Of a stretch of DNA of 64,000 nucleotides, positions 1 through 64,000 are shown piece after piece; the first letter of the stretch is position 1, and the number at the start of each line of letters is the position of its first letter. Source of the DNA: Octopus bimaculoides (Eukaryota); contig NC_068990.1 in the NCBI RefSeq assembly GCF_001194135.2, positions 93,472,172 to 93,536,171 on the forward strand, read 5' to 3'. The notes beneath the pieces are model-generated. The model was not told the DNA's origin. It worked only from the letters and a program-made list of their open reading frames with translations, and made no database searches. A program made the position numbers and the translations under genes.

Positions 1-394
1 ATATATAATTATGAATGAATAACATCACTAAATCCTAACTCACAGCCAGAGGTATACCTGTCATAATGCTGGAAAGTTCTTTCTAAAGTGAGGTTAAATT
101 TTGTTTCTCACATGGAAGATATTTCTCCCAAACAACAACAACAACACTGCCAAACCCTTTGTCATTTAAACCAGCCATATCTGATCTAATTATTCTACCT
201 GTTTTATGTTCAAACTCACCAGATCTGACCTCTCACACCTCCCCTACAATGTCATTCTCAAAATAAAGAGTCACATCATCAAAATCTCAACGGTATGATG
301 CATGATTAAGTCAAAACAATCATCATCATCATCATCGTCGTTTAACGTCCTCTTTCCATGCTGGCATGGGTTGGACAGTTTGACTGTAGAAAGG

Positions 395-435
<41 letters not shown>

Positions 436-2151
436 TTTCATTTGATGTCACATATACATTTATAAAAAGATTTATTTTTCTACATGAATAACATTTTTTC
501 CCCCTTATGTGAACAATATTTTTCTGAGTTTCTCTGTGGTTGATTTGACACTTTACACAAACTTTCTTTTATTTTATATTTATCTGAAATTTGTCACAAA
601 TAGCTTTGAATTTGATATTTTTAATATAATTCAATCATCATCATCATCAATAATAGTGTAAAAAAATATTCCTATTGGCCTAGTAAACCCATTCTGTCAA
701 AAATGACAGCATTTTAAAATAAATAAGCTCAAATTAAAATGAAATAAACACACACACACCCTACCACTGATATAGATACATACTTGACTTAGTGAGGATA
801 ATAGGTTTTTTTTATGAAAATTCTTTCAAGAATTGAATTCAAAGAGTTTGAAAATTTTCATCCCTAAAAGGAGTTTAACAGTGAACTTCATGATAAAAAA
901 TTTATGTAAACAATAGATATAATAAATGCCTAATTTAGCAGAAAAGAAATATATATTACATGTGTGTGAGTATAATTGTCTCTCACAGGTGTCTATGTAT
1001 GATGTGTTTGTGTACTTGGAAGAGGTTGTTTTTTTTTACTTTTGTTGTTCCGATTAACTTTTGCAGCTTGAATTTTGAAGAGCAGAACTAAAGATGGAAA
1101 ATATTTCAAAGTCTATGAATGAGTCTTAATCACCTACAATGCCAGTTTATCTTCCTTTCTTCTGTTTCCCTTCCACTACCAGAACACTTTAGTGGGACAG
1201 CGAAAAAAAAAAAAAAAATAGATATACTTACATATAAATACACAATCAAGTTTATTATAACAGACTACACTCTCAGAGTGGTTGGCGTTAGGAAGGGCAT
1301 CCAGCTGTAGAAAGTTTGCCAGATCAGAATGAGTGTTGTGCAGCCTTCTGGCTCACCAGTGCTCAGTCAAATCGTCCAACCCATGCCAGCATGGAAAGTG
1401 GACAGCTTTAACAAGAACAGATTTTGCAACAAATTTTGTGTTCCAACTCAAATACATTTGGATTAGGTTGTAGGTTAATAATGGTTTCTTGGTACATAGA
1501 AAATATGTTTCTCAATTTGTCATGATTTTGTTTTGTTCCTGCATTTAGTGGAGAATGAATATTATTTGTGCATCTGATTCCATTTCAGAAAATTTCAACC
1601 AAGTGGGCTACTTTTCTTTCAGTAGTCTACAAAGTAGATTTCTTTTTAGCCTAGATTTGTGAAATATTGTGAAGAGAAATACTTGACAAAATTATATGAC
1701 AAACGGGGAAAATCTACTGGAATTATTTGATGGAAAAACAATCTGTCAGAAATAAAATAATGTTGACAAGTTGAACTATTATTAATAATAATAATAATTG
1801 ACTGCAAGAATTCATTGCGGGGGTTCTTGAAGCAGGACCAGTAAACAAGTGTCACCCTAGTCCGCTGGCTGTGGACAGCTGACACATTCTATCACACCCA
1901 GCAAAATAAGCTGTGAGTTTTCATATGATGATGATGATAATAATAAAAATGATTTCAAATTTTGGTACAAGGCCAGCAATTTGAGGGGAGAGGGTTAAGT
2001 TGATTAGATCGACCCCAGTATGCAACTGGTACTTATTTTACCGACTCTGAAAGGATGAAAGGCAAAGCTGACCTGGGCGGAATTTGAATTCAGAATGTAG
2101 TTATGGCCGAAATACCACTAAGCATTTCATTGATTCTGCCAGCTCCCTGCT

Positions 2152-2187
<36 letters not shown>

Positions 2188-3109
2188 GAACTTCTGATGA
2201 AACCTTGCACTTAAATTTTATAGAGAGTGATTTTGGTGAGAGCTTTTCTGATAATGTCAACCTCCACATGGCTCCTGTGACTACAAAGGAGAGCAAAGGG
2301 TTAGAAGTATTTCCAATTCTCAAACCTTTCCTTGATTAAGACCAAGGCATGGATCATAATATCTAAATGCTCAACCCCGTTCTGCAACACCTTGGCCAAG
2401 TGTCTTCTATTATAACAACAAAAGCAATCCTTTCTACTCTAGGCACAAGGCCTGAAATTTGTGGGGAGGAGGATGAGTCAATTACATTGACCCCTGTGCA
2501 CAACTGGTACTTATTTCATTGACCCCAGAGGGACGAAAGGCAAAATCAACCTCAGCAGAATTTGAACTCAGAACATAGCAACAGAGGAAATGTTACTAAG
2601 CAGTTTGTGCAGCATCCCAATGAATCTGCCAGCTTAATATAATGATGATGGTGATGATGAAATCATAAATATTTATGAGGTGAAAATCTCAACAAATAAT
2701 AAAAATAATTAGATAATTAATTATGACAAATAATGATTAAATTTCTGTTTCCCACATCCAGCACCATTGTTGTAGCAGAACAAAAGAAAATTTCAATTTC
2801 AACACCTACAGATATTACCTTTTAATCATAGTGTATTGTTAAATTGAAGTAATCTTTTCTACTCTAGGCACAAGGCCCGAAACTTTTGGGGAGGGGGTCA
2901 GTCAATTAGATCCACCCCAGTATGCAACTGGTACTTAATTTATCAACTCTGAAAGTATGAAAGGTAAAGTCGACCTCAGTGGAGGTTGAACTTAGAATGT
3001 AAAGACAGACGAAATGCCACTAAACATTTCGCCTGGTATGCTAACGTTTCTGCCAGCTTGGCACCTTTGAATTGAAGCAATTCTTCCAGAAATTAGTATT
3101 CACACCTGG

Positions 3110-3140
<31 letters not shown>

Positions 3141-3333
3141 AATGCAAAAGTAAAACTGCTACATACATAAGGTTTTCATTTAGCAGTGCAGGACCATATA
3201 TATATATATATAATATTTGATTGGAGGATATGTTAACCGCATGAAGGGATAGCTGCATCCATGGAAATACTGGTTCAATACCTAGTATTTTGGGGGAATG
3301 AATTTCCTCAAAATAATAGGTATATATAAAGCA

Positions 3334-3544
3334 TATAGTTTATATCCATTTAAAAGAAGAGAACAAAATGGAGATTAGGAAGTTAATAATTGTTTATTAT
3401 TAACAAATTGGTCACCTTCGCTTCTTATAGCTATTTTAATTAATAGGGCCGTAAAAAGCGAAGATGAGCAATTTGTTGTTAATAATAAACGATTATCAAC
3501 TTCCTAATCTCCATTTTGTTCTCTTCTTTTAAATGGTTATAAAC

Positions 3545-3548
<4 letters not shown>
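3334..3548. mobile_element. Palindromic MITE or foldback element, ~90-bp near-perfect arms, TA-flanked
   Basis: ccatttaaaagaagagaacaaaatggagattaggaagtt mirrors aacttcctaatctccattttgttctcttcttttaaatgg across a ~35-nt loop. Confidence 0.8.
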
Positions 3549-3630
<82 letters not shown>

Positions 3631-3632
<2 letters not shown>

Positions 3633-3810
3633 AGAATATACGAAAAAACAGCAACAGACGAGGACAGGTGGTGTAAATAACAAAAGGATGTATTAGCATG
3701 ATGCTCAGGAATACGGAAAATCTTTGACGTTTCGAGCTACGCTCTTCAACAGAAAGAATACGGAGACAAGGAGAAAAACATGGAGAGAAAAAAATTGAAT
3801 AGTGTTCAGC
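3631..3810 (-). mobile_element. Dispersed repeat copy 1 with minimal hammerhead-like motif (3721-3757), Penelope/retrozyme-like
   Basis: Minus strand TCTTT-CTGTTGA-A-GAGC-GTA-GCTC-GAAAC-GTC-AAAGA; similar to copies at about 22.9 and 33.7 kb; abuts (TA)n. Confidence 0.6.
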
Positions 3811-3821
3811 CAACGGTCAAT

Positions 3822-3861
<40 letters not shown>

Positions 3862-4792
3862 AGGAGGGGGGAAGGGTGGAGAGATCGAGGGGAGAAAGAC
3901 AGATACATGCACGTGACACAAACATGGTAAAGATGCATGTGAAATACATGTGAGATAGTTAGAGCATGCACCTGTCCAACATAAAATATATCAAATGTCA
4001 CATGTAAAGAAGTTTTCACCCTTATAAGGGTGATACCACCCTTTAGATTTCTCTAACCTACCCAAGTATTGTCAACATGCAACTTAGAATCTCCAGGCCA
4101 AGAACATTAATCACTTTGATCTCTGCAATCTGAGAGGACTTACAGTTGCCATAGGCACAGCTCATTTCTCCCCCCAAAAGTAGAAGCAAATATCCAAAAC
4201 AGCTGTCAAGATAAGACTATTACATCATTCCATTTGTTTATTTGAATTCCATGTAAATGCATTCATTAAGCCTACTTGCATTTATCTGCCCTTTTTTACC
4301 TCCAGACCTACTCAACAAAGACTGTTGTTATGGCTGACTTTCAACATTGGAGCCACCTGTCTTGAATGAAGGAGCTGGAATTTTAAGTTCTCATTTATCT
4401 GAGCATTACTTTGTGAATGTCTATACCATGCCTACTTTAGCATTCTCCAATTCTCTCTCTCGAGGGTTCATTATATGTATCTTACACACACATATACATA
4501 CATGCATATGTATGTATACATACATATATACACGCACATGTATGTATACATGTATCTGAATCTATACGTATTACACCAACAAACAAAATCAGAGCTAAAA
4601 CCTTAAGGTAAGCTATTCATCCTCGACACACCTGAGACCTTTAAGCAAATATTTATGTAAGGACAGGACCCAGTTGATCCTTGGTAACTGTCCCACCCAG
4701 AAATAATAAAACTCCAAGAGAGGAATTGATCCTATAATCATTAAGTTAGCAGTCCAACATCTTGTTTACTCAGACATTCCATTATATAGTAG

Positions 4793-5227
4793 AGATGAGA
4801 GAGAAAGAGGTGGGGGGGNNNNNNNNNNNNNNNNNNNNNNNNNNNNNNNNNNNNNNNNNNNNNNNNNNNNNNNNNNNNNNNNNNNNNNNNNNNNNNNNNN
4901 NNNNNNNNNNNNNNNNNNNNNNNNNNNNNNNNNNNNNNNNNNNNNNNNNNNNNNNNNNNNNNNNNNNNNNNNNNNNNNNNNNNNNNNNNNNNNNNNNNNN
5001 NNNNNNNNNNNNNNNNNNNNNNNNNNNNNNNNNNNNNNNNNNNNNNNNNNNNNNNNNNNNNNNNNNNNNNNNNNNNNNNNNNNNNNNNNNNNNNNNNNNN
5101 NNNNNNNNNNTCTGATGAGGGAAAAAGAGGTGGGGGGTTGTCTGCTGAGAGAAAGTGGGGGGGTTGTGTGATGAGAGAGAAAGAGGTGGAGGTTTGTGTG
5201 ATGAGAGAGAAAGAGGTGGGGGTTTGA
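4793..5227. repeat. ~30-bp purine/G-rich minisatellite (tgtgtgatgagagagaaagaggtgggggtt) spanning an N gap
   Basis: The same unit appears on both sides of the gap at 4819-5110. Confidence 0.8.
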
Positions 5228-5637
5228 CAGTGTTATAGAATATTGTAGTGGACTTCTTCCAACTACATTTATTTACATCCTTAAGCTGCTCTTTGGTAGG
5301 TCATAGTATAAAACTTAGTGGTACTATATCATGGTAGCAACCAATATCTGTTTTCACTGAATACTTCCATGACAATTTCATTGTGCCAATGTCTCATTGC
5401 CTGGCACAGAGCCAACTTCCTCAATACTAGACTCCTTCCTGTTGAGGGGTTGTCTTGCAAATTACTTGGTCAACTCACTGGTGCTGGTACAATGTACACT
5501 GCCGTAAAGCGGTTGGCATTAGGAAGGGCATCTAGTCATAGAAACCATGCCAAAGTAAACATTGGGGCTTGGCATCTAATCGTACCAAAGAAGAAATTGG
5601 AACCAGCTCTTCTAACCCATGTCAGTATGGAAAACAG

Positions 5638-5672
<35 letters not shown>

Positions 5673-8600
5673 TAACAGTTTCTTCACTATTTTCACAGCA
5701 GATACTGTTCTAAATGGAATACACATCAATATTTTCGTGTCTGTCCATGTAGGCATATCATCACTATTAAAATGGAACCTTAAGATAGGTGTTGCTCTCT
5801 AACAGAATGCAGATTTCATCAAGTGGTACCAACTGTTATTGGCTCAAGCATGAATACATTCTCTGAGACTTACTAAACATGCCTTCAGATGTGTCTTAAA
5901 TGGAGACCCTAGATCCTTCTTCTTTCCTAATATAATCAGCCACCCCTCTTCATATATAGTCTTCTTGTAACGATTTCTCTTTAATCATTTTTCATTACTT
6001 CCATCACATCCCTTGTAAAATCTTAACATGATGTTGATGTAGCATCCTGTATTCTGATACCTTGGAGTCAACAACAGACTCAGCCATTGTTTTCTTTTCC
6101 TTATTTTACATTGTAATTGTCATCATCACTATCATTGTTTTAGCATCATTTTTCTATGCTTGTTTGGCTCAGACAGAATTCATTTCGGTAGATTTTCTAT
6201 GGCTGGACATGTTTTCATGGAAGACTGGATAAAAAGAACACCACTTGTATGATGACTATGTTCATTTTACAAGTTTTGTGCAATGTCAAAGCAAGGAGAC
6301 GCAAATACAACCAGGCACACACACAAAATCATTGTCTTAACATTCAATTTTCCATGCATGCATGAGTCAGACAGAATTTGTTGAGGCAGATTTTCTATGG
6401 CCGGATGCACTTCCTGTAGCCAATCATCAGCTGTATCCAAGCAAGGTATTTCCCTAAAGCTGAAGGTGTCTTCATGGAAGGCTGGAAATGAATCATACCA
6501 CTTGTACGGCAGTAACACTCATTTATAACGCTCATGCAATGTCTGGACCAAGAGACAGTAAAACACATACACACACATATATATACACATACACAATGGG
6601 TTTCTTTCAGTTTCTGTTTACCAAACCCACTCACAAGGCTTTGGTCAGCCTGAGGCTATAGTAGAAGATACTTGCTCAAGGTGCCATTAACTAGGACTGA
6701 ACTCCAGATCAAGTGGTTGGGAGGTAAACTTCTTAACTCCTATCATGAATTTTTTTCTTGATTTTCAGAAATTTCGTACCGGATGCTAACAACTTCAGAC
6801 CAAGCCAAAAAAATCGCAAATAAATCTACTTCGTGTGTCTAGAACAGTCGGCTTGTTCGAGAGTCCTGACTTTAGCCAAATTACTTTGGTTTTTCAAATG
6901 GCTCTTCAAATAGTTTACAAACATGTGACTTGCTTTAAAAAAGATATTTATCGACCAAGTAATTAAATAACTTCATAACCATATTTCCCATTATTGGAGT
7001 GATTTTTCGTTTTTCATTGACAAATATAACATTGTGTATGAAATTGACATCAACCAACCGTAACATTTACAACGTTTCTACTTTTGTTCTTGACCAAAGT
7101 TGGATAGGATTCCTATACGATTACCTTCACTGCTCCCACTGGTCGTTGGACATAGAATGAGACTCTGATATTGAATAGTTTCTCGTCTTATCATTTGTAC
7201 TTTAATAAAGTCTAAAGTGTTTTAATTATTATTACAAATAAACAAGCTGTTGATAACGGACCCCTTAGTATAACTACAATCATGGAAAGAAAAAAACCCC
7301 ACTTCTCTCTGTTCCAGTCGTTATTGTCAATCGATAGTTTAACCAACAATTTATCGATGTTCAACGTTTATTTATTCCATCAATTTGGCGGAAAATTGTA
7401 ATAATTTAAGAAGACAGATTAATGAGCCGTGCTAGGTTACCATATTCATCAGGTATATGGAACGTGTACATTTATTGATAAATATCTGTATGATCCAGAA
7501 AAAGCAAGTGTTACAATCAAGGTTTTCGCAAAAACATATACATATGTGAGTGCATGTGTGTGTGCGTGTGCGTCTGTGTATAATATACCAGTGTTTATAA
7601 ATACATACATACATATGTATATATATTCATTGTGAGGGGGAGATTTAAGAAGAAACTTCTAAATAATGCACGAAGAATGAAAGAGCTCTTAACTCGGATA
7701 TCGCATTAAAAAGACAATTTCTCTCCGTATATATATTTATATATAAAAGAAAAAACATACATTAAGCGAAAAAAGATTTTAAAATCAAAATCGTAGAAAG
7801 AAAATGGTTGGCGCTACGTTGTAGAATTGAATTCCATCAGTGAAATAGTGTATGTGTGTGTGTATATATATATATACATACATACATTATATATATATAT
7901 ATAATGTATGTATATATATATATGTTTGTATGAATATGTAAAGTAGTTGTGTGGATATATCTATCTGTATGTGTGTTTATTTGATAGATGACAATTTATT
8001 CTGCTCTTTCAAATTGTTATGAAAGCAATTATAATGAAGAGCAACAAAAAGCAAAAACACCTCTCTATGCCCCAACATCACACACACACACATATATATA
8101 AGGTAGATAGATAGATACACTGTGGTGTGATTCTGAGTGGCTATATGTAAATGTGTTTACATAAGTGTGTGCGTGTGTGTCTATATATATGTGTGTGTGT
8201 GTGTGATGTTGTGACTGTAGGATGTCGGTGATGAATGAGTTGCCATCGGAGTCCAACAGTAAACACCGAGCGCAGTATGTTTCTCAATGAATGTAGGATG
8301 AATATCGACAACATAAACAAATGTGCGATGAGGTGAGGCAGTTTAAAGTTGTGTTTTGGGGGGGAATAAAACAACAGACGTCTGCTATTATTATGAAATG
8401 GAAGGGACAGATTGGACGTCATGGAGCTTCACCTGCCACAATAAACAGACACACCACCGGACATTGGTGCAGAATACATGGAATCGTAAACTATGACGTG
8501 ACAAAGAATTAGGATAGAAAACTGAAAAACTGTTCCACTTTACCATATTTTCTTGGTGGATGCTATAGAAAGTCCTATCATTAGCATCAGAACACAGCCA

Positions 8601-10852
8601 TGTTTCAACTCCACGGTGCTACAGATGAAGGGGAGGAGAAAGGAGACAGTTATTCGCCCTTGTCCACAAAAACATTCTCTAATTACTCGACAGGTAGCGC
8701 TCCCTGTACGTCATTCATCTAATAATAGTGCAGTGGCGAAGACGGTGGCGGTGAATGCGTTCAGTGTTGATGGTGGTGATGGCGGGAGGTGTAAACACTA
8801 ACGGTTCTTATGATAATAGTGGTGGTGGTGGTGGCGGTGGCGATGTAAAAACGCTCACAGTCCTTATGCTGGTGATGGTGGTGGTGATGACGATCGAGGT
8901 GATTCTGTGTGATAGACATGACAACATCGCTAAATATTGCTTCTCTTAAGTGAATTTGTTAACTTTTAGGTTCCAAAATGCATATTGAGAAAAATGAAGC
9001 AGAAAGAAATGCGAGACTTGTAATGTCCTATTAGTATTGTGTATCTAATTAAGATTCAGTTGAATTAGGTACTTAAATTGAGGCACCTTGCCAGTTCGGT
9101 ATAGTCCGCACAGCTCCAAGTTAGGTGAACAGAATGTAAATTAGTAACAAGGAGGTATCCTTGTTACTTATTTATGTGGGTGTGTGTATTAATATTTAGC
9201 AGAAGTAACAGAGTGGCTCAAGGTCCGAGATTTTCGTGTGTTGGCATGAATATATATATATATAAACACACACATACGTGTGAGTGTTAGTTCACACTAC
9301 GAAATAAATAAAATTTATCTAACACTATACTCATGTTGTATCGATGTAATATGAAAGTAAACTTGGCTTGAAACAATTCCAGCGAAGTAAAGGCTGTGGT
9401 AAGAAGCTTGCTTCCCAACCACATTGTTCCTCAGTTCAGTCTTATAGCGTGGCACACTTGTCTTCTTGGGCTGATCCAAAAGTGTGTGTGTTTGTATCTG
9501 TGTATATTCAGTTTTATTTCGAAATTTCTTGCCATTGAGTTCTTGTAGTAGCCAGCTCTTTGACAGAAAGAGGAAAAAATGGAGAGCGAATATATAGGGA
9601 GAGAGAGAGAGAGTACCAGTTGAACACTGGGTTGATGTAATCAACGCATCACCATCTCCCCCAAGCTGCCCTTGTGACAAAATTTGAATTCATTATTATT
9701 ATCATAGGACATGCTCAACTGGTTAAGGTCAAACAAGTGACAAGCAAATCTGTGGTATTGAGCAGAATATTTGCTGTAGCCCATCTTTTATACCAAGACC
9801 AAGCAATGTACATGATAACACTTCCAGTCAGTTAAGATCAGGAACCATGAGAGCCATTGCCGGGTACTTTATCATCATCATCATCATCATCGTTGTTGTT
9901 GTTAAGGTTGCAAGCTGCAAGAACCATTAACATACCAAACTAAAAACACAGTGGCATTTCCTGTGGCTCTTGATGTTCTGAGTTCAAATGCTGTTGAGGT
10001 CATCTATGTTTTCGTTGTTTTGGGGGTCAATAAAATTAAGTCTCAGTCAAGCACTGGGTAAGTGGAGGACGAGGGGTCAATGTAATCGACTACCCCCCCC
10101 CCCATCCTTATGCCAATGACAGAAAGCATTGTCATTAGGAAGCAGAGTTGTCACTGCATCAGACAAAATTGCTCAGCAGCATTTCATCCGAAGTTTTGTG
10201 TTCTGAATTCAAAACTTATCTAAGGCTGATTTTGTTTTTCAGCTTTTGGGTAAGATGTTGACAGAATAAGTACCAGATATGTTCTGGGGTTGATGTAAAT
10301 GACTTATGACTTGTCCCCCTCCCCCAAATTTTAGGTCTTGTAGAAGGGGTATTATTTATGCCTTTATTGGCCACAAGAGGCAAAACATAGAGGGGACAAC
10401 CAAGGACAGACAAAGGGATTAAGTCAATTACATCGACTCCAGTGCATAACTGGTACTTATTTTATCGACCCCGAAAAGATGAAAGGCAAAGTCGACCTCG
10501 GCAGAATTTGAACTCAGAACGTAAAGACAGACGAAATACCGCTAAGCATTTCACCCGGCATCCTAACGACTCTGTCAACTCGTTGCCCTTAAGCAAGGGT
10601 TATTATTAATGACACTGAACTGGCAGCATCCTTTGCACTCAAGACAAACAAACCCAACAGTATTTCGTCTGTCTTTATGTTCTGAGTTCAAATTCTGCTG
10701 AGGTCGACTTTGCCTTTCATCCTTTCGGGGTCAATTAAATAAATACCCAATTGAACACTGAGGTTGATGTAATCAACTAGCCTCCTCCCCTTCAGGTTTG
10801 TACTTATTGTAGAAAGTGTTATTATCATCATCATCATCATCATCATTATTAC

Positions 10853-10887
<35 letters not shown>

Positions 10888-10888
<1 letters not shown>

Positions 10889-11100
10889 GGTGGTGAGCTG
10901 GCAAAATTGTTAGCATGCTGGGCAAAATGCATAACAGCGTTTTGTCCATCCTTTCATTCCGAGTTCAAATTCTGTCAAATTCAACTTTACCTTTCATCCT
11001 TTTGGGGTCAATGAAATAAGAACCAGTTATGCACTGGGGTTGATGTAATCGACTGTCCCCCTCTGCCCCAAATTTCAGGCCTTTGCCTATAGTAGAAAGG
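10888..11100 (+). mobile_element. SINE group A flanked by (ATT)n on both sides. Other copies near 1948-2151(-), 2420-2635(-), 2855-3065(-), 9960-10135(+), 10195-10345(+), 10360-10590(-), 10650-10820(+), 12963-13150(+), 28857-29070(-), 37150-37360(-), 48985-49085(+)
   Basis: Same head and core as 55863-56070; three different 3' tails among copies. Confidence 0.8.
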
Positions 11101-11114
11101 ATTATTATTATTAC

Positions 11115-11180
<66 letters not shown>

Positions 11181-13606
11181 TATTATTACAACAGTCTGGA
11201 AATAATTTTCTCTGTAAATCATTCTATGAAGAACGCTCCTCTCCAACCCTTATAACTCTCTTCTGCTTACTGCATATTATCCACGTTTTACTTTCTATTG
11301 AAATCGTTTCTGTTAACTGACCCCAATTCTGCCTTCCTTGAATGTCACTGTTTGCGTTTCATATGGAAAACAACAAATTATTGAATATTTTAACACTCTA
11401 TTCTTTTCCCTGTTTACCGAAACGATTATGCAGTGATTTCTCCAACACATGAATGAGATTGTATAACAACTGTGCGACAAGGAAATGTATTCATTAAAAT
11501 AAATGTTGTTACTGTGTTATTAACGATGATGGTATTTAGAGCAGAGGGTGTGTGCAAACAACATTTAACACAAACTACAGAACTACACAATCGGTTTTTT
11601 ATTGGTCAAACAACAACAATATCTTCAGGGCTTGTGTAAAATGTAAAAGGCAAATGTGATTAATTAAGAATGTGAGTAATTAAGACATTTCAGCGGATTT
11701 TTTTTGGAAAGTTTTCTTGTATTATGTCTGCTTATCAAACAGCCATTCCTGCCCCGTGGGTTATCTTCTAGGACAGCTACAGAGGCTTAAATCTGTAAAT
11801 ATAATAAATTCTCTAAATATAGTAAATTAGAACTAAAGGAATTAAAGAAGGTTATAAAGATTTTAATCTTTGCTGAATCCTTGACAGGGTTTCAATTTCT
11901 GGTTGAAGCTATTTCAATTCATTTATGTAAGAAATGTCTTTTGAAAGGATATTTACATCACAGCTTCCTATTTCTAGTAAAATGAAAATAAAAATCTCAC
12001 TATTTGAGCTTAGAAAAAATGAAACTTATTGTTGAAATCAGAAATTACTATTGAACTGTCTGGATCTGAAATATGCTGGACTAAATGTGTTAGTTTATTT
12101 GATATGCTACCCCCTTATTCTAAGTTCAAATCCATTTAAGATCATCTTTACTTTTTTTTTCCGTTTAAATGATAAGTAATTGGTATTTAATTGACATGTG
12201 GGTCTTTTTAAAGCATTATACTCCTTCCCTTTGTCTGTAATTTCTTCAAAAGATATTCAGTAGTCAAAATGCATGAATATCAAAAGTTTTTAGCCAAATA
12301 GCGTTATCTACCAAATAAGAATTATCTTCCTTAGCTCATAGTAAATGCTTGAATTCTCTCCCTTACATCGAGGAATGGAAGAAATAATGGTTCAGTGTTG
12401 CTGTGTTGGAACGTTAAGCAGTAAAATCTCAACGAGAATAGAAAGTAGATTATTGGTTACAAGAGAGTCGTGATTCAGTGTTTTGTCAGAATCGTCGGTT
12501 GTATATTTTAGAGTGAAGTCAGGACAGCTACCCTGTCTTACATTACTTAGTTTCTTGGTTTTAAAATAATATCCGGATATTTATGTCAAAATGACAGAAG
12601 TTATCAAAAACTGGACAGAACTTGAAATTGTGATCTATTGACAATCGATTCGATATTAAATGCCGCTAAGCATTTTTTACCCTGGCGCCCTGACAATTCT
12701 GTTGGCTCACCATTTTAGCATGCCTAGACATTAATAGCACTTAGTTATGGCTTTCAGCCACAGACTGGTGAAGTTGGTTCTGTTAAGAACTAATTGATCT
12801 GTAATAAATATAAGCACTCTTGTTTATCTTAAAAGAAAGCAAAAGATACTTTTGAATTTTCAGGAAAATAGCACAACACTAACCACTGATTCACATTTTT
12901 AGTTAAAAACCTGAAATGTGATAATCTTCATATATATAGCTTTGTTATTTTAAAATACACAAAGGTGGGTGAGGTAGCAGAATTTTTAGCAAGCTGGGAA
13001 AAATGCTTAGCGCCATTTTACCACTTTTATGTGCTGAGTTCAAACTCTGCCAAGGTCAACTTTGCCTTTCATCCTTTTGGGGTCAGTGTAATTGACTGGC
13101 CCCTTCCTGCAAAGTTTCAGACCTTTATGCCTGTTAGAGAAAGGATTTTAAAATACACAGAGGGCAACAGTCTTGTTGTTGTCTCTAGTTTTTTGCCTTA
13201 CACATAGAAACACAAACACACAAGTCAATGTAATACGTGAGTGTGTCTGCGTCAGTGTCTGATGTGTGTGAGTGTGTGCATCATCATCATCACCATCATC
13301 GTCATCATTGTCATCATTCAAAGTCTGTTTTTCCAGGTTGGTAGAGGTGTGTGTGTCTGTGTGTCTGTGTGTATAATTTCTCACTCTCTCTCTCTCTCTC
13401 TCTTTCTCCTCCTCCTCCTCATCTCTGATTCGAAACAAAATTACTTCCGTAATTCTTGAAGAGAATAAAAAAACTCCCTCTCCGCATTCTCCCTGTTTAG
13501 TCCTTTGATGTAAGATTTATCTGCATAAGCCTCTGATTAGCATCATAAACGTTTTGTGTGTGTGTGTGTAAATGTGCAAATGTGTGTGTATGTGTTTGTG
13601 TGTGTG

Positions 13607-13674
<68 letters not shown>

Positions 13675-14526
13675 AGGAGAAATTATACACACATACATAG
13701 ATAAATAGATTGATAGACAGATAAATAGATAGATAGCTACACACACACACACACATACATACATACATGCATACACACGTACATACATACATACACACAC
13801 ACACGCATGCATGCGTGTGTGTGTGTGTATGTATGTGTGTATAAATGCTTTGATTATTTCCTGCTCCTTATATAAAGAAGTGCAGAAGTAATGGAACAAA
13901 CCCTGCTGCTGGGAAGATATTTCAAAAATATTACCTCTGTATCACAAGAATTTATGTTTGATGATTGAACAATAAATATTATAATAAGTAATTAAATTGT
14001 TATAATGAATTGCTGTAATAAGTAATTAAAATAACAAAAAACAAAACAAAACCAGCAACAAAACAGAAAGCCAACGTATAAGATGGCTTTATAAGTGTTA
14101 TTATAATGACCCTCACTGCTGAGGAACTGTGTTGCTACATTGGTGTGGATGAGCAGCATGAAGCGTGTGGTGCCTGGTTATTTGGAGGTGAGCGAATCAC
14201 GACGCAATTATTGGTAGGCCTTACCCCCCCCCNNNNNNNNNNNNCACACACACACACACACCCACACAGGTAGAGGTGTCACCTTAAGTGTTTGCTCGTG
14301 AGTGTGAATGTCGTCTTGGAAACTATCAGTTTAGACAGCGTTTCTAATTGTCGCCTGGCTTTGAGCTGTGCGTGTGTGTGTGCAGGTGTGTGAGTGTGTC
14401 TGCGTGTGTGTGCACGCGTGTATGTGTGTCTGTGTAAACAGGCGTAGACGAACACACTGAATGTGTGTGTGTGTGTGTGTGTATGTACACACTTACAGAT
14501 ACAGATATATATGTACATGTGTGTAT

Positions 14527-14598
<72 letters not shown>

Positions 14599-15224
14599 TT
14601 CTGACACATTATATATAAACATTGACAAACACTGGAATCATGAGATATATTAAATCATTCACATATCTATGTATTTATGAATGTACATATACACACACCC
14701 TTATGTACATGCGCACATATATAAACACATAAACAGACACACACACACAGAGGCTGGTTATAAACTTTAGGAACACAACCACCAAGTCCACTTCTTAAAC
14801 ACACTCACAATGTTTAAGGATTGAAAAGTTTCATTCCAGTCATTCAGTCTTTAACAATGTTTCCAGTCGTAATCAAGTGGACCCCAAGGTTTACATGGCG
14901 TCAGTGATTGAAGACCAACTTAACTTCAACCACTTATATTACTCTCGACAGTAAATAAGTTTGTATTTATAACAAATTGATTATTCATTCTCATTAACTG
15001 AATGAAGACTTGATCGCACAGTGTTACCCAACAACTTGTCAACTTTCACTTTTCACTTCTTTTCTGCACTTTATTTTCCTAACTGAATTGCTTCTAAACA
15101 AGGGCAGAGTAGGTTGATCCCAGCTGATTTACTCAAGGCATTGCACATATTCAGTGAGGATTATTTAGGCAAGAAACAAGACCATCACCTTCTGGTTGTA
15201 GGGATCCTTCAGCTAACCCCTACC

Positions 15225-15413
15225 ATGGCTACTACTGTTTTATCTGGAAGACAAACAAATAGTTCGAAGCGATCTAAACATAAAAAGGACAAGCTTGTTG
15301 CTGATGTTGGCTCAGCAGACAGGAATGGACATACGGATCATCTGTTTTCAGTGGAACGTAAAGAAAATGACTGTCCCAGTGAACAAATGGAGATTTCTAC
15401 GGAAACCGAGATG
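15225..15413 (+). CDS. Candidate orphan gene, exon A (MATTVLSGRQTNSSKRSKHKK...STETEM)
   Basis: Strong Kozak accATGG, non-repetitive sequence, phase-0 donor ATG|gtaggt, pyrimidine tract and branch-like cctaac at about 15050-15102. True start is uncertain because the frame is open upstream to 15087. Confidence 0.55.
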
Positions 15414-15850
15414 GTAGGTGGCATTACATTATAAATCTACACACCGCATGTGTATATGTATATATATGTATATATGTAATCACAATAGAACTGGATGGTC
15501 AACATGTTTACTTTCTAACCACGACATCCCAGTCTAATATCATTTTCTGTAGCCTCAGGTTGACCTATAACTTGTGAATGAAATTGGGTGAATGGAAACT
15601 GCAAGGAAACCTGTCTGGGCAATTGCATCTGTAATTTAAAAGGTACAACCTTGCCACAGTGATTCTGCCTGAAAGTTATGCTAATAATGCATGTCTTCTG
15701 TGGAAAACCCAACCACTTATATCCTAATTCAGGAGCAGGTAATTTGGTAGATGAAACAACTGAATCTCCATCATCAAACAACTCATTCACCACATACACA
15801 CACACACACATGTATATATGTATGTGTATATATATGTGTGTGTGTATGTA

Positions 15851-16373
15851 ATAACTTTTTTGTCATGATAACATGGCTGTTCTATACTTCATTTTAATTC
15901 CACAAAAGCGTCTTTTCAAGCTGAGTTAACAACACACAACCTGTGTCCTCTATATTGTGAGTAAGAGAGCAAATAACTCCCATCCAGCTTGGCAAGACTA
16001 GCAGACCATGGTTTCTGGGTTTTACCCTTCATCGGTACTGGATAGCTGCCTGCTAGAGATGGCAGTCAATCATCCCTACTCCCAATATATAAACAGAGAA
16101 ATGGCAGACAGCCACTGATCTCATAACAAGCAAAACAGCTAGTTTTAACCCCAGGAAAACGTCTTTTCCAGTACCAATGAAGGATAAAGACCCAGAGACC
16201 ATGGTCTACTGGTCATGCCAAGCTAGAGGCTAGTGAATCGCTCCATTACTCACAATATATTGGACACAGCTTGTGTGTTGTTGAGCAGCTGGAAAAGACG
16301 TTTTCCTGGGGTTAAAAAGTAGTAACGTAGTTCTTTATAGAACAGCCATGTTTTAGTGACAAAAAAATGTTAC
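15851..16373. mobile_element. Foldback element with ~200-bp inverted arms and a nested perfect 29-bp inverted repeat
   Basis: Arms about 15851-16043 and 16167-16373 are reverse-complementary. 16143-16171 is the exact reverse complement of 16289-16317. Confidence 0.8.
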
Positions 16374-17108
16374 CGTCTCGTATTGTTACTACTTATATCC
16401 CATCTAGAGATTTTAAAAACTACCTATTTTGCTTGTGTGTGTGTATATATATATATATATATGCATCATAAACAAATATTCAAAACTTAGAAAGCTAGTA
16501 ACAGGAAGAGTGTTTATATTGTCATGTTTTATTAATATGGTTTTCTTTATATAAAAAAATTTATACATCATCGAATTGCATGTTGTGAGGCAACAGTACA
16601 TACATAGACGTATGTGTGTGTGTGCTGGTGTGTGTGTGTGCGTGGGGTGTGTGTGTGTTTATGCTTACTGTCTACAAAAAACAGTTTCTCTATTGTAAAC
16701 ATTAGCATGATGAATACATGTACACACATACACACGCACTCATTCACTCACACAACATCCATGCACACGCATACACAATGCACACGCATACACAATGCAC
16801 ACGCATACACAATGCACACTTAATGAATAACAGTTTTACATTTTAATGTAAAAAAATCTACTTTAGTAAATAAACTTTGTTGTGTTTTTTTCACACAAAT
16901 AAATTTAATCCTTTTGTGTCGCATTAAAATGTCAAAGTGAGAAGAAGAGGGTCAGAAGAGAGTGATCCGAAGGGTGTCCAGGTGATTGTTACAGAACAAG
17001 GAAACACAGGGACTGAGAGTGAGGCCACAAAACAGATCTGACCAAAATTTTTAAATCTGAAAAAACAATAACAAAAAACAACAACAACAAAATAAAACAA
17101 ATAGACAC

Positions 17109-17498
17109 AGGTGCACCTGTGTGGTAAGAAGCTTGCTTACCAACTACATGGTTCCGGGTTCAATCCCACTGTGTGGCACCTTGGGCAAGTGTCTTCTACT
17201 ATAGCCTTGGACCAACCAAAGCCTTGTGAGTGGATTTGGTAGACAGAAACTGAAAGAAGCCTGTTGTGTATGTGTGTGTGTGTGTGTATTTTGTGTCTGT
17301 GTTTGTCCCCCTTCCCATTGCTTGACAACTGATGTTGGTATGGTTTATGTCCCCGAAACTTAGCAGTTTGTCAAAAAAGACTGATAGAATAAGTACTAGG
17401 CTTACAAGGAATAAGTCCTGGGGTTGATTTGTTCAACTTTCTGTGCTCCAGCATGGCCACAGTCAAATGACTGAAATGTGTAAACGAGTCAAAGAGTA
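17109..17498 (+). mobile_element. SINE group B, full length. Other copies near 6572-6745(-), 31578-32050(+), 35865-35968(+), 43490-43650(-), 45090-45200(-), 48160-48316(-), 57110-57260(+), 57275-57470(-)
   Basis: Same consensus as 52893-53268. Confidence 0.8.
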
Positions 17499-18330
17499 AA
17501 TGGTTTTAATCAAATTCCCTAACACATACATGTTTATTCAAATGCACATATACATTCACATACATAATATACCAATACACAAACACACATATAAATACAC
17601 ACACACACACCCATGTATCTCCACTACAGCAAGACACTTGTTCCTCTCCCTCTATCATAATATAACCTCTCCTCACCTGGCATTAAGCCACTTCCCTCAA
17701 TGTTACACCCCAGGGCCACATAAAAATACACTTTGTAGACCTGTAAATTAGCTGGGATTAGGAAAGGAGTCCAAGCAAACTATCCAGCAGATGTTAAATG
17801 ATGATGGTGGTGATGGTGGTGGTCTATTCTGTTCCACCAAATAATTAATTTGTGTTTACTGTTTACATAATAGCTGACATAATTATTTATCATGTGGTTC
17901 TGTAGTAGAACTAATGAGTTCGTCTTGTTTTAAGGGCAAAAATGTTCAAGGTCTTTGGATCCAATCCTTTGAAATATTTTCTTCCTATTAGACAAGTCTA
18001 TAAAATGCATCTCCCGTTGATGCCAATTTTGAATATTGGTTTCAGTATGTTTCTTATAAAATTCTGCTATTTATGACACCATGGTTGCAAAATATGATAT
18101 TATAATCATTGCCAGGTGGTGCTACTAAGTCAGACATGGCCTGGCCAAAACCTATCAAAGTTATTCTAATGTTTGTAGCAATTTGATTAATTATTGATTC
18201 AAGCAGCTGCTGCACAGACAAATTGTTTCGTTAACTGTTTTCTATGAAATGTATTTTGATCACCTGCTAGCATACAATATGTCTACGTGTATATATACAT
18301 GTATAACTATCTGCCTACCTACCTATCTAC

Positions 18331-18373
<43 letters not shown>

Positions 18374-18397
18374 CCTCTCTGCCTATCTAACTATATA

Positions 18398-18431
<34 letters not shown>

Positions 18432-18990
18432 NNNNNNNNNNNNNNNNNNNNNNNNNNNNNNNNNNNNNNNNNNNNNNNNNNNNNNNNNNNNNNNNNNNNN
18501 NNNNNNNNNNNNNNNNNNNNNNNNNNNNNNNNNNNNNNNNNNNNNNNNNNNNNNNNNNNNNNNNNNNNNNNNNNNNNNNNNNNNNNNNNNNNNNNNNNNN
18601 NNNNNNNNNNNNNNNNNNNNNNNNNNNNNNNNNNNNNNNNNNNNNNNNNNNNNNNNNNNNNNNNNNNNNNNNNNNNNNNNNNNNNNNNNNNNNNNNNNNN
18701 NNNNNNNNNNNNNNNNNNNNNNNNNNNNNNNNNNNNNNNNNNNNNNNNNNNNNNNNNNNNNNNNNNNNNNNNNNNNNNNNNNNNNNNNNNNNNNNNNNNN
18801 NNNNNNNNNNNNNNNNNNNNNNNNNNNNNNNNNNNNNNNNNNNNNNNNNNNNNNNNNNNNNNNNNNNNNNNNNNNNNNNNNNNNNNNNNNNNNNNNNNNN
18901 NNNNNNNNNNNNNNNNNNNNNNNNNNNNNNNNNNNNATATATATATATATACATCGAAATAATATATATTGATAGAAAAGGTAAGACAAC

Positions 18991-19030
<40 letters not shown>

Positions 19031-20774
19031 GTGAATGTGTGTGTGTGTGTGTGTGTAAGAAGAGAAAAGAGGAGAGAAGAAGGAGAGCTAGCTCCCAAAA
19101 CACTCAGCTAAAAACCTGTGATGGTGGTGCCCCAGCATCGTTGCAGTCCAAACAATGGCAACCAAACAAGAAAAGAATACGCTGACATGTCTACAAATGC
19201 CAAGTGTTGTTTATGCGTAACCTGATCTTGTCACTTCATTAAGAAACCAGATCATAATCTGTCGTCAACATCAAATCTAATTAAATCTGTATTTCTTTTG
19301 AGTTGACACACCTAACGGTGGAGGCCAGGTGTCACCAAATGAAACAGTAGCAGGGGCAGGCCTTTAGTTTCTCTAATTTGGACAGCAGAGGAGGAAAGCT
19401 AATGACAGGAGTCTAAACTAGAAACCAAATCTTACGGGATACTAGGTCAGGCAGTGTTCTACTGGCCCCTCTGTATCCCCTTGCCAGGTAGATTTTAGTG
19501 AAGAATAATAACATGCAAACACACAAACACACACGCATGCACACACATATGTATGTTTGCATCTATATATACACGTATATAAATATATGTATCTCAATAG
19601 GGTTAAATGTGGTGTTTAAGAAAATATTAAGTATTAATTATCATATCAAGGCATGAAACAATGTGGTCAATGTGTTGGGCTCCTAATCACAAGTGTGGGT
19701 TTGTTTTCTGGCCTGGGTGACACTTTGTGTCCTCTATCGCAACCCTTTGTTCCATGTTGCTTCAGCCTATTCATCTAGAAATGAGTGCTGGTGTGGTGCC
19801 CTTTCCCATCATTGGTCACTTGCTAGCAAAGGCTTGGGAACATGGGGTGCAGGAGATGCAAACGCACCCCCTAAAATTTTTAGCTGATGCAAAATCAAAA
19901 TTTGCACCCCCTTCATTACTTTGCCAGGTTTGACCTGACAGAGATTAAAGAAACATTGACAATTCTGGCTGTCAGTCAGTCACATTGCAAATACCTGCTG
20001 ATAAAACAATAGCCATTGTGTTGGTGGCAGATTTAAGACAACACAAAACATTGCAACCAAAAATATGAGTTTTACATCCTGTTGGCAATTCTCGTCACTG
20101 AACTACAAACAAACCTCAAACTCATACGACTGCTCTTTTCAAAAGCAGAATATTCTTTGAACATTTTTGATTAATGGTGAACTTTGTAGTGTTCAGAGCC
20201 ATGGCTTTAAAGCAACAAATGCATTGTTATAACATTAAATGTTGTTGCTTGAGAATAAGAACATGATAACAGAGCAGCTGTGTGATATTTTGGTCCAACA
20301 CTAATTGACAAAAATAGCAAGATCATGAAGAATACCAGAGCAGCTGAGAACTTGCAACTGTAGAGGAATTGTCAAATGGCCAGAACTTGAAGAATTATTA
20401 TAGACATGTGGAAGACCAAAGATATTTGGGTGTTTCAGTATCTAGCAAAATGGCAATTTACCATTGAAGACTAAAAGCAGCAAAGAGTGACTGGAATAAT
20501 TTATTTTAGAGGATTGACATAATGGTGTGGCAGATCTGTGAGTAGAAGTAGCTTTTGTGTGAAAATTAGAATGAGAAAAACACAACAATTGTCCACGAAA
20601 TGAACTTGTTAAGTTTTATTGTGTGATTAATACAAAACAATGAAATAATTTAGAACTTTTGAAGATAGCAGACATGGATTCAGTCTTGCAGACATTTGAA
20701 ATAGCATCAAACAAGATGTTAGAATAAAAAGCTGTTAAATTGGCAATAAAGTATCTCAGCATATCCCTTTTTTA

Positions 20775-20818
<44 letters not shown>

Positions 20819-21319
20819 GTAGTAAGACCTAGGATTTGAACTCCATTCTTTAAAAATAGAAATAATATATTTCTAAATCTCCCAGAAAGATTTATGCAGT
20901 AGCAGTACGATAAAGTGATAGTATGTTGTCAACCGTCTCTGATAGTTTAGTATTCATCGAGCTTCATCAACATCCACAGTAATTACACTAAATCACATAA
21001 TTGTGGTTTGGTAAATAATCCTGTAAGGTTCTTCAGGTGTGCCTCAGGTGTGACTCAAATGCATTTTATCCGGTTGACACAAAACACAGTCGCTCTGATA
21101 TACATGTAAATACTTGTAAAAGTGTATCAGTGCAGACGAACGCATATTGCTATGCTTGCTTAAGCATGTGTGTATGTAAATATACACCTCTACCTATGGA
21201 TTATTACATATATGTGTGTGTGTGTGTGTATTAATATAAAATGGTGATTATGCTGTGTCAGTCCATATTGGACATTCTTAGATTTCCGGTTGAAGTCTTT
21301 TGCTTGTTGGTTCAGTTAT

Positions 21320-21369
21320 AATCAATAGATTAGTTTAATCAATAGATTAGTTTAATCAATAGATTGGTT
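21320..21369. repeat. 17-bp tandem triplication AATCAATAGATTAGTTT
   Basis: Direct inspection. Confidence 0.9.
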
Positions 21370-22790
21370 AATTAGTGTTGCTAATGGGAATTATAAGTGG
21401 ATGGCAGATGCATCTCAGTGGGAGTCAAACCCTTACCCTAACCCTTATCTCTATCACAGTCACTCCAAGGTTCAGTTCCAGCTCTAATATTGATTCTCTT
21501 ATCTCTAGGACTCTACTTGAGTAAACTGATTTCAGAATATTTCTGGTACTAATTGGTCATGGGCAGATCATCCTCATCATCATCATCGTCATCATCCCCC
21601 TCATCATCATCCTCATCATCATCATCATTGTCATCATCATTGCCATTACTTAGTGTCTGTATTCTATGCTGGCATGGGTCGGATGGTTTGACAGGATCCA
21701 ACATGTCAGAGGAGAACATCTAGCTCTCATGTCTGTTTCTGCATGGTTTTTTTTTTTTTTCCATTTGGATGCCCTTTCTATTGCCAACCAGCTTACAGAG
21801 TATACTAGGTGCTTTTTTTTCATTGCACTCACTCTGGTGGGGTCACCAAGTAGCTTGCATGACAAGACTCTTTGATTGAGTGAGGCATAGAATTGAGGAA
21901 GGTCCTGAAAAGCGAGAGGAATGGGAGAGCAAGGAATAGGAACAGGTGTATTAAAGGAGAGAGAGAGATGGCTGCTCCAGCTGGAAAAGAAGCAAAGAAG
22001 ATGGTGTCGATGAGGTGTCTGGATATACACCTCAAGGCACAAGAGGGTAAATGTGAGGGTAATGGGAACAGAGAATCGTCGACTTTCAAGACATTTTAGC
22101 AATGGACACAGAGTGAAGATCTCCACAGATATAGCTACAGGTTTAGTTTGGAAACACCATGAGTGTGTTCACTTAATCATTTCTTAAATTGCATTTAAGT
22201 GTAACTGAAGGCACCAGTAGGTATTTTTTGAAACATTTTTTTAAAAGTTAGGTATGATGTCTTAATTTTAATTTTACAAGTAATTTATCTTTTGTGTGCT
22301 GTTTATATTCTGAATATAGTTATATTTGTATCTTTCTAACTCCTGGGTGGGGTGGGGGTGGGGGGATTCTGTGGCACCAGAGGTACAGAATTTTGTCTGT
22401 TTATCTGTTTGATCTCCATTTGTGCCATCTTTCTTATTTTCCTGAAGATTGATATCAATGTTTTTTGGAAAAAAATTTCCTCTTCACCTGTTTCCATTGT
22501 TTGACGCTGAGTCTTCAGCTTGGCTTTTATAGTTAGATGCCCTTTCTAATATCTACCACTTTACAGAGTGTCCCAGATGCGCTTTTGTAGTACCACCATT
22601 TGAGAGAAATTGTTCTCAAATTTACAGAAAACAAAAGATGAAGATAGGTGAAGGAATGAGCAGGTGTGTTAGTTTAACACCTGGGGAAAATGGAAAAGTC
22701 TTTGATGTTTTGAGCCTAGGCTCTTTGATAGAAAGGATTGAGAGGAAAAAATGGAGAGAGAAAAAAATATGTAGGGATTAACGGTTCAAC

Positions 22791-22837
<47 letters not shown>

Positions 22838-22841
<4 letters not shown>

Positions 22842-22950
22842 CAACAAACAGATGTATCAGTTTAATGCTTGGGGAGTGAGAAAGTGTTTTACGTTTCGAG
22901 CCTACGCTCTTCAACAGAAAGGAACTCAGAAATAAACAGGGAGAGAAAAT
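22838..22950 (-). mobile_element. Dispersed repeat copy 2 with hammerhead-like motif (22885-22922)
   Basis: Minus strand TTT-CTGTTGA-A-GAGC-GTAG-GCTC-GAAAC-GTA-AAA; abuts (TATG)n. Confidence 0.55.
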
Positions 22951-24115
22951 TGGAAAAGGTTTGATGTTACTCTCAGATCCTGTCAAGCACTCTCACTCAT
23001 GTTAGTCAGATCCTATCAAACCATTCAGCCTATACCAGCAAGGACTGTAGGTATTAAATGATGATGATGATGTATGTATGTATCTATGTATGTATTTAAT
23101 GTAGGCTGGTAGGTGTGTAATGTAGGTCGATGGGTAAGTGTGTATGTTTGTGTGTCTGTTGCTGCATATCAGGTGTGTGTAGAAGTGTGTCTCTGTGTCA
23201 AGCTGATCCAGTGTGTTGTCAAAGCAATTTTATCGGTTGCTAGAATGGACACATTGAAGTTTGTATATCCAGCACAAGCATGCATGATTGAGCAGGATGT
23301 GTGCGAGTGTTTTATAACAGTGTTGGAGGTAATGAAAAATGCATAGACACAGAAAGGAAACTTAAATATATACACATATATATATAGAGAGAGAGAGGGG
23401 GGAGAGAGGAAGAGGAAGCAGTGTGAAGAGAGGGAGAGAGGGTGAGAGAGAAATATAAAAGGAGACTTATCAGGAAAGGGAAGAAGACAGAGTGAGAGAG
23501 GTTGATGGGATTCTATAATGATATAAATGTCTTAAGAGAAGTGAAATGTATCATTTCCCTGTGAAATATTCATTCCCTGAGAAGTTGTGACACCATTCAG
23601 TCTTGTCGTGTCCATCTTCCATCAACAGTGAAATACTTCCGAAGAGGATTTATCTACAAATAAGCATCAAGATAAATTTCAAGAAGTTTAATATCTCTCT
23701 TGGTAGTAAGATTCAAGACCTGGCTGTAGAAAACGGTCCTTCCATTGCTTTCAGCCAGGAAATATTTCATTTTTCTGGGAAGACAAGATTACCTCGGTGC
23801 TATGTTTTATGGAACAAAGGTAACATTCTAAGATGCTGTTGTTGTTGTTGTTGTTGTTGTTATTGTTGTTGTTTGTTATTTTACTAATGTACAGGCACAA
23901 CACACATGCACACGTGCATGCATATACATTCACACACACACACACAAATGCACACACAAATGCACACACACACACAACTGCACATATATATATATAAACA
24001 TACAGTTATCCAGGGTGACTGGTAAATTCCACCACGGAAAGTTCCACTAGATAAATTTCACTATAGGTAAATTCCACCATGGTGTACTCCACTATAGTAA
24101 ATTTCACCATAGGTG

Positions 24116-24840
<725 letters not shown>

Positions 24841-25084
24841 TAGATGGAGTGTTCACTACAGTCTGTAGTGGACATCTATTAGGATGTAAAACTGATATGT
24901 CAATTTTTGCCCTGACGAGATTTTTACCTTCTAAATTCATAATACAATTTTTAATTGTAAAATGTGAATGAAGGTAGATATTGAAATGCACGCAGGCGTT
25001 ATGATATTGACTATTATATAAATAAATTGATTTTGCTGTGTTCAAACTCTCCATTTTCTTTATTTTATATTTCTTTGTATTATG

Positions 25085-25211
25085 TGTGTGTGTGTGCGTG
25101 TGTGTGCCAAATCAGACTGGAGTCTGGTGCAGCCTTCCAGTGTGCCAGTCCAGTCAAACTGTCCAACCCATGCCAGCATGGACAACAGATGTTAAATGAT
25201 GATGATGATGA

Positions 25212-25249
<38 letters not shown>

Positions 25250-25897
25250 CATGCCCTTCCACTTTGCCACCACTGATCTCTCCCTGGCTCTCCTCTACCG
25301 TTCCATTTATATTCTGATCCCCAATCCTTGTGAGCATGCCCTGGCACTTCACCATCATCTCTCTCCTGCTCTCTCTCACTCTTGCTCTCTCCCACTCTCC
25401 CTCTTTCTCTTGCTCTCTCTCCCACTCTCCCTCTTTCTCTTGTGCTCTCCCACTCTCTTACTGACCTCAATCTTGATCACTCTTTCTCACCCCCTCCTCT
25501 CTCTCTTTTTCTCCAATGTATCTCCTCTACAGCAAGACACCTGTTTCTGTCTCCCTGTCGCACTCTAACCTTTCATCATCTGGCACAAGATCCCCCCCTC
25601 CTCCAATGTCCCAAACTCACCTCTCAAAGGTTCTTTGTCTTGCAACTTACTTGGTGACCCTGCCAGTGCTGGTGCCACATAAAAAGCATTGAGTCCACAC
25701 TGTGAAGTGGTTGGCATTTGGAAGGGCATCCAACTGTAAAAACCATGGCAAAACTGACTTTGCCCATGCTGGTGCCATGTAAAAAGCACTCAGTCCACTC
25801 CATGGAGTGAGTGAAGCTTGATGCAGTCTTCTGCTGAACCAACCCCTGTCAAACTAGCCAACCCATGCCAGCATGAAAAGCAGACATTAAATGTTGG

Positions 25898-25931
<34 letters not shown>

Positions 25932-26310
25932 ATATATGTATGTATGTATGCATGTATGCAAAGTTGTTTAAAATCCATACGTCAGAAAGAATAGGCACTT
26001 ATATATTTATCGAAAGAGTGAGTATGTTAATCAAAGTATCCAGTATTATTGATCCATTTCAGCTGATCTTACCAAGTGCTTTCACACAGTGTGAAGCCAT
26101 TTATTAAGATCAGCTATAACAGATCTATAATACTGTATATTATGATTTATATGTGTGTGTGTGTGTGCGTGTGTGTGTGTGTACATGGTTGCAGGCAAGC
26201 ATTCATTTCTATTTACATGTGCACGTTGCCATCCGGTTTCACCAGTCCTCAGTCAAATCGTCCAACCCATGCTAGCATGGAAAGCAGACGTTAAACGACG
26301 ATGATGATGT
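25085..26310 (+). mobile_element. Cluster of three RTE-type 3' ends (about 25085-25212, 25625-25930, 26225-26310) plus an unclassified pyrimidine-rich repeat
   Basis: Each ends ccaacccatgc(c/t)agcatg(g)a..(gat)n. Confidence 0.7.
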
Positions 26311-26513
26311 ATGCATGCGTCCATGCATAATGCATACCCCATTCATGTTGACAATAGATTCTAATGGAAGAGCATTGATTCTGGGGTAGAAACTTTTTCT
26401 TTTTTTTTTTCACATTGGTGAGACATCAAAAGAAAATAAATGTGAAAAATACATACCTACCCACAAGCATACATACATAATACATACAAACATACACACA
26501 AACATCAATGCAC

Positions 26514-26558
<45 letters not shown>

Positions 26559-26629
26559 TAGTGATAGCATGACAACAAAAGAATGAAAGTGACCACATAC
26601 ATCACAACCATGTGCATGACATCATGATC

Positions 26630-26960
26630 TCATATCAAGATTAACAGGGCATGACCTTGCAGGTGGGGGCCCAGTTGGAATTTTCTTCAGGTCGAGTAGC
26701 CCATCCTGCTCAAAAGGTCCCTGAATAAGGGTTGTTTAAGGATGTTGAACAAAACACACAGTTTCCAGAAGTGAATTATCCAAACCCCAAAGAATTCCTC
26801 TCAAGACATGGCTATGATGCTCCCCCACTACTTCTGCTCATGATCAGAGATGCACATATCATCAGTCACTAAGGGACATTTCTCAACTGGTTAAGATCAA
26901 ACAACTGACAAGCAAATCTGTGGTATAGGGCAGAATATTTGTTGTAGCCCATCTTTTATA
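26630..26960. repeat. Unclassified interspersed repeat, partly shared with about 9705-9870
   Basis: Shared segment ctcaactggttaag(g/a)tcaaacaa..gacaagcaaatctgtggtat..gcagaatatttg.tgtagcccatcttttatac. Confidence 0.65.
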
Positions 26961-27009
26961 CACACACACACACAAACACACACACACAAATATATATATA
27001 TATATATAT

Positions 27010-27047
<38 letters not shown>

Positions 27048-27086
27048 ATATATATATATATATATATACATATATATATTTTCCAG

Positions 27087-27176
27087 AATTCCACCTCACA
27101 AGAGGAGTCAGAGCCGAAGAGTTCAAGAAAAAAGAAACGGACAGGATGGAAATCCATAAAGAAAGGAGTGTCAGAG
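27087..27176 (+). CDS. Candidate orphan gene, exon B (NSTSQEESEPKSSRKKKRTGWKSIKKGVSE)
   Basis: ttttccag| acceptor, GAG|gtatgt donor, 90 nt, phase 0/0, purine-rich unique island between repeats. Too short for the ORF track. Confidence 0.6.
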
Positions 27177-27249
27177 GTATGTTGTCATTTGCTGATGTCC
27201 AGGTCTGGTTAGCCATATCGAATGAAAGGGAATGTTTAGAATGATTTAG

Positions 27250-27735
27250 GATATCATGTCTTGATTATAACAGCCTGTATGTTGCATATTATGAACTTTG
27301 GGCCTCACAGAGGCAGTGACAAGCGACCGAGACTTTTGGTAATATACTGTGCTTGAGAAGACCCATGAAGCCAAGCGAGATTGTGGCCGAGGCTGATGCC
27401 AGTGTCGCATAACTGGCAGCCAGGCTGGTAGCACATAAGAAACACCTTTTGAATGATAGGTAATACACTGTGCTTGAGAAGACCCGTCAAGCCGTGGCTG
27501 GGGCCGGTGTTTCATAACTGACAACCATACCAGTGGCACATAAAATGCACCCACTACACTCTTGGAGTGGTTGGCATTAAGAAGGGCATCCAGCCATAGA
27601 AACCATTCCAAATCAGATTGGAACCTGGTGCAGCTCCCCGGCTTACCAGTTTTCAGTCAAACTGTCCAACCCATGCCAGCATGGAAAACGGACATTAAAT
27701 GATGATGATGATGATGATGACGATGATGATGATGA
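27250..27735 (+). mobile_element. RTE-type 3' end with (GAT)n tail; longest copy in window, with internal duplication
   Basis: tgtgcttgagaagaccc occurs twice, then gagtggttggc..aagggcatccag..ccaacccatgccagcatggaaa..gacattaaa(tga)n. Confidence 0.75.
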
Positions 27736-27771
27736 TATATGTATATCTGATATGTAACATATTTTCTTCAG

Positions 27772-28041
27772 TTTCAGCTACAGTCCAGAAAAATTCTTAA
27801 CAACATGATGACAAAAGTACGACAAAACTCATCTAAGAGACGAGTGACCATGGTTGAAAACATTAACATAACTCCAGATTCTAAAGAGACCAATGGTCAA
27901 TGGGCTGAAACTCGAAGACCGTCCAGTTTGGTTGAATCAAATCAATCTAATCATTCGTTTGTGTCTTTGGAGAAATGTCATCGATGTAATACGTATGAAT
28001 CTGTGGTTGTGGTTCATGACATGGAAGAAGAATCGGATTAA
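27772..28041 (+). CDS. Candidate orphan gene, terminal exon C (FQLQSRKILNNMMTKVRQNSSKRR...HDMEEESD*)
   Basis: attttcttcag| phase-0 acceptor, 89 codons then TAA, AU-rich 3'UTR-like region, AATAAA at 28647-28652. Confidence 0.6.
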   Translation, partial: FQLQSRKILNNMMTKVRQNSSKRRVTMVENINITPDSKETNGQWAETRRPSSLVESNQSNHSFVSLEKCHRCNTYESVVVVHDMEEESD

Positions 28042-28081
28042 TATTTACCATAAGAATTTTATCTCTTGTTTATTTCCTGTT

Positions 28082-28150
28082 CATTGTTAGTTGTTTACTG
28101 TTTAACATTCATTGTTAGTTGTTTACTGTTTAACATTCATTATAGTTGTT
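28082..28150. repeat. 28-bp tandem duplication cattgttagttgtttactgtttaacatt, 2.4 copies
   Basis: Direct inspection. Confidence 0.9.
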
Positions 28151-29071
28151 CATTGTTTGATGTTAATTCATAAACATTTGTATGTGTGTCGGTAAAGATT
28201 TCCAACATGTATCACAGAATGATAGGAGAGGATTAGAGTCAACTAAATCATTTCTTACGTCACTAATAATATGTATTTTATTGACCTTGGAAGGACAAAA
28301 GACAGGCAATGCCTTAACGGGCATCAAATTGTTCACAGATGTTCAGCACACAATAATATTGTTTACAGATTTTCATTACACAATAATATTGTTCACTGAC
28401 ATTTTTTCATTCCTTCTTCATTATCTGAGTTGTGATGTCCAGTTTTTATTACTCACATAACTATTTACATTGTTCAATGTTTATTGGCAACAGTTGTTCA
28501 TTCTATGTTTTCCTACAGAACAAAAAGTATTTGTTTACTATTTGTTTATGACTTATTGAGAAAAAAAACTATATTTGTTTTTTGACAATAGTTGTTCATT
28601 GTTCATTGATAACATTTTACGGATCATTGTTTATGTTTTTAACTAAAATAAACCATCAGAATTTTCAAAGATTTAATTTGCGTTTGATTGGTTGACTTCT
28701 CTCATTTGCATGTTCTGACATTAAAATAGTTTTCTTAATTGAAAAATGATTTCACAGTTATCATTACTCAGAATATGGCAAACACAGATCTGAAAGTCCA
28801 GTCTTTGATCGTACTGCAGTGCCAGCAACAACAACAGCAATAATAATAATGATGATGGTCTCAAATTTTGGCACATTGCCAGCAATTTTAGAGGAAGTGG
28901 GCACATCTGTTACTTTTACCCTTGTATATAGCTGGTACTTATTTTGTTGATCCTGAAAAAATGAAAGGTAAAGTTGGTTGCAGCAGAATTTGAACTCAGA
29001 ATGTAAAGATCTCAAAGAATTGCTACCAAACATTTTGTCCAATCCACTCACAATTCCGCCATCTTGCAGCC

Positions 29072-29126
<55 letters not shown>

Positions 29127-29127
29127 T

Positions 29128-29165
<38 letters not shown>

Positions 29166-29707
29166 NNNNNNNNNNNNNNNNNNNNNNNNNNNNNNNNNNN
29201 NNNNNNNNNNNNNNNNNNNNNNNNNNNNNNNNNNNNNNNNNNNNNNNNNNNNNNNNNNNNNNNNNNNNNNNNNNNNNNNNNNNNNNNNNNNNNNNNNNNN
29301 NNNNNNNNNNNNNNNNNNNNNNNNNNNNNNNNNNNNNNNNNNNNNNNNNNNNNNNNNNNNNNNNNNNNNNNNNNNNNNNNNNNNNNNNNNNNNNNNNNNN
29401 NNNNNNNNNNNNNNNNNNNNNNNNNNNNNNNNNNNNNNNNNNNNNNNNNNNNNNNNNNNNNNNNNNNNNNNNNNNTGTGCAAATACAAAGCAAAAGCCAA
29501 ACATATAATAATAATAATAATAACACACACACTCACATACGCACACATACACACACATGCACACACACACACACACGCACGCACACACACACACCCATGT
29601 ACACTTTCTCTCCCAGACAACCTGAAGTGGGGAGTTCCATCTCTTTCACAAAACTCACATCCTCCTTGCTCCTGTCTGTTTCTCTTTCTATTTGTCAGCC
29701 TGCCTGC

Positions 29708-29749
<42 letters not shown>

Positions 29750-29776
29750 TTCTCTTTGTCTCGGTCTCTCTCACTT

Positions 29777-29830
<54 letters not shown>

Positions 29831-30412
29831 CTAAGGAACACAAACACTCAATGTTTCCATGGATAGCAAAACTAGTTCAAAAATTAGGTTCACATAAGAT
29901 ATTAAGCTGAAACATCAAGATGTTTGCAAGATTGTTACCATATACATCACTGTGTGTGTGCGTGTGTGTGTACATGCGTGTGCGTGTGTGTGTGCATGCA
30001 CGTGTGTGTGTGTGCATGTGTGTGTGTATGTGTGTATGTGTGTGCATGCGTGTGTGTGTTTTACTATAGACCACTATGAATATGTTATCCTATATACCAC
30101 AGTGTATGTGTTATCCTATTGTGTATATGTGTATTATCCCATAAATTATATCATATATGCATTGACCCATGTCCCACAGCATTATCCTATATGCTACAGT
30201 ATGTATGTTATCCTATATATTACTGTGTGTGTGTTACTCTTCATCAGACAATCAAAGCTGTCCGACAAACTGGAATGTGAAACTCTGAGTAGCAGTTTTT
30301 TGTGATATTTTTGAAATGTTTTTGCAGATTTAATAAAAAGCATATTACTCTACCTCTGGTATTTGAGTACTATTTTTACCCACCTTGTTTCACATTTATG
30401 TACTTACTCTGG

Positions 30413-30456
<44 letters not shown>

Positions 30457-30850
30457 CTTGTATGTACATATGCATGTTCATATATACAAATGTGTGTATG
30501 TATATACATATGCATGAATGCATGTTTGTATGTATGTATTTAGGTAAGTTGGTTGGTCGGTAGGTATATATGTTTTCGTTAGGCTTCATGGAGGCAATGA
30601 CCGAGGTCTTTGGCATTATGTCATACTTGGGAAGAAGACCCATGAAACTGAGCAAAATTGCGGTCATGGCAGATACCAGTGTCATGCAAATGGCACCCGT
30701 AGAAAACCATGCCAAATCAGACTGGAGTCTGGTGCAGCCTCCCAGCTTACCAGCCCTGGTCAAACTGTCCAAATCATGCCAGCATGGACAATGGATGTTA
30801 AATGATGATGATGATGATGTATGTATGCACTTATGCATGTATATAGGTAT

Positions 30851-31016
30851 CAGGGCTGGCCCTAGGGTTGCTGGTGCCCTGGGCAAGCTGAGCTTTGGCA
30901 TGTACAAGCTGACGGCTGTGGAAATTTCCTTTTCTTTGTCATGCCCTCCTTTTTTACCCCCAGCACATGGCACCCCGGGTGGCTGCTGGTGTTGCTTGTA
31001 CTTTGAGCCAGCCCTG
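30851..31016. mobile_element. hAT-superfamily MITE, 166 bp
   Basis: TIRs CAGGGCTGGC(C/T)C and a perfect 8-bp target-site duplication ATAGGTAT at 30843-30850 and 31017-31024. Confidence 0.9.
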
Positions 31017-31737
31017 ATAGGTATGAATACATATATATGTCATGCATATGCATGTACGTATGTACATACATATGTATGTCAGTGTGTGTTCATCTATGTA
31101 TGTATGAATGTATTCATGTATGTCTGTATATATGTATTCGTGTATGTATGTATATATGTATTTGTGTGCTAGTGTTTGCACAACTGTTTATGTTTATGTG
31201 TGACTCATTGCAAACAATTACAAATCATTAGAAATAATATTTGTCTAACAACCAACAACAAGTCCAGTTTGTGACTGGATGTGTTTCCCAGGCTAAAGCC
31301 ACTGAACAGCCCTGGTAAGCACACATGTTGCTAGGAGACCATTATCTCTATATTGTGTTTGTTTTATTTAGAAATGTCTCCATTGGAATGCTTTGATTGA
31401 TTTACCACTTTCTCTGGATTTGTTTGTTATTACGAAGGGAGGGGGCAGACCCCTTAACCCTTGAAATCACTTTTACACTGGGCAAACAGCAATATTTGGG
31501 TGGGGTGTGTTTGGGTAGGGCTGCACGAGGAATCAACAACAAGAACAGCAACGGAATTTTCAAATACTATAAGGGCATGCACAGCTGTGTGGTTAAAAAG
31601 TTTGCTTCCCAACCACATGGCTCTTGGTTCAGTCCAACAGCATGGCACCTTGGGAAAGTGTCTCCTACTACAGCACCAGGTTGAACAAAACCTTGTGAAT
31701 AGATTTGGTTTTGGTTGACAGAAACTGAAAGAATCCC

Positions 31738-31780
<43 letters not shown>

Positions 31781-31878
31781 NNNNNNNNNNNNNNNNNNNN
31801 NNNNNNNNNNNNNNNNNNNNNNNNNNNNNNNNNGTATGCATGTGTGTGGGTATGCATGTGTGTGTGTGTGTGCATGTG

Positions 31879-31918
<40 letters not shown>

Positions 31919-32693
31919 TCCTTGTCTTGACATCACATAGTTATTGTAAATGAGTGTCACTGTGATACAAGCAGTGTCATTCATTTTCCCAATATTCTGC
32001 GAAAAAGCGTCTGGCCATGGGGAACCATTACCTTGCTTTGAATCAGTTGATGGTTGATGACATCTGACCCTAGAAAATCTACCTCAATAAACTGTGTCTG
32101 ACTCAAGCAAGCAGGGAAAAGTGGATGCGGAAACAATGGTGACGATGATGATTAGGATGATGTTCTCTTCTTTTATAAATACAATCACCATTTCAGTTTT
32201 ATTTCTTGAAGGTAGAAAATCCAAGGTGGAGAGCACCTCGATAGTTCATGGCTGCTTCGTCTGTTTTACAAACAACATATTCTGAGCTATGCCTTTCCCT
32301 GTATAGATTGATCAGTCTCTCCACGACAGACTACAAATAGCACACATTACATGATTACATTGCATGACCACAGGCTGCACATACATAATGGTATAGAATT
32401 ACTCAAAATAAACATCTACTTGGATGTGCTGAGGACTCAGTTGGTGACTGTAACCATCTCTAACTCTCCTATAATCCTGGCCACTACATGTTCAATCACT
32501 CCAAATACTTAGACATGTCTTCAATATCACAGAACTCTATAAACCCATTCTGTCAATCTGTTCAGTTCATCATAGTCCTTTTGTCATCATCATGACCTTA
32601 TTAATGACATGCCCTCACGACTCCAGGTTCTCTCCACGACCTGGAACAGACCTGAAATAGAGAGAGCGCATAATTTTCTCTCCTCCTCTTCCT

Positions 32694-32737
<44 letters not shown>

Positions 32738-33689
32738 ACTAATGTTCGTTAACTGTATGCTGTGAGACATGTTTGATTTTTATGTTTCATATTTTGTGCA
32801 AGGCAGCCCTTCATCAAAAAAAAAAAAAAGACCCTACTAGTTTCTGTGGATTCTAAGTATTTGTTTTTTCCTTGGCAACTAACTACGTATAATAATTCAC
32901 TTGTTATATTTACTAAAAAAAGCCTCAAAAGCTATGGGCATGTCTCTTCCTTTCAAAATAAGACAAAAGACCTGATTACAAAAACAGCAATGTCGTTAAG
33001 TGATGGATGTGTATTGTAATTTGTCTAATTATTACAAAACAGCCAATATACAATCATTAGGTCCGATTCTTTTGTGTCATTAACCAATGTAGAAATGTAA
33101 CCTTATGCTTCATTAATTTTTATTAATGGTGTGAAGTTATATACACAAGTGATAATTAGCATATCAGGTCATGTACTTAATTCAATCATCTCAACCATTT
33201 CCACCCATTAAATAAACTTTGTCATCGTCATCATCATCATCATCATCATCACCATCATCATTATCATCATCATCAGCATCACCATAACCATCATCATCAC
33301 CATCATCATCATCGTTATTATCGTTGTTGTTGTCGTCGTCATCATCATCATCATCATCGTTTTATTGTCTACTTTTCCATGTTTGTTTTTATCAACAAAC
33401 AGTCTTTGTTGATGCAGATCTCTCTATGGCCAGATTGTCCTCCTGTTGCCAACTCTTACCTTGCTTGGAAACCAGCAACTCAGCAGTTCCCGCCTTTAGG
33501 CTTTCATGGAAAGTTACAAACACAACATTACTTGTATGACATTACATTTTACAACCATCATGCCATAACAAGGCAAGGAACACACACACACACACATCTG
33601 TCTGTGTGTGTGTGTAAGAATGTATGTGTTTGTGTATGTCTATATTATATATATAATAATTATCATATTCGCCATGATAGATCGCTAGC

Positions 33690-33859
33690 CACTACACATT
33701 CTTTTTTTTCTCTCCTTGTTTCTTTCTGTCTTCCTTTCTGTGGAAGAGCATAGGATCGAAACATTAAAGACTTTTTCACTTCCCGGGCATTATACTAATA
33801 CATCTGTTTGTTGTCTACACCACCTGTCTTCCTCTTTTGTTTTTTTGTGAATTCTCCCG

Positions 33860-33861
<2 letters not shown>
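33690..33861 (+). mobile_element. Dispersed repeat copy 3 with decayed hammerhead-like motif (33734-33769)
   Basis: CTTT-CTGTGGA-A-GAGC-ATAG-GATC-GAAAC-ATT-AAAG; abuts (TA)n. Confidence 0.5.
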
Positions 33862-33899
<38 letters not shown>

Positions 33900-33943
33900 G
33901 CACATATATATGTATGTATGTATGTATATGTATATATGTATGC

Positions 33944-33974
<31 letters not shown>

Positions 33975-33989
33975 TATATTTACACATAT

Positions 33990-35265
33990 ATATATTATTG
34001 TTATTATTGCCTTTGCACAGCTTCTAACGCTGGAGATGTACCACAATGTCAGCTGTTCAATACCAGTGAACTAAGGTAACACCCCTTATTTTTCAAGCAC
34101 CATCCGGAGTATTTGAGCAGTTCCAAGCAGTGCTGTTTTCTGCAAGTGCTCCACCCTTATTGTAGCCCCTATTTGTTCCATGTACTTCTCAATATTTTTA
34201 CTCACTGTTCCCAGGGCTCCGACAATTATTGGTACTACTACCATCTCTTTCATGACCACAAGTGCTTAACTTCCCAAGCTAACCTGTCATATCTATCGAC
34301 TTTTCTTTCTTCCTTAACACATACCTTGTTGTCAGTTGGGCATGCTATATCTATGATCCAACATCGTTTGCTTTCTTTCTTAACACTATGTCTGGCTTCC
34401 TATTCTCTATCTCATGGTTGCACTGAATCATAAAATCCCACAGGATCTTTGCATTATCATTTTTGCTGATGCCTTCAGGTTTATGTTCGTATCAATTTTT
34501 TGCTGTCAAGTCCATACTTGTTGCAAACTGTCCAATGGACAAGCCTAGCTATATTGTCGTGACATCTCTTATATTCTTTCTGGGCTAGTGGCGTACATTG
34601 GCTGGTAATATGCCATACGGTTTCACCATTTTATCCACAGATTCTGCACTTATCCCTTTCTGATGTGTTGTCTATTCTGTATTTTATGTAGTTTGTTCTT
34701 AGTGCTTGCTCTTGGGCAGCACAGATTACAGCCTCCGTTTCCAGTTTAAATTACTTTTAGTCATTCACAGCCATCTTTTTTCTCCGTTTGTCCTATCGTC
34801 AACATCCCTATGAAATTGACTATGCATTTTTTTCTTTATCCACCTATTTTCAGTTTCATTGTTTTCAATTTCTTGTATAGTGCTTTGATTTGCAATCTTT
34901 CATCCTACACAAGCCTCCACCTTAAATTTTTTCTGTTATTCCTTTCTCCATCAATTTATCCATTTCCAGTATCCCCAAGTACTTATAGCCCGTCTCTTCT
35001 ATCTGCTTCATAACCTTCTCCGACGGTATCGTTAGCCCGTCCATACATTTGATTTTGCCTCACTTTAAGACTAACACACCACACTTTCTCAGTCCGAACT
35101 CCATTCTGATATCAGCACTGAAGGTATACACCGTATCATCGAGGGAACTGACTTGGGCTTCATCATAAAGTTTGAGGTCATCCATGAATAACAAATGGTT
35201 GACTTTTTGTTGGTGGCTTTTGAATACATACCCAGCTTTTGCTTTCCTCAGAATTAGTGTTAGTG

Positions 35266-35268
<3 letters not shown>
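33990..35268 (-). mobile_element. 5'-truncated, decayed R4/Dong-clade RLE non-LTR retrotransposon
   Basis: Minus-strand translation shows NHLLFMDDLKLY (35174-35188 core), MEFGLRKC, EAVICAAQEQALRTNY, CRICG..GETVWHITSQC (CCHC), and ILWDFMIQCNHEIENRKPDIV..WIIDIACP (PD-(D/E)xK). Bounded by ATT-type repeats at both ends. Confidence 0.85.
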
Positions 35269-35304
<36 letters not shown>

Positions 35305-35469
35305 TTGTATATGCATAAACACTACAAAAAAAAGTTTCTTATTCAAGGGAAGTAACTCTGATGTTAGAAAAATCTTTGGACAGAGTAATTTTCCTTGTTA
35401 TTTCTAAACAATCGAGTTTCTATAATAGAAAGGATTATTATTATTATTGTTGTTGTTGTTGTTGTTGTT

Positions 35470-35862
35470 ATTTTGGTTCAACTCAGGTCTGGTCTTATTC
35501 CTGGTAGGGTTTATGTGGATAGCGGGTTTCTACCTATAACCTTAGGTATCCACAAGTCTTCAACAGTCTTTCAAGTGCTTAGAACCCTCCTGATATTCCT
35601 TGCTGTCCCTAAGAGACAAACGTTGTGTAGGAGCTCTACCGGGCATTCTATTCCAATCTCCTTCAACCATTTTCTCTATATCTTTGCTTACTCTTCCCAA
35701 CACACCAATTATTATAGGCACCACCTTTACTGTTCGCATGCTCCAAATTCTTCAAACTCTTCCGTCACACGTCCTGTGGCTACTTCAGCAACTCTTTATC
35801 CCACATGTCTCCTCTTTTTCTTCTTTGTTCCTTTTGTTTTTCAATATGTCTAACATAGCAAG
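35470..35862 (-). mobile_element. 3' end of a second R4/Dong-type element
   Basis: Minus strand IWSMRTVKVVPIIIGVLG and LGTARNIRRVL. The 3' end abuts (GTT)n(ATT)n and the 5' side is interrupted by a SINE. Confidence 0.75.
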
Positions 35863-36209
35863 AGTGGCTGTGTGGTAAGTAGCTTGCTTACCAACCACAT
35901 GGTCCTCGGTTCAGTCCCACTGCGTGGCACCTTGGGCAAGTGTCTTCTACTATAGTCTTGGGCCGACCNNNNNNNNNNNNNNNNNNNNNNNNNNNNNNNN
36001 NNNNNNNNNNNNNNNNNNNNNNNNNNNNNNNNNNNNNNNNNNNNNNNNNNNNNNNNNNNNNNNNNNNNNNNNNNNNNNNNNNNNNNNNNNNNNNNNNNNN
36101 NNNNNNNNNNNNNNNNNNNNNNNNNNNNNNNNNNNNNNNNNNNNNNNNNNNNNNNNNNNNNNNNNNNNNNNNNNNNNNNNNNNNNNNNNNNNNNNNNNNN
36201 NNNNNNNNN

Positions 36210-36261
<52 letters not shown>

Positions 36262-36616
36262 TGTGTGTGTATGTGTGTGTGTGTGTGTGTGCATGCATGT
36301 GCAAAGAATTTCATTACGGTGACAGATTTATTTTAATAGCATGCTTTTCTGCTAGTAAATATTTTTTCTTAGACATGCACACCCTCACACACACACCCTC
36401 ACACACATACACACACATTCATGCATTACATACAATACATATATACATATGAACAACGTCCATATGACAAACGACAGAAATCTCGATTAATACATAGATA
36501 GCTACAGTGATTGATAGGGAGAAAACGATGGCTGGAGACAGACAGATTGAGAGACAGAAGAGAGAAAAGAGAAGAAAGGAGAGATAGAGAATGAGAGAGT
36601 GTGTGAGAGGGAGAGG

Positions 36617-36652
<36 letters not shown>

Positions 36653-36779
36653 GCGAGAAAGAGAGAAAGAAAGAGAGAGAGATATCAGCTTGAATTAATG
36701 TATATATAAGAACAATAATGACACATGCTTTCTTCATTGAATGAGTTCATCTGAAACTGACCATAAATTAGGACACTGT

Positions 36780-36814
<35 letters not shown>

Positions 36815-37433
36815 TCTCTCTCTCACACACACACATACATGTTACTGTTTTTGTTTCATAAGATTTGTTTATTCATTTTCTAACATGTGTGACTATCAGA
36901 CATCTAAGAATGGAAAGATTGGTTGATGTTGGGGGGCAGGGGTTAATACTCAGGGTCACCTGCTGAATAAAAACTTCTTAGTACTCAGCTACAACATTTT
37001 TGATTAAAGCTACTGCTTAGAGTTGAGGTCTCTACTAAAGGCCATACTCACGCTTCACTACATTCAATAGATAACTAATATTACCATTCGTGCCCCTATT
37101 TTCTGTTGTAAGGCCATGCATTAACCATCTTAATTAATAAGTTATCTTTGATTAAATGCTTTTGATATAATTCTTCAAATTTTAGCAAAAGGCCAGTAAT
37201 TTTAGCAGGAAGGAGTTCAGTCAATTTCATTGGTGCCAGTGCTTAATTGGTGTGTATTCTATTGACCCTAAAAGGGTGAAGATTAAAGACAGCCTTGCTA
37301 GAATTTGAACTCAGAACATGAGAAGCCTGAAGGAAAACTGCAAAGCATTTTGTCCAATGCATTAAAGAAAGAGAAAAAAAATGGTTTAGTGGCAGAATAG
37401 GTTCTTTAGACCAATCTGGTTCATTTATGCTAA

Positions 37434-38462
37434 TTGTGTGGGGTACCCAAAAGAAACTGGAATTTTGCAATATTATTTTATTCACTTAGTTTTACATGTT
37501 TTCACTCTTATCACCTTCAAAGTATTCTTCATTTGAAGCAATGCATTGATCCAGGCACATTTTCAACTATTTGGAGCAGTCCTGGAACTCTTGTGAAATG
37601 ATGCCTTTTAACACCCACTAGCATAGCTAGACTGTGTGCTACCCAGGATGGCCCTTCAGGTTGCTGAAAAAACACATATTGTCTACAGCAGACCCAGATG
37701 CATCACCACTTTGAAAGTGCCACCCAGGATGGACGGCCGACCGCTACCTTCCCCCCACCCCAGCTACGCTCGTATTAACACCTCCATTTTTTTCTCCACA
37801 TCTGCAAATTCCATAGCACCAGCTTTTGTCAACAGGGATGACTTTTAAAGAAAGGTCTGGATCAACTTCCAACTCTTCTTTCAGTTCATGACACGCATTC
37901 ACGCAAGACTGTTTTTCATCTTCCATGAGCAAGCAAGGCACAGATTTTGCTGCAACTCTTTCCATTTGCAACTCCTTGCTCAAAACTCGTAGGCAGGAGC
38001 TCCAGGACAAACCAGTCGTATCAACACATTTGTCAATTGTTTGGTGACAGTTCTCCAAGATCAGTTCATGAAGTTTTATGATGTTTTCATTCATTTGGGA
38101 GGTCTTCAAGTGACAAGTGACCATTCCCAAAGTGTGAAGATCACTCACAAACTTGTGCTTTGCTCATGGTCCTTGTAAGCTGCTTGAAGCATGACAACTG
38201 TTTCGGTCACCAATTTTCCCCAACAGAAAACAGAATTTTATGTTGTTCCTTTGTTTCAGCCATTGCAAAGATCGATGAACAAGGGAAAAGCTCTGCAAAA
38301 CAAAGACGCACCACATGGCAGTACAATATCACCTGACAACACCGGTCAGCAGACTGTTGCCTGAGGGTCGCATCAAGTGGCTTCTAGTGGCGGAAGCCTG
38401 AACTACAAACAGCTTGTCCCACAGAGAACATTTCCGATTACTTTTGGGGGTAGCCCCTCCTA
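37434..38462 (-). mobile_element. Decayed, internally deleted mariner (Tc1/mariner) transposon
   Basis: ORF 37744-38148 resembles mariner transposase (ENIIKLHELILE, RVAAKSVPCLL, VIPVDKSWCYG corresponding to ITGDESW). C-terminal CIASNEEYFEGD near 37510-37560. Imperfect TIRs ggggtacccaaaagaaactggaa and ttccgattacttttgggggtagcccctccta. Confidence 0.85.
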
Positions 38463-41286
38463 TGTCCTTGAGAAAGGCATGAAAGACACATGCTGTTACT
38501 CCCCCCATCACCTCCCACTGCTTACGTGAATCACTCACCAAATGCTGAAGTGAAAGAGTCTGCTTTCATGAGAAACATTAGTATCCTAACATTATAGTTT
38601 TGTAAGTTTACTTCAAGCAATCTCTTATCTGTTTGTATTAAATTTCCCATTGATTGATTAGAAGGAAGTGGGGGGGATGAGTCTGAGATGGAGAAATAGA
38701 TAGCAAAGAGAGGGAGGGTGGGAGATAGAGGGTGTGTTGTTAGTGCCCAATTCATCCATCCATCAGCTATCAAGAACAGCTGAAATCTTCCATTTGCAAG
38801 ATTTGGGGTCAATAATTGCTGGTGAGGCATTGCAGTACAACAGATGCCACTCATTTCTGTTTGTTTTTTTTCTTTTTCTCCAACTGAGTGGACCGGAGCA
38901 ATGAAAAATGAAGTAACTTATCCAAGGACACATTGCATTGTTTAGGAATTGAACCCATGTCTTTACAAATGTGAGTCTAACAATATAATATTGGGTCTCA
39001 TATTTAAACAACACTATTTCTGTCTAAACAACACTATAATTCTTAATGGTAATGCCAGTTCTAATATACTCAATGTAATGAATCTGTAAAAACTTCCTTT
39101 TTCCGAGCTGAGATTTGAAACCAAATCTAAGAATTCTCTTGTCTGATCCACCACTGGCCAAACAGGCGCGAAAGAAATTTCTTTGTTCGGTCAAAAAGTG
39201 ATGGATGGATTTCTCTTTGACCTCTGACCTGAGCAGTGTCATTTAAGGTTCAAGTGAAAAGGAGGTGACCTACATAAGTAGAAATTACTCCTCTGGTATG
39301 TCTGTCCTTCTAGCTGTCATGACCATTATAAATACAGTCAGACATACAACAGAGGCAGATAGCCATCACCAAGCGAACGGTCAAGAGACAAGCAGACAGC
39401 CAGCAAGTAACTTGCACCAATCAAGTAGTCAACATAGAACCACATTTTCAGCATGAACGACCCAACAGAGTAGCAGTTGCAGAACATAAACAGACACCAC
39501 CAAATGACCAACGCACACACAGACACAAAACATGCCCGGTTCTATCTCATCACATCGACACAATATTTCCCCAGTTTATTTTCTTCTTCACCAACTCAAA
39601 GCAAGTTGCTAATATGATGTAGTGAATTTTCTGGTGTATGCAACACGTAAATGCAAGTGTCAAATAAATGATTTAAACCGTAATCTTATGCTTTCCCATT
39701 GTTTTTCTTTGATGTTATCCACACGCTTGTTTCATCTGCTGCCTCAACAACATCTTTTGCTACACCCCTTTCCTACTACAAATTAAAACATTAAATAAAA
39801 TTTCAATTGGAATAATTTTAACATGTTGTGCTTCAGGTGACTTATCATTTCAGGGAAGACATTTCTTTTAGATTAAAGTAAGCTGAGAACTTTACATCAA
39901 AGGGTAAAGGTCATACGAATTTGTCTATTTTTTTTCTTTCTACATAATATAATCTTGTTAAAGTTTACCATTAGCTAAATGGTGTACATTACAAGTTCAA
40001 ATTCCCTTCTCTTTGTGGTTTGGTCTATAAATAAATAACTGTAACATAACTATGTCAATATAATAAACCTTATGTTTTCTCTCCGTGAAATGGTTATGTG
40101 AGAAATCGATATATTGGTTCTTTGACTTTTGAAAATTAAAAATTGAGCCTGGGACAATGTGTAAACATCCAGCTAGCAATGACCTCAAAAAGACGAAACA
40201 TCTATGAAATAAATTGATTTCTCTATTAATAAATTGAAATTTAGCATATTGATCAGAACACATTATTATAATATGAAGAAGAGAAAAGAAGGAAATATGA
40301 AGAAAATTTTACTAAAATTACTGAGAACTTAGCAATAAGACATGACAAATTATTTGGACTAAATTTATAAAACATTTTGAGTCCCAATAAATAGCTTCCA
40401 TGAACCCATTACCAGTAGATGTGTAACCAATGTGTGTTGTCTGAAGAGCACCAAAAATAGTAAGAGACCAAGAGTCTAGTTATTTTTTCATATTCAGGTT
40501 TTACGCAACCAGTTTCTGTTATGATGGAGATGTTTGCCAGTAACTTTAGCTATTGAAGTTTCTACAAGTTCTAAATAAATTTGGATGCAAAATAGCCAAG
40601 GAGTTAAGACAGTGAGTCGAAATCTGCAGCAGATTTGAACCTACTGCCTTAACTACTTTGTTATTTTGAAGCAGGGTACTTTATTCTGAACTAACTCAGT
40701 CCTCTGGAATTGGTGTTGGAAAATTGGACACATTATGAATACTATGAAAGTGAAACACTAGACCTTAAGATTTTTGCTATGGAATACTAGATATATTTAT
40801 ATACATATTTTCAAAACTAAATTTGTGGTAAGCAAACAGAAACTGTAGACTAGTTTTGTTCATCTATATTCTGAACTCAGAAGTCTTTCTTGTGTTTGGG
40901 GAGTCAACTTTACTTTTTCTATCTGGAAGACTAATAGAAGTACCAGTACTATTTTGTTTCCTAATTTAATCCAATATAGCCCTTTCTCTGATGAATTGCT
41001 GTTCTGGTTTTCTTTTCAAAGAAATCATGGAACCAGAAACAAGAAATTGGTAAACACGTTAAAACTTTTGACATTTGCTAAAACGACAAAAAAAGAAATC
41101 AGATGATTTTATTTCCGATGAAATAATAATAATAATAATTATTATTATCGTTTTTTTTTTTTTTTTTTTTTTCAAACGGGTGCTAATGTGTATGTACATA
41201 GTAGACAAGCATATCAGTGTCACACGTAGACAAGCAACTCTTAAGCCGAACGTGGCAGTCAGTAATGAACTGAAGTCTCAGTAGAA

Positions 41287-41305
41287 CTTGGCAATACTTC
41301 ATTGG
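41287..41305 (-). promoter_or_regulatory. ERSE-like element CCAAT-N9-CCAAG upstream of PDIA4
   Basis: Plus strand reads cttgg-caatacttc-attgg, one mismatch from CCAAT-N9-CCACG with exact spacing, about 285 nt upstream of the ATG. ACGTGGC lies at 41250-41256. Confidence 0.5.
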
Positions 41306-41590
41306 TCCATAGTAACAGGTATTACTACGCCTCTCCATAACTTACTACTAAATTATATCTAGTTTTATCGGAGTTAGAGTAACTTATTTCGTGTTATAAA
41401 CAACTCATTAATGAATATATTTTAACAAGCTCTAAATAAATACGCTGAGTTCATAAATAACTTGGTTTTCATTTATGTATGTTTGGTACTTTTTAATCAA
41501 AAGAAATTCGAAGGAAAGTCGACAAGTAATGCGGTCCGAGTGTCTTAAATTCTATCTTCTTCTTCACAGACACTAAAGAGTTCCTAAAGC

Positions 41591-41702
41591 ATGGCGTTGT
41601 TTAGTCGTAGATTAAATTACTTGCTTCTTCTTTTGGCTTTAATTAGTCAAGTAATTGATTTTAGATGTTATGGAGAAGAAGCAGACGAAGCCACAGACGA
41701 CG
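41591..41702 (+). CDS. PDIA4: PDIA4 exon 1 ([37 protein letters not shown])
   Basis: ATG in aagcATGG context, hydrophobic signal-peptide core, acidic tail, phase-1 donor G|gtaggt compatible with exon 2. Not listed in the ORF track. Confidence 0.85.
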
Positions 41703-44700
41703 GTAGGTCCCGCAGAAAGCAATTCTATGCATATTTTCACTTATGTTTGTTTTCTTTTTAACCTTTCTCTGCCCAAATCGTTGCACAAACCAACCAATGC
41801 TTCACAACATTCGTTTATCATTTTTAACAAACCTTGGAAGTTTTCTTTTATTTTATCAACTCATATCATTCGGGGGTTTTTCGCAACTAGTTTTGAGAAC
41901 AGTCATGCATTTTTTTTTTTATTCAGCGTACTTTTTGAAAAACTTTCTTATGAACCTAATTCATTCGTTAATAACTTACTGATGATAAGAGAAACTTAAA
42001 GGTTTGTGTAATCAAAATCCATTTTATACCCGGGGCCCGTGATGATCGATGCTGTAATTAATGTCAACCTAAACATACCTATTTTCCACAATTTCACTGC
42101 GAAAGAAGTTTTCCCTTGTTTCAAAGAACAAGTTATGTCCGTATTTCTTGCGTTTTGCTAGGTTTTTACAAGTTTTCCTTTCGTGTAAGTAATTTGAAAG
42201 GTTTTCATGTGATCCTTTAAGACTTTTGTATATAAGAACATAGATTGAATTTATATCTCAAGTTGTTCACGCATCAGGCTCTTGTAGCGTGGGTTTCATT
42301 CCACGTCTACAACTGTATAGGAACCCTTGTTTACATAGACACGCTGCAGAACTTGGAAGAGATTCTCCACAGTTTGTTGTTTTCCGTTTTATTATTGTTT
42401 GTGTGGCAGAGGAGCAAGAGAATTCTAATTAAATAGATGTGTATGTGTCGCATAACAGTTTCTACAACTTCGTGATCTTTAAGAATGTCAGGGTTCCTGT
42501 AAATATCTGACTGTTATTGACAAAAAGTCAACCCCGGCTCTGATTTCGAGACAACGATTTTTATATTGGATATTTACCTTGCCAAAATAAGACTTGGTTT
42601 TCTTGATGTAGTTTTAGTCCACTGCGTCACTAATGTTTCTGATGTTGATCCTAATGTTCACTGTTACGTGTTTAGGCTTTATTTTTGCAGGCGAAAATAA
42701 TCTCATGTAGAGAGGCCTACTTGGTTGAGTTAACCACCTTGCGGACCTGCTCCCACTAGCGATGAAATAAGATTTAGACATTGTTTTCAACATATTCAAC
42801 GCCGATGTATTTTATTATATTTGGTTTGAAATTACCGCCTCCGTTTCCAAAAAACAAACAAACTTAACTGAAACATGAATGTGGGTAGTAGTGTTATTAC
42901 AGAAATCAACCTCATAGATGTACCCTATTTATGAAGATGAAATAGAATTTGGAACAAATTAATTGGTATAATTCAGGTCCTCAATTTTGGGTGGGAAGAA
43001 TTTTCTTAATTCTTCGTTATTGCATCTCTTCATTTAGTTCTTGCAGTTAACCGTGTATTGCGTGAAAACACAATGAGTAATTGTTCTTGCCCTCATTGAC
43101 TCCCGAAATATTTCACAGTAAACGTGTTGTAAAACTTGCAAAAGACGTAGTAAAAAGGTGAAGTGGAAACTGAAGATGTCCAACTGGCATGAAAGCTGCT
43201 TCAATTTCTGTTTTATAAATTTAGCTCTTTAAAGACTGAGAAAATGACGTCATTAATCTTGTATGTCAACATCTATTTTCTTTGGCTGATCACATCATCA
43301 TCATCGTTTTTACGTCTGCTTTTCCATGCTTGCATGAATCAGTCGGGAGTACGTTGAGGCAGAGCCTTTTTTCTACAGTTCAATGCCCTTCTGCTCGCCA
43401 ACCCGTACTTGTTTCCAAGTGAGGTAGTAATCTATCAGTTTACTAAATAGCTAACAGCCCGGGCGTCTTTTACGTAGGGAACAGGAAACAAACACACACA
43501 TACATATACGACGGGCTTCCTCACAGTTTTCGTCCACCAGATATTTTCTCAAAGCTTTGGTGGGTTCAGGTCGATAATGGAAGACACTTGTTGAAGGTTT
43601 TACACAAACCGAAACGACATGGTTGGGAAGCGTACTTTTTAACCATATGCCTTCATTTGATGTTTACTTTTTCATGTTTGTATGGATCAGACGAAATTTA
43701 CTGAGGCAAATTTTCTACAGATAGAAACTATTCCTTTTGCTAATTTTCACCTGTTTCTAAGCAAGCTAAGAGTTCCTTATGATCAGCCATGGAAGATTGC
43801 AAATGAACATCAATTGCATAATGGTAATGTTTACAAATATTGCATGATGTCATGACAAGACTAAACACACACACACACACACACACACACAATGTGTTTC
43901 TCTCAGTCTCCATCCTCCAAATCCACTCAGAAGGTTGCTTCTGCTCTCAACTGATTACAGCTGCTGAGCTGTGCTATAATAGAGGAGTGATGGAGAGTTG
44001 AGTGTTTGGGGAATGCTTAACGAGGCAAAACAGGTGTAGGGGCAGGCCCAGCATGTGCAGGCGTTTACAGAATGCTTTTAGGACATCATTTTTGCTGTGG
44101 TGGACAGGTCTTCTTGTGCACAGTAAATCACTTACCATTCTCCATCCTTTCTCATATCCTCCGTGAGGCTAAGCATCTTGAGATCTGCTTTTGTTGTACA
44201 CTCATGTTGCACGTCCAATAGAACATATTAGCTTCATTCCTTACTCGTTTTGTCATGGCTTCTGCATTCAGGACCCACATCTCACTACCATTTTGCATCA
44301 TGTAATCTGCCTTTCGTTCTAAGAAAGAGACCTTTTGTTGCTAACAGCAGTTATAGCTCTCTGAACTTTCTTCATTCTGTTCTTATTTCTAGCAACTATA
44401 CTTTCAGAATATCCTCCTCTCCAGTTAATTAGGGAGCAGAAACAATCTTCTAGCTGCTGGGACTAAATTATGGGAATGTAATCAAACCAACACCTGTTGT
44501 CAAGTGATGATAGGTAAAAACACAAAGGCACACACAAATACAAGCATATCAAATGAGACACACCTTGAATTCTTGATTCATTAAAACTATCTCTTTCTGC
44601 AGAGAGGATGCATCATAATTAGGAGATGGCAATAAAGACCAGTTCTTCTTGAGAAGGGGAGATAATCTCAAGAACCAAGAATTCTCCAAAATTCCCCTTA

Positions 44701-47700
44701 AGGAAATGGACAGGCTTATTGTCTGGAGATTAGAGGACAGCCATAGACATGTGTCTCTGGTTCAATAGCTATACATACATACATGTTGGGTTTCCAACAT
44801 GGCAAGCTAAGTAAAATCACGGTTGTCCCCTGCATCCCTCTCCAGCTGAGCATTCCTAATCTTGCGGGCTTTTGGGTGCCGGTGCCATATGAAAAGCACC
44901 AGTACTGGTGCCACATGAACACACTTGTGCCAGTGCTGCATCAAAGCACCCAGTTCACACTCTGTAAAGTGGTTGGCATGTTAGGAATGGCATCCAGCCG
45001 TAGAAACCTTGTCAAATCAGACATGGAGCCTGGCCAGCTCCCTGTCAAACCATCCAACCCATGCCAGCATGGATATTAAATGATGATGAAATCCACTCGC
45101 AGGGCATTGGTCAGCCCAGGGCTATAGTAGCAGCAGCTGCACAATGGGACTGAACCCGAACACCCATCTTTTGCAAAGTGAGCTTCTTAACCCCACAGCC
45201 ATCGTTTTGCTTATATTGAGATCTACAACACAAATTGATTTTACTGATTGTCTTTTCTTTACCTTTTTCCCACTGTAGATAACGAACCAATTGAAGAAGA
45301 TGATGTGTTGGTCTTAAATAACAACAACTTTGATGATGTCATTTACTCCCGAGATACGGTTCTTGTGGAATTTTATGCACCATGGTAAGATTCTCTTCAT
45401 ATTCTTCTTTCTAATTTTCTCTTATAGTCACTATCAGGACCTGCCAGTAGGATGACAATGAGGATCGTCATCATCATCATTGTTTTAATGTCCACTTTTC
45501 CATCCTTGCATAGTTCAAGGCAGATTTGCTCTGGCTGGATACCTTTCCTATCACCAACCCTTACCTGTCTCCCAAAATAAAGTGATATTTCTCCTCAGCC
45601 TGATATGTTCTTCCTGAAAGACTGGAAATGAACCATTCATCAGGTGGTATCAAAACAAGGCCACACACACACAATAGATCAGTTGTCATCCACCAAATGT
45701 GTCCACAAGACTTTGGTTGGCCTGGGGCTATAGTAGAAGGCACATGCCCCATTTGCACTCCTACTTTCAACATTTCATAACAAGCCTGTCTTTGTCCTAC
45801 AGACACACTTCATTGCCTTCTGCTCCTATTACTTTACTCTCACTTCACCCCTATTGTTACTCTCACTCTTCCCTCCCTCCCTCCCTTTCTTTCCTCCCCC
45901 TCTTTTACAGTCTTCCTGTCTTTTTATTTCTCTATTAAATTACTTTGTGATTTCTTTGTCTTCAGGTGTGGCCACTGTAAAAGACTGGCACCAGCATACG
46001 CTGATGCTGCCAAACAGCTGAAGACAACAGTCCCTAAAGTATCATTGGCCAAAGTCGATGCCACTGTAGAAACTGAACTAGGTTCCAGGTATTTGCTTTT
46101 AATGGGGTTTTTCTTTTCTTTTTTTTTCTTGCATTATTTTGAGATTATATTCCTGATATTTTGGCAATGTCTCATCCATCATCTCTGCCCACTATTTCCG
46201 GGTGGGTCATGGAGTGAGAGTCCTCAGGCACCTCCTCCATAGAATCCTCTTAGAAGCAACCATCATTGCAATTTCCTGGCAATGTTCAAAGACTGAAAGT
46301 CAATCTGAAATTTAAGTTATTGCTGGTGAACTGTGTTAGTAAAGTCTTGGTGAACCAAATCCATAGAAGTTCCTCAAATGCTATTATCACTCTACTATGG
46401 AAACAGGCATGAATGTGTCTGTGGCTTACGATTGGCTAAAATTAACCAAAATGTTCAAACTTTAATTGTTGGTAATTCTTTATTTATTGACTTAAAGTGA
46501 AAATGATTTTCACGTCATTCATTAATCTATAAAAATGTATCATTACACTGAATATGAAATCAATTTGAATAGAAATTGATGCTGGCAGCCAAACTGATAA
46601 GATTCCTATTTTACTTAATGACATAAAGTATCCAGTAAGGTTTCAATTCCCAGACTGGGTGGTGTGTTGTATTCTAGAGCCAAACACTTCATTTCATGTG
46701 GCTCCACTCCACTCAGTTGTGAATGGGTTAATTCTGTGATGACCTGGTGTCCTGTTCAGGGGGAGGAATGTTGTGATCTTGGTCACCTTTAGGACATGCA
46801 AACCAGGTAAATGGTCCTAGGAGATCTAGGACTTCAGACAGTACCTACTTTTACTTAATATATCCTACAACCATCAATAGTTTCAGCATAACGAAGCAAA
46901 CAAGGTGACTTGTGTTGGTTTTGCTCTTTGTCCTTTTTTTTTATAGAAGTGAAGTAAAACCCAATAAGTTCTGCTGCGGACTTTGATATTGTCAGTCACG
47001 AAATTGATGAGAATGAAGATGCCAAACTTGGACTCCCTTCGTTACATTTGCTTTGTTGATTGGGAGATTACAGGGGGCAAAGTTATTAACCCCAAATATG
47101 CCACAAAGTTTACAAAAATCAAGCAAAATTAACATTTTGGGCATTATACCTGGTGTAAAATGATTTTTCGCAAATAAATAGTTGGTTGTGGTTATCTAAA
47201 ATAACCCATTGCAGAAATATGTTAACACAGAATGCACTCCGTACTACTCAAATGCAGGTTTGATACTGAGTATTCACTGCTCAACAACCGACTGTTAAAC
47301 CAACACACATTGATCTAACACCATCAACTCCCCCCCCCCCGACAGTTCACTCAGTTCTCATTTATTGTAATTGGTTAATCCACCTTCAGTCACGTGGTAG
47401 GGGTGTTCAGGATTCTCCTATAGCAACTTGTCTCCTTAGTCTGCTTAATATCAATGTTATTTAGTTAAAGACAAGCTGTGATTGAATAAAACTGATACAA
47501 CAACAGTTGTTAGACAAACAGAACCCTTTAGGTACCATTTAGTAATTTACCATTCATAATGTTTTGTTGCTGCATTTTTATATATTTGTTTTTTGTCAGA
47601 TTTGATGTGAATGGATATCCTACTTTATTATTCTTCAAAAATGGAAAATCTTTTCCCTATGAAGGGCCAAGAGAAGCTGATGGTATGTAAACAAAACTGG

Positions 47701-50535
47701 AAATGTTGTTTGTGTTATTGTTCATTTTCATTTTCAAATTGGTTTTTTATGTCCAACAGCAGTTCAGGGTTGCCAAAGTTAAAATATATATAACTGAGTT
47801 TAGTTAAGGCCAAAGAAACATAATTTTGGTCATGATTTGAAATATGCTAATGCCATCATGGCAATCATGTTCTCCAAACTGACACCATTAATGGAGTAAT
47901 GAAGGCATCTTTACATGGTTGCTCAATATGTCTGCTAGAAATGGTAGTCAACTCTAAAATAACACTCTGTCTTAGAAAAGGAAGGACACACAGGACAGGA
48001 TAATCCTGGACATGCAAACAGTTGGGATGGTTACAACTGTAGAAACCTTGCCAGAACAGATTGGAGCCTGGTACAGCCTCCTAGCTCGGCAGTCCTCAGT
48101 CAAACCGTCCAACCCATGCCAGCATGGAAAGCAGACGTTAAACAATGATGATTATTTATATGATGGGCTTCTTTCAGTTTCCGTCTACCAAATCCACTCA
48201 CAAGGCTTTGGTCAGCCTGAAGCTATAGTAGAAAACACTTGCCCAAGGTGCTATACAGTGGGACTGAACCCAGAACCATGTGATTAGGAAGTAGGTTTCT
48301 TACCACCCAGCCAGAACCTGATTATTATCAGGTATTAAGGGTCGTCATTTTAACCCCCTTTCATTTATATTTCCAAGTTAGCCTTGAATGGAACAGATTT
48401 AGGGCAACTCCATGTGTTTGCTGGGTGCTGCTTCTCCTTTCTACTGCTCTTCAACTGATTGTATTGATGTGGATGTCTTACCTTTAGCAACACAACAATT
48501 AGTGTGGTATGTTTAAGCTAACGATCAGCTGATCAGCAGTGCAGTATTTTCAATTCTCACTCCACTGCCCAATCACAAATTCCTTTTATCTCACAAAATT
48601 CACTCTGTACTCATTTTTCATTTTACCATGTCGTGATTGTTAAGCTTCCTCTTCTCATCATTCAATTTCTCTAAACAGGTATCGTTAAATACATGTTGGA
48701 ACGAGCTGCACCAAGCTGGAAACCTCCACCAGAGGCTGTCGTTACTTTGACTGACAGCAATTTTACAGATTTTGTGGAAAAGCATGAACTTTCTCTTGTG
48801 GAATTTTATGCACCATGGTATAATTATTTTTTAAAATATCTGATTCTTTCTTAATCATGAAAGAGATTCTTCGTTAATTTTTCTTATTGAAAATTATTAA
48901 AATAATTTTTCTTTTACATCATACTCAGTAGTTTTGGTTTTGTGGTGAAGATGTTTGCTTTGGAACCAGATGGTTTTAGGTTCGGCCCACCCTCGATTAA
49001 ATAAGTACCAGTTACGCACTGGGGTTGATGTAATCGACTTAATCCCTTTGTCTGTCTTTGTTTAGCCCCCTGTGGGCAATAATGGGAAAAAAAATAGTGT
49101 TTCCTACAAGAGCCATGGGTTGGCCAATCCTTTTTGCATTCTTTTTACTTGATTCAGTCATTGAACTTTGGCCATGCTGCTGCACTGCTTTGAAGAGTTT
49201 GCTCAAACAAATCAGCCTCAGTAATTATTTGCAGAACTGCTGAGTTACAGGACGTTGTCAAGTGGTGCAGGTGTTTAACACAAAGACATACATATCTTCC
49301 CCACCATNNNNNNNNNNNNNNNNNNNNNNNNNNNNNNNNNNNNNNNNNNNNNNNNNNNNNNNNNNNNNNNNNNNNNNNNNNNNNNNNNNNNNNNNNNNNN
49401 NNNNNNNNNNNNNNNNNNNNNNNNNNNNNNNNNNATATATACATATTTATATATATATATATATATGTACAGCAATAAGAAAATGGAAGGGATGAAGAGG
49501 TGGTATTCATCAACTTTTAGACATTGTATTATGTCTATTTATTTATTTTTTAAAAAGACAATTATAACAATATACATATATGTATAACATATTATGCTTT
49601 ACATGTATAATATATGAAATATAAAAATACCAGTAATTATTAAAATATATAAAGTAGAGCATAGAAAGTAGGATAATATCTTACACCTGTTTCAGCCAAG
49701 AGGCCATAAATTCCCCTGTTATTGCCTGGAGGACGATGATTAACAACACATCTTGAGAAATGGATAAATGTTACAGACTCTCTTTCTCTCTCTCTCTCTC
49801 TCTCTCTACTTTCACTTTTATTAATCTGAGTGTTTTTTTCTTTTAGGTGTGGCCACTGTAAGCGTCTGGCTCCCGAATATGAAAAAGCTGCTCAGAAACT
49901 TGCTGTTAACGATCCCCCTATACCTCTGGCAAAAATCGATGCTACTATTGCAACAACTACAGCAATGAAATATGAAGTCTCTGGTTACCCAACTCTGAAG
50001 ATTTTCCGTGCAGGCAAACAATTTGAATACAAAGGACCAAGAGAAGACTATGGTAAAATAGAATTGATGATAATGCAGTAATGAGGGAGGTGGAAGGAGT
50101 CGCAATGTCCCTAGGTTACAGATCCTCTTTTTTATTGATGCCAGAGGAAGGAAAATGAAAATTGATTGTAGCTGGGTTTTAACCCCCATATATGGAAGGC
50201 AAAAACTAAAGCCTTTAGTTCTTTTATATTCCCTCAGTTCTATGAAAATTAACCAACTTGGGTTGTGCAAACTTTTCTAATTCCTTCTTTTTGTCTGAAG
50301 GATTATTATTTTATGATTTAATTTTTCTTATCTTCACCATTAATTTCCTCACTCCAACCTTCCCGTCCTCATTGTTTCCTGCCATTAAAGTACAAGTTTA
50401 CTTGATATGGAAGAACTCAATACTTTGTTGTCAGTGAAAGCAGTGATATCTCTGGCACATTGACTTGACATCAGAACTTACTTAGGTGACAGTTGTAGAG
50501 GGCAATGGAAATATAATTTTGGCCTGGCTCTTCTT

Positions 50536-50582
<47 letters not shown>

Positions 50583-51047
50583 NNNNNNNNNNNNNNNNNN
50601 NNNNNNNNNNNNNNNNNNNNNNNNNNNNNNNNNNNNNNNNNNNNNNNNNNNNNNNNNNNNNNNNNNNNNNNNNNNNNNNNNNNNNNNNNNNNNNNNNNNN
50701 NNNNNNNNNNNNNNNNNNNNNNNNNNNNNNNNNNNNNNNNNNNNNNNNNNNNNNNNNNNNNNNNNNNNNNNNNNNNNNNNNNNNNNNNNNNNNNNNNNNN
50801 NNNNNNNNNNNNNNNNNNNNNNNNNNNNNNNNNNNNNNNNNNNNNNNNNNNNNNNNNNNNNNNNNNNNNNNNNNNNNNNNNNNNNNNNNNNNNNNNNNNN
50901 NNNNNNNNNNNNNNNNNNNNNNNNNNNNNNNNNNNNNNNNNNNNNNNNNNNNNNNNNNNNNNNNNNNNNNNNNNNNNNNNNNNNNNNNNNNNNNNNNNNN
51001 NNNNNNNNNNNNNNNNNNNNNNNNNNNNNNNNNNNNNNNNNNNNNNN

Positions 51048-51090
<43 letters not shown>

Positions 51091-53599
51091 GGCAACTTTA
51101 ATTATAAACTGCTGCTAATTATTTCATTAAAACAAATTTCATTTGTAATCATCATTTTTGTTTTTGTTGATGTGCAGGTATTGTGAACTACATGGTTTCC
51201 CAACAAGGTGGTGCTTCTAAACTTCAGACTTCTGCCAAGGAACTCCAGAAATACATGAAAGAAGATGATATTACCATTGTTGGCTTTTTTAACAGTTTAG
51301 ATGCACCTTTGATGTCTTCTTATTTAGATGCAGGTGAGATACAATTTACCTGGTTTTTCTTTATAAGGTTAGTCAGAAGGGTAATTAGGGTATTTGTCAT
51401 GACTTTTTAAGGCCCATATCTCCTTATTTTCTTCTGATTAGTTTTTAATTAATAACTGATTGACTCTCGTTAGGAAAGCATTTCAGTTATTTATTTTCTG
51501 TTGTTGACTTAAATTTTCAGGTGAATTAAGTTTGCTTTTTGTTAGTTGTTGTCCAGAAATTACTTGACCATTGACAATGTTTTCCACTTCCAGAAGGAGG
51601 CTGGTTTCTTTTCTGTCCATTTTGGAACAGAAACATTTCTTGGAGGACGCTGAAATTGAAATTAATCCTTAATTTTGGTTTTTATTGCTAAAAGTAAAAC
51701 AGAAAAATGTAAATAAATGAATTTGGTGATGAGTTTTTTTTTTTTTTTGTTACTTATCCTTCATCTAAAAGGTGATGGACTTTTTGTCATATTTACTAAT
51801 AAAGTAAAAATTATGCAATATTTTCCTTCAGTTGTCACTGAACCATTTTAGTTGTTTTTGATTAAATATTCTATAAATATGACGTCTGTTTAATATTCAA
51901 CATCTGTTGAGATACATACGGCACCAGTAGAATATATGTGGAATATATGGCGTCTGTGGCAATATACAACTGTTGAAGTATGTTATATTTTATTTATTTC
52001 AGCAAATGAAGTCCGAGATGACTATAAGTTTGCTCATGTCCTCAATAAAGATGTCACCAAATCTTATGGTCTGATTGCAAACTCTATAGTTGTCTTTGTC
52101 CCAGAAAGATTCCAGACAGAATATGAACCAAAGAAACATGTTTTAGACAAGGTATGTTTCTTTTCTTTAACTCCCTTTTTTTTTTTTTTTTTTGTTGGCT
52201 CAGATCATTTTAGCTGCAAATAGTTGTCAAAGAAACATGTATAACAAGTGTTTCATTAAGTCACAGTTGTGGATCAACACTTATTAGATAGCAAATTCCT
52301 CATTCTGGTTTCAATATCAGGTTGCAGCTATTTTTCATACTCTTGCATTGGGAGAGGCATGAGCATCACAACTCCATGTCTTTCCTCAACGAACCCTTGA
52401 AAGATTAGATTTCATGTCAACCGGAGAAAAAACAGCAACGGGAAAATGCGCACCATAGCAAGTTACAGCTCAACTTATGACCAAACAAAGGAGTCTCTAC
52501 ATGGTTGCTCCACCTGCTAGAAATAGCAGCCGAATCTCCCTCAAGCACATTCTACTGTATATCAAAATGCACACTACTACATTGGATAATGTAGTCTTAG
52601 ATGCACTGTTTGAATCAAAAAATGGGGTGGGCATGGTTTGATTACAGTTGTGCTCAATTTCCCAAACTGAGCCAACCCTTTCAGTCCATTGCCAAAAGCA
52701 ATTTAGTAGAATCCTCCTTTCTTCAGCTTCTCTACATGATGTTTCTACAAGCAGGACTTCTGTGAAGAAATTCTCCCCAGTTACTTCCTGCTCTGTAACC
52801 TAATTCCATGTTGCACGTAGACAAGTGTCCTTCCAAACTGTCTCTTTCCACTCCACCAGTCTCTCACTGTTACTTATATGACGTGAAAATATAGGTGCAG
52901 GAGTGGCTTTGTGGTAAGTAGCTTGCTGACCAACCACATGGTTCCAGGTTCAGTCCCAATGCATGGCACCTTGGGCAAGTGTCTTCTTCTATAACCTTGG
53001 GGCCCACCAAAACCTTGTGAGTGGATTTGGTAGACGGAAACTGAAAGAAGCCTGTCGTGTATGTATGTATATATATATGTGTGTCTGTGTTTGTCCCCCC
53101 AACATCGCTTGACAACTGATGCTGGTGTGTTTACGTCCTCGTAACTTAGCGTTTCTGCGAAAGAACCAATAGGATAAGTACTAGGCTTGCAAAGAGTAAG
53201 TCCTGGGGTCGATTTGCTCCAGCATGACCACAGTCAAATGACTGAAACAAGCAAAAGAATAAAAGAATACTTTCAGCCACTTAAACAAACCAATGTTAAC
53301 AGTGGCCCCTGAATTTATTTTCTCTGCCATTGTTTCTGATCATTCACATTACTTTCTTTCTTTCTTTCCAGGATGATGCAGTGAGGTCAGACATTTTGAA
53401 TTTTATTGAGAAAAACCAGTTCCCTCTCGTTGGCCATTACAACTTCAACAATGAGAAGAAGTACAATACAAAATATCCACTTTGTCTTGTGTTCTACACT
53501 GTCGACTGGAGTTTTGACTATAGAAAAGGTGAGAAGGGACCACTTTAACCTGTCCTTTAACTGGTAGTCATTGTATTTGAGTGAGACAAACATAAAGCA

Positions 53600-53633
<34 letters not shown>

Positions 53634-55613
53634 TATATATACATACACATATGTAAAAATATATTTACCACTCCTAGCATTTTGACTTCATATCTGACCC
53701 CATTAAGTGTTTCCTGGCTTGAAAATCTTTATTAATGATTCTAAAATACCAAGATCACGGAGACAACTAGAAGCTTATCTCTTAATATATGGTGAACTTT
53801 TAGGGTAAAAGAAAAAAAAAACAACATTGATTTTGTGAATGAAACAAATTTATAAACTAAAAAAGTATTTGGTTGGAAAGCACAAAAACTATTGTAATAA
53901 TAACAGAAATAACTTCATGGAAACTCATGAAGGCCATCAGAACTCTGTTAATACTTGTTTATAAGACTTATCACTTAAACACTAGAGAACTGTGCCTCCC
54001 AATGGTACTTCTTTATGGATAGCTGTACCTCCCAGGGGTAACTATCTACGTTTTTGGTACCTACTTACAAGTAAGAGTCATGTGTCTCTCGAAAGACTCA
54101 GTACAGTACCTGTAAGCTAATTCTTTAATAATTTACCAGTGAGAATACCTGTAAAAATACCTGTAAGCATGCTTAGAACAAACCTGACAGCTAATTCTTT
54201 AATAACGCCTAAACCATTTGAGCTAAAGTTTTCCATTTTTTTTCTTTTTACTTCATGGAAGTTTCCAGAACCAGTTGATATCGTTGCAAAAAATCTAAAT
54301 CAAATTTTTAAAGATAAGAATCCTGCTACTTATGCTAATGAGATTTTCTGGGTTTTTTTCTTCTCTCTAAAGCAACCCAGATCTGGCGGAAGAAGATTGC
54401 CAAAATTGTCCGAAACTACAAAAGCATCACTTTTGCTGTTGCCAATGAAGATGACCATTCTAATTTAATGAAAGATTTTGGATTTGAAGATTCTGGTGAA
54501 GATATGAACATTGGAATAATGACAGAAGAAAAACGTTATGCCATGGAACCAATGGATGAATTTGACTCGTCTCATATTGAATCGTTTTTAGACGACTTTG
54601 TTAGCGGTTAGTGTCTGCACTTTTTTTTGTTAAAGTTCAAAACTTTAATCAATTTCAAGTTGGCATAAGTTGTACATGTTGAAATATCTAACATGTCGTA
54701 TAGACAAAGAATAATGCTGAGCAATGTTGGCTATATTTTACACATGTCCAGTTTATTTCATTCAATTCTTGGTGGTTTTGCCAGCAAGCATCTGGAAATA
54801 TAACCTTTTTCTTAAATTTGATATCTTAAGTTTATTCTGTGAATTAATAGGCTAGAAAGGGCATCCAGCTGTAGAAATATTGCCAGATTGGATTGGAGCC
54901 TAGTGCAGCCTTCTGGCTCGCCAGCCCTCAGTCAAACCGTCCAACCCATACCAGCATGGAAAGCAGATGTTAAGCAACGACAATGATGATGATGATATAC
55001 ATGGAACAATGGTTTCATGACTCACATGGAACTTTTGATAGTTTTATTTCAGCAGAGTACTCTTCTTCTCTATAAAAATCAACTGCATTTCCTTATGTTT
55101 GTCTCTTACTATTTGTATATATTTCTAAACACAACCGAAAGTATAGCATGCATCAGTTTTGATTTCCATTGTAATTATAAATTTGTTTATATTCCTGCAG
55201 GTAATCTAAAACCACACATCAAATCGCAGCCAATTCCCAAGAAAGACAAAGGTCCAGTTGTCACAGTTGTGGCCAACAACTTTAATTCTGTGGTTCTTGA
55301 CAAGTCGAAAGATGTCCTTATTGAATTTTATGCCCCATGGTGTGGTCATTGTCAGAAATTGGAACCTATATACAAAAAACTTGCCAAATCACTGCAGAAA
55401 AATAAAAATCTTGTTATTGCCAAGATGGATGCAACAGCTAATGATGTGCCTTCTAATTTCAAAACAGAAGGTTTTCCAACTATTTATTTTGTTCCCACCA
55501 ATAATAAGGAAAACCCTGTAAAATTTACTGGCGGCAGAGAGTTGAAAGATTTTGTTAAATTCCTTGAAGAACATAGCACCGTCTCACTAAACACTAAACA
55601 TATTGAATTGTAA
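41591..55613 (+). CDS. PDIA4: Protein disulfide-isomerase A4 (ERp72), 11 coding exons, 1878-nt CDS, 625 aa
   Basis: Spliced translation gives a signal peptide, three thioredoxin domains with [10 protein letters not shown] in a-a-b-b'-a' order, the PDIA4-type segment [16 protein letters not shown], and C-terminal HIEL. All 10 introns are GT..AG with matching phases. Confidence 0.96.
43244..43253. promoter_or_regulatory. Perfect CRE/ATF palindrome ATGACGTCAT in PDIA4 intron 1
   Basis: Sequence match only. Confidence 0.3.
44035..44430 (-). mobile_element. Decayed RTE LINE fragment (post-RT region) in PDIA4 intron 1
   Basis: Minus strand resembles [21 protein letters not shown], with many stops and frameshifts. 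Confidence 0.6.
45279..45384 (+). CDS. PDIA4: PDIA4 exon 2 ([36 protein letters not shown])
   Basis: Pyrimidine tract + tag| acceptor, TG|gtaag donor, thioredoxin N-terminal motif. Confidence 0.95.
45966..46088 (+). CDS. PDIA4: PDIA4 exon 3 ([11 protein letters not shown]...[12 protein letters not shown])
   Basis: ttcag| acceptor, first CGHC, AG|gtattt donor. Confidence 0.95.
47600..47682 (+). CDS. PDIA4: PDIA4 exon 4 ([28 protein letters not shown])
   Basis: tgtcag| acceptor, GYPT cis-Pro loop, G|gtatgt donor. Confidence 0.95.
48679..48817 (+). CDS. PDIA4: PDIA4 exon 5 ([24 protein letters not shown]...EFYAPW)
   Basis: aacag| acceptor, WKPPPEAV linker typical of PDIA4, TG|gtataa donor. 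Confidence 0.95.
49847..50052 (+). CDS. PDIA4: PDIA4 exon 6 ([15 protein letters not shown]...GPREDYG)
   Basis: Second CGHC, ttttag| acceptor, G|gtaaaa donor. Confidence 0.96.
51178..51333 (+). CDS. PDIA4: PDIA4 exon 7 (b domain start, [11 protein letters not shown]...SSYLDA)
   Basis: tgcag| acceptor, G|gtgaga donor, phases fit. Confidence 0.93.
52003..52151 (+). CDS. PDIA4: PDIA4 exon 8 ([12 protein letters not shown]...EPKKHVLDK)
   Basis: tttcag| acceptor, AAG|gtatgt donor. Confidence 0.93.
52893..53268 (+). mobile_element. tRNA-headed SINE group B, full length, with internal (TG/TA)n tract, in PDIA4 intron 8
   Basis: gtggtaagtagcttgc..ggttcagtccc..ggcaccttgggcaagtgtcttct..gatttggtagacggaaactgaaagaagcc..cagtcaaatgactgaaacaag. 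Confidence 0.85.
53372..53528 (+). CDS. PDIA4: PDIA4 exon 9 ([23 protein letters not shown]...DWSFDYRK)
   Basis: ttccag| acceptor, G|gtgaga donor, PLVGH and DxSFDYR motifs. Confidence 0.94.
54373..54606 (+). CDS. PDIA4: PDIA4 exon 10 ([11 protein letters not shown]...FLDDFVS)
   Basis: Only the AAG acceptor at 54370-54372 keeps the frame; G|gttagt donor; includes FAVANEDD and FGFEDSGED segments. Confidence 0.92.
55201..55613 (+). CDS. PDIA4: PDIA4 exon 11 ([14 protein letters not shown]...WCGHC...NTKHIEL*)
   Basis: ctgcag| acceptor, third [24 protein letters not shown] at 55611-55613. Confidence 0.97.
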
Positions 55614-55647
55614 GATTGAAAAATGAAATTTCAAAATTCTTCCTAAT

Positions 55648-55747
55648 TTTTATTATGATTATTATTATTATTATTATTATTATGATTATTATTATGATTA
55701 TTATTATGATTATTATTATGATTATTATTATGATTATTATTATTATG

Positions 55748-55785
<38 letters not shown>

Positions 55786-55861
55786 GATTATTATGATTAT
55801 TATTATTATGATTATTATGATTATTATTATTATTATTATTATTATCATCATCATCATTATT
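55648..55861. repeat. Compound (ATT)n/(ATG) microsatellite starting 35 nt after the PDIA4 stop
   Basis: Direct inspection. Confidence 0.95.
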
Positions 55862-55862
55862 A

Positions 55863-56070
55863 AGGCAGCGAGCTGGCAGAATCGTTAGCACTCTGGGCAA
55901 AATGCTTAGCGGTATTTTGTCTGTCTTTATGTTCTAAGTTCAAATTCTGCCGAGGTCGACTTTACCTTTCATCCTTTCGGGGTCGATAAATTAAGTACCA
56001 GTTGCATGCTGGGGTCGATCTGACTGGCCACTCCCCCAAAATTTCAGGCCTTGTGCCTAGAGTAGAAAGG
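55863..56070 (+). mobile_element. tRNA-headed SINE group A, full length, in the putative PDIA4 3'UTR
   Basis: A-box-like tggcagaatcg, B-box-like gttcaaatt, core gaggtcgacttt(a/g)cctttcatcctttcggggtcgataaa, and (ATT)n tail. Confidence 0.85.
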
Positions 56071-57015
56071 ATTATTATTATTATGATAAAGATCTTGTGA
56101 TTGTTGTGTGTCTCAACAAATGTCTTCAACCTACAATTTTCTATTCTTCCATTTGCAAATTCATTCAACTTGAAGAATATTTTGAGTAAAAATTTTTCAC
56201 TTTTGCTTTCCTCTCAAAAACATTTTCATCTGTAATATTTTTTTTTATAAAAAAATAAAAAAGTTCAATTCTAATGGAGAATTCGTTCCTGGATTCCAGA
56301 CCATTCTCAATCTGTCTTTGGGTTCAATTCTCTGCATTCCCATTCGTGTTCTTGCATGTGTGATGCATCTGTCTACTGAAGCAACTACTGACAAATGTAG
56401 TATCAGCTGTAGTATTAATAGTAGTAACAATAGGAGTTATAGTTGTAATACTCACAACTCCAAATGTGCTCACTTCAGGCTCCTGGTAACCTCCTCCTCC
56501 AAAATCCAACTGCTTCGTTGATCTCTTCACAAAAGATGTTGTACATGCCTCTCGTGGCGTATCATAAACTTCAGTTTTTTTTTTTGTTTGTTTTTGGTAA
56601 AAGTAACTGGTTTGTTCTCTCTCTCTTGTGGAATTTTCATTATGAAAAATTTAATCAATGCTGATTGATCCTGATAGGATTTTAGGTTAATTAAATTACT
56701 TCATTTGTAGTTACTGTTTAAAGGAGCTTATTGTTATTTCTCAGCTCCATGGTGAGGTGGGGGTGGAGACTAAACAGTCATAGTGTTGGGTAAGCGGTGG
56801 GTGTCAATTAGTGTGCGGTGGGGGGGGATGCACTCATGTTAGGTAACGAAGGTGGTGGCTATAGTATGAGGCTGTGTTAAGCCACCATTCCAGCGTTAGG
56901 TGACAAAGAGGGACCAAACAATGGCAGTGTTAGCTATAATAAAGTTTGTGTATAAAATGCAAAGAAATGATATCCTAATTATTAATTTTGTATGGGGTCC
57001 AACAAAACTTATGTA

Positions 57016-57021
57016 AATAAA
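57016..57021 (+). terminator. Candidate PDIA4 polyadenylation signal AATAAA (alternative at 56254-56259)
   Basis: AATAAA followed by a U/GU-rich stretch (tgttctgttttttgtttgtc). Confidence 0.45.
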
Positions 57022-57799
57022 AATCTTTTTGACAACATGTTCTGTTTTTTTGTTTGTCATTGTTGTATCCTCTGTCATTACTATGTACCTCATCGGTTTT
57101 TATACAAAAGAGATGGCTGTGGGCTTAAGAAGAGGTTTGCTTCCCAACCATGTGGTTTCAAGTTCAGTTCCAATGCATGGCACCTTCTGCTATATCACAG
57201 GACCGACAAAAGTTTTGTCAGTGCATTTGATTGAAGGAAACTGAAAGAAGCCGTGTGTGTGTGTATATATATATTTTTGTTTCAGTCATTTGATTGTGGT
57301 CCTGCTGGAGCACTGCCTTTAGTTGAGCAAATCGACCCCAGGACTTATTCTTTGTAAGCCTAGTACTTATTTTATCAGCCCCTTTTGCCGAACTGCTACG
57401 TTATGGGGACGTAAACACATCAGCATCGGTTGTCAAGCGATGTTGGTGGGATAAACACAGACACACCAACATACACACACACACACATATATATATATTT
57501 TGATGATACATAAATACATACATATATAGATGATACATACATATATATAGATGATACATACATACATATATAGATGATATATATATATNNNNNNNNNNNN
57601 NNNNNNNNNNNNNNNNNNNNNNNNNNNNNNNNNNNNNNNNNNNNNNNNNNNNNNNNNNNNNNNNNNNNNNNNNNNNNNNNNNNNNNNNATATATATATAT
57701 AGTATTAGTACACACATATATATATATATAACATTAGTACTTTATATATATATATAGTATTAGTACTTATATATATATATGTATATATAGTATTAGTAC

Positions 57800-58100
57800 T
57801 ATCATCATCATCATTTAACGTCTGCTTTCCATGCTAGCATGGGTTGAACGATGTGACTAAGGACTGGCAAGCCAGACGGCTGCACCAGGCTCCAATCTGA
57901 TCTGGCAGAGTTTCTACAGCTGGATGCCCTTCCTAACGCCAACCACTCCAAGAGTGTAGTGGGTGCTTTTATGTGCCACTGGCACGAGGGCCAGTCACAC
58001 GGTACTGGCAACAGCCACGCTCAAAAAGGTATTTTTTACATGCCATCTGCACAGGAGCCAGTCCAGCGGCACTGGCAATGACCTCGCTCAAATGATTTTC
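57800..58100 (-). mobile_element. RTE-type 3' end with (GAT)n tail. Similar copies near 335-390(-), 1277-1400(+), 5440-5670(+), 21655-21860(-), 30575-30818(+), 44830-45088(+), 48025-48150(+), 54850-54995(+)
   Basis: Shared consensus ttaggaagggcatccagctgtagaaac..gtccaacccatgccagcatggaaagc.gacgttaaatgatgat. Confidence 0.75.
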
Positions 58101-58114
58101 TANNNNNNNNNNTT

Positions 58115-58749
58115 TTTAGTGTCCAATGAAGTAAAGATATGAATAAGTGAGCTGGCTACACTTCTGGTAGAGGTCACAGATTATGCTCCCTCTTGCCTTG
58201 CCGGGTCTTCTCACGTACTGCATATTTCCAAAGGTCCCAGTCACTAGTCATTGCCTCCAGTTGTCCTCTAAGTTATATGTCCCCAACTCTTCCACGCTTT
58301 CTTCAGAAGCTTCCATTAGCAAATCTCTAAATTTTTGTCTGTTTGCTGGGTCTTTGAGCTTCCATAGTCTTCTTTTCCAGATTGGTTTATTTCTCCGGGT
58401 CTTTCTGGCTCTAATTCTGAAGTCACTGACTAGTAACCTATCTTAGTTTGTACACTCTTCACCTGGGAAAGACTTTGTATTTTTAAGCATCCATCTATCT
58501 CGTTTCCTGGTGAGGAGGCAGTCAATCTGTCTGATGTGCTCACCAGACTGATAAGTGATTAAGTGGCTGGCTGGTATTTTGAAGTTAGTGTTGCAGATCA
58601 TGAGATCATTTGCATCACAGAACTCCAGCAGCCTTATTCCCTCCTCATTTTTAGGTCCAAAACCATAGCTCCCATGCACTCCCTAGAATCCAGGGGGGTG
58701 CTGTCCAACATGTCCATTGAAGTCACCAGCCACAATAATAAAGTCTCTG

Positions 58750-58751
<2 letters not shown>
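58115..58751 (-). mobile_element. RTE-clade LINE fragment, APE endonuclease region
   Basis: VAGDFNGHVG, GYGFGPKNEEGIRLLEFC, ICNTNFK, TYQSG..IDCLL. Confidence 0.85.
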
Positions 58752-58784
<33 letters not shown>

Positions 58785-59150
58785 TATATATNNNNNNNNN
58801 NNNNNNNNNNNNNNNNNNNNNNNNNNNNNNNNNNNNNNNNNNNNNNNNNNNNNNNNNNNNNNNNNNNNNNNNNNNNNNNNNNNNNNNNNNNNNNNNNNNN
58901 NNNNNNNNNNNNNNNNNNNNNNNNNNNNNNNNNNNNNNNNNNNNNNNNNNNNNNNNNNNNNNNNNNNNNNNNNNNNNNNNNNNNNNNNNNNNNNNNNNNN
59001 NNNNNNNNNNNNNNNNNNNNNNNNNNNNNNNNNNNNNNNNNNNNNNNNNNNNNNNNNNNNNNNNNNNNNNNNNNNNNNNNNNNNNNNNNNNNNNNNNNNN
59101 NNNNNNNNNNNNNNNNNNNNNNNNNNNNNNNNNNNNNNNNNNNNNNNNNA

Positions 59151-59360
59151 TGGTTGTCAACTCCTTATGCATAGTCTGACCAGGTCTGATGTGGCTTTTT
59201 AAACCAGACATTATATTGAAGAGACACCCACATAGATTGCATATCTGCTTCGGACCACCAAGAACTGCAGTTAAGTTCTGATCTTTGTGGATCTTAAAAT
59301 GTCTTTTGAGGCCTCTGTTCGATTTGCAGACCTTATGGCATTGAAAGGGGTGCACAGACA
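59151..59360 (-). pseudogene. Degenerate pair of C2H2-like zinc fingers (LINE C-terminus or ZNF relic)
   Basis: KVCKSNRGLKRHFKIH and ICNLCGCLFNIMSGLKSHIR, with ligand or spacing defects; bordered by an N gap. Confidence 0.5.
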
Positions 59361-59794
59361 TACAGGGAGAATAGTTGGTGGAGGTTCGTTTTTCATATAC
59401 TTACATACATTTAAACACACACACACATGCTCTCATATGCTCACACATACACATTGACACACTACTTTATACAGACTCTAATAAATGGCTGTTAATGTCA
59501 ACTGAGAATTGGTGTACTGTCAAAATTAGTTTTTCAGAGAATCATCAAAATTGTTATAACTACTTGTGTATATTAATCAAAAATTGGACAAGGTCTACTT
59601 CATCTCGTTAAAAGGACATCATCCACTGATGTAATTAAGGTTAATAACATAAAACATAAATAAAATAAAATGAATGAAAACAAAAAACAACAAAGAAAAG
59701 ATGTTTAAAATTCAGTCATGTATCACAGTTTAAAACGTAAATTTATCTTCAAAAACAGACATTGCACGTCACAAAGTAAAATCAAACACCATGT

Positions 59795-60275
<481 letters not shown>

Positions 60276-61220
60276 CATAGCATAGGAAAGAGGGTTGATT
60301 AACTTAAAAACCCCCTAAAACTTTGATTCTTTTGTTTTTTACAACTTGGTTTCTGAGCTGTGAATATTCAATGTGAATTCCATTGATTTTAGTTTAATAA
60401 TGAACTCAGAAAAGAGGATTTATGTAACTTCTTTTACAAAGTCTTTGTACTTCGAATGAATTGTTGCTCCCAGCTTCAGTTGTTAGTCAGACTTATTCTG
60501 ACATGCGATTCTGATTATTGCAAATATTATCAAACATGATCAATATGTCACTTATCCTAAAATACGTCTGAGTGTGTGTGCGAGAGAGAGAGAGATAGAA
60601 AGAGGGATAGAGAGAGAGTGGAAGAGAGAAGAAGAAGAAAGAGATAAAGAGAGTGAGAGAGAGAGAAAGAGAGAAGAAAGAGAGAGAGGGTGTGTGTGTG
60701 TGCTTGAACATGAAAGAGTGAGAGATAGAGAATGACAATAGGAATTAGCATGTGTGTGTGTGTGTCAGAGAGAGAGAGAGAGAGTGTGAGAAAGAGAGGG
60801 AGAGTGTGTGTATGAGTGAGGGAGAGAGGGAAAGACAGACAGAGAGACAGACAGGGCAAATAAGTGTGTGTGTGTGTTTCTCTTTTAAATGTCTATTGAT
60901 TAAGTTAATTATCATCTCCGTATATTAAGTAATATCAACTGACCACTTTATCACATAAATGATATCTATATCGTGAAGTATATTTGCCACCTAAATGTGA
61001 CTAACCCTTAAGGGTTGATGCTACTGTAGCTTGTAGCCCCAGGAAGACACCTCCTCCAGCTGGCTATTGATACATTATCTGTGTCCTGTCAGTTTTTGCT
61101 CAGAGATTTATTATTGATATCATTTATGTGATTGTGATAGATCAGCATTTCTCTCCTCCTCCTCCTCTTGAGATCTCTAACTATTCCTACTGTGGTAGGA
61201 GGATAGCAATGAATGCATTG

Positions 61221-61254
<34 letters not shown>

Positions 61255-61344
61255 CAAAGAGAATATGAATTTTATAGACTTAACAATGAACAAGAAACAT
61301 GGTTCAATAATCAATTAATGTATTCCCAGATTAATTAACATAGT

Positions 61345-61501
61345 ATGCTCAACTTAATGAATGCTCAATTTAATGAATGCTCATCTTAATGAATGCTCAA
61401 CTTAATGAATGCTCATCTTAATGAATGCTCATCTAAATGAATGCTCAACTTAATGAATGCTTAAGTTAATGAATGCTCAAGTTAACGAATGTTCATCTTA
61501 A
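61345..61501. repeat. 16-bp minisatellite ATGCTCA(A/T)CTTAATGA, about 9.8 copies
   Basis: Units counted directly at a 16-nt period. Confidence 0.95.
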
Positions 61502-61727
61502 TTTTCCTCTGGTAATATTTACTGCTTATTTCTTTGCATTTTTTGACTATTTTTTTCTTTTAATATTTAGAGATGGACAATGGCCAAGTATTTTATGATA
61601 AATAAATGTTTTATCACTTAAGAATTTAGTCCTATTAAAAAGATGTTACTTTAGCTTAGATATAAATAGAGAAGAGTGAGGAGACGGGAACAGACTATAA
61701 AATCATGGCCATACAATACTTTAGGAC

Positions 61728-63998
61728 TCATCTTCGTGGAATGTTTTCAATATCTTGGTAATCATACATGTCACTAGGAACCAAATCCTGAATATTGTTG
61801 CCTTTGTCACTATCAGATGATTGTTTTCTCAAAATGGTGGGTTGAAAGTGCACAGTTAACTTTACATGAGAATGGTATTTTGTGATTGGTTGGGTATTTA
61901 GAAATGAATTTTTCCAACCTTTCTTTTTCCATTTTCTATGCTTTGTCTGTGGCTTAGATTTTGCGTAAGGGTAAATGTCAATATAAACATCGTTGCTCAC
62001 AGACTTTTCAAGATTGTTATTAGAATTGATTGCATGGAACGGTTTGGATTTCTGCCTGTCCTCTCTCTCAGGCTTTGAATCCTTTACTTCATCAACAAAG
62101 GCAGAACGTGAAATCTTTTGGTTATTACCTGGTCTATAATCTTCTGGATTAATACCAGAGGCAGAGTTAGAGTCAAGATCATCACCAGAAGCAGAGTTAG
62201 AATCAAAGTCATCCTCATCATCATCAGAAGAAGAGCTGGGGTTGAGATTATCCCCAGAGGCAGAACTATAATCTGTATCATCAACAAGCGTTAAACTAGA
62301 TGCTGAACTACTAGGTGGGGATTTTCTAGGGTCAGGTTTCCTGTATGGATTATGAATTACGGAATAACTCGATCCTGATTTATTCCTATGAGCAGGAATA
62401 GAGTTATTGAGTACAGATATTGATGCTGAAGTAGTTGTAGGAGAAATTAATGTGGAATTTTGGTTACTTTCAGGAGATTTAATAGAATTATCTGAAACCG
62501 AATTGGAACCTGGTTTTTCACCTTTCAGGGAAGAGATACCTGCATATCCACCTGATGGAGAAGGAGTATCTGGGTAATATCCAGAACCATAGTTGGAGTG
62601 TAGATTTTCTCCAGATGCAGAACTGGAATCCATATCCTCACCAGAGGCAGAATTAGAATCCATATCCATACCAGAGGCTGAATTTGTGTCCATATCATCT
62701 CCAGATGCAGATCTCAAGTCAGTATAAGCTTTGGATCTTGAAGAAGATGATGCAATATTTTGGGTGACTGAAGCAGAATAATCATCAATGTTAAGTGTAG
62801 TGTTTGTGTTTAAAGAACCTTCTGGAGTGAAAGTAATATGTGGTGAGACTCCAGAAGTTCGGTGATTTAGAACAGAACTATGCAGGAGAGAACTACTTAA
62901 AGCTGAAGTAAGACGTGGTGCTGCTAAAGTGGTAGAAGAAGAATCTAGAAATGTTTTTGGAGAAAAACTAAAAAGTTTGTAACTACTTTGTATTGGTGTG
63001 GAGTATGAACTTGTAACAGGGGTGTGAGTTGAACTAGGGAATATTTTAGGGGGTACTGTTGATGTGATGTCACTGTTTATGACAGATGGAGGATGTGGGG
63101 TTGTAACAGAAAGGAATTTATACATTGTAGAAGATTTTATAGGGTGAGAAGTAGAACTTGAAGATATTTTGGCTTCATGAAGATTTTCATAACTTAATGA
63201 TCTAACATGTGATTCTGTGGATCTTTCTAAGGAAGTGGTAACTTTAGTGAGAAATTTTGATCTTAAATTAGGTTCAGTATCAGAACTAGATTTCAGCTCT
63301 TCCTTAGAACCAGAACTAGACTTCAAGTCATCTTCAGAATCAGTACTAGATTCCAGGTCATCCCCTGAATCAGAGCTAGATTCCTGGTCCTCCTCAGTGT
63401 CAGAGCTTGATTCTAGATCATTCCCAGAGGAAGAACTATGGTCTAAATCTTTTTCAGAAATTGTGGATGTGACTTCCCTGTTTATAACAGATGCAGGATG
63501 TGGAGTTGTAACAGAAAGGAACTTATATGTTGTGGGAGATTTTGTTGATTGAAAAGTTGAGCTTGAAGGTATTTGGGTTTCACGAAGATTTCCATAACTG
63601 GAACTAGAACCAGACTTAAGCCATGAAATGTAACTAGAATGAAGATGAATCGTTGATGATCTAACATGGGATTCTGTGGCTCTTTCTGAGGAAGTGGTAA
63701 CTTTAGTAGGAAATTTTGATCTTAAATTAGGTTCAGTGTCAGAACTTGGTTTCAGCTCTTCTCTGGAACCAGAACCAGACTTGAAGTCATCCTCAGACTC
63801 AGTACTTGATTCCAGGTCATCCTCTGAATCAGTGCTAGATTCCAGGTCATCTCTTGAATCAGAGCTAGATTCCTGGTCCTCTTCAGAGCCAGAGCTTGAT
63901 TCTAGATCATTCCCAGAGGAAGAACTAGGGTCGAAATCTTTTTCAGAAATTCTGGATGTGACTTCCCTGTTTATAACAGATGTAGGATGTGGAGTTGT
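61728..63998 (-). CDS. Partial large terminal exon of a Ser/Asp/Thr-rich repetitive protein (mucin, proteoglycan or phosphoprotein-like), at least 756 aa, 5' part outside the window
   Basis: I translated 63327-63998 by hand and found no stop, so the frame is open to the window edge. The 2.27-kb stretch has no microsatellites or SINEs. Repeat offsets are multiples of 3 (489, 459, 405 nt). TGA at 61728-61730. Confidence 0.85.
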   Translation of the reverse strand, partial: TTPHPTSVINREVTSRISEKDFDPSSSSGNDLESSSGSEEDQESSSDSRDDLESSTDSEDDLESSTESEDDFKSGSGSREELKPSSDTEPNLRSKFPTKVTTSSERATESHVRSSTIHLHSSYISWLKSGSSSSYGNLRETQIPSSSTFQSTKSPTTYKFLSVTTPHPASVINREVTSTISEKDLDHSSSSGNDLESSSDTEEDQESSSDSGDDLESSTDSEDDLKSSSGSKEELKSSSDTEPNLRSKFLTKVTTSLERSTESHVRSLSYENLHEAKISSSSTSHPIKSSTMYKFLSVTTPHPPSVINSDITSTVPPKIFPSSTHTPVTSSYSTPIQSSYKLFSFSPKTFLDSSSTTLAAPRLTSALSSSLLHSSVLNHRTSGVSPHITFTPEGSLNTNTTLNIDDYSASVTQNIASSSSRSKAYTDLRSASGDDMDTNSASGMDMDSNSASGEDMDSSSASGENLHSNYGSGYYPDTPSPSGGYAGISSLKGEKPGSNSVSDNSIKSPESNQNSTLISPTTTSASISVLNNSIPAHRNKSGSSYSVIHNPYRKPDPRKSPPSSSASSLTLVDDTDYSSASGDNLNPSSSSDDDEDDFDSNSASGDDLDSNSASGINPEDYRPGNNQKISRSAFVDEVKDSKPEREDRQKSKPFHAINSNNNLEKSVSNDVYIDIYPYAKSKPQTKHRKWKKKGWKNSFLNTQPITKYHSHVKLTVHFQPTILRKQSSDSDKGNNIQDLVPSDMYDYQDIENIPRR

Positions 63999-64000
63999 AA

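What the first reader, a model, noticed from the sequence alone, without database searches (positions are those of the whole stretch)
61728..63998. Hidden extension of a giant single-exon Ser/Asp-rich protein with alternating acidic and Thr/basic blocks
Seen: the ORF track starts at a TTG (63326), but the frame stays open for another 224 codons to the window edge. There are three copies of a 135-163-aa module anchored on TTPHPxSVIN. The two upstream modules contain acidic decapeptides (e.g. DDLESSTDSE, EDQESSSDSG) followed by PNLRSKFxTKVTTSxERxTESHVRS. Many S-x-E motifs are present. Established: S-x-E is the Fam20C consensus, and Ser/Asp-rich phosphoproteins act in biomineralisation and matrix assembly. 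Inference: a lineage-specific secreted matrix protein (cartilage, statolith, egg case, skin or sucker). No family is recognisable to me.
Basis: partly seen in the sequence, partly recalled or inferred. Interest (0 to 1): 0.7.

Follow-up and report, generated by a model that had tools for sequence, protein, structure and literature searches.

The report
Octopus giant acidic serine-rich repeat exon
The region is the last 2.3 kb of a real protein-coding exon of at least 10.6 kb in Octopus bimaculoides; it encodes a disordered, very acidic, serine-rich repeat protein with no detectable relatives, is already listed in UniProt as an uncharacterised protein, and is interesting mainly as a candidate sugar-chain-bearing matrix or mucus protein.

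Summary
The reading frame is real. It is open for 757 codons on the minus strand (63998..61728). The window edge abuts an assembly gap. With 10 kb more of the same chromosome (Octopus bimaculoides CM046610.1), the frame continues through two N gaps to a splice-acceptor-like site about 8.3 kb beyond the edge. The exon is at least 10.6 kb, with 2,018 sequenced codons and no internal stop.

It is not a single-exon gene. The exon has no start codon with a signal peptide. It opens at an acceptor that a gene model for the upstream HHIP-like gene also uses, in another frame.

S-x-E is not enriched (11 seen, 10.5 expected). Ser-Gly is enriched 2.7-fold, mostly next to acidic residues, which fits the glycosaminoglycan-attachment rule.

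No Pfam or PDB relative was found. The only sequence hits were the gene's own models, including in a full HMMER scan of 1.84 billion proteins. AlphaFold gives no fold.

UniProt A0A0L8HVX8 ("Uncharacterized protein", 1159 aa) already contains nearly all of the "hidden extension".

Best reading: the terminal exon of a probably secreted, heavily Ser-modified polyanionic protein. Secretion and modification are inferred. This is an ordinary orphan low-complexity gene of modest interest.

The parts
61728..63998 (-). In-window part (756 codons plus TGA stop at 61730..61728) of a terminal coding exon of at least 10.6 kb. The exon continues beyond 64000 through an assembly gap.
   Evidence: Open frame. 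Continuation in L001. 0 stops against 17-63 in other frames for the unique part.
63969..63998 (-). Module anchor TTPHPTSVIN (copy 1 in the window). It follows the 1244-N assembly gap that starts at 64001.
63732..63920 (-). Acidic tract of module 1: SSGNDLESSSGSEEDQESSSDSRDDLESSTDSEDDLESSTESEDDFKSGSGSREELKPSSDTE. 10-aa / 30-nt periodicity.
   Evidence: TRF period 30 at 63786-63917
63657..63731 (-). Mildly basic Ser/Thr block PNLRSKFPTKVTTSSERATESHVRS of module 1
63480..63509 (-). Module anchor TTPHPASVIN (copy 2), 163 aa after copy 1
63273..63431 (-). Acidic tract of module 2. It is 30 nt shorter than in module 1. The TTG at 63326 that the ORF track used as a start lies inside it.
   Evidence: TRF period 30 at 63274-63428; in-frame indels of 30 and 54 nt against module 1
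63198..63272 (-). Basic Ser/Thr block PNLRSKFLTKVTTSLERSTESHVRS of module 2
63075..63104 (-). Anchor TTPHPPSVIN (copy 3). It begins the second module type (SDITSTVPPKI...) and leads into the unique 458-aa C-terminal region.
62580..62711 (-). Array of four decapeptides of the type SASG[DE]DMDxN plus GSG. These are Ser-Gly dipeptides in acidic context (candidate xylosylation / GAG sites).
   Evidence: TRF period 30 at 62611-62711; SASG 7 observed against 0.0 expected
62154..62273 (-). Second acidic Ser-Gly array: DYSSASGDNLNPSSSSDDDEDDFDSNSASGDDLDSNSASG
   Evidence: TRF period 30 at 62154-62213
61911..61961 (-). Only strongly basic patch, KSKPQTKHRKWKKKGWK (+10 net charge in a 30-residue window). 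It could be a polyanion-binding site or a nuclear-localisation-like site.
61731..61772 (-). C-terminal tail DMYDYQDIENIPRR, with Tyr flanked by acidic residues (resembles tyrosine-sulfation contexts; this is inference), followed by the TGA stop
61559..61564 (-). First polyadenylation-signal-like hexamer (ATTAAA) 164 nt after the stop, in AT-rich sequence. Others lie at 61374 and 61112 (AATAAA).
   Evidence: Pattern match only, not evidence of use.

Best explanation
Window 61728-63998 (minus strand) is the 3' end of one very large terminal coding exon of an Octopus bimaculoides gene on chromosome CM046610.1. The exon runs about 10.6 kb from acceptor to stop, including 4.5 kb of assembly gaps.

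Layout of the encoded polypeptide:
- a short Cys-containing N-terminal piece;
- an acidic Ser-Gly decapeptide array;
- a tandem series of 135-222-aa modules. Each has an anchor (YKFLSVTTPHPxSVIN), an acidic [DE]D[LM][DE]S[SN][ST]xS[EG] decapeptide tract, and a mildly basic Ser/Thr block;
- a unique 458-aa tail with two more acidic Ser-Gly arrays, one basic patch and an acidic Tyr-rich end.

Proposed mechanism:
- The exon is spliced to upstream exon(s) that supply the start codon and probably a signal peptide.
- The product is an intrinsically disordered, secreted polyanion.
- Its many serines are modified in the secretory pathway. The acidic Ser-Gly sites would be xylosylated and extended into glycosaminoglycan chains. 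The Ser/Thr/Pro blocks would carry O-glycans, with some phosphate.
- The result is a hydrated, cation-binding proteoglycan- or mucin-like component of an extracellular matrix or secretion.

Shown: the coding frame, the exon extent, the repeat architecture, the motif statistics, and the absence of folded domains and homologues.

Inferred: splicing partner, secretion, the modifications, and the matrix role.

My confidence that it is a genuine coding exon is about 0.9. The 0.4 below is for the secreted, Ser-modified polyanion mechanism as a whole. The specific glycosaminoglycan reading is about 0.25.
For: Coding:
- There are no internal stops in 705 + 556 + 756 sequenced codons. Every other frame has 22-109 stops.
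- The unique N-terminal 348 and C-terminal 458 codons have 0 stops, against 22-27 expected from shuffles.
- Clear indels between modules are 30, 54 and 60 nt.
- Ser is encoded by 5-6 different codons from both codon families (AGY 11-25 %), and composition has strong 3-base periodicity. The Ser-richness is therefore at the protein level.

Exon start:
- The sequence ttttcttctcttcacag|G lies at L001 816/817, with stops in all frames upstream.
- No ATG exon with a compatible donor exists in the 547 nt before it.

Secretory hints:
- The only Cys residues (7, 42, 50) and the NKT and NIS sequons sit at the exon start.
- The upstream same-strand gene model has Folate_rec + GSDH domains (HHIP-like) and uses the same acceptor.
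- N-x-S/T sequons are depleted: 11 observed against 34.5 expected.

GAG-like sites:
- SG occurs 52 times against 19.4 expected (z 8.6). SG[DE] and SGx[DE] are also enriched.
- 41 of 52 SG sites have at least 2 acidic residues within 8 positions.
- This matches the published rule of Ser followed by Gly with flanking acidic residues within about 8 residues (PMC2063922) and the decorin site EDEASG (PMC10424144).
- Those authors also found that all CS sites lie in disordered or low-complexity regions (PMC10424144).

Disorder:
- AlphaFold2 single-sequence models gave mean pLDDT 57.5 and 46.7, pTM 0.13, and almost no secondary structure.
- No hydrophobic segment is present (maximum KD19 0.73).
Against: - No signal peptide, start codon or upstream exon was seen, so secretion rests on indirect hints.
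- The HHIP-like model that shares the acceptor reads it in a different frame and stops at L001 851. A simple fusion is therefore not what that gene model predicts.
- No transcript or proteomic evidence was available. The UniProt accession was absent from the supplements of three octopus mucus and ink proteome papers.
- dN/dS between repeat copies is 0.58-0.95 on few differences, so there is no clear purifying selection on repeat sequence.
- Acidic Ser clusters are also typical CK2 substrates. [ST]xx[DE] occurs 130 times against 104 +/- 7 expected.
- The basic patch KHRKWKKKGWK could be a nuclear localisation signal.
- Motif shuffles ignore the repeat structure, so their z-scores overstate the number of independent observations.
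Confidence: 0.4

Rival explanations
1. One reading: a secreted, Fam20C-phosphorylated Ser/Asp-rich phosphoprotein that binds calcium and acts in biomineralisation or matrix assembly, in the way dentin phosphoprotein and other acidic matrix phosphoproteins do.
For: - Composition is 25 % Ser and 15 % Asp+Glu, with net charge about -133 over 2017 residues.
- Acidic decapeptide arrays such as DDLESSTESE contain some S-x-E.
- It shares the same indirect secretory hints as the best explanation.
Against: - S-x-E is not enriched: 11 against 10.5 expected in the window, and 29 against 36.6 over the whole exon.
- There is no similarity to any known matrix phosphoprotein in Pfam, PDB or the protein collections.
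- Octopus has little mineralised tissue, although it does have statoliths (my own knowledge).
- Secretion is unproven.
Confidence: 0.2
2. An intracellular, probably nuclear or nucleolar, acidic phosphoprotein of the Nopp140/treacle type. Alternating acidic Ser clusters would be phosphorylated by CK2 and separated by more basic blocks, with the C-terminal KHRKWKKKGWK acting as a nuclear localisation signal.
For: - Acidic and basic blocks alternate.
- The CK2-type pattern [ST]xx[DE] is moderately enriched: 130 against 104 +/- 7.
- A strongly basic patch lies near the C-terminus.
- The exon has no signal peptide or transmembrane segment.
Against: - The 'basic' blocks are only weakly basic (maximum +4 per 30 residues inside modules) and are Ser/Thr-rich rather than Lys/Ala/Pro-rich.
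- No Pfam match to SRP40/Nopp140 or treacle domains was found.
- The Cys residues and N-glycosylation sequons at the exon start, the depletion of sequons elsewhere, and the neighbouring secreted-type gene that shares the acceptor all point the other way.
Confidence: 0.15
3. Not a functional gene. A minisatellite-like tandem array happens to be open in one frame, or the locus is a decaying or never-expressed ORF, and automatic gene finders picked it up.
For: - No homologues exist anywhere.
- dN/dS between copies is near 1.
- The region is repeat-rich and gap-ridden.
- The gene models are fragmentary and inconsistent between annotations: 465 aa, 1082 aa and 1159 aa.
Against: - More than 800 non-repeated codons flanking the array are also open in the same frame, against 22-27 stops expected.
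- Indels between copies are in frame.
- Ser codon usage is mixed and 3-base periodicity is strong.
- The ORF starts exactly at a good acceptor and ends before AT-rich sequence with poly(A)-signal-like hexamers.
Confidence: 0.07

Closest known systems
Large secreted proteoglycan core proteins with acidic Ser-Gly attachment regions (aggrecan/versican CS regions, perlecan domain I 'SGD' sites, decorin EDEASG, C. elegans CPG proteins)
   Same: - Ser-Gly dipeptides recur with acidic neighbours (41 of 52 sites), often as A-S-G-[DE], as in the decorin site quoted in PMC10424144.
- They sit in long, disordered, low-complexity tandem-repeat regions encoded by one very large exon.
- Like the C. elegans CPGs (PMC2063922), the protein has no sequence relatives outside its own lineage.
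   Different: - There is no sequence homology to any of them, and none of their globular domains (link, C-type lectin, LDLa, Ig, chitin-binding) was found by Pfam.
- No signal peptide has been seen.
- GAG substitution is entirely untested.
- The mentions of aggrecan, versican and perlecan motifs rest on my own knowledge, not on a tool result.
Acidic Ser/Asp-rich matrix phosphoproteins (dentin sialophosphoprotein / phosphophoryn and other Fam20C substrates)
   Same: Extreme Ser plus Asp/Glu content, short acidic tandem repeats, predicted disorder, and one large repeat-bearing exon. DSP itself also carries GAG chains (title and abstract of PMC3039539).
   Different: - The repeat unit is a decapeptide with Leu/Met and Thr, not DSS triplets.
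- S-x-E is not enriched.
- There is no homology.
- The modules contain long non-acidic Ser/Thr/Pro/His stretches.
Mucins (PTS tandem-repeat domains in a giant central exon)
   Same: Giant exon, tandem modules with length variation in whole repeat units, Ser+Thr+Pro about 39 %, assembly gaps caused by the repeats, and rapid lineage-specific evolution.
   Different: - It is much more acidic than typical PTS domains.
- No VWD, C8, TIL, CK or SEA domains were found in the sequence available.
- Thr and Pro are modest (8.9 % and 5.2 %).
Nopp140 (NOLC1) / treacle
   Same: Alternation of acidic Ser clusters with more basic blocks, and many CK2-type sites.
   Different: - The basic blocks are weak and not Lys-rich.
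- No SRP40 C-terminal domain was found.
- The repeats lie in one exon. Treacle has one repeat per exon (my own knowledge).
- The extracellular-type hints at the exon start also differ.
HHIP-like proteins (Folate_rec + GSDH beta-propeller)
   Same: The immediately upstream gene model on the same strand has these domains, and its last coding exon uses the same acceptor as the giant frame.
   Different: - That model reads the acceptor in another frame and stops 35 nt later.
- No HHIP-family domain lies in the giant exon.
- The fusion is an open possibility, not a finding.

Membership tests
Proteoglycan core protein (GAG-bearing) | Ser-Gly (or Ser-Ala) acceptor serines with flanking acidic residues within about 8 positions (rule as stated in PMC2063922 and PMC10424144) | tested here: met
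   SG occurs 52 times against 19.4 expected. 41 of 52 sites have at least 2 Asp/Glu within 8 residues. SASG[DE]D decapeptide arrays lie at 62580-62711 and 62154-62273.
Proteoglycan core protein (GAG-bearing) | Entry into the secretory pathway (signal peptide) | tested here: inconclusive
   The exon starts at a splice acceptor and has no signal peptide or TM segment of its own. The 5' exons lie outside the 10 kb of extra DNA obtainable.
Proteoglycan core protein (GAG-bearing) | Covalently attached glycosaminoglycan chain demonstrated biochemically | not testable with these tools
   Needs chondroitinase/heparinase sensitivity tests or glycoproteomics.
Fam20C-substrate secretory phosphoproteins (SIBLING / phosphophoryn-like) | Abundance of the S-x-E/pS consensus beyond composition | tested here: not met
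   11 against 10.5 +/- 2.7 in the window part, and 29 against 36.6 +/- 5.1 over all sequenced parts.
Fam20C-substrate secretory phosphoproteins (SIBLING / phosphophoryn-like) | Sequence relationship to a known member | tested here: not met
   No Pfam family, no PDB chain, and no protein other than its own gene models.
Gel-forming or membrane mucins | Tandem-repeat Pro/Thr/Ser domain in a large exon | tested here: inconclusive
   Tandem modules in a giant exon are present, and Ser is 25 %. But Thr is 8.9 %, Pro is 5.2 % and Asp+Glu is 15 %, so the composition is atypical.
Gel-forming or membrane mucins | Flanking VWD/C8/TIL/CK or SEA domains | tested here: not met
   No Pfam hits in the 2,017 sequenced residues. 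Upstream exons were not seen.
Nopp140 / treacle nucleolar phosphoproteins | SRP40 C-terminal domain or LisH/treacle N-terminus, and Lys-rich basic repeats between the acidic Ser clusters | tested here: not met
   No Pfam match. Basic blocks reach at most +4 per 30 residues within modules. The N-terminus of the whole protein was not available.
HHIP-like family | Folate_rec-like Cys-rich domain and GSDH beta-propeller in the same polypeptide | tested here: inconclusive
   These domains are in the upstream gene model, which shares the acceptor at L001 817 but is read in another frame and stops at 851. Its earlier exons could not be fetched.

The most novel reading that the evidence does not exclude
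The giant exon may be the true (or an alternative) last exon of the upstream HHIP-like gene. Octopus would then make a Hedgehog-interacting-protein-like beta-propeller carrying a polyanionic, glycosaminoglycan-type stalk of roughly 3,500 residues. That would be a new architecture for the family and could tether or concentrate ligands in the matrix. The current model, which stops 35 nt into the exon, would then be an artefact of a mis-called penultimate exon, of an exon hidden in the 228-N gap, or of a 1-nt assembly error.
Probability: 0.2. Interest if true: 0.5.

Novelty: new member of a known kind. Interest (0 to 1): 0.25.

Why it matters
If the secreted, Ser-Gly-modified reading holds, this would be a candidate core protein for cephalopod glycosaminoglycans. 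From my own knowledge, squid and octopus cartilage and skin are rich in unusual, highly sulfated chondroitin, but their core proteins are poorly known.

It would also be an example of a large orphan gene built by expansion of a module inside a single exon.

Practically, the locus shows three fragmentary and inconsistent gene models (465, 1082 and 1159 aa) for what is most likely one exon of about 3,500 codons broken by two assembly gaps. This is a concrete annotation and assembly fix.

Otherwise it is an ordinary lineage-specific low-complexity gene.

Tried and rejected
1. Homology. Three word-index searches all returned only the window's own product: the whole 756 aa, the exon's non-repetitive N-terminal 216 aa, and a 539-aa query with the acidic repeats removed. 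In two of them only the 8000 most word-sharing candidates were scored. I therefore also ran full HMMER with the C-terminal 292 aa against 1.84 billion representatives, again with only the self hit. I could not confirm whether other cephalopod proteomes are in those collections.
2. Pfam at E up to 10 gave only sub-threshold noise: DUF1411 at 0.17 and a T26-6p Ig-like domain at 0.0015 with 19 bits against a cut-off of 27.
3. PDB sequence search found nothing for the window part. The exon's N-terminal 144 aa gave weak myosin essential light chain matches (E 0.009-0.1, 19 bits). I treat these as chance: identity is low, no EF-hand Pfam hit supports them, and the region contains Cys and sequons.
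4. dN/dS between repeat copies was too weak to decide anything (14-27 differences per pair, omega 0.58-0.95).
5. I looked for a private first exon (ATG, hydrophobic stretch, phase-compatible GT donor) in the 547 sequenced bases before the acceptor and found none.
6. Fetching more upstream DNA via the older 1159-aa model failed because it is not on record.
7. Literature. The accession A0A0L8HVX8 does not appear in the searchable full texts or in the supplements of three octopus mucus and ink proteome papers. Searches for 'Octopus bimaculoides + HHIP' and for cephalopod proteoglycan core proteins gave nothing relevant.
8. Antisense reading. Each module has a 100-130-aa ORF on the opposite strand (e.g. 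window 63217-63552 +). These are interrupted in every module and mirror the sense repeats, so I rejected them as coding.
9. tblastn of the protein against the rest of the window found no paralogous copy.
Full report
**Where the window comes from**

The one database protein identical to the region (P0001, 465 aa) is encoded on Octopus bimaculoides assembly GCA_001194135.2, chromosome CM046610.1 (94.6 Mb). Fetching it with 10-kb flanks gave locus L001 (record 93,523,899-93,545,296, reversed). L001 is the reverse complement of the window end. Window position w equals L001 position 73,126 - w, so 64000 corresponds to L001 9126 and 61728 to L001 11398.

**Checking the observation**

- The mechanical ORF list shows 61728..63326 (-), 532 aa, starting at TTG.
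- Translating 63998..61728 gives 756 codons and one terminal stop, so the frame does stay open for 224 more codons.
- The anchors TTPHPTSVIN, TTPHPASVIN and TTPHPPSVIN are at residues 1, 164 and 299. The spacings are 163 and 135 aa.
- Tandem Repeats Finder reports 30-nt periodic arrays at 63786-63917, 63274-63428, 62611-62711 and 62154-62213. These are the acidic decapeptides.
- The two blocks PNLRSKFxTKVTTSxERxTESHVRS lie at 63657-63731 and 63198-63272.
- 'Many S-x-E' does not pass a chance test. There are 11 in the window part against 10.5 +/- 2.7 in residue shuffles, and 29 against 36.6 +/- 5.1 over all sequenced parts.

**How far the frame really goes**

The window edge at 64000 directly abuts a run of 1,244 N (L001 7882-9125). 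Beyond it the same kind of sequence is open for 556 codons (L001 6214-7881). Then comes a 3,278-N gap (2934-6211), followed by another 705 open codons (L001 818-2933).

The frame opens at L001 817, immediately after ttttcttctcttcacag, a polypyrimidine tract plus CAG acceptor. All three frames carry stops upstream of it. From acceptor to stop is 10,582 nt, of which 4,522 are N. That gives 2,018 sequenced codons, or about 3,500 if the gaps are sized correctly.

Nine anchors are sequenced, and two module types alternate:
- a 135-163-aa type beginning REVTS...;
- a 194-222-aa type beginning SDITSTIPPKIPKPTPV....

The first 348 residues of the exon and the last 458 are not repeated.

**Is it coding?**

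- The three sequenced segments have 0 internal stops in one frame each. The other five frames have 22-109 stops.
- The non-repeated parts are the fair test, because a tandem array can inherit openness from one unit. They show 0 stops in 348 and 458 codons, against 14-63 in the other frames and means of 21.7 and 27.1 (minima 9 and 11) in 2,000 shuffles.
- Unambiguous indels between close module copies are 30, 54 and 60 nt.
- Serine is encoded by five to six codons from both codon families (AGY 11-25 %). Third positions are 44-49 % T and 7-10 % G. The Ser-richness is therefore a property of the protein, not of a simple nucleotide repeat.
- dN/dS between the three 163-aa copies is 0.58-0.95, but on only 14-27 differences. 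This says little. It is compatible with weak constraint on exact sequence, as is usual for disordered repeats.
- The 100-130-aa ORFs on the opposite strand recur once per module and are always interrupted. They are mirror images of the repeats.

I conclude that this is a genuine coding exon, with about 0.9 confidence.

**It is not 'hidden' in public annotation, and it is not single-exon**

The 90 % cluster of P0001 has a second member, UniRef100_A0A0L8HVX8: 'Uncharacterized protein', Octopus bimaculoides, 1159 aa. Its residues 425-1159 are identical to window translation residues 22-756, that is window 63935..61731. Its N-terminal 424 residues come from the segment beyond the gap. An older gene model therefore already reads almost the whole extension.

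The chromosome-level record carries two other fragments: a 1082-aa product over L001 1067-7772, and the 465-aa P0001. The three models are pieces of one exon, broken by the gaps.

The exon has no start of its own. The first in-frame Met (L001 1067, MPAVKLPSS...) is not followed by a hydrophobic stretch. No ATG exon with a phase-compatible GT donor exists in the 547 sequenced bases before the acceptor.

**Neighbours**

Upstream on the same strand is a gene model with Folate_rec and GSDH domains, which is the HHIP-like architecture. It has 556 residues and runs off the locus. It ends at L001 851. Reading the DNA, its last coding piece starts at the same acceptor (817) but in another frame and stops after 35 nt (GTG GCA ACC ... 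AAC TGA).

Downstream is a convergent thioredoxin/PDI-like gene. Its last exon is at window 55017-55613 (+) (Thioredoxin, E 5.5e-28). The giant exon is thus the 3' end of its gene. A TGA stop at 61730-61728 is followed by AT-rich sequence with ATTAAA at 61564 and 61374 and AATAAA at 61112.

**What the protein looks like**

- Composition of the 2,017 sequenced residues: Ser 25.0 %, Thr 8.9 %, Asp 7.9 %, Glu 7.2 %, Pro 5.2 %, Cys 0.1 %.
- Net charge is about -133. Acidic tracts reach -13 to -14 per 30 residues. Within modules the 'basic' blocks reach only +4. The single strongly basic patch is KSKPQTKHRKWKKKGWK near the C-terminus (+10 per 30).
- There is no hydrophobic segment. The maximum 19-residue Kyte-Doolittle mean is 0.73.
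- The only three Cys are at exon residues 7, 42 and 50, next to NKT and NIS sequons.
- AlphaFold2 without an alignment gave mean pLDDT 57.5 (C-terminal 141 aa) and 46.7 (the two window modules), with pTM 0.13 and almost no secondary structure. This agrees with disorder, with the caveat that single-sequence models are weak evidence.
- The decapeptides of the modules (DDLESSTDSE), of the exon's N-terminal array (GDNLDSGSTS) and of the C-terminal arrays (EDMDSNSASG) fit one unit, [DE]D[LM][DE]-S-[SN]-[ST]-x-S-[EG].

**Motif statistics**

- Ser-Gly is enriched: 19 against 7.0 in the window part, and 52 against 19.4 overall (z 8.6). SG[DE] and SGx[DE] are also enriched. SASG occurs 7 times against about 0 expected.
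- 41 of the 52 SG sites have at least two acidic residues within eight positions.
- N-x-S/T sequons are depleted: 11 against 34.5.
- CK2-type [ST]xx[DE] is mildly enriched: 130 against 104 +/- 7.
- Because the sequence is repetitive, these shuffles overstate the number of independent observations. The direction of the effects is clear, but the z-scores are not probabilities.

**Relatives**

None were found.
- Pfam: nothing at the default threshold and only sub-threshold noise at E up to 10.
- PDB sequences: nothing for the window part, and weak myosin light-chain matches, probably chance, for the exon's N-terminal piece.
- Protein collections: only the gene's own products in three word-index searches and in a full HMMER scan of 1.84 billion representatives with the C-terminal 292 aa.
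- There is no second copy in the window.

Either the gene is restricted to a narrow lineage, or it evolves too fast to be recognised, or the repeat-rich orthologues are not annotated in other cephalopods. I could not check other cephalopod genomes directly.

**Most likely mechanism**

The anatomy is that of a large, disordered, polyanionic, serine-modified extracellular protein:
- a giant repeat exon spliced behind exons that must supply the start;
- Cys and sequons only at the junction end;
- acidic Ser-Gly arrays;
- Ser/Thr/Pro-rich spacer blocks;
- Tyr in acidic context at the very end (DMYDYQDIE).

The Ser-Gly sites fit the published rule for xylosyltransferase acceptor sites, which is Ser followed by Gly with acidic residues within about eight positions (PMC2063922). 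[quoted passage not shown]

I therefore favour a proteoglycan- or mucin-like secreted polyanion over a Fam20C-type phosphoprotein. The two are not exclusive, and both depend on secretion, which I could not show.

The main non-secreted rival is a CK2-phosphorylated nuclear acidic protein of the Nopp140/treacle kind. It is favoured by the basic patch and the CK2-type sites. It is disfavoured by the weak basic blocks, the absence of the family's domains and the extracellular-type hints.

**Comparison with the known, and verdict**

- It works most like proteoglycan core or mucin repeat regions and acidic matrix phosphoproteins.
- It is a member of none of them by sequence or domain content.

What this analysis adds:
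- The exon is about five times longer than the window part.
- It starts at a splice acceptor shared with the HHIP-like gene model.
- S-x-E is at chance level, whereas acidic Ser-Gly is enriched.
- No relative is detectable.

The most novel reading still open is a fusion with the HHIP-like beta-propeller (probability about 0.2).

Overall this is a new member of a known kind, of modest interest (0.25).

Noticed in passing
L001 1-851 (beyond the window; equivalent to window coordinates about 72,275-73,125): An HHIP-like gene model (Folate_rec + GSDH, 556 aa) lies upstream on the same strand. Its last 35 coding bases start at the very acceptor (L001 817) that opens the giant frame, but in another frame, and stop at 851. 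This suggests a mis-modelled junction, a missing exon in the 228-N gap at L001 42-269, or alternative splicing.
   Followed up: partly
window 64000 / L001 7882-9125 and L001 2934-6211: The window edge coincides with an assembly gap of 1,244 N. A second gap of 3,278 N lies further into the same exon. Both probably hide collapsed repeat modules, and they explain why three different partial gene models exist for one exon.
   Followed up: yes
window 63217-63552 (+) and one per module in L001 (e.g. 1819-2184, 2533-2892, 6216-6581, 7371-7676, all -): There are recurrent antisense ORFs of 100-130 aa (MALSEEVVTLVGNFDLKLGSVSELDFSSS...), one per module and each interrupted. They look like mirror-frame by-products of the sense repeats.
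   Followed up: partly
window 61345-61502: A 16-nt tandem repeat (ATGCTCAACTTAATGA, 9.9 copies, 88 % matches) lies about 230-385 nt downstream of the stop, inside the presumptive 3' UTR or downstream region. A (TG)16 run lies at 61222-61253.
   Followed up: no
window 55017-55613 (+): This is the last exon of a convergent thioredoxin/PDI-like gene (Pfam Thioredoxin, E 5.5e-28). It belongs to the multi-thioredoxin-domain gene model at L001 17513-21398.
   Followed up: partly
window 58443-58679 (-): A 78-aa ORF (…GIRLLEFCDANDLMICNTNF…ITYQSGEHIRQIDCLL…) reminds me of the endonuclease part of a LINE-type retroelement. Pfam gave no hit at E <= 0.01, so this is only an impression from memory.
   Followed up: partly
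window 59700-60300 and 60582-60851: There are long imperfect (TA/TG/CA)n and (GA)n microsatellite tracts, plus an N gap at 58792-59149, between the giant exon's 3' end and the PDI-like gene. They produce spurious long ORFs (YIYIYI..., SLSLSL...).
   Followed up: no
whole sequenced exon (L001 818-11395): N-x-S/T sequons are three-fold depleted (11 against 34.5 expected from composition), despite 34 % Ser+Thr and 5 % Asn. This would make sense if the protein passes through the ER and N-glycosylation is selected against. The repeat structure makes the statistic soft.
   Followed up: partly
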